Below, piece by piece: positions 1-20,000 of a stretch of DNA of 20,000 nucleotides. Each line of letters begins with the position of its first letter. The stretch's first letter is position 1. The notes under the pieces were generated by a model. The model did not search any database, was not told where the DNA came from, and saw nothing but the letters and a program-made list of their open reading frames with translations. Made by a program: the position numbers and the translations under genes. The DNA is taken from the IMG/VR virus record IMGVR_UViG_3300031839_001517. One strand, written 5' to 3'. The stretch comes from an uncultured virus (IMG/VR IMGVR_UViG_3300031839_001517) (Duplodnaviria; Heunggongvirae; Uroviricota; Caudoviricetes).

Positions 1-15
1 TGTATCTTGAGTTTA

Positions 16-207
16 CTATTTTTTATTTCTTAATCTGATTTTTTCTGCGTAATCTCGCTTCTGATAAACAACTCTGTCAACTTCCTCTGTTTCCAAATCA
101 TAAACTTCTTTCATTTCCCAAAGAGCTTCTTCCATCTGATCGGACGTTTCTCTGATTTTATCTTCAACTTTTTTCTCTACGCTAAACCACTTTATCCACT
201 TAAACAT
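16..207 (-). CDS. hypothetical protein (63 aa)
   Basis: ORF with AGGAG SD (ctcct 214-218) and CTATTTA motif upstream (227-233); tandem stop codons. Confidence 0.75.
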   Translation of the reverse strand: MFKWIKWFSVEKKVEDKIRETSDQMEEALWEMKEVYDLETEEVDRVVYQKRDYAEKIRLRNKK

Positions 208-246
208 ATCATACTCCTGATAATAGTAAATAGAACAATATTAAAA

Positions 247-579
247 TGGTGGAGACGGCGGGAATCGAACCCGCGTCCAGAATATTTCTAATTGTAGTCA
301 TTCACAAGCTTATTCAGTTTCTATCACAAACTGACAAAGATAGATGGCTATAAAATATCGCTTACCATCCTGTTGCGATAAGTTTTTTGATTTTTGCAAC
401 TTGTCTGTTGTGTTGATTAGATTGGATAGAAGGCTCTAATCGGCCTCCCTACTAAGCGGCTAAGCGCTGTTCGAAGTGTAAGTTGTTATTTGCAACTAAG
501 TTTTTTTGAACTGTCAAGGTCGTGTCTAACCTGCTTGCACTATTCCTCTTCATTACCCTGTCGAAGCCTAGTCATCCCC
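247..579 (-). ncRNA. ssrA: tmRNA (one-piece, ~333 nt)
   Basis: 5' GGGGATGACTAGGCTTCGAC; 3' T-arm GCGGGTTCGATTCCCGC followed by CGTCTCCACCA; acceptor stem GGGGATG/CGTCTCC with G3.U Ala determinant, encoded CCA, internal tag ORF. Confidence 0.97.
449..493 (-). other. tmRNA tag reading frame (A)ANNNLHFEQRLAA followed by TAG TAG
   Basis: resume codon GCA at 493-491; ends in LAA, typical of ClpXP-type degron; tandem stops. Confidence 0.92.
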
Positions 580-781
580 TTTTCTTTTTTATAATCACTC
601 CAATTGGAGAATGGTTCACATCATCCAACCAAATTGTTATTTCTTTATCTCTTTTCTGTTTTTCAGAAAACGAAAATTTTATACTTTTTGTGGCAGCCTT
701 TAAAGCTGCTGATTCTGACGAGTGTTTACTTACTAATTCGCCCTGAATATATCCGTTATGTTCTTTATATACTTTCCACAT
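572..781 (-). CDS. hypothetical basic protein (69 aa), 3' end overlaps tmRNA by 8 nt
   Basis: TAATG coupling to upstream gene; last codons AGG GGA TGA lie in the tmRNA 5' end. Confidence 0.75.
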   Translation of the reverse strand: MWKVYKEHNGYIQGELVSKHSSESAALKAATKSIKFSFSEKQKRDKEITIWLDDVNHSPIGVIIKKKRG

Positions 782-1365
782 TATAGCATGCCATCAATAG
801 TAGTTCTCATGTATTCCTCACTGAATCCTGTGTGCCCTAAGTAAATGCTTAAATCTCTTGTTAGATAGATATAGGTTGGGTACCCCTGAACATCATATCC
901 AGTAACCCCACTTGGATCCATAACTTGTCCAGCAGGCGCCTGCAACACTGGAGAGGAAGTATTTCCGTGACCCTCGGCCCATGTTTGAACATCTTCTTGT
1001 GTGGTAGGTAAGTTTTCGATACCAGCCATTAGCAAAGTAACAATAACCACTTCGCCGGCGTAGTCATCTTGTATTGGTTGAGCATAATGACCAGCGCTCT
1101 GGCATGGGCCACACCATGCTGCGGAAAAGTCTAAAATAACTACCTTGCCTTCGTGTTCGTATAATCTCCATGGATTTCCTGTATGATCATCAAATTTGAA
1201 ATCACAAACTGTGGCACCTATCTGATCATGACTACAATCTTCTGCGGCCGCAATCCCGTACTCTATTGGTGGTAGCTGTGGTAGTTGTTCGCCGCTATCA
1301 TCTGTGGCTACTTCTAACTCTGCTGGCCCACAGCCTAAGACGGTCAATAATATTAATTTAAACAT
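781..1365 (-). CDS. TlpA/redoxin-family thiol-disulfide oxidoreductase lipoprotein
   Basis: start at MFKLILLTVLGC (lipobox LGC, SD GAGG); GKVVILDFSAAWCGPC thioredoxin motif and GYPT cis-Pro motif. Confidence 0.88.
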   Translation of the reverse strand: MFKLILLTVLGCGPAELEVATDDSGEQLPQLPPIEYGIAAAEDCSHDQIGATVCDFKFDDHTGNPWRLYEHEGKVVILDFSAAWCGPCQSAGHYAQPIQDDYAGEVVIVTLLMAGIENLPTTQEDVQTWAEGHGNTSSPVLQAPAGQVMDPSGVTGYDVQGYPTYIYLTRDLSIYLGHTGFSEEYMRTTIDGML

Positions 1366-1726
1366 TCTGTTTTTCCTCTTTGTCGGTATCAAAAAACTTA
1401 TTAATTTGATACTTCTTACATATATTTAGAAATTCTAAGTACGTTAATCCCAAAAATCTGGATGCATCTTTTTTAGATTTAGTAGCCGAGATGGCAAATT
1501 TGAGAGTAGCCTCCTGAACAATGTTAGGGAGTGCTCTCCATATATCAAAACCATATAACCTGTTGTTAATATTATTAGCTGCTAATTCAAGCTTGACAGC
1601 AATTAAATCTTCAAGAGATAATGAGTTAAGAGAAACTAGTAATTGATCATTAAGTAAATTCTGTTCTTTTAAGATCTTAATTATACTTTTAGATTTAGTA
1701 GTGATCTTCTTTGTTTGTACTGTCAT
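1358..1726 (-). CDS. putative Fis-like helix-turn-helix DNA-binding protein
   Basis: C-terminal TKSKKDASRFLGLTYLEFLNICKKYQI resembles the Fis HTH pattern (N..xAA..LG.....L...+KKY.I). Confidence 0.55.
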   Translation of the reverse strand: MTVQTKKITTKSKSIIKILKEQNLLNDQLLVSLNSLSLEDLIAVKLELAANNINNRLYGFDIWRALPNIVQEATLKFAISATKSKKDASRFLGLTYLEFLNICKKYQINKFFDTDKEEKQNV

Positions 1727-1756
1727 TATTAACTATCACAAGCAGAACACAAATTT

Positions 1757-1785
1757 ATTATAATAAGTATTCTCAGATTTGTCAA
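1757..1785 (-). promoter_or_regulatory. sigma70 consensus promoter
   Basis: TTGACA (1785-1780) - 17 nt - TATAAT (1762-1757), intergenic upstream of 1726. Confidence 0.9.
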
Positions 1786-1795
1786 ATTAAAAAGT

Positions 1796-2065
1796 TTAGA
1801 AAACTCCGTCACCGTTATCAGAAATCTTGCCTTCAACATATGCTTTCAAAATTTGTGTCAGCTTTTCGGCCCTTTTGACAATTTCTTCATCGCCTTCATC
1901 TTTGGCGGCTCTGGCTTCTGCTTTTTTTGCATCCTTTTCTTCTTCGGTCATGGCGTCTTTAACCGCCTTCGGCAGATCTTCGATCGGATCCGGCTCTCCA
2001 CCGCCATCATCGCCACTTTCAAGTATAATTAGTGCTGAAAGTAGTTGTTGCTCGCGTTCATTCAT
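1796..2065 (-). CDS. hypothetical acidic protein (89 aa)
   Basis: ORF with AGGAG SD; co-oriented with neighbours. Confidence 0.75.
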   Translation of the reverse strand: MNEREQQLLSALIILESGDDGGGEPDPIEDLPKAVKDAMTEEEKDAKKAEARAAKDEGDEEIVKRAEKLTQILKAYVEGKISDNGDGVF

Positions 2066-2084
2066 AACAAAATGTTCTCCTATA

Positions 2085-2849
2085 TTAGAGATCTAATTCT
2101 ATATCGTCTTCGGAACTTTGTGTAGCACCCTGATCCTGCTTAGCCATATCGTACGCCTGATTGCTGGGTTCCTCAACTTGGTTAGCTAACTCCTCTTCAA
2201 ACTTTTCAAAGTACAGTTTTAAGTTGGCAATCAGATAATCATAAAACAATTCTTGGTCCTCTGGATTAGCTAAAAGCTCATAAGAGTCAATGATGCTACT
2301 TTCGATTTTCTTATAAGACTGGTATGCTACGTTTCTTCCGGTCTCATCACCATCAACGCCAGAACCAAAAGAATCGCGAGGATCCTCTTCTTCATCTTCA
2401 GATGCTTTGTCCGCCGGAGATCTGATATCGATAAACTTGTCGTCTCCAAGTGCAGCCTCATCGCCTACTTTGATATCAATCTCTTCTTCTAAATCAGAAT
2501 CAGCATCGGCAGCTTGATTGTTAAGTCTCGCCGGCGTAAGTGAATTGTCCACAGCGTTAATAACGTGCGCTCGATATGATTGACGTTGATCAGGATTTGT
2601 GGTTAAAGACTTGTAATCTGTTTCCAAAATTGGTATAATCTTTTTAAGAAGTTCTTCTAGTACATTAATACCAGTGGACTTGTTTGGTGATGGATCGACA
2701 TCTGGCGTCTGCCCTTCTGCTAAATCAAAGTCCATCATTTTTCTAATAATCATACGAAGTTCATTTTCTTCATTAAGTGTTTTTTGTGACTTGACATGTC
2801 TGATAATTTGTCTTATATTCTCTCTGAGAATCTTCTCTTCTTGGTTCAT
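2085..2849 (-). CDS. hypothetical acidic protein, possibly virion-internal (254 aa)
   Basis: ATGA overlap with upstream gene; LRExIRxII-type helices and L-x-E motifs. Confidence 0.8.
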   Translation of the reverse strand: MNQEEKILRENIRQIIRHVKSQKTLNEENELRMIIRKMMDFDLAEGQTPDVDPSPNKSTGINVLEELLKKIIPILETDYKSLTTNPDQRQSYRAHVINAVDNSLTPARLNNQAADADSDLEEEIDIKVGDEAALGDDKFIDIRSPADKASEDEEEDPRDSFGSGVDGDETGRNVAYQSYKKIESSIIDSYELLANPEDQELFYDYLIANLKLYFEKFEEELANQVEEPSNQAYDMAKQDQGATQSSEDDIELDL

Positions 2850-4864
2850 TTTGTAATGCCTCTTTTCATAATTAGTTCTATAACCTCATCAATCAAACTT
2901 ATATCGATATATTCGTTCTTCTTTTTCTTCTTGGGTCTAGCCGACCCATATCCCAAAGGGGCCGCATATCCTCCAGCCGCCGCTGCTGTGGACATTTCCT
3001 CTACACCCACGAGCCCTAATATATCTAATATGGCATCGACATTCTCTTCACCAACAAAGTCAGCTATTTCTGCTTTGTTTCCGGATCCGGCGCCTAGTGC
3101 ATTTCTAAATGCTGTTGCACTGTATGGTTCTCCACTAGCACGCACTGTGGGATTAACTGCGGTCTTTTCTGGATCAAGTAGCTTTACCCCGTTCTTAACG
3201 TATTTTTCTGCACCGAGCCATCTTTTCCAGTCGTCATCTTTGGTACTGGCGCCCAATATGGCCCTGTCACCCACGTTCAATGGTCCCTTATCGCCAATAA
3301 AATCATATGCTGCAGTTATAGGCGAGGCATGGTCTTTTGAAGCCTCAACGCTAACGTTGGGCATGCCAGAAACCATGACTTGCCATATCTTAAGGGAATC
3401 GTCAGAAGTGATCTCTCTACCATCTGGCAGGTATCTTCCTCTTTTGGTTGGCTTTGATATGATTACTACAACTTCGTCTGCCATATCAGCGTACTTTCGG
3501 ACCATGTCCAAGTGCCCTCGATGTGGTGGTTTAAACGCCCCGGGTACCACAGCGACAGTTTTTGGGTAATCAGAGTCGACTACCGGATCATCTGACTCAT
3601 CATCTACAAAATCTATTTCAATTTCTTCATCTATGTCTTCTTGCATTCCTGAACGTCTTGCTCTGCCGATAATCTGATTAGCCATAGCAAATGCACCGGT
3701 GAGTTTATAAATTTTATCAGAACCCGGTGGATATTCAAATACAACACCTTCCATAGAAGAAGCAAGATTCTCTATCTTTCCAAGTTTTGCTAACTGCTTG
3801 TCAACAAGTTCTCCCATCTTTTCATCGCCTGAAGACTGCAATGCTTTCAAATAGGTAATCGATTGTTCAAGCTCTTTTCTCATTCTGTCAACTTCTTTGT
3901 CGTTATCTTTTACAAAGAAACTTTTCACTCCACGAAGTACTTCAATAGCAAAATCGCTAATAGCCACTTCGAGAGGTTGTAAAACGGATGAGATATATTT
4001 TCTAGAATTTGTCTTTGAGCCAAGCTTGGATACCACTGATTGAAGTTCTTTTGGTAATCCTTTTTTGAGATTTACAACGGAGATGCCTCTCTCTTTGGCT
4101 TCATCTGGATTTAACATCAACATTATAAGCTTGTCAGTCACATCTCTTGGTAGATCTACTTGGTCTGCATATTTTCGCACCACCAACTCAACATAACTTG
4201 CTAAGCTGCCATCCATGCCAACGGGTCCAGCAAAAGATTTGATACGTCGACTAACCTCTTCAACTGCGGCGCCGTCGGCAAGCTTTTTTAAAGCTACAAT
4301 TTTTGGTCCATGGACACTCCACTGTTCACCGCCGACTTGTTCGCTAGCACCATCGATAAGGCCAGCCAACTTGGTAAACTTTTGTTTTGTCTCTGATCGC
4401 ATTTCTGGTGTTTCATCTTCGTCACCAAAGTATTGCAATCCGTGCAAAACAATATTTGGAGCAGAATACAAAATAATATTAGGATTATTAGGATACATAA
4501 TCTCCATGTTAACGTACCTCTGGCCGTCCGCAAAGATTGTTTCCAACTCCTCTGGGCTTAGCTTACGCAAAGCCGCTGAGACCGCCTTAAAACCGTTTGT
4601 AAAGGCATTTTCTGCTGGGTGTCCTTTCCATTTACTGATATACTCATCAGTTGTCATTCCACCCTTCTTTACATCGCCGCTATTACGAGCAGTTTTTATT
4701 TCTCCAGAAGAATCGACGGTCAAAAACAAATTCTGACCGTCAACCTTTTCCGTAGCGTTATCTATCTCGGCAAGCGCCACCTTTTGGAGGATGCTGACTA
4801 TCTCATTGAAAGTCAGACTCAGGTCCTCCGAAAGGTGTGCCATGTGTCCGGCAACACCACCCAT
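2846..4864 (-). CDS. fusion of RNA-ligase-like covalent nucleotidyltransferase and C-terminal HxGH (cytidyltransferase-like) domain
   Basis: motif I TEKVDG, ARN, motif III NMEIM, motif IV EGVVF, motif V IYK; C-terminal PGAFKPPHRGH and YSATAFR. Confidence 0.8.
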   Translation of the reverse strand: MGGVAGHMAHLSEDLSLTFNEIVSILQKVALAEIDNATEKVDGQNLFLTVDSSGEIKTARNSGDVKKGGMTTDEYISKWKGHPAENAFTNGFKAVSAALRKLSPEELETIFADGQRYVNMEIMYPNNPNIILYSAPNIVLHGLQYFGDEDETPEMRSETKQKFTKLAGLIDGASEQVGGEQWSVHGPKIVALKKLADGAAVEEVSRRIKSFAGPVGMDGSLASYVELVVRKYADQVDLPRDVTDKLIMLMLNPDEAKERGISVVNLKKGLPKELQSVVSKLGSKTNSRKYISSVLQPLEVAISDFAIEVLRGVKSFFVKDNDKEVDRMRKELEQSITYLKALQSSGDEKMGELVDKQLAKLGKIENLASSMEGVVFEYPPGSDKIYKLTGAFAMANQIIGRARRSGMQEDIDEEIEIDFVDDESDDPVVDSDYPKTVAVVPGAFKPPHRGHLDMVRKYADMADEVVVIISKPTKRGRYLPDGREITSDDSLKIWQVMVSGMPNVSVEASKDHASPITAAYDFIGDKGPLNVGDRAILGASTKDDDWKRWLGAEKYVKNGVKLLDPEKTAVNPTVRASGEPYSATAFRNALGAGSGNKAEIADFVGEENVDAILDILGLVGVEEMSTAAAAGGYAAPLGYGSARPKKKKKNEYIDISLIDEVIELIMKRGITK

Positions 4865-5115
4865 TACTTATCTCCCTGAGATTCTTCTATTATATTAAGT
4901 TTTTCTTGGAGCACATCAATATTACTTTCCATACGGCGAGCAAATCTCTTAACTTCTCGCAAGTGTGTCTTTGCGAGTTGGAGTCTGCGTTTTTCGACCA
5001 TTGTCCTTGGTTTAAGATTGGAAATTATTTCTTGGAGACCTTGAATATAGGTAAAGATGTTCTTTTCATCAAGACTCTCGTTAAGAAAATCTCGCCATTG
5101 TGTGTTTAATGACAT
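4864..5115 (-). CDS. hypothetical coiled-coil protein with N-terminal WRDFLNE motif
   Basis: ORF with GAGG SD, TAATG coupling to the 672 aa gene. Confidence 0.8.
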   Translation of the reverse strand: MSLNTQWRDFLNESLDEKNIFTYIQGLQEIISNLKPRTMVEKRRLQLAKTHLREVKRFARRMESNIDVLQEKLNIIEESQGDK

Positions 5116-5211
5116 AATATGTTCCTCGTTGTTTTGTAATAATAATAGTTTTTTAATAAAGGTAATTCGTGACTTTCTAAGTTCAATTTTTGTACTTACC
5201 GGTCATGATTC

Positions 5212-6420
5212 TTAGCCTTTCAGGTGTTTGGCGAGCATGTTTCTGATAGCTTCGCGAAGAGCATCTTGATCTTCGTGCATTCTATCAGCATGCATTCTAT
5301 CACGACCAACATCTCTGTCTTCGTTTCCTGCACGCTTGGCTGCAACTTCTTCAATGTCTTCTTCGTTTACGAATGCTTCGTCACCTTTCTTCTCGCCGCG
5401 GCCTTTACCGCTGTGCTTAAGCTTATCACCCTTGTGAGTTTTTGAATCATCGCCCTTAGACTCACCATCATCACGCTTAGCAGGATGATCACCGTGACCT
5501 TCTGCCAAGCTGGCATCGGTAATTTGGATGTCTTCAACGGCAACGTTCTCTAAAATCGTACCATCTTGAAGCTTCATATCATAGGCTGTAACCTTTCCGA
5601 GCTTTTTGTTCCAGTTGTGGCCAACAGCTTCTGCCATTTGGACAGCGCCATTGTGCTCAACACCACCGTGGTGTACACAATAGTGGTTAGGTGCAAAGAT
5701 TTGCTGTGCATTTTCTTCAAGAGACTCATCATCATCGTCTTTATCTTCTACTGGCTCTCTCTTGTGAGGCTTGCGACGTTCACCAGCTTGCTTAGCTTGT
5801 GCTAACTCTTCAATCTCTTCCTCTTCCTTCATGTGACCCATGTTGGTGTCATCTTTATCATCACCGTCAACGCCAGACATTCCAGTGTTCTTATCAGCAC
5901 CTTCGTTAAATTCATTGAATTCTTCAAGTGTGCTGAACTTAAACCCCCATGCTTCTGAAAGCAATGTAGAGAGTTCGTTATTTTTCCAATCTTTAATAGA
6001 CATCTTTTTTTCTCCTTTTTGTAGATGTTCGAAATAAATAGTCTTCTTTATGCTGTCTTCCCAATCTCGGAAGCACATATTTCCGACTTCATACGCTTCG
6101 CGTTCCATTTCACGCAAGTGTTCGTCATTCTGAGCATACCCCTCATCCATCTCACCAGCACTATCAAACTCGCCGCGGCAGTTCTGTGTGTGGTGCACTA
6201 ATTCGTGGGACAAAGACCTCATTACGTCTTTTGGGTGTCGTCCTGTTGTGTATAATGTAATTGACTTTCCAGATGGATCATAATACGCAGTTTTACCCAG
6301 AGGGTCGCTTGCATTTTTTTCATCACCTTTCAAAAATAATTGAGGTGGCTCATTAAAGCCCATCCTCTGCATAGCAAAAGGCATGAATTTTTTAATCAGT
6401 GGGTTTAAAATGTCAATCAT
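5212..6420 (-). CDS. zincin-like metallopeptidase domain plus charged low-complexity C-terminal region
   Basis: SLSHELVHHTQ (HExxH) and downstream EREAYE; internal SD+ATG at 6003. Confidence 0.8.
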   Translation of the reverse strand: MIDILNPLIKKFMPFAMQRMGFNEPPQLFLKGDEKNASDPLGKTAYYDPSGKSITLYTTGRHPKDVMRSLSHELVHHTQNCRGEFDSAGEMDEGYAQNDEHLREMEREAYEVGNMCFRDWEDSIKKTIYFEHLQKGEKKMSIKDWKNNELSTLLSEAWGFKFSTLEEFNEFNEGADKNTGMSGVDGDDKDDTNMGHMKEEEEIEELAQAKQAGERRKPHKREPVEDKDDDDESLEENAQQIFAPNHYCVHHGGVEHNGAVQMAEAVGHNWNKKLGKVTAYDMKLQDGTILENVAVEDIQITDASLAEGHGDHPAKRDDGESKGDDSKTHKGDKLKHSGKGRGEKKGDEAFVNEEDIEEVAAKRAGNEDRDVGRDRMHADRMHEDQDALREAIRNMLAKHLKG

Positions 6421-6456
6421 TACAGATACTCAGTTAATTCAATATAAATAGTTTTC

Positions 6457-6705
6457 TTATAGCTTATTTACTAATTTGAGTGTTAATGTAAAGAATTCCC
6501 TTTCCATAGGGGGTCCATTGATGGGTATTACTTTTGAAATTGATACAACGCGATTTGATTGTATCCTGTTTTCATTTTTAACAATTATTCCGTAGTTGGG
6601 TACCCAAATTTCTTGTTCGGTACACCATGAAGACCACTCGACAATATCGCCCGGCTCTAAATCTTCTGCTGTTACGCTACCAAAAGCTTCTTTTTCATCC
6701 ATCAT
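6457..6705 (-). CDS. small SH3/KOW-like protein
   Basis: likely start MMDEKEAF next to upstream stop; LEPGDIVEW...YGIIV pattern. Confidence 0.65.
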   Translation of the reverse strand: MMDEKEAFGSVTAEDLEPGDIVEWSSWCTEQEIWVPNYGIIVKNENRIQSNRVVSISKVIPINGPPMEREFFTLTLKLVNKL

Positions 6706-6892
6706 ACCTGACCAGCCAAGAACAAGTTCCTTGTTTAAGAAAGTGAGTACAAGTTGCCAAAGCTTCTTCCTCAGAGTGAAACGGACCCACTTGAGAAACT
6801 TTTTGTTCAACCACGTCGATAACGTGTCTTACCAAGAAGACATCGATACCTGACTCAGACTTATCGTCTTTGTTAGTTTTCTTTGCTGCCAC
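6695..6892 (-). CDS. hypothetical protein (65 aa, GTG start)
   Basis: TAGTTA-N4-GTG start context. Confidence 0.7.
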   Translation of the reverse strand: MAAKKTNKDDKSESGIDVFLVRHVIDVVEQKVSQVGPFHSEEEALATCTHFLKQGTCSWLVRYDG

Positions 6893-6911
6893 GCCCTAAC
6901 TAGGGCATTAA

Positions 6912-7064
6912 TTAAAATAAAAGCGGACTATTCCCATCATTTTTACATATTAAAAGAACAAGCAAAGATACAACAGTTAGTTCAAATCCTATGAAAACAC
7001 AGGACAAGGCACCCACGATAAGCGAAAGTGTTGTTTTCCAAAAAGAATTAAAAGTAAAAAGCAT
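6912..7064 (-). CDS. small membrane protein (50 aa; not in ORF track)
   Basis: hand translation MLFTFNSFWKTTLSLIVGALSCVFIGFELTVVSLLVLLICKNDGNSPLLF; TGATG coupling to upstream gene. Confidence 0.6.
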   Translation of the reverse strand: MLFTFNSFWKTTLSLIVGALSCVFIGFELTVVSLLVLLICKNDGNSPLLF

Positions 7065-7354
7065 CAATCGCACTCAGTGTAAATTAGTTCATCATAATCT
7101 ATCATTACTATTTTACCACAAGAAGAATAAATTAAAACTTTATTTAGTTCATCTTTTTCATCATCAATCAACCACACCTTTTGTCCGCGACTAATTTTTA
7201 CAAAAGCTCTTGTTCCGTACTCTCGACAATACAGTATACCCGAGCCTATTACACCATATTCAGGAACCAAAGGAAGGTCTTCATCCGGCGAACCACCAAC
7301 CTGCTTTATTACTCGTGCGCAAAAATCTTTGATTTCTTGTCTATTAAGTGCCAC
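7064..7354 (-). CDS. hypothetical protein (GTG start at 7354 proposed)
   Basis: in-frame GTG 4 nt after TAGTTA (7364-7359). Confidence 0.7.
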   Translation of the reverse strand: MALNRQEIKDFCARVIKQVGGSPDEDLPLVPEYGVIGSGILYCREYGTRAFVKISRGQKVWLIDDEKDELNKVLIYSSCGKIVMIDYDELIYTECD

Positions 7355-7443
7355 AAAGTAACTATGAAGCAAAATGGCACTTTGATGTTAGAGTTTTTTG
7401 ACCATTAACAATAACAGTAGTATATTGTTTGAACGACCAAAAA

Positions 7444-7770
7444 CTAGAATATTTCTAAAGCCCACGCCATGGCAATACCCATTAAGGTTTGAACACCCAT
7501 GAACATGGTAACCGCTTTGGTTCTGAACGTCTTTAACTGCTCGAGTTCAACTAGAGCTTCTCTCAGTTGGGGAGGCGATGCGACATCATCCATTTTTTCT
7601 TTCCAAGCTTTTAAGTCTTGGACCCTGTCTTCTTTTGCTTTTAACTCAGTCAATTGGCTTTTTACATCTTGCAATTCAGTACGTAAGCCTTCAATGCCAC
7701 TGGCCATAGTTTCAAGTTGTTGTAAAACTAACTTTGAGTAGGTTTCCCATCCATTATTTTCATTTGACAT
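7444..7770 (-). CDS. coiled-coil protein with C-terminal membrane anchor (XhlA/holin-like architecture)
   Basis: heptad-rich body, hydrophobic C-terminus AVTMFMGVQTLMGIAMAWALEIF; GGAG SD. Confidence 0.7.
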   Translation of the reverse strand: MSNENNGWETYSKLVLQQLETMASGIEGLRTELQDVKSQLTELKAKEDRVQDLKAWKEKMDDVASPPQLREALVELEQLKTFRTKAVTMFMGVQTLMGIAMAWALEIF

Positions 7771-7801
7771 GATTGAATCTCCAACTGTATATAGTTTTCT
7801 G

Positions 7802-8500
7802 TCAGCAACTAATCGGTTCTATTTTATACTGTCTCTGGGGGTCATCACCAAAACCAACGACTTTGTAAATAAGAAGCTCAAAACCCACGGGTTTGATTTC
7901 TTCAATTTGATTGTTGTCACATATTTTTAACATAACATCGTCAATATTCTTCTGTGAATCTTCGTAGTACTCTATTCTATTGATATTCGATTTGCCATCG
8001 GGCATTATCTTGTTTTTCATCATCGCAATCATCACATCTCCTTTTGATTCACCTTGGGTAGCTATTGGTCTGACTTGTGATGCGTCAACACCAATCTCAT
8101 CTAGATAATCCATGATAGGGCCAAGTGAGTTTCCCCGCCGCGCTGTCAAGATATACGTCTTAGAATTTTGAGGAAGATTTTTCATTATGTCTGTGACGAT
8201 GGTAATTTCATCTGGATCTTTTACTATCGAAAAGTCACTCAAATCAATTTCATACCCAAGTTCTTGCAAATCTCTTACCGGGTCAAATGATTCTATACCC
8301 TCTTTGGCTGCTGCTTCCTTCATATACTCTTCAAACTCTTTCTGGTCACGTAGGGTCGCCGTAGAGCCGTCAGGGGCAGTAACACGTGTTTCTGACCTCG
8401 TATGGGCTATTGTTTCATCGAAGTCAAAAATGCGGAGGGTTGTAACGGGCTCATACTCTTCATTAACGAACTTTCGCCAATTTTCAAGTAGGAGTTTCAT
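7802..8500 (-). CDS. HAD-superfamily phosphatase (RNA-repair/PNKP-like HAD) with MKLLLENWRKF leader
   Basis: motif I IFDFDET, motif II ILTAR, K, motif IV YYEDS; start at 8500 inferred from the shared leader. Confidence 0.82.
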   Translation of the reverse strand: MKLLLENWRKFVNEEYEPVTTLRIFDFDETIAHTRSETRVTAPDGSTATLRDQKEFEEYMKEAAAKEGIESFDPVRDLQELGYEIDLSDFSIVKDPDEITIVTDIMKNLPQNSKTYILTARRGNSLGPIMDYLDEIGVDASQVRPIATQGESKGDVMIAMMKNKIMPDGKSNINRIEYYEDSQKNIDDVMLKICDNNQIEEIKPVGFELLIYKVVGFGDDPQRQYKIEPISC

Positions 8501-8939
8501 AAGTCTTTCCAAATATTTCTCTGCCGACAACTCCGTAATCGCCGGGACCATATTGTACTAAATAGTCGCCCGGTGCACCTTGAAGCAAATCGTCTGACCA
8601 AGATACTTTTACTTGAAATGGTTCCGACATCTCTTTGGCAAATACCGGTATATTCTTTTTGGAAGCAGTCCCATCGCCCAAATCATCATATGTTTGTGCA
8701 AACTTCTCTGCTGGAATAGGCCATTGTTCGCCTTCAGTACCGGTCATGATCGCATCGCCGGCTTTAGCGCTAACAGGGCCTTCCTTGGTTTCGATAGTTT
8801 CACCAGTCTCAGCATATCTAAATTCTAACGGAATAGGTTTCTTGGCAGTCTGGAAGCCGTCTTGCGATAAATCAGGGTTATCATCCAGTCCGATTGTCTC
8901 TGTTATAAACTTCCGCCAATTTTCAAGCAGAAGTTTCAT
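8484..8939 (-). CDS. PGDYG-type protein (internally duplicated domain) with MKLLLENWRKF leader
   Basis: two repeats KK...GD...G..G(E/D).....E.F..TY; literal PGDYLVQYGPGDYG. Confidence 0.75.
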   Translation of the reverse strand: MKLLLENWRKFITETIGLDDNPDLSQDGFQTAKKPIPLEFRYAETGETIETKEGPVSAKAGDAIMTGTEGEQWPIPAEKFAQTYDDLGDGTASKKNIPVFAKEMSEPFQVKVSWSDDLLQGAPGDYLVQYGPGDYGVVGREIFGKTYETPT

Positions 8940-9178
8940 TTTACTTCCTTCACTGAATCATCCATCATATCATCAAAATCAGTGCGCAACTTAATCATAG
9001 GATTAAATTTAGCATGTTTTCGTTCTAAAAGCAAGGACCCTTGTGGTTTTACTAAGGTTCCGTCAACTTCAACACCTTCAAAGTCAATTTCAGTTTTCTT
9101 TTTATAAACAACCTTGGGTTCTTCTTCATCATTAGCATATGCTGCCCCAGACAACAATAAAAAGATTAAAAACTTCAT
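8936..9178 (-). CDS. cglF: adventurous gliding motility protein CglF/GltF homologue
   Basis: signal peptide (AAYA) then VVYKKKTEIDFEGVEVDGTLVKPQGSLL...FNPMIKLRTDF matching the CglF/GltF pattern as recalled; SD GGAGG. Confidence 0.75.
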   Translation of the reverse strand: MKFLIFLLLSGAAYANDEEEPKVVYKKKTEIDFEGVEVDGTLVKPQGSLLLERKHAKFNPMIKLRTDFDDMMDDSVKEVK

Positions 9179-9507
9179 TTATATTCCTCCGCCAAACCCT
9201 CACTTAATAAAAGAGTGTTAATGTTGGTTTCACCGATAAATAGTACCCCCAAACATCTTCCGTATTTTCCAACTCCGTGAGACTCTAAAACAAATTCATT
9301 GTCAGATTCCCACAGAAGCGCGATTAACCTTTCTTCTGCGGCTAACCCTGCTTTTTTCTCTTCGAGGTCTCTAGTGCGTGTTTCTGGCGTGTTAATGCCA
9401 TATAATCGGATGCGCTTCTTAATCCATACATCAAAACCTAAGTCTATAAGCGCATCGATGGTGTCACCATCAATTACCCGTATCAGTTTCGCGTTGTACT
9501 TGTACAT
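9175..9507 (-). CDS. staphylococcal nuclease-like (thermonuclease) protein
   Basis: RVIDGDT, RIRLYGINTPE, GKYGRCLG, INTLLLSEGLA; start MYKYNAK at 9507. Confidence 0.9.
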   Translation of the reverse strand: MYKYNAKLIRVIDGDTIDALIDLGFDVWIKKRIRLYGINTPETRTRDLEEKKAGLAAEERLIALLWESDNEFVLESHGVGKYGRCLGVLFIGETNINTLLLSEGLAEEYK

Positions 9508-9592
9508 TTTCTTTTTTCTCGTGTTTATCTTGGGTGGTAACAAAAGCAGCAACACTGATGATCACGAATCCTATGATAAATATATCAAACAT
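9470..9592 (-). CDS. small membrane protein (40 aa; not in ORF track)
   Basis: MFDIFIIGFVIISVAAFVTTQDKHEKK...; TAATG coupling to upstream gene. Confidence 0.5.
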   Translation of the reverse strand: MFDIFIIGFVIISVAAFVTTQDKHEKKENVQVQRETDTGN

Positions 9593-9843
9593 TAATTATC
9601 GTATACCTTGTCGTTCTTACTTTTTTCTCTCGCCATCGTTGTTGCTTGTAGCATATCCTCGGCGTCGACTTCCTTAAGTATAAGATTGCCAGTTTTTGGT
9701 TCGTAATACATCCCTATTAGGTCGCCCGTGGACACATTTTTCATTTCTTCTTCTGTGATGGTGATTTTACCACCGTTTTTTTTTACCAACATCGTTAGAA
9801 TACTAAAAAGATATTCCGGATCGTTTAAATATTTGTTAGCCAT
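9592..9843 (-). CDS. hypothetical protein (83 aa)
   Basis: ORF overlapping the end of the upstream gene. Confidence 0.8.
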   Translation of the reverse strand: MANKYLNDPEYLFSILTMLVKKNGGKITITEEEMKNVSTGDLIGMYYEPKTGNLILKEVDAEDMLQATTMAREKSKNDKVYDN

Positions 9844-12169
9844 TTAAAAAGCCCTTCCAAGTTCTCACAAGGCCTTCATTTGTTTGCATCGATGCTGGTT
9901 TGCGCGCTTCAACAAACTGAGCCAGCACTCTTCTATAAACTACATTGAGATTGTCTTCGTCGTCCATTTCGCCTTCTACAAGTTCTTGAAATAGGTTAGC
10001 CATAATATCAGGCTCGTCAGCATTGATTGAGAATATAGAAGTATATTTAATCTCACCACCAACCTCTACTGTTGTAGCATTCATTTGCAGGTAGTATTGG
10101 GTGTTTTGAGCCTTTCTAGGCTCTTCAAGCAACTGTCTCCTCAATTCAATCTTAAAGTCGCGAGAATCAAGAATCTGAGCCAATACACGGATATCAAGAC
10201 CAAACTCCTCTGGATCATAGTAGAAGGAATGTCTTGCTGTGGTTTCGTATGAGTCGTAGTACTCGCCGTCAGTTTCAACGTCCCATTCGTATGAGGATAC
10301 CATGCCGTCCTCAATAGCGGTTGCTAGCTGGATGTAAGTGCCGCCTTCCATCTGACCTTCACGCTTAAAGTATGTGGTGAGCACTTCTTCAAAAGTATCT
10401 CTTCTGTCGTCAATAACAGAATCAATTTTTTGAAGTGCCTCTCGGTATTCATCAGGTAGGGCCATGTATGAGTTGCCGTAAATGCTTGGATGCTCAAAAT
10501 TAACCTGTATAGATAAATGTACTTCTTCTCGAATACGACGGATTGTAGGAGTATCAACATCAGACGGGTAAAATATATCACCAAATATTTCATTTAGCTC
10601 ATCAACTGAATTCCATACAACTTCTTCTGCGTTGCTCGGCAGTCTTTTCCAATCGCTCACATCCCATTTGGCGACAAATGCTGCAAAAGGTTTAATATAA
10701 GCACTGTCGCCACCATCATCACCAACTTCGTAGTCGGTGTATGTCTGAGCCATTCTGTTGTTGTAATCAATCCTTATATCTTCACATTCACCTTCGTATT
10801 GTGCGATAATATCACCAACTAAGTTGGCATCAAGACTATCTTCGGTGTCTGTGTTTTGCTTCATACTACCTTCGACTTCTACATCGGGCCCTAAAAGTTG
10901 ACGCATCAAACTAAGGCGCCCAGCAGTTCCAGCAGTGTCTTCATATGAGCCACCAAAAATCATAAATTTGCTTAAATCAATTTTACCATCTTCTTTGGGC
11001 ATGTTTTGGATGACTTCTTCTTGGTTTGATCTTGCCCAGTCAGTAACTTGATTGGCTAAACCGGGGATATCCGCACCATACACTCGTTTTTCAGGCATTC
11101 CAACGTCTTGCCCATCATCATAGCGCTTTGGAGGTTCATCACCTTCATAATATCTGACATGTCGGATACGTGTGCGAGAAATTGGCTCAATATCACCGGT
11201 AAATGGACGTTTATCGTCAGCAAATATCTCGCCTTCTTGGATTTCTTGCTCTGCACTATCAATATTGCCCGTGTTAGTAGCGCTCAGAAGGTCTTCTGTC
11301 TCTACCACATAGGCAACCGCCCCGTGCCCCTGAGCCTCGGCTACAGCGCATTTATAGTACGATTGATAAGCATTTGCACGACTAGCAGGAGAGTGGCAAG
11401 AGGTAATATCGTCAAAATCGCTCATTCTTAGCACATCTATCGGATGTCGAGTGATAATAATGGAAAATTTGTCACTATCAAGTTCATTAATGTTATTTTT
11501 GATGTATGCGGCGTTCTGTTTCCAATATTCACCGTATTTTGTAGCTAAATCTTCTAAATCATAACCAGCGGGTCCAGCCACACCAGGAGCGGGGATATAT
11601 AAGAGGATTTGTTGACTTATACGCCTATAATCTTCATTTTTTTGAAATTCTGGGTCATTTTTGGCTATTTCTTTCTTTTTTCTTGCTAAATCTGCTATTT
11701 TGACAAACAGTTTGCCAATTTTCATCTGAAACTTCTTAATTTTCTTCTTTTGTGGGCTACCAGTAAGAGAAGCAATGAAATCTTCAACCTTTGTTACTTC
11801 TCTGGTCGCAGAAACCATACCTTTCTCCCAATTTACATCATATTCTTGTGTTTCAAAGAATTTTGCGAACTTTCCAAGCTCTGTAGACGGATCAGTGGTC
11901 GGAAATGGTATGACAACACGCATTTTGCCACTAAAAAGATCATTTAGGGGTAAATTGGCCGGATCTAAGTCGTCCAGTACGTCTTCAAGCACTCGCATCT
12001 CGTCTTCGGTGACTTCACGGAGCACTTTCTCACTGACCGGGACACAATTAGGTACATTTTTAGCACCCTTCTTCTTCATGCCGACCTGTTTATAGCCATC
12101 CCAGCACTTTTCTTGCAAAGTATCCAGAAGATGGACTGTTTTTAACAGAATTTCTTCATCATTTAGCAT
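9836..12169 (-). CDS. large acidic phage protein with N-terminal CWDGY...VPNCVP module
   Basis: start MLNDEE with GGAG SD; central TRHPIDVLRMSDF..TSCH motif; C-terminal WKGFLNG. Confidence 0.8.
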   Translation of the reverse strand: MLNDEEILLKTVHLLDTLQEKCWDGYKQVGMKKKGAKNVPNCVPVSEKVLREVTEDEMRVLEDVLDDLDPANLPLNDLFSGKMRVVIPFPTTDPSTELGKFAKFFETQEYDVNWEKGMVSATREVTKVEDFIASLTGSPQKKKIKKFQMKIGKLFVKIADLARKKKEIAKNDPEFQKNEDYRRISQQILLYIPAPGVAGPAGYDLEDLATKYGEYWKQNAAYIKNNINELDSDKFSIIITRHPIDVLRMSDFDDITSCHSPASRANAYQSYYKCAVAEAQGHGAVAYVVETEDLLSATNTGNIDSAEQEIQEGEIFADDKRPFTGDIEPISRTRIRHVRYYEGDEPPKRYDDGQDVGMPEKRVYGADIPGLANQVTDWARSNQEEVIQNMPKEDGKIDLSKFMIFGGSYEDTAGTAGRLSLMRQLLGPDVEVEGSMKQNTDTEDSLDANLVGDIIAQYEGECEDIRIDYNNRMAQTYTDYEVGDDGGDSAYIKPFAAFVAKWDVSDWKRLPSNAEEVVWNSVDELNEIFGDIFYPSDVDTPTIRRIREEVHLSIQVNFEHPSIYGNSYMALPDEYREALQKIDSVIDDRRDTFEEVLTTYFKREGQMEGGTYIQLATAIEDGMVSSYEWDVETDGEYYDSYETTARHSFYYDPEEFGLDIRVLAQILDSRDFKIELRRQLLEEPRKAQNTQYYLQMNATTVEVGGEIKYTSIFSINADEPDIMANLFQELVEGEMDDEDNLNVVYRRVLAQFVEARKPASMQTNEGLVRTWKGFLNG

Positions 12170-12265
12170 TTTTTCTCCAATCGCAATAATCACAAGACAT
12201 TTCATCTACCAAAGGCATACCACAATTGGGACACTTACTACATTTTATCATAAAAAACACAGTTT

Positions 12266-13291
12266 TTATTCCTTCATTGACTTAGAGCCGCGGCACTTCC
12301 ACTTTTTGCGAGACAATGCGTTAGCACATGGGGGGTTTTTACACTTTTTAATCTTTGCTGAGCGCGCACAATACGCATCACCCTTAGCTGTTCCGGGTCT
12401 GATGCGATCTCCGCCGCCTTTTGCTTGCCCTTTCTGTCCAAACGAGCGACATTTTCCGTCTACGCGCTTAGCAAAACGCTTTCCTTTGGAAGGTTTACAA
12501 GGTTTTTTTGCTTTTTCGCTTAAAACTTGGGATAATTCGTCTTCGATCATGATTTCCATAGATTCTTTTTTAGAGTTACCCCAGTTGGCTGCTCCAACTT
12601 TGCGACATTTTACCAGCGCACCCGAGGCATATGCACTTGGCCACACTTTGTAGCGTGATTTTACCTTGTTGTAGCAAGCATCCTTCTTACCTTCTTCTTC
12701 ATCAAGCTCTTTTTTAGAATTAGTACCGATTTTGATGACTTTCACGGGAGAATCTGAATCATAAGTTTCGCAAGGGTCTTTGCCACACCCACAATTCATT
12801 TTTTCTTCTTTTAACTCATCATCATCTGTTTGATCAAGTATCTTTTTGATACGATCCGACTGACCTTTGTGCATTTTAGAAGCCCCGGCAAGCTCATCGG
12901 CTATTTTTTTGAGTTCTTCCTCATGCTCTTTAGAGTGAGATTCGGAAATAACTGCCGTAATCTCCTCTTCAATCATTTTGTATAAATCCATTTTGTATAA
13001 TTCCTCGTTTTTCTTTTTCTTAGCTTTCTTGCCCCATGATTTTCCCTTCCCACGCTCCTTGCAGGCGCCAGGAGTAGGCCGGCATGCAGGATATTTCTTG
13101 CGTTTTTCGCCAGAACCACGGCCACAAGACTTGTATCCGCCTTTCCCGTCCGGAGAATTACAATCAACCCATCCTTTTTTAGAACCTTTGGCGCCCTTAC
13201 GGCCAAACCAATCACGTAAAGAAGACTCTTTACTGGACTCAGTCCCTGCTTTTTTCTTTTTTTCTTCTAGGGAACCATATAAATCAGACAT
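12266..13291 (-). CDS. Lys/Cys-rich modular phage protein (possibly virion-internal, nucleic-acid binding)
   Basis: basic modules LRDWF..WVDC..CGR..YPACRP, KDACYNKVKSRYKVWPSAYASGALVKCRK and FGQKG..AYCARS..SRKKWKC separated by acidic L-x-E linkers. Confidence 0.8.
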   Translation of the reverse strand: MSDLYGSLEEKKKKAGTESSKESSLRDWFGRKGAKGSKKGWVDCNSPDGKGGYKSCGRGSGEKRKKYPACRPTPGACKERGKGKSWGKKAKKKKNEELYKMDLYKMIEEEITAVISESHSKEHEEELKKIADELAGASKMHKGQSDRIKKILDQTDDDELKEEKMNCGCGKDPCETYDSDSPVKVIKIGTNSKKELDEEEGKKDACYNKVKSRYKVWPSAYASGALVKCRKVGAANWGNSKKESMEIMIEDELSQVLSEKAKKPCKPSKGKRFAKRVDGKCRSFGQKGQAKGGGDRIRPGTAKGDAYCARSAKIKKCKNPPCANALSRKKWKCRGSKSMKE

Positions 13292-13733
13292 TTTTAGACA
13301 TTTCCAAAGCTTGCTCCAATAAATAGATCGGTATTTCGCTATTGGCAATCTCTTTTATCTCTTCAAATGTGGCCCATCTGTAATCATCATGCTCGACAAG
13401 TCCAGTTTCTGGGTTAGGCTTATCAACATTAACTGTGCCGGACCATGTTTTTGTTAAAAAATAATACTTTTGTGGCTTTGGTTCGCCAAGATAAATTAAA
13501 TCACTCGTATTACATAACAAGCCGGTCTCTTCATCTAGTTCTCTAACCGCCCCTGATTCAATTGACCGGTCCTCTTCGTCGATGTGACCGCCCGGAATCG
13601 TCCATTGACCTCCTCTTTCATCTATATTTGAACGTCTGATGATTAAAAATTTATTATTTTCGTCCAAACAAACAACAATACCCACAGCACTTAGCTCGCC
13701 TTCTGATAAATATTGTTGCCATTTGGTTTTCAT
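13284..13733 (-). CDS. NUDIX hydrolase
   Basis: WTIPGGHIDEEDRSIESGAVRELDEETGL Nudix box; start MKTKWQQYLSE directly after upstream stop. Confidence 0.92.
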   Translation of the reverse strand: MKTKWQQYLSEGELSAVGIVVCLDENNKFLIIRRSNIDERGGQWTIPGGHIDEEDRSIESGAVRELDEETGLLCNTSDLIYLGEPKPQKYYFLTKTWSGTVNVDKPNPETGLVEHDDYRWATFEEIKEIANSEIPIYLLEQALEMSKNV

Positions 13734-13734
13734 G

Positions 13735-14460
13735 CTACCTGCATGCTCGCATAGTGCCCTTTGGAAGGCCATGGCACATATTTTTTAGGATAACATCCAT
13801 TTTTATTGTCTGGATTGGGGCAACCCAAATCATATTTTCTTGTACTTGGACACCGGGATAGTATTCTACATCAACTCCGTACAGAATTCCAACAATATCT
13901 CCCGATAAAGTGTATACTACTGAGCCAGAACACCCAAACCATCCATATGTATTAACTATAATTTGCTTTGCTAGTCCTGCTTTTTCAGCATATCCCGCAA
14001 CACTTCCTTCAAATGTCATAAGTTGGTGACTCGAGGGGTACCCAGAGTATGTTATTTCAGTTCCAACTTCAGCTGTTCTGTTTTGAGGGCTCCATTTCAT
14101 CGGACTAATCGTAACAAACTTTTCTGACAAATGTAAAACAGCCATGTCCGCGCTGGCACTGGACCATATCAAGGTAGCCATTCTCATTTCTTTATCTTTG
14201 TACACGTAATATGTTGAACCTATTGGTCCATCTGTAACGTGCTGTGCTGTAAACACTAGATGCGCATCTCTATATACAATATACGACCCGCTGCCATGAC
14301 CACCACCAGTATTTATCTTAACAGCAGCTTCTCTAACTCGTTTTTGTGCCATATTCATTGAAGAATTAATTTGTTCAACTGGCGCTGGAATACTGGTTTC
14401 TGCTTTCACTGGCGAAATAAAAGACATCATCGCAATCATCATTATATGTAAGTAACTCAT
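13735..14460 (-). CDS. secreted trypsin-like (S1) serine protease
   Basis: signal peptide (VKA|E); TAQHV, DMAVL, GCSGS catalytic triad motifs; GGAGG SD. Confidence 0.88.
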   Translation of the reverse strand: MSYLHIMMIAMMSFISPVKAETSIPAPVEQINSSMNMAQKRVREAAVKINTGGGHGSGSYIVYRDAHLVFTAQHVTDGPIGSTYYVYKDKEMRMATLIWSSASADMAVLHLSEKFVTISPMKWSPQNRTAEVGTEITYSGYPSSHQLMTFEGSVAGYAEKAGLAKQIIVNTYGWFGCSGSVVYTLSGDIVGILYGVDVEYYPGVQVQENMIWVAPIQTIKMDVILKNMCHGLPKGTMRACR

Positions 14461-14472
14461 TTATATTCCCTC

Positions 14473-15489
14473 CTAGGAACCACTACCGGTGTCTATACCC
14501 GTGTCCGGCGTGCTTATATATCTATATCCAACTTCTACTAACTGACCTGCGGATGGAATAATAGTAAAATAAACCGTGTTGTTCGACTCTTGATAATACC
14601 AATCATGGTTCAAAGAACCATTAATGAACACCCTAATTGAATCAACCTCAGCTTTGTGGGTTAATACCACTTCTTCAATAGGTTCAATCGAATGAGTTGC
14701 ATCGGTTACACCGGGAGACCAGTCAGTGTCACAAATATCGACAACCACTCCACCCAATAATCCTGTGGCTTCCATATATCTGTCACCCACATCAATAGGG
14801 TTTGGAGGGAAATCACACACAGAGTCAGTACCTTCGCGATTTACGACACTTGCCATAAAGACTGATCCCATCCGCAATGATCCATACCAGCTTAAGAAAT
14901 CAGACACAGCAGGATATTCCACAGTGCTTTGTTCTTCTTCATCCGAAACAAATACTACTAATAATCCTGCATCTGGGCGCATCCAAGTTGAAGAATAGGG
15001 ATTGTGATTCATATAATCATATACAGAATTGAACCCCTCTTCATATGGCGCCGATGTAAGAGTTGCCAACATTGTGGCTGCATCATCGATGTCATCACCC
15101 GGTACCAATGGAAATTCAGTACTAAGGACTGCTTTACTTGGATCAGCACTAATCATCACCAATCTCCAATCAGAAGTTGGTAAAGCTAATAGCATAGCTT
15201 CAACGCCGGCTAATAATTCTGCGTTGTATCGACCCATAGAACCTGATCGGTCGATGACCCATAAAATATCAATTCCGTCGATTGACATATGTTGCGTAAA
15301 TGAATCAATCCAAATTTCACCCTCATTAACTGGTACTTCTACTTCAACATAGACCGGCACCTCCACGGGTACCTCTACCTCAACTTCAACCTCTACTTCT
15401 TTATATTCGGTGACAATCTTTGTTCCGCCACCAACCATATAATCAGTGGAACAGCCCACCATACTCAAAACAAAAAGTAATAACCCCAC
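14473..15489 (-). CDS. VWA-domain lipoprotein
   Basis: lipobox VGC; (EV)n stalk; MIDAS DILWVIDRSGSM; VVFVSDEEEQS; GGAGG SD before GTG. Confidence 0.85.
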   Translation of the reverse strand: MGLLLFVLSMVGCSTDYMVGGGTKIVTEYKEVEVEVEVEVPVEVPVYVEVEVPVNEGEIWIDSFTQHMSIDGIDILWVIDRSGSMGRYNAELLAGVEAMLLALPTSDWRLVMISADPSKAVLSTEFPLVPGDDIDDAATMLATLTSAPYEEGFNSVYDYMNHNPYSSTWMRPDAGLLVVFVSDEEEQSTVEYPAVSDFLSWYGSLRMGSVFMASVVNREGTDSVCDFPPNPIDVGDRYMEATGLLGGVVVDICDTDWSPGVTDATHSIEPIEEVVLTHKAEVDSIRVFINGSLNHDWYYQESNNTVYFTIIPSAGQLVEVGYRYISTPDTGIDTGSGS

Positions 15490-15539
15490 ATCTAGCCCTC
15501 CTAAATTTTATGCCATCTGTAATAAATACACCGCCGATA

Positions 15540-15701
15540 TTAATCACGACGAATAAGAACAAAACTTAATAACATCATGTTTCCAATCGCCAAAATTTGC
15601 ATATCGTGTAGATTAGTTATGTGAGCCCATGCAAACAACCATATATTTACAAAGAACGCACCTATGGCCACCGGGAGCATGATTTTATTTATTTTGTCCA
15701 C
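15540..15701 (-). CDS. small two-helix membrane protein (53 aa; not in ORF track)
   Basis: hand translation MDKINKIMLPVAIGAFFVNIWLFAWAHITNLHDMQILAIGNMMLLSFVLIRRD; TAGTTA-N5-GTG start. Confidence 0.6.
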   Translation of the reverse strand: MDKINKIMLPVAIGAFFVNIWLFAWAHITNLHDMQILAIGNMMLLSFVLIRRD

Positions 15702-15709
15702 TATTGTAA

Positions 15710-15943
15710 CTATTGACCAGTGGAAAGAAGCTCCAAATTGTATAAATATAATCTATCGATTTGTGAAGTTTTAATGTTAAAAACAGAACAAGCAGGAAAC
15801 ATTATTGTTTGCTTTTCGCCGCCGCGCAGACCAATATCGATGATGATACCAGTCGCGACGTCAGCTTGCATCCATCGATCGTGTTTAATGGTCACGAGAT
15901 CTCCGACAGCGAAATTCGAATTTTTTTCCATATTTTTTTTCAC
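15710..15943 (-). CDS. small SH3/KOW-like protein
   Basis: FAVGDLVTI...TGIII...LELL pattern. Confidence 0.7.
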   Translation of the reverse strand: MKKNMEKNSNFAVGDLVTIKHDRWMQADVATGIIIDIGLRGGEKQTIMFPACSVFNIKTSQIDRLYLYNLELLSTGQ

Positions 15944-15951
15944 TAAAAATT

Positions 15952-16230
15952 TTATTCCATTTTTGAAAAGTCATCCGAAGAGAAAAGATCGTATAAACCA
16001 ACTACTATCGATATTCTAAGACCTTCTTCTTCCATTTGTAAGGTCATGGGCATAAGTTGTTCGGACTCCTTAGACCAGTGTATAGTCCAAAAGTAAACAT
16101 CATCATCTTGTATACTAATGCGCCGAACACGCTCGACCAAGATTCCGACATTATTACTTGTAATGTCAACGATCATATCGCCGGGATATAACTTAATACG
16201 TTCAGACTCATCGCGCAAGTTTGTTTGCAT
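15952..16230 (-). CDS. small SH3/KOW-like protein
   Basis: LYPGDMIVD...VGILV...WTIHW. Confidence 0.7.
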   Translation of the reverse strand: MQTNLRDESERIKLYPGDMIVDITSNNVGILVERVRRISIQDDDVYFWTIHWSKESEQLMPMTLQMEEEGLRISIVVGLYDLFSSDDFSKME

Positions 16231-16236
16231 AGTTAT

Positions 16237-16479
16237 TTAAATATCTCCAAGGACGATAATAATGTCCGCTTTAATCAAATTAAGTAGGCCAGTCTCAGAC
16301 CAAAACGTTTTACCTTCCTTTGACGAAACAGTTTCCCACACCCATACCTTAAAGAACTCCGGATTTCTACGTGCGTATACCGGTGGCTCCTGTCCCTCAT
16401 ATGACCAAAATCTCCGAATAAGTACAGATATACTCTTATCGGTGACATCGTATAAGAACATGCCGGGTTTAAGGTCCAC
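16237..16479 (-). CDS. small SH3/KOW-like protein (GTG start)
   Basis: LKPGMFLYD...SVLI...WVWE; similar to 15952..16230; TAGTTA-N4-GTG. Confidence 0.7.
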   Translation of the reverse strand: MDLKPGMFLYDVTDKSISVLIRRFWSYEGQEPPVYARRNPEFFKVWVWETVSSKEGKTFWSETGLLNLIKADIIIVLGDI

Positions 16480-16496
16480 ACCTTAACTAGTATCTG

Positions 16497-16751
16497 CTAG
16501 AGTCTAAGCCACCCGACTCGCGTTACGGCACATGAGTTAATGACGTTAATGTCGACATTGCCGTCGATGCTGATATCTTTGCATTGTGTTACAGGAGCGT
16601 AGGGGTTTGGTTGTACGGGTACGGAATCCCCGACCGACCTGTAAGGGATGGGCATAACCTCGGGCTTGGGCATTGCTTGCTCTCGAACTTCTACCACGCC
16701 AGTAGTTGCTATTGCACTCAGTGAAAAAACCAGTATCTTTGCTTTGATCAT
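16497..16751 (-). CDS. small exported protein
   Basis: hydrophobic N-terminus, Pro-rich middle, Cys pair; AAGGA SD. Confidence 0.65.
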   Translation of the reverse strand: MIKAKILVFSLSAIATTGVVEVREQAMPKPEVMPIPYRSVGDSVPVQPNPYAPVTQCKDISIDGNVDINVINSCAVTRVGWLRL

Positions 16752-16809
16752 GGGTATATCCTTTATTCGGTGTATAAGTAGTTTAGCACCTTTTTACACG
16801 CACTTAAAA

Positions 16810-17055
16810 TCATACTTTAATTCTATCAATGATATATGGGTGGTGCACGGACATGTCCTTGTACAACTTTTTCAAAATCTTCTTAGATATATCCCCGATA
16901 TCGTCTTTTATTTGCTTAGACTTGATGGCCTTAGCTACTTCATCTTCCACCATGGCCTTAAGCTCTTTCTTAACCATGGCTTTAACCGCGGCCTTATCGG
17001 CTTTTGTTAGTTCTTCCATGATTATTTCATGTAAGCGGTCTTCTGTAATCTGCAT
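16810..17055 (-). CDS. helical Lys/Ala-rich protein, possibly virion-internal
   Basis: MQITEDRLHEIIMEEL start; AGGA SD. Confidence 0.75.
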   Translation of the reverse strand: MQITEDRLHEIIMEELTKADKAAVKAMVKKELKAMVEDEVAKAIKSKQIKDDIGDISKKILKKLYKDMSVHHPYIIDRIKV

Positions 17056-17077
17056 GGTGGTTTTTCCTACTCTCTAA

Positions 17078-17329
17078 TTAGATACCTTTTTTCAAATACG
17101 CCAATTTAAGATTCAAACTTGCGGTATAGCACCGTATGTTTGCCCTGAGCCAGTACACGTCGTACAATGTATTGCCGTATACTGTATTGACCTCTGCAAC
17201 AACTATCCCGATATCGTTGTTCTCGACTACGTGATTGGATGCGGTTGGTATGCCTGGGTAGTAGAAGTACTCGACGTAGCGTACCAAGTCTCCTACTACA
17301 TACTCATCTGGTTTGTTTTTCTTACCCAC
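17078..17329 (-). CDS. small SH3/KOW-like protein (GTG start)
   Basis: YVVGDLVRY...IGIVV...YDVYW...LKL; TAGTTA-N4-GTG. Confidence 0.75.
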   Translation of the reverse strand: MGKKNKPDEYVVGDLVRYVEYFYYPGIPTASNHVVENNDIGIVVAEVNTVYGNTLYDVYWLRANIRCYTASLNLKLAYLKKGI

Positions 17330-17343
17330 ATTGTAACTATGCT

Positions 17344-17619
17344 CTAATCTGTAAAATTTTTAGGCGCGTAATTTTCGGCTGTGGTCCTTTTTAATCTTGA
17401 TATGGTATGCATCCATAACCTTTCCCTAATACCGGCGTGTGGGTACCTTAGCCACCAAATCTGGACCATATTCATTGGAGGGTAGTCGACTTCCTTCTCA
17501 TTAACGCCGTCAAATATACGAACTATGACGGCAAGGCCCCCATGACAACTGCACGTGACCAAGTCCCCGACTGCAAAGTCGTGAACAGGCGCCGTCTGAA
17601 ATAGCTCCCTGAATACCAC
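17344..17619 (-). CDS. small SH3/KOW-like protein (GTG start)
   Basis: FAVGDLVTC...LAVIV...VQIWW; TAGTTA-N4-GTG. Confidence 0.72.
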   Translation of the reverse strand: MVFRELFQTAPVHDFAVGDLVTCSCHGGLAVIVRIFDGVNEKEVDYPPMNMVQIWWLRYPHAGIRERLWMHTISRLKRTTAENYAPKNFTD

Positions 17620-17726
17620 ACTGTAACTACTACCCGGTATGGTTAAATCTCAAATTTTTACCGCGCGATTGAAAACAGGCTTAGCTGCCACATAGCCGTC
17701 ACAGCCGGCATAGAGACATACATCCC

Positions 17727-17754
17727 GGTAGGGGGGTAGGGGGGTACCCCTCCC
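17727..17754 (+). repeat. G-tract repeat GGTA-G6-TA-G6-TA-CCCCTCCC
   Basis: G6 at 17731-17736 and 17739-17744; palindrome GGGGTACCCC at 17741-17750. Confidence 0.85.
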
Positions 17755-17910
17755 ACATGTAAATCAATTGTCAATCATGACATGAACGATCTTGTGGGTA
17801 TGTAATATTAGTTCCTCTTAATACACACGCATAAACATATAACACTACTGGCGCATAAGATAATATTATTACACCTGTATCTAATAGTCTGTTTACTCTC
17901 GCTCTTAGTC

Positions 17911-18258
17911 TCATGCTTCCGCCACTTCTGTCACATCAAACATGTCTGGGTTGAGTACAATGAATGCATCATCTATATCTTGTTGGTGCTCTGCCATCCA
18001 GTCTGCCGCAGATGATGGTACAGTTAATGTAATATTACTTATGGTCTCGAGACTCTGCGACATGTCAGCACGTTCGATTATGCCTGACAGTATTAGTGAC
18101 TGCGTGTATACCCACGTATCGTTCACATCATACGGCAGGGCGTTGGATATTTCTAGCACAGTCCAGTGGGGATCGTCATCCTCCATCAGCAGGTGCAGCA
18201 AATCTATCTCAGGAGCGCAGAACTTAATGCCACCAATCGTTATCAAACATAAATCCAT
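17911..18258 (-). CDS. hypothetical acidic protein (115 aa)
   Basis: GAGG SD and dedicated sigma70 promoter. Confidence 0.75.
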   Translation of the reverse strand: MDLCLITIGGIKFCAPEIDLLHLLMEDDDPHWTVLEISNALPYDVNDTWVYTQSLILSGIIERADMSQSLETISNITLTVPSSAADWMAEHQQDIDDAFIVLNPDMFDVTEVAEA

Positions 18259-18277
18259 TTGTACTATCCTCGCTTAT

Positions 18278-18306
18278 ATCATAACACATCTCGCATCACT
18301 TGTCAA
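18278..18306 (-). promoter_or_regulatory. sigma70 promoter with extended -10
   Basis: TTGACA (18306-18301) - 17 nt - TATGAT (18283-18278), preceded by TGn. Confidence 0.82.
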
Positions 18307-18420
18307 GGTGTGAGTTACATGCGACAGCATGCTCTCGTAAGTCGTTGATATTGCTGGTGATACAGGCGCAGTGTAAGTGGTTGAGACAGCAGGACAATGT
18401 TGTAGCATACAATATACATG

Positions 18421-18449
18421 TTGACAAACCGTGATAGAGCATATATACT
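18421..18449 (+). promoter_or_regulatory. sigma70-like promoter opposite to gene orientation
   Basis: TTGACA (18421-18426) - 17 nt - TATACT (18444-18449). Confidence 0.6.
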
Positions 18450-18545
18450 AAGCCCAAACACAAACCAGCACACATATACAAACACATTAATAATACACTA
18501 CACTGTACACAAACATATCACTAAACGTACACAAGACACCATAAG

Positions 18546-18572
18546 CCACTTTATACCACTTTAATCCACTTT
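18546..18572 (+). repeat. three CCACTTT direct repeats with 10-bp period
   Basis: copies at 18546, 18556, 18566. Confidence 0.85.
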
Positions 18573-18729
18573 GCTATATAATCCTTCTACTACTGGTATG
18601 GCTACTAACTGTAAACACTTTAATGCATTGTTATATAATGTATAGTTATCCTCTCCTCTGTCTACTACCACACAATAAGAGCGTGTTCGTTTACGGTCTA
18701 TTGCTTTTCTTTTTACTAACTCTCCAACC

Positions 18730-19041
18730 TTAAACATTCTTACTGCCTAGTTCTTCCGCTTGCTCGGTCATCTTTGCCAAGTCAGCTACAGTCAACTTCT
18801 TATCTTTTCTATACTTGTTCTGCTCTCTGATGAGTTTATTATAACGCTTCTTATCGTACTCACACACATGCAGGTTCTCTATACCAAGTGCAGTTAGCTT
18901 TGACTTAAACAGTTTTATATTCTGTAGTCTCGCGGAGTCTTTGTCTACCTTAGCGTCAGCACGTGTTATCACTACCTCTCGGCAGGTCAGGCGACCGTCA
19001 ACGACTTCGACAATAGTTTGAGAGATGTAATACTTTGACAT
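18730..19041 (-). CDS. hypothetical basic protein (103 aa)
   Basis: ORF co-oriented with neighbours. Confidence 0.7.
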   Translation of the reverse strand: MSKYYISQTIVEVVDGRLTCREVVITRADAKVDKDSARLQNIKLFKSKLTALGIENLHVCEYDKKRYNKLIREQNKYRKDKKLTVADLAKMTEQAEELGSKNV

Positions 19042-19239
19042 AATAAATGGAGAGTCTTTGTTTATGGTCGCGCTCTACTCGACTATGCTGGATCGGCTTC
19101 TATATTTATAAGGCTGGCGGCTCTCCTATTATTCCAGCAGGTTTGTTAGGAGGGTGGCTAATCCTCTTAGAGCCGTTGGTGGGGGGTTTTCATTTTCTTT
19201 GACCTCTCGCGCTTTGCGCTTTACGGGCTAGGTGTGATA

Positions 19240-19323
19240 TTAAACTGCCATCATAAGAATAAGAATACCTGTCCAGAGGAAGGCACCAAGAGCATCGACG
19301 ATTTTATCTTCTGTACTGTACAT
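19240..19323 (-). CDS. possible membrane peptide (27 aa)
   Basis: MYSTEDKIVDALGAFLWTGILILMMAV begins 1 nt after upstream stop, with GGAGG upstream. Confidence 0.45.
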   Translation of the reverse strand: MYSTEDKIVDALGAFLWTGILILMMAV

Positions 19324-19324
19324 C

Positions 19325-19660
19325 TTAAATGCCCTCCCCATCTTTGAGTGCTGCAAGAGCGAGCTTATCATCCTCGGTCAAGTGCTCTTTGTTCTTCTTG
19401 CGAAGGCTTGCCGCGCTCATGCGGGTTGGGTTCTTGTGCTCTGCGTTACAGCCAGCAGCGAATGACTCAGCCCAAGAAGGATCAGGGAAGTCCATGACAG
19501 CTTGCTTGCCTTGCGTGGTGGAGTTGCGGAAGACAACCCACATTTGCGGACCAACTTGCTCAACGGTCCAGCCGGTGAGTTGCTTGCGTGTTGGCGGAGC
19601 CGGCGCAGGCTTGTAGGTTCTTTTGGTTTGAATCTTGAGTTGGTCGATTGCTCTTTGCAT
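19325..19660 (-). CDS. hypothetical early protein (111 aa)
   Basis: AAGGAG SD at 19674-19669 and sigma70 promoter. Confidence 0.85.
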   Translation of the reverse strand: MQRAIDQLKIQTKRTYKPAPAPPTRKQLTGWTVEQVGPQMWVVFRNSTTQGKQAVMDFPDPSWAESFAAGCNAEHKNPTRMSAASLRKKNKEHLTEDDKLALAALKDGEGI

Positions 19661-19688
19661 TGATATATCTCCTTACTTGATATACTAT

Positions 19689-19717
19689 ATTATACACTAA
19701 AAATGGGGGAAAGTCAA
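19689..19717 (-). promoter_or_regulatory. sigma70 promoter
   Basis: TTGACT (19717-19712) - 17 nt - TATAAT (19694-19689). Confidence 0.88.
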
Positions 19718-19739
19718 CAACTAAGTTGTCAAGAGAATG

Positions 19740-19964
19740 TTAGTCGTTACAACAATCGGGGTGTTCCCAGTTCGCGACTTGCCAATCGCTGATTTCCTCA
19801 TTGGCGTGCAGGTCATCAATGAAGCTGCTCCATGCCTCGGAGCGTGCAACGGTGTCAGGGTAGCCCATGAGTTGCTCGCCCTCTTGGAACATCGGAAGGA
19901 TGCTGTCAGTAAACTGATTAACAGCATCGGAATAAAGGGTAACGGTGTCGAGTTGTGTAGCCAT
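19740..19964 (-). CDS. small acidic phage protein (D..AR.EAW..F.D.L...I...Q...W..P pattern)
   Basis: AGGAG SD; TGGTATAAT extended -10 at 20000-19992. Confidence 0.8.
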   Translation of the reverse strand: MATQLDTVTLYSDAVNQFTDSILPMFQEGEQLMGYPDTVARSEAWSSFIDDLHANEEISDWQVANWEHPDCCND

Positions 19965-20000
19965 GATGGTTTTCTCCTATTTGGTATAACCATTATACCA

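Follow-up and report, generated by a model that had tools for sequence, protein, structure and literature searches.

T4-like marine phages with genomes of about 190 kb have captured gltF, a gene of the Agl-Glt machinery of Myxococcota, most simply in a single event from a marine Myxococcota-type lineage, and it persists in a subset of these phages as an accessory gene that evolves under purifying selection. We describe the gene from a 20,000-nucleotide stretch of DNA from an uncultured virus (IMG/VR IMGVR_UViG_3300031839_001517; referred to as the window), where it encodes the 80-residue protein P0001, and 28 IMG/VR loci carry gltF. The gene has the properties expected of a host-derived auxiliary gene, as it is found on a phage genome, is of cellular origin, has adapted to the phage and is maintained by selection.

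The features of the locus are listed in Table 1. The reading frame contains no internal stop, and the N-terminus of P0001 (MKFLIFLLLSGAAYA and then NDEEE) looks like a type-I signal peptide; an AlphaFold2 helix at residues 3–14 overlaps this candidate signal peptide, and in cellular relatives the same acidic stretch (QDEEEPK) is preceded by ...APAFA. The earlier note on this DNA had described an intact secreted protein that is translationally coupled between phage genes, and both descriptions agree with what we found, with export judged from the N-terminus and coupling from an ATGA overlap at each junction (in each case 4 nt long, shared by the end of the upstream ORF with the gltF start and by the gltF stop with the start of the downstream ORF). 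Residues R65, F68 and S75 are nearly invariant in the family alignment, and P0001 also retains the residues of the nearly invariant columns A15, P45, F58 and P60. It is not a chance frame, since its close relatives number 480 when clustered at 90%, a search clustered at 50% gives 541 representatives, and the phage copies are under purifying selection.

Table 1. Features of the gltF locus and the phage tmRNA, with the basis for each assignment.
Feature	Position	Strand	Basis
gltF/cglF-like phage gene, 80 aa (P0001)	8936–9178	-	ORF and translation, NF033764, MAG orthologues
Candidate signal peptide MKFLIFLLLSGAAYA, residues 1–15	9134–9178	-	Read from sequence; cleavage likely after AYA
Shine-Dalgarno-like GGAGGA	9185–9190	-	Read from sequence; 6 nt 5' of the gltF ATG
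Staphylococcal-nuclease-like endonuclease, upstream gene	9175–9555	-	PF00565 (E 2.6e-11); phrog_452 endonuclease (E 2.3e-36)
PGDYG-domain protein, downstream gene	8484–8939	-	PF14083 (E 9.8e-20)
Conserved block KKTEIDFEGVEVDGTLVKP, residues 27–45	9044–9100	-	Most conserved block in alignments A1 and A2
Conserved C-terminal block RTDFDDMMDDSVKEVK, residues 65–80	8939–8986	-	Predicted helix at residues 69–79 (AlphaFold2)
Phage tmRNA, tag ANNNLHFEQRLAA	247–579	-	ARAGORN; Rfam RF00023, 106 bits

The gltF locus sits on a bona fide phage genome and not on a chromosome, which upholds the description of the gene as phage-borne. The database record nearest to the window is viral, and 11 of the 13 window proteins are also found at a second locus (L026) within a 195.7-kb viral genome (G002) which is 100% complete according to CheckV, has its first 40 nt repeated at its end, and carries 237 ORFs, eight tRNAs, a tmRNA and a T4-type major capsid protein (PF07068, E 8.5e-60). 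This capsid family is present in both complete related viral records, and Terminase_6C (PF17289) was not found in the five related viral records searched. A tblastn search of the whole of G002 found no GltC, GltD, GltE, GltG, CglE or neighbouring choice-of-anchor D protein, and cultured phages were matched neither by megablast with the window nor by tblastn with P0001. Exported phage proteins are encoded near gltF, including a trypsin-like protease, a VWA lipoprotein and a thioredoxin-like lipoprotein, and for a neighbouring 789-aa protein only a short Cys/Lys motif was matched, in cyanophages. We rejected the VWA lipoprotein as a CglB-type adhesin (23 bits to the Bdellovibrio MIDAS adhesin model, for which the cut-off is 700, and 12 bits to CglD), and also a spanin role for P0001, which has neither a lipobox nor a transmembrane segment after the signal peptide. 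Fourteen runs of seawater or marine metagenomes, from seven studies, contain DNA nearly identical to the window, and some of these runs may be its source.

Judged from its sequence, P0001 is a true homologue of GltF, which is the CglF of Myxococcus xanthus (MXAN_4868). The CglF/GltF-like pattern remarked on earlier is borne out by a significant, full-length match to the NCBIfam model NF033764 (E 1.7e-13, 50.4 bits; residues 9–78 against positions 11–87 of 88), and searches of Pfam and PHROGs returned zero matches for the 80-aa protein. Neither of the two findings named in the earlier note as refuting its reading, a missing CglF/GltF hit or a chromosomal locus, came about. The score lies below the 90-bit equivalog cut-off of NF033764, but this cut-off is narrow, as positional orthologues in MAGs, which occupy the slot between gltE and gltG, likewise score just 50.9–58.7 bits (51.7 and 58.0 bits for two examined individually). 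When the model was run across 201 genomes of the phylum to which these relatives belong, 145 matched at E ≤ 1e-5 and only three exceeded 90 bits, so that GltF-like proteins are far commoner than the equivalog model reports. P0001 belongs to the wider family by its full-length similarity, its nesting among cellular GltF proteins, its exported size and its conserved residues, and it shares 64–79% identity with the products of genes that occupy the gltE–gltG slot in marine Myxococcota-type MAGs. For the genome scan that gave these relatives the closer alignment set A2 replaced the wide alignment A1, whose diversity was too high. The phage gene does not itself lie in such a slot, and none of the 29 viral loci has a Glt neighbour, though the lack of a glt cluster around the phage gene is expected of a captured gene.

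The M. xanthus and phage proteins are both small and exported (80–90 residues, with the former having 89 aa and a signal peptide; Luciano et al. 2011, Table 1, PMC3169522), and they share a Y-K-x-x-T-E/v-x-D-F strand region, an F-N/h-P/s-L-I-x-L/I-R region and a C-terminal helix, and both are predicted to be largely unfolded when alone (PMC11761067 and our AlphaFold2 model, respectively). According to PMC3169522, M. xanthus GltF is required for gliding and localises to focal-adhesion clusters. The earlier note had taken CglF/GltF to be associated with the outer membrane; the papers instead describe it as periplasmic, or periplasmic and inner-membrane, and as a predicted linker (PMC4488436, PMC11761067). 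Phage gltF differs from the M. xanthus gene in being phage-encoded, in having no Glt neighbour and in scoring 50 bits against the 90-bit cut-off, and its role in gliding is putative. The same domain also occurs in three long multidomain cellular proteins, fused to VIT/VWA and AgmX/PglI C-terminal domains (P0156, P0223 and P0202; E 1.5e-12 to 6.3e-10 to P0001), whereas the phage protein is the stand-alone form.

Glt neighbours were identified by tblastn at 78 of 80 cellular loci, and a complete gltG ORF lies directly 3' of F in 63 of the 80. The order gltC-gltD-gltE-F-gltG-cglE was confirmed with NCBIfam models in L033 and L034, as was F-gltG-cglE in L031, a locus which begins just 5' of F, and the position of the closest cellular relatives in the gltE–gltG slot matches the gene order given for M. 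xanthus in PMC3169522. Many genomes of the phylum sample have two or three CglF-like copies. The GltF proteins of the MAG loci L030–L035 are 68–79% identical to the phage copy and have the same length and acidic mature start, while the phage clade has substitutions of its own (e.g. ERKHAKFNPM where the cellular proteins have DRKRANFNPL).

A phylogenetic tree constructed from 83 columns placed 27 viral rows in one starred clade (SH-aLRT 100) nested among cellular GltF, with L030, L031, L033 and L035 (support 90) and L032 (support 92) as its nearest cellular rows, the last two support values not being starred. The free tree suggested separate captures by L027–L029; this was rejected because placing all 30 viral rows together improves the fit, with a higher likelihood and a p-AU of 0.82. 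The composition of the phage gene is fully phage-like (GC 0.34 and GC3 0.27, compared with 0.52–0.58 and 0.64–0.85 in its cellular sisters), and synonymous sites between the two are saturated. Among the phage copies the median dN/dS is 0.095 (94 of 171 pairs, with 0.05 < dS < 2), indicating purifying selection. The gene is dispensable for the phage group, since of 64 related phage loci in which the slot is covered just 20 have it and 44 are without it. T4-like marine phages are known to carry host-like auxiliary genes such as the psbA of cyanophages. Phage gltF resembles these in that it preserves a host gene over its full length, branches within a host clade, has phage composition and is carried by a T4-like marine phage. 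It differs from genes of the psbA type in encoding a structural linker of an envelope-spanning machine, and not an enzyme or photosystem part, and in its limited distribution among related loci.

The closest cellular gltF genes suggest a marine Myxococcota-type host, and so, independently, does the tmRNA tag. The phage tmRNA tags start with ANNN[LN][HY]F, and the MAGs with the closest GltF have the tags ANNNNHFAAAAVA, ANNNNHFAATAVA, ANNNSHFALAA and ANNNDNFAAAAVA (those of G007, G010 and G011 start with ANNN[NS]HF, and that of G008 with ANNNDNF). A start of the form ANNN.HF was seen in none of the 30 other tmRNAs of the phylum sample. The tmRNA tree unites two long branches, and the raw identity of the phage tmRNA to those of the candidate hosts, at 45–47%, is not above its identity to others. 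Phage GC (0.41) is far from the 0.52–0.62 of the candidate hosts, whose genomes match the phage DNA only in gltF (65–72% identity) and at the tmRNA 3' end; a search for CRISPR-spacer-like matches between them found none. The earlier claim that the host is a gliding predator is supported in part: GltF and the tmRNA tag suggest a marine Myxococcota-type lineage with gltC-D-E-F-G-cglE, and gliding and preying go beyond the evidence. Related Glt cores with other roles have been described (Luciano et al. 2011, PMC3169522). An uncultured group of large marine phages thus gains a putative host that can be put to the test.

The paper with the published AlphaFold model of the M. xanthus machine describes a largely disordered GltF, one strand of which is paired with the TonB-like C-terminal domain of GltG and whose C-terminal helix occupies a crevice of GltC; according to the same 2025 paper, the periplasmic complex or bridge has no biochemical evidence behind it (PMC11761067). 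By position relative to that model, KKTEIDFEGVEVDGTLVKP would be the GltG-pairing strand, when counted from the C-terminus, and RTDFDDMMDDSVKEVK the GltC-crevice helix (PMC11761067). Our AlphaFold2 monomer of P0001 is extended, lacks a globular fold and has the signal helix and the C-terminal helix only (pTM 0.23). Cellular proteins P0202, P0156 and P0223 are fusions of the CglF-like domain with the TonB-like C-terminal domain of AgmX/PglI. A complex predicted from custom-made alignments for mature phage GltF and the GltG C-terminal domain of L031 had an ipSAE of 0.43, with 0.01 for the best control, and the runs agreed in at least 86% of contacts with a partner pLDDT of at least 49. Of 157 solved complexes, 116 reached the mark used for such predictions, as did two of 215 mismatches; with values of 0.60 or below, where the GltF–GltG value lies, only 18 of the 157 solved complexes reached it, and both mismatches. 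As the phage protein is ~80% identical to that of the host, a pass says little on the phage copy specifically.

Scans for promoters and late promoters remained at chance level, with three occurrences of TATAAATA against 1.5 expected (44 of 200 shuffles reach three), 14 sigma-70-like sites against 15.4 expected, and one terminator-like site against 5.0 expected. A 367-nt contig from an oligo-dT RNA library (X15) covers positions 8916–9277 with 17 differences, and other RNA-library contigs cover neighbouring parts only; we do not accept these contigs as evidence of transcription, because they were assembled from relatives and the libraries may contain DNA, and stretches left uncovered carry no weight either way.

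We propose that the host-derived phage copy of GltF, a small, mostly unfolded periplasmic protein and the predicted linker of the envelope-spanning Agl-Glt machine of Myxococcota, would be made from the phage operon during infection, exported via its signal peptide and trimmed to ~65 residues. It would then take the position of GltF in the GltG–GltD–GltC bridge of the host, which would link the inner-membrane motor to the outer-membrane platform; the complex prediction gives this placement weak support, and occupancy of the GltF position appears most likely because the phage copy keeps both the GltG-strand and the GltC-helix elements. Once host expression is shut off, phage GltF would replace a labile host part and the machine would go on working through infection, much as is reasoned for other host-like auxiliary genes that phages carry in conserved, full-length form. 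Replacement of labile host GltF is the most likely effect in our analysis, though we hold to it with slightly less than even confidence, and the explanation as a whole, in which a captured host gltF is placed in the host bridge and most likely replaces a labile part, is one we favour by a little.

The same two contacts could also produce the opposite effect. An excess of a bivalent linker could saturate GltG and GltC separately and uncouple the outer-membrane platform from the motor, in which case the infected cell would stop gliding or energising its outer-membrane complex, and superinfecting phages could be excluded from a Glt surface component or from its energy. In the published model GltF bridges its partners through two separate contact elements (PMC11761067), both kept by the phage copy, which is encoded among the exported phage proteins described above, and the accessory distribution of the gene fits that of an exclusion or conflict gene. 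However, one would expect a dedicated blocker to have lost one contact element or to have diverged from the host form, and the phage copy is ~80% identical to the host form across its mature length and under strong purifying selection; we consider interference rather unlikely. Phage proteins which shut down type IV pili and so exclude other phages are known, and we know of no Glt component that acts as a phage receptor.

Less probable again, and unlikely in our opinion, is that the host machine is not a gliding motor, and that in these planktonic marine bacteria gltC-D-E-F-G-cglE performs some other envelope task which the phage copy supports or redirects (e.g. Tol/TonB-like energised transport, or surface assembly as by the Nfs spore-coat system). 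The ancestral core of GltD, E, G and C with AglRQS is reported to predate motility and to have paralogues with other roles (PMC3169522), including the Nfs system (PMC4488436), and the multiple CglF-like copies in many genomes of the phylum would be in keeping with this; yet gltF and gltH/cglE are assigned to the group of genes linked to the emergence of motility (PMC3169522), and both are in the cluster of the candidate hosts. Finally, that the locus is chromosomal, a mis-binned bacterial fragment or a chance ORF was tested and rejected as extremely improbable, for while the window has no structural phage gene recognised by Pfam or PHROGs and matches no cultured phage, its closest record is viral, most of its proteins recur in a complete T4-like genome, its GC is 0.41 compared with 0.48–0.71 at cellular loci, it lacks Glt neighbours, and the gene is conserved under purifying selection.

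Our literature searches found no paper reporting a phage-borne GltF, in agreement with the view in the earlier note that no phage motility auxiliary gene of this type had been described. The auxiliary genes known from phages mainly serve metabolism, photosynthesis and nucleotide supply, and a structural linker that a phage carries for an envelope-spanning motor would represent a new way of manipulating the host. It is possible, if on balance doubtful, that the virus encodes a part of a motility machine and, by supplying the GltG–GltC linker or making too much of it, controls force transmission across the envelope of marine Myxococcota, either keeping the host moving or freezing it and excluding rivals. 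If true, gltF and the tmRNA tag would name marine Myxococcota as the hosts of widespread ~190-kb T4-like ocean phages which have no cultured member. Phage GltF also provides a natural 65-residue probe for the periplasmic bridge, the least understood part of the Agl-Glt machine.

The gltF-like gene is an intact ORF that overlaps both of its neighbours by four bases, so that ATGA is found at each junction (see the table below), and promoter scans returned no signal above chance, nor did RNA-library contigs give usable evidence of transcription. The translated N-terminus, MKFLIFLLLSGAAYA, is followed by an acidic NDEEEPK stretch, and its shape, together with a modelled helix over residues 3–14, predicts a cleavable signal peptide.

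Features of the window discussed in the text
Feature	Position	Strand	Details
tmRNA	247-579	-	ARAGORN; Rfam 106 bits; tag ANNNLHFEQRLAA
Thioredoxin/AhpC-like lipoprotein	781-1392	-	putative exported protein
ORF	4864-5115	-	start motif
Variable slot	7444-12205		loci L198-L274 of related phages
ORF	7802-8551	-	start motif
PGDYG-domain protein ORF	8484-8939	-	downstream; starts 4 bases into the gltF stop codon; start motif
gltF-like gene	8936-9178	-	intact ORF, 80 codons
GGAGGA	6 bases ahead of the gltF ATG	-	base sequence
Staphylococcal-nuclease-like endonuclease ORF	9175-9555	-	upstream; ends 4 bases into the gltF start codon
789-aa protein	9836-12205	-	similar motif at its end
360-aa Lys/Cys-rich protein	12266-13348	-	matches phrog_727
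ORF	13284-13772	-	start motif
Trypsin-like protease	13735-14460	-	signal peptide; putative exported protein
Lipoprotein with VWA domain	14473-15489	-	lipobox ...SMVGC
84-aa signal-like protein	16497-16751	-	putative exported protein

The phage protein has no match in Pfam or PHROGs, and is matched by the NCBIfam model NF033764 (adventurous gliding motility protein CglF) over residues 9–78 (model positions 11–87/88; E 1.7e-13), though its 50.4 bits fall below the 90-bit equivalog cut-off. This cut-off is narrow, because it is exceeded in only 3 of the 201 genomes that we sampled from the phylum to which the closest cellular relatives belong, and all 38 CglF matches found amongst 40 scanned family representatives lie under it; in the same phylum sample, matches at E ≤ 1e-5 occur in 145 genomes, with scores that grade continuously from 100 to about 40 bits. 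Long cellular proteins (P0156, P0223, P0222, P0264 and P0202) also contain the CglF-like domain, placed after a VIT/VWA module that resembles the 'marine proteobacterial sortase target' and before an AgmX/PglI (TonB-like) C-terminal domain, and a 186-aa form consists of the two small domains alone.

The decisive evidence for the identity of the protein is the gene position of its cellular relatives. CglF and GltF are given as two names for one protein in PMC4488436, and Table 1 of Luciano et al. 2011 (PMC3169522) lists the gene order gltD-E-F-G-H and an 89-aa GltF with a signal peptide. We scanned one genome per prokaryote species and kept the best 80 of 160 relatives, and a tblastn search using the Glt proteins from one of these loci found Glt neighbours at 78 of the 80. 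According to NCBIfam annotation, the cellular loci L033 and L034 have the order gltC, a gltD-like TPR protein gene, gltE, the small gene, gltG and cglE, while L031, which begins just upstream of the small gene, has small gene-gltG-cglE; a complete gltG ORF directly follows the small gene at 63 of the 80 loci. These positional orthologues share 64–79% identity with the phage protein and have similar NF033764 scores (51.7–58.7 bits). We note that the two exceptions, L068 and L073, are GltF-like genes on MAG contigs of lower GC (0.51 and 0.48) which have neither Glt neighbours nor phage neighbours like those of the window. The phage protein belongs to the GltF/CglF family in its wider sense but lies outside the narrow NCBIfam equivalog set, and the earlier note's description of an intact, secreted and translationally coupled 80-aa CglF/GltF protein is borne out by the ORF, the N-terminus and the junctions, by the full-length model match and by the identity with the positional orthologues.

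The suggestion that the gene is phage-borne rather than chromosomal also holds. The record nearest to the window is a viral contig with an identical gene, and GltF relatives were found at 28 IMG/VR loci (54–91% identity; longest contig 195,690 bp). Glt neighbours are absent from all 29 viral loci, whose GC content is 0.35–0.42 compared to 0.48–0.71 at the cellular loci. Eleven of 13 window proteins are common to the viral locus L026, which sits in a viral genome (G002; 195,690 bp) classed as 100% complete by CheckV, as is the related G003 (187,355 bp), and each carries a gene for a T4-type major capsid protein (PF07068; E 8.5e-60 and 2.1e-61, respectively). G002 has 237 ORFs over 95% of its sequence, eight tRNAs and one tmRNA; it is classed as 'linear' with its first 40 bases repeated at position 195,590, and the terminal direct repeat of about 100 bp fits a complete genome. 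The phage took the small linker alone and no other part of the Glt machine: GltC, GltD, GltE, GltG, CglE and the neighbouring choice-of-anchor D protein have no tblastn match in G002 (E ≤ 1e-3). A search of a cultured-phage collection found no match to the window or to the phage protein. DNA near-identical to window positions 7800–9900 (0.98–1.00 of sampled words) occurs in seawater or marine metagenomes (14 runs from seven studies, 2019–2025), and some of these runs may be the origin of the window DNA.

A quick-search phylogenetic tree was built on 83 columns from 140 copies, of which 30 are viral, 80 are close cellular relatives and 30 belong to the phylum sample. It placed the window GltF in a clade of 27 viral proteins (SH-aLRT 100), to which the cellular L030, L031, L033 and L035 are nearest (support 90), followed by L032 (92); these supports are good, though unstarred. 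The viral L027–L029 lay outside this clade in the free tree, but a tree with all 30 viral proteins held together had a log-likelihood 21.8 higher (p-AU 0.82), and therefore a single capture of gltF by phages is the simplest reading. The capture took place long ago, and phages have since maintained the protein. The phage gene has a GC of 0.34 (GC3 0.27) compared to 0.52–0.58 (0.64–0.85) for the sister cellular genes, from which it is saturated at synonymous sites. Amongst 19 distinct coding sequences from 26 viral loci (the window plus L002–L026, with L001 identical to the window and L027–L029 omitted) mean pN was 0.129 and mean pS 0.663, and dN/dS had a median of 0.095 and a maximum of 0.30 for the 94 of 171 pairs with 0.05 < dS < 2, the remaining 77 pairs being saturated. 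gltF is not a core gene of the related phages: we found 80 loci with the 108-aa protein, 64 of which extend across the slot that has the 789-aa/83-aa genes on one side and the 108-aa gene on the other, and a GltF-like ORF is present in 20 of the 64. The nuclease, PGDYG protein and thioredoxin-like lipoprotein are likewise variably present, and the slot is hypervariable among related phages.

The closest cellular GltF copies (amongst the best 80 of 160 relatives) come from MAGs labelled Myxococcota or Deltaproteobacteria, and the tmRNA provides a second marker. It is also found in four of five related viral records, and the phage tags (ANNNLHFEQRLAA, ANNNNHFEQRLAA, ANNNNHFESVRLAA and ANNNLYFEEALAA) start in a similar way to those of the genomes with the closest GltF (ANNNNHFAAAAVA, ANNNNHFAATAVA, ANNNDNFAAAAVA and ANNNSHFALAA); amongst the 30 best-scoring other tmRNAs from a 61-genome sample of the phylum, none has an ANNN.HF start and four have an ANNN start. 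A tmRNA tree also joined the phage clade with three candidate hosts (support 96). We count the tag and not the tree as a host marker, because both groups are long branches and the raw identity between phage and candidate-host tmRNAs (45–47%) is no better than that with other genomes. When the candidate hosts were searched with the DNA of the whole window, the matches were confined to gltF and the 3' end of the tmRNA, and none was spacer-like. Taken from these two markers, a host in the lineage of the MAGs with the closest GltF is supported.

In Myxococcus xanthus, GltF is reported to be required for gliding, to be found at focal-adhesion clusters and to be needed for GltD clusters (PMC3169522). 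In the structural model described in PMC11761067 (2025), GltF is largely disordered and bridges GltC, GltD and GltG, with its C-terminal helix set in a crevice of GltC, which serves the outer-membrane platform as its periplasmic connector, and a strand pairing with the TonB-like C-terminal domain of GltG; that account itself states that there is no biochemical evidence for the periplasmic complex. Our observations agree with this model. AlphaFold2 gives the phage protein an extended shape whose only helices are the signal and residues 69–79 (pLDDT 79.6, pTM 0.23), and the most conserved family blocks (residues 27–45 and 65–80) appear to sit at the published strand and helix positions when counted from the C-terminus. 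In P0202 the CglF-like domain is joined to an AgmX/PglI (TonB-like) C-terminal domain, and in P0156 and P0223 it occurs with VIT/VWA modules. Complex prediction with the mature phage protein and residues 545–652 of the L031 GltG gave an ipSAE of 0.43 (runs 0.45, 0.42 and 0.43; best of three controls 0.01), which the tool rates as 'weak support'. Of 157 solved complexes 116 reach the mark, as do 2 of 215 mismatches, but at ≤ 0.60 only 18 of the 157 reach it, together with both mismatches; the runs share at least 86% of contacts, with partner pLDDT of at least 49. This is mild support for a predicted GltF–GltG contact in this lineage, because binding was already thought likely, and it says little about the phage copy itself, which is about 80% identical to host GltF.

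The identity and phage context of gltF are well supported; its mechanism we infer. Given the published model, the agreeing features and the complex prediction, we think that the exported phage GltF would take the GltF position in the host bridge. There it might replace labile host GltF after host shut-off, a tentative proposal to which we give slightly less than an even chance and which fits a full-length, host-like and strongly conserved copy with both contact elements. The same features would also allow an excess of the bivalent linker to uncouple the bridge, with motility lost or other phages excluded, and this we regard as rather unlikely. That the Glt cluster has some envelope role other than gliding in these planktonic bacteria seems improbable.

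Several phage proteins are predicted to be sent to the host envelope, and three further putative exported proteins share one strand block with gltF. The VWA lipoprotein has an EV/PV repeat and a DRSGS MIDAS motif, is kept in most related phage loci, and has lipoprotein homologues of 26–29% identity in candidate-host MAGs, but it matches a Bdellovibrio MIDAS adhesin model and CglD only weakly. Four unrelated proteins have a similar start motif (LLENWRKF(I/V)xE twice, NTQWRDFLNE and KTKWQQYLSE), the 789-aa protein ends in VRTWKGFLNG, and the shared terminal motif may be a common targeting or packaging tag. All that the 789-aa protein has in common with 188 cyanophage or marine phage records is a short Cys/Lys motif, CWDGYKQVGMKKKGAKNVPNCVP.

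A literature search, covering a minority of subscription journals, turned up no account of a Glt component encoded by a phage. Where 'phage' appears in the consulted sections of PMC3169522 it refers to the Mx8 attachment site, and a 2026 preprint on myxobacterial viruses (10.64898/2026.09.14.751636) touches on gliding, in the sections consulted, only via surface-glycan genes. The phage-borne gltF is real and unusual: it belongs to the same phenomenon as the auxiliary genes that large marine phages have taken from their hosts, except that what was captured here is a structural linker from an envelope-spanning motor.
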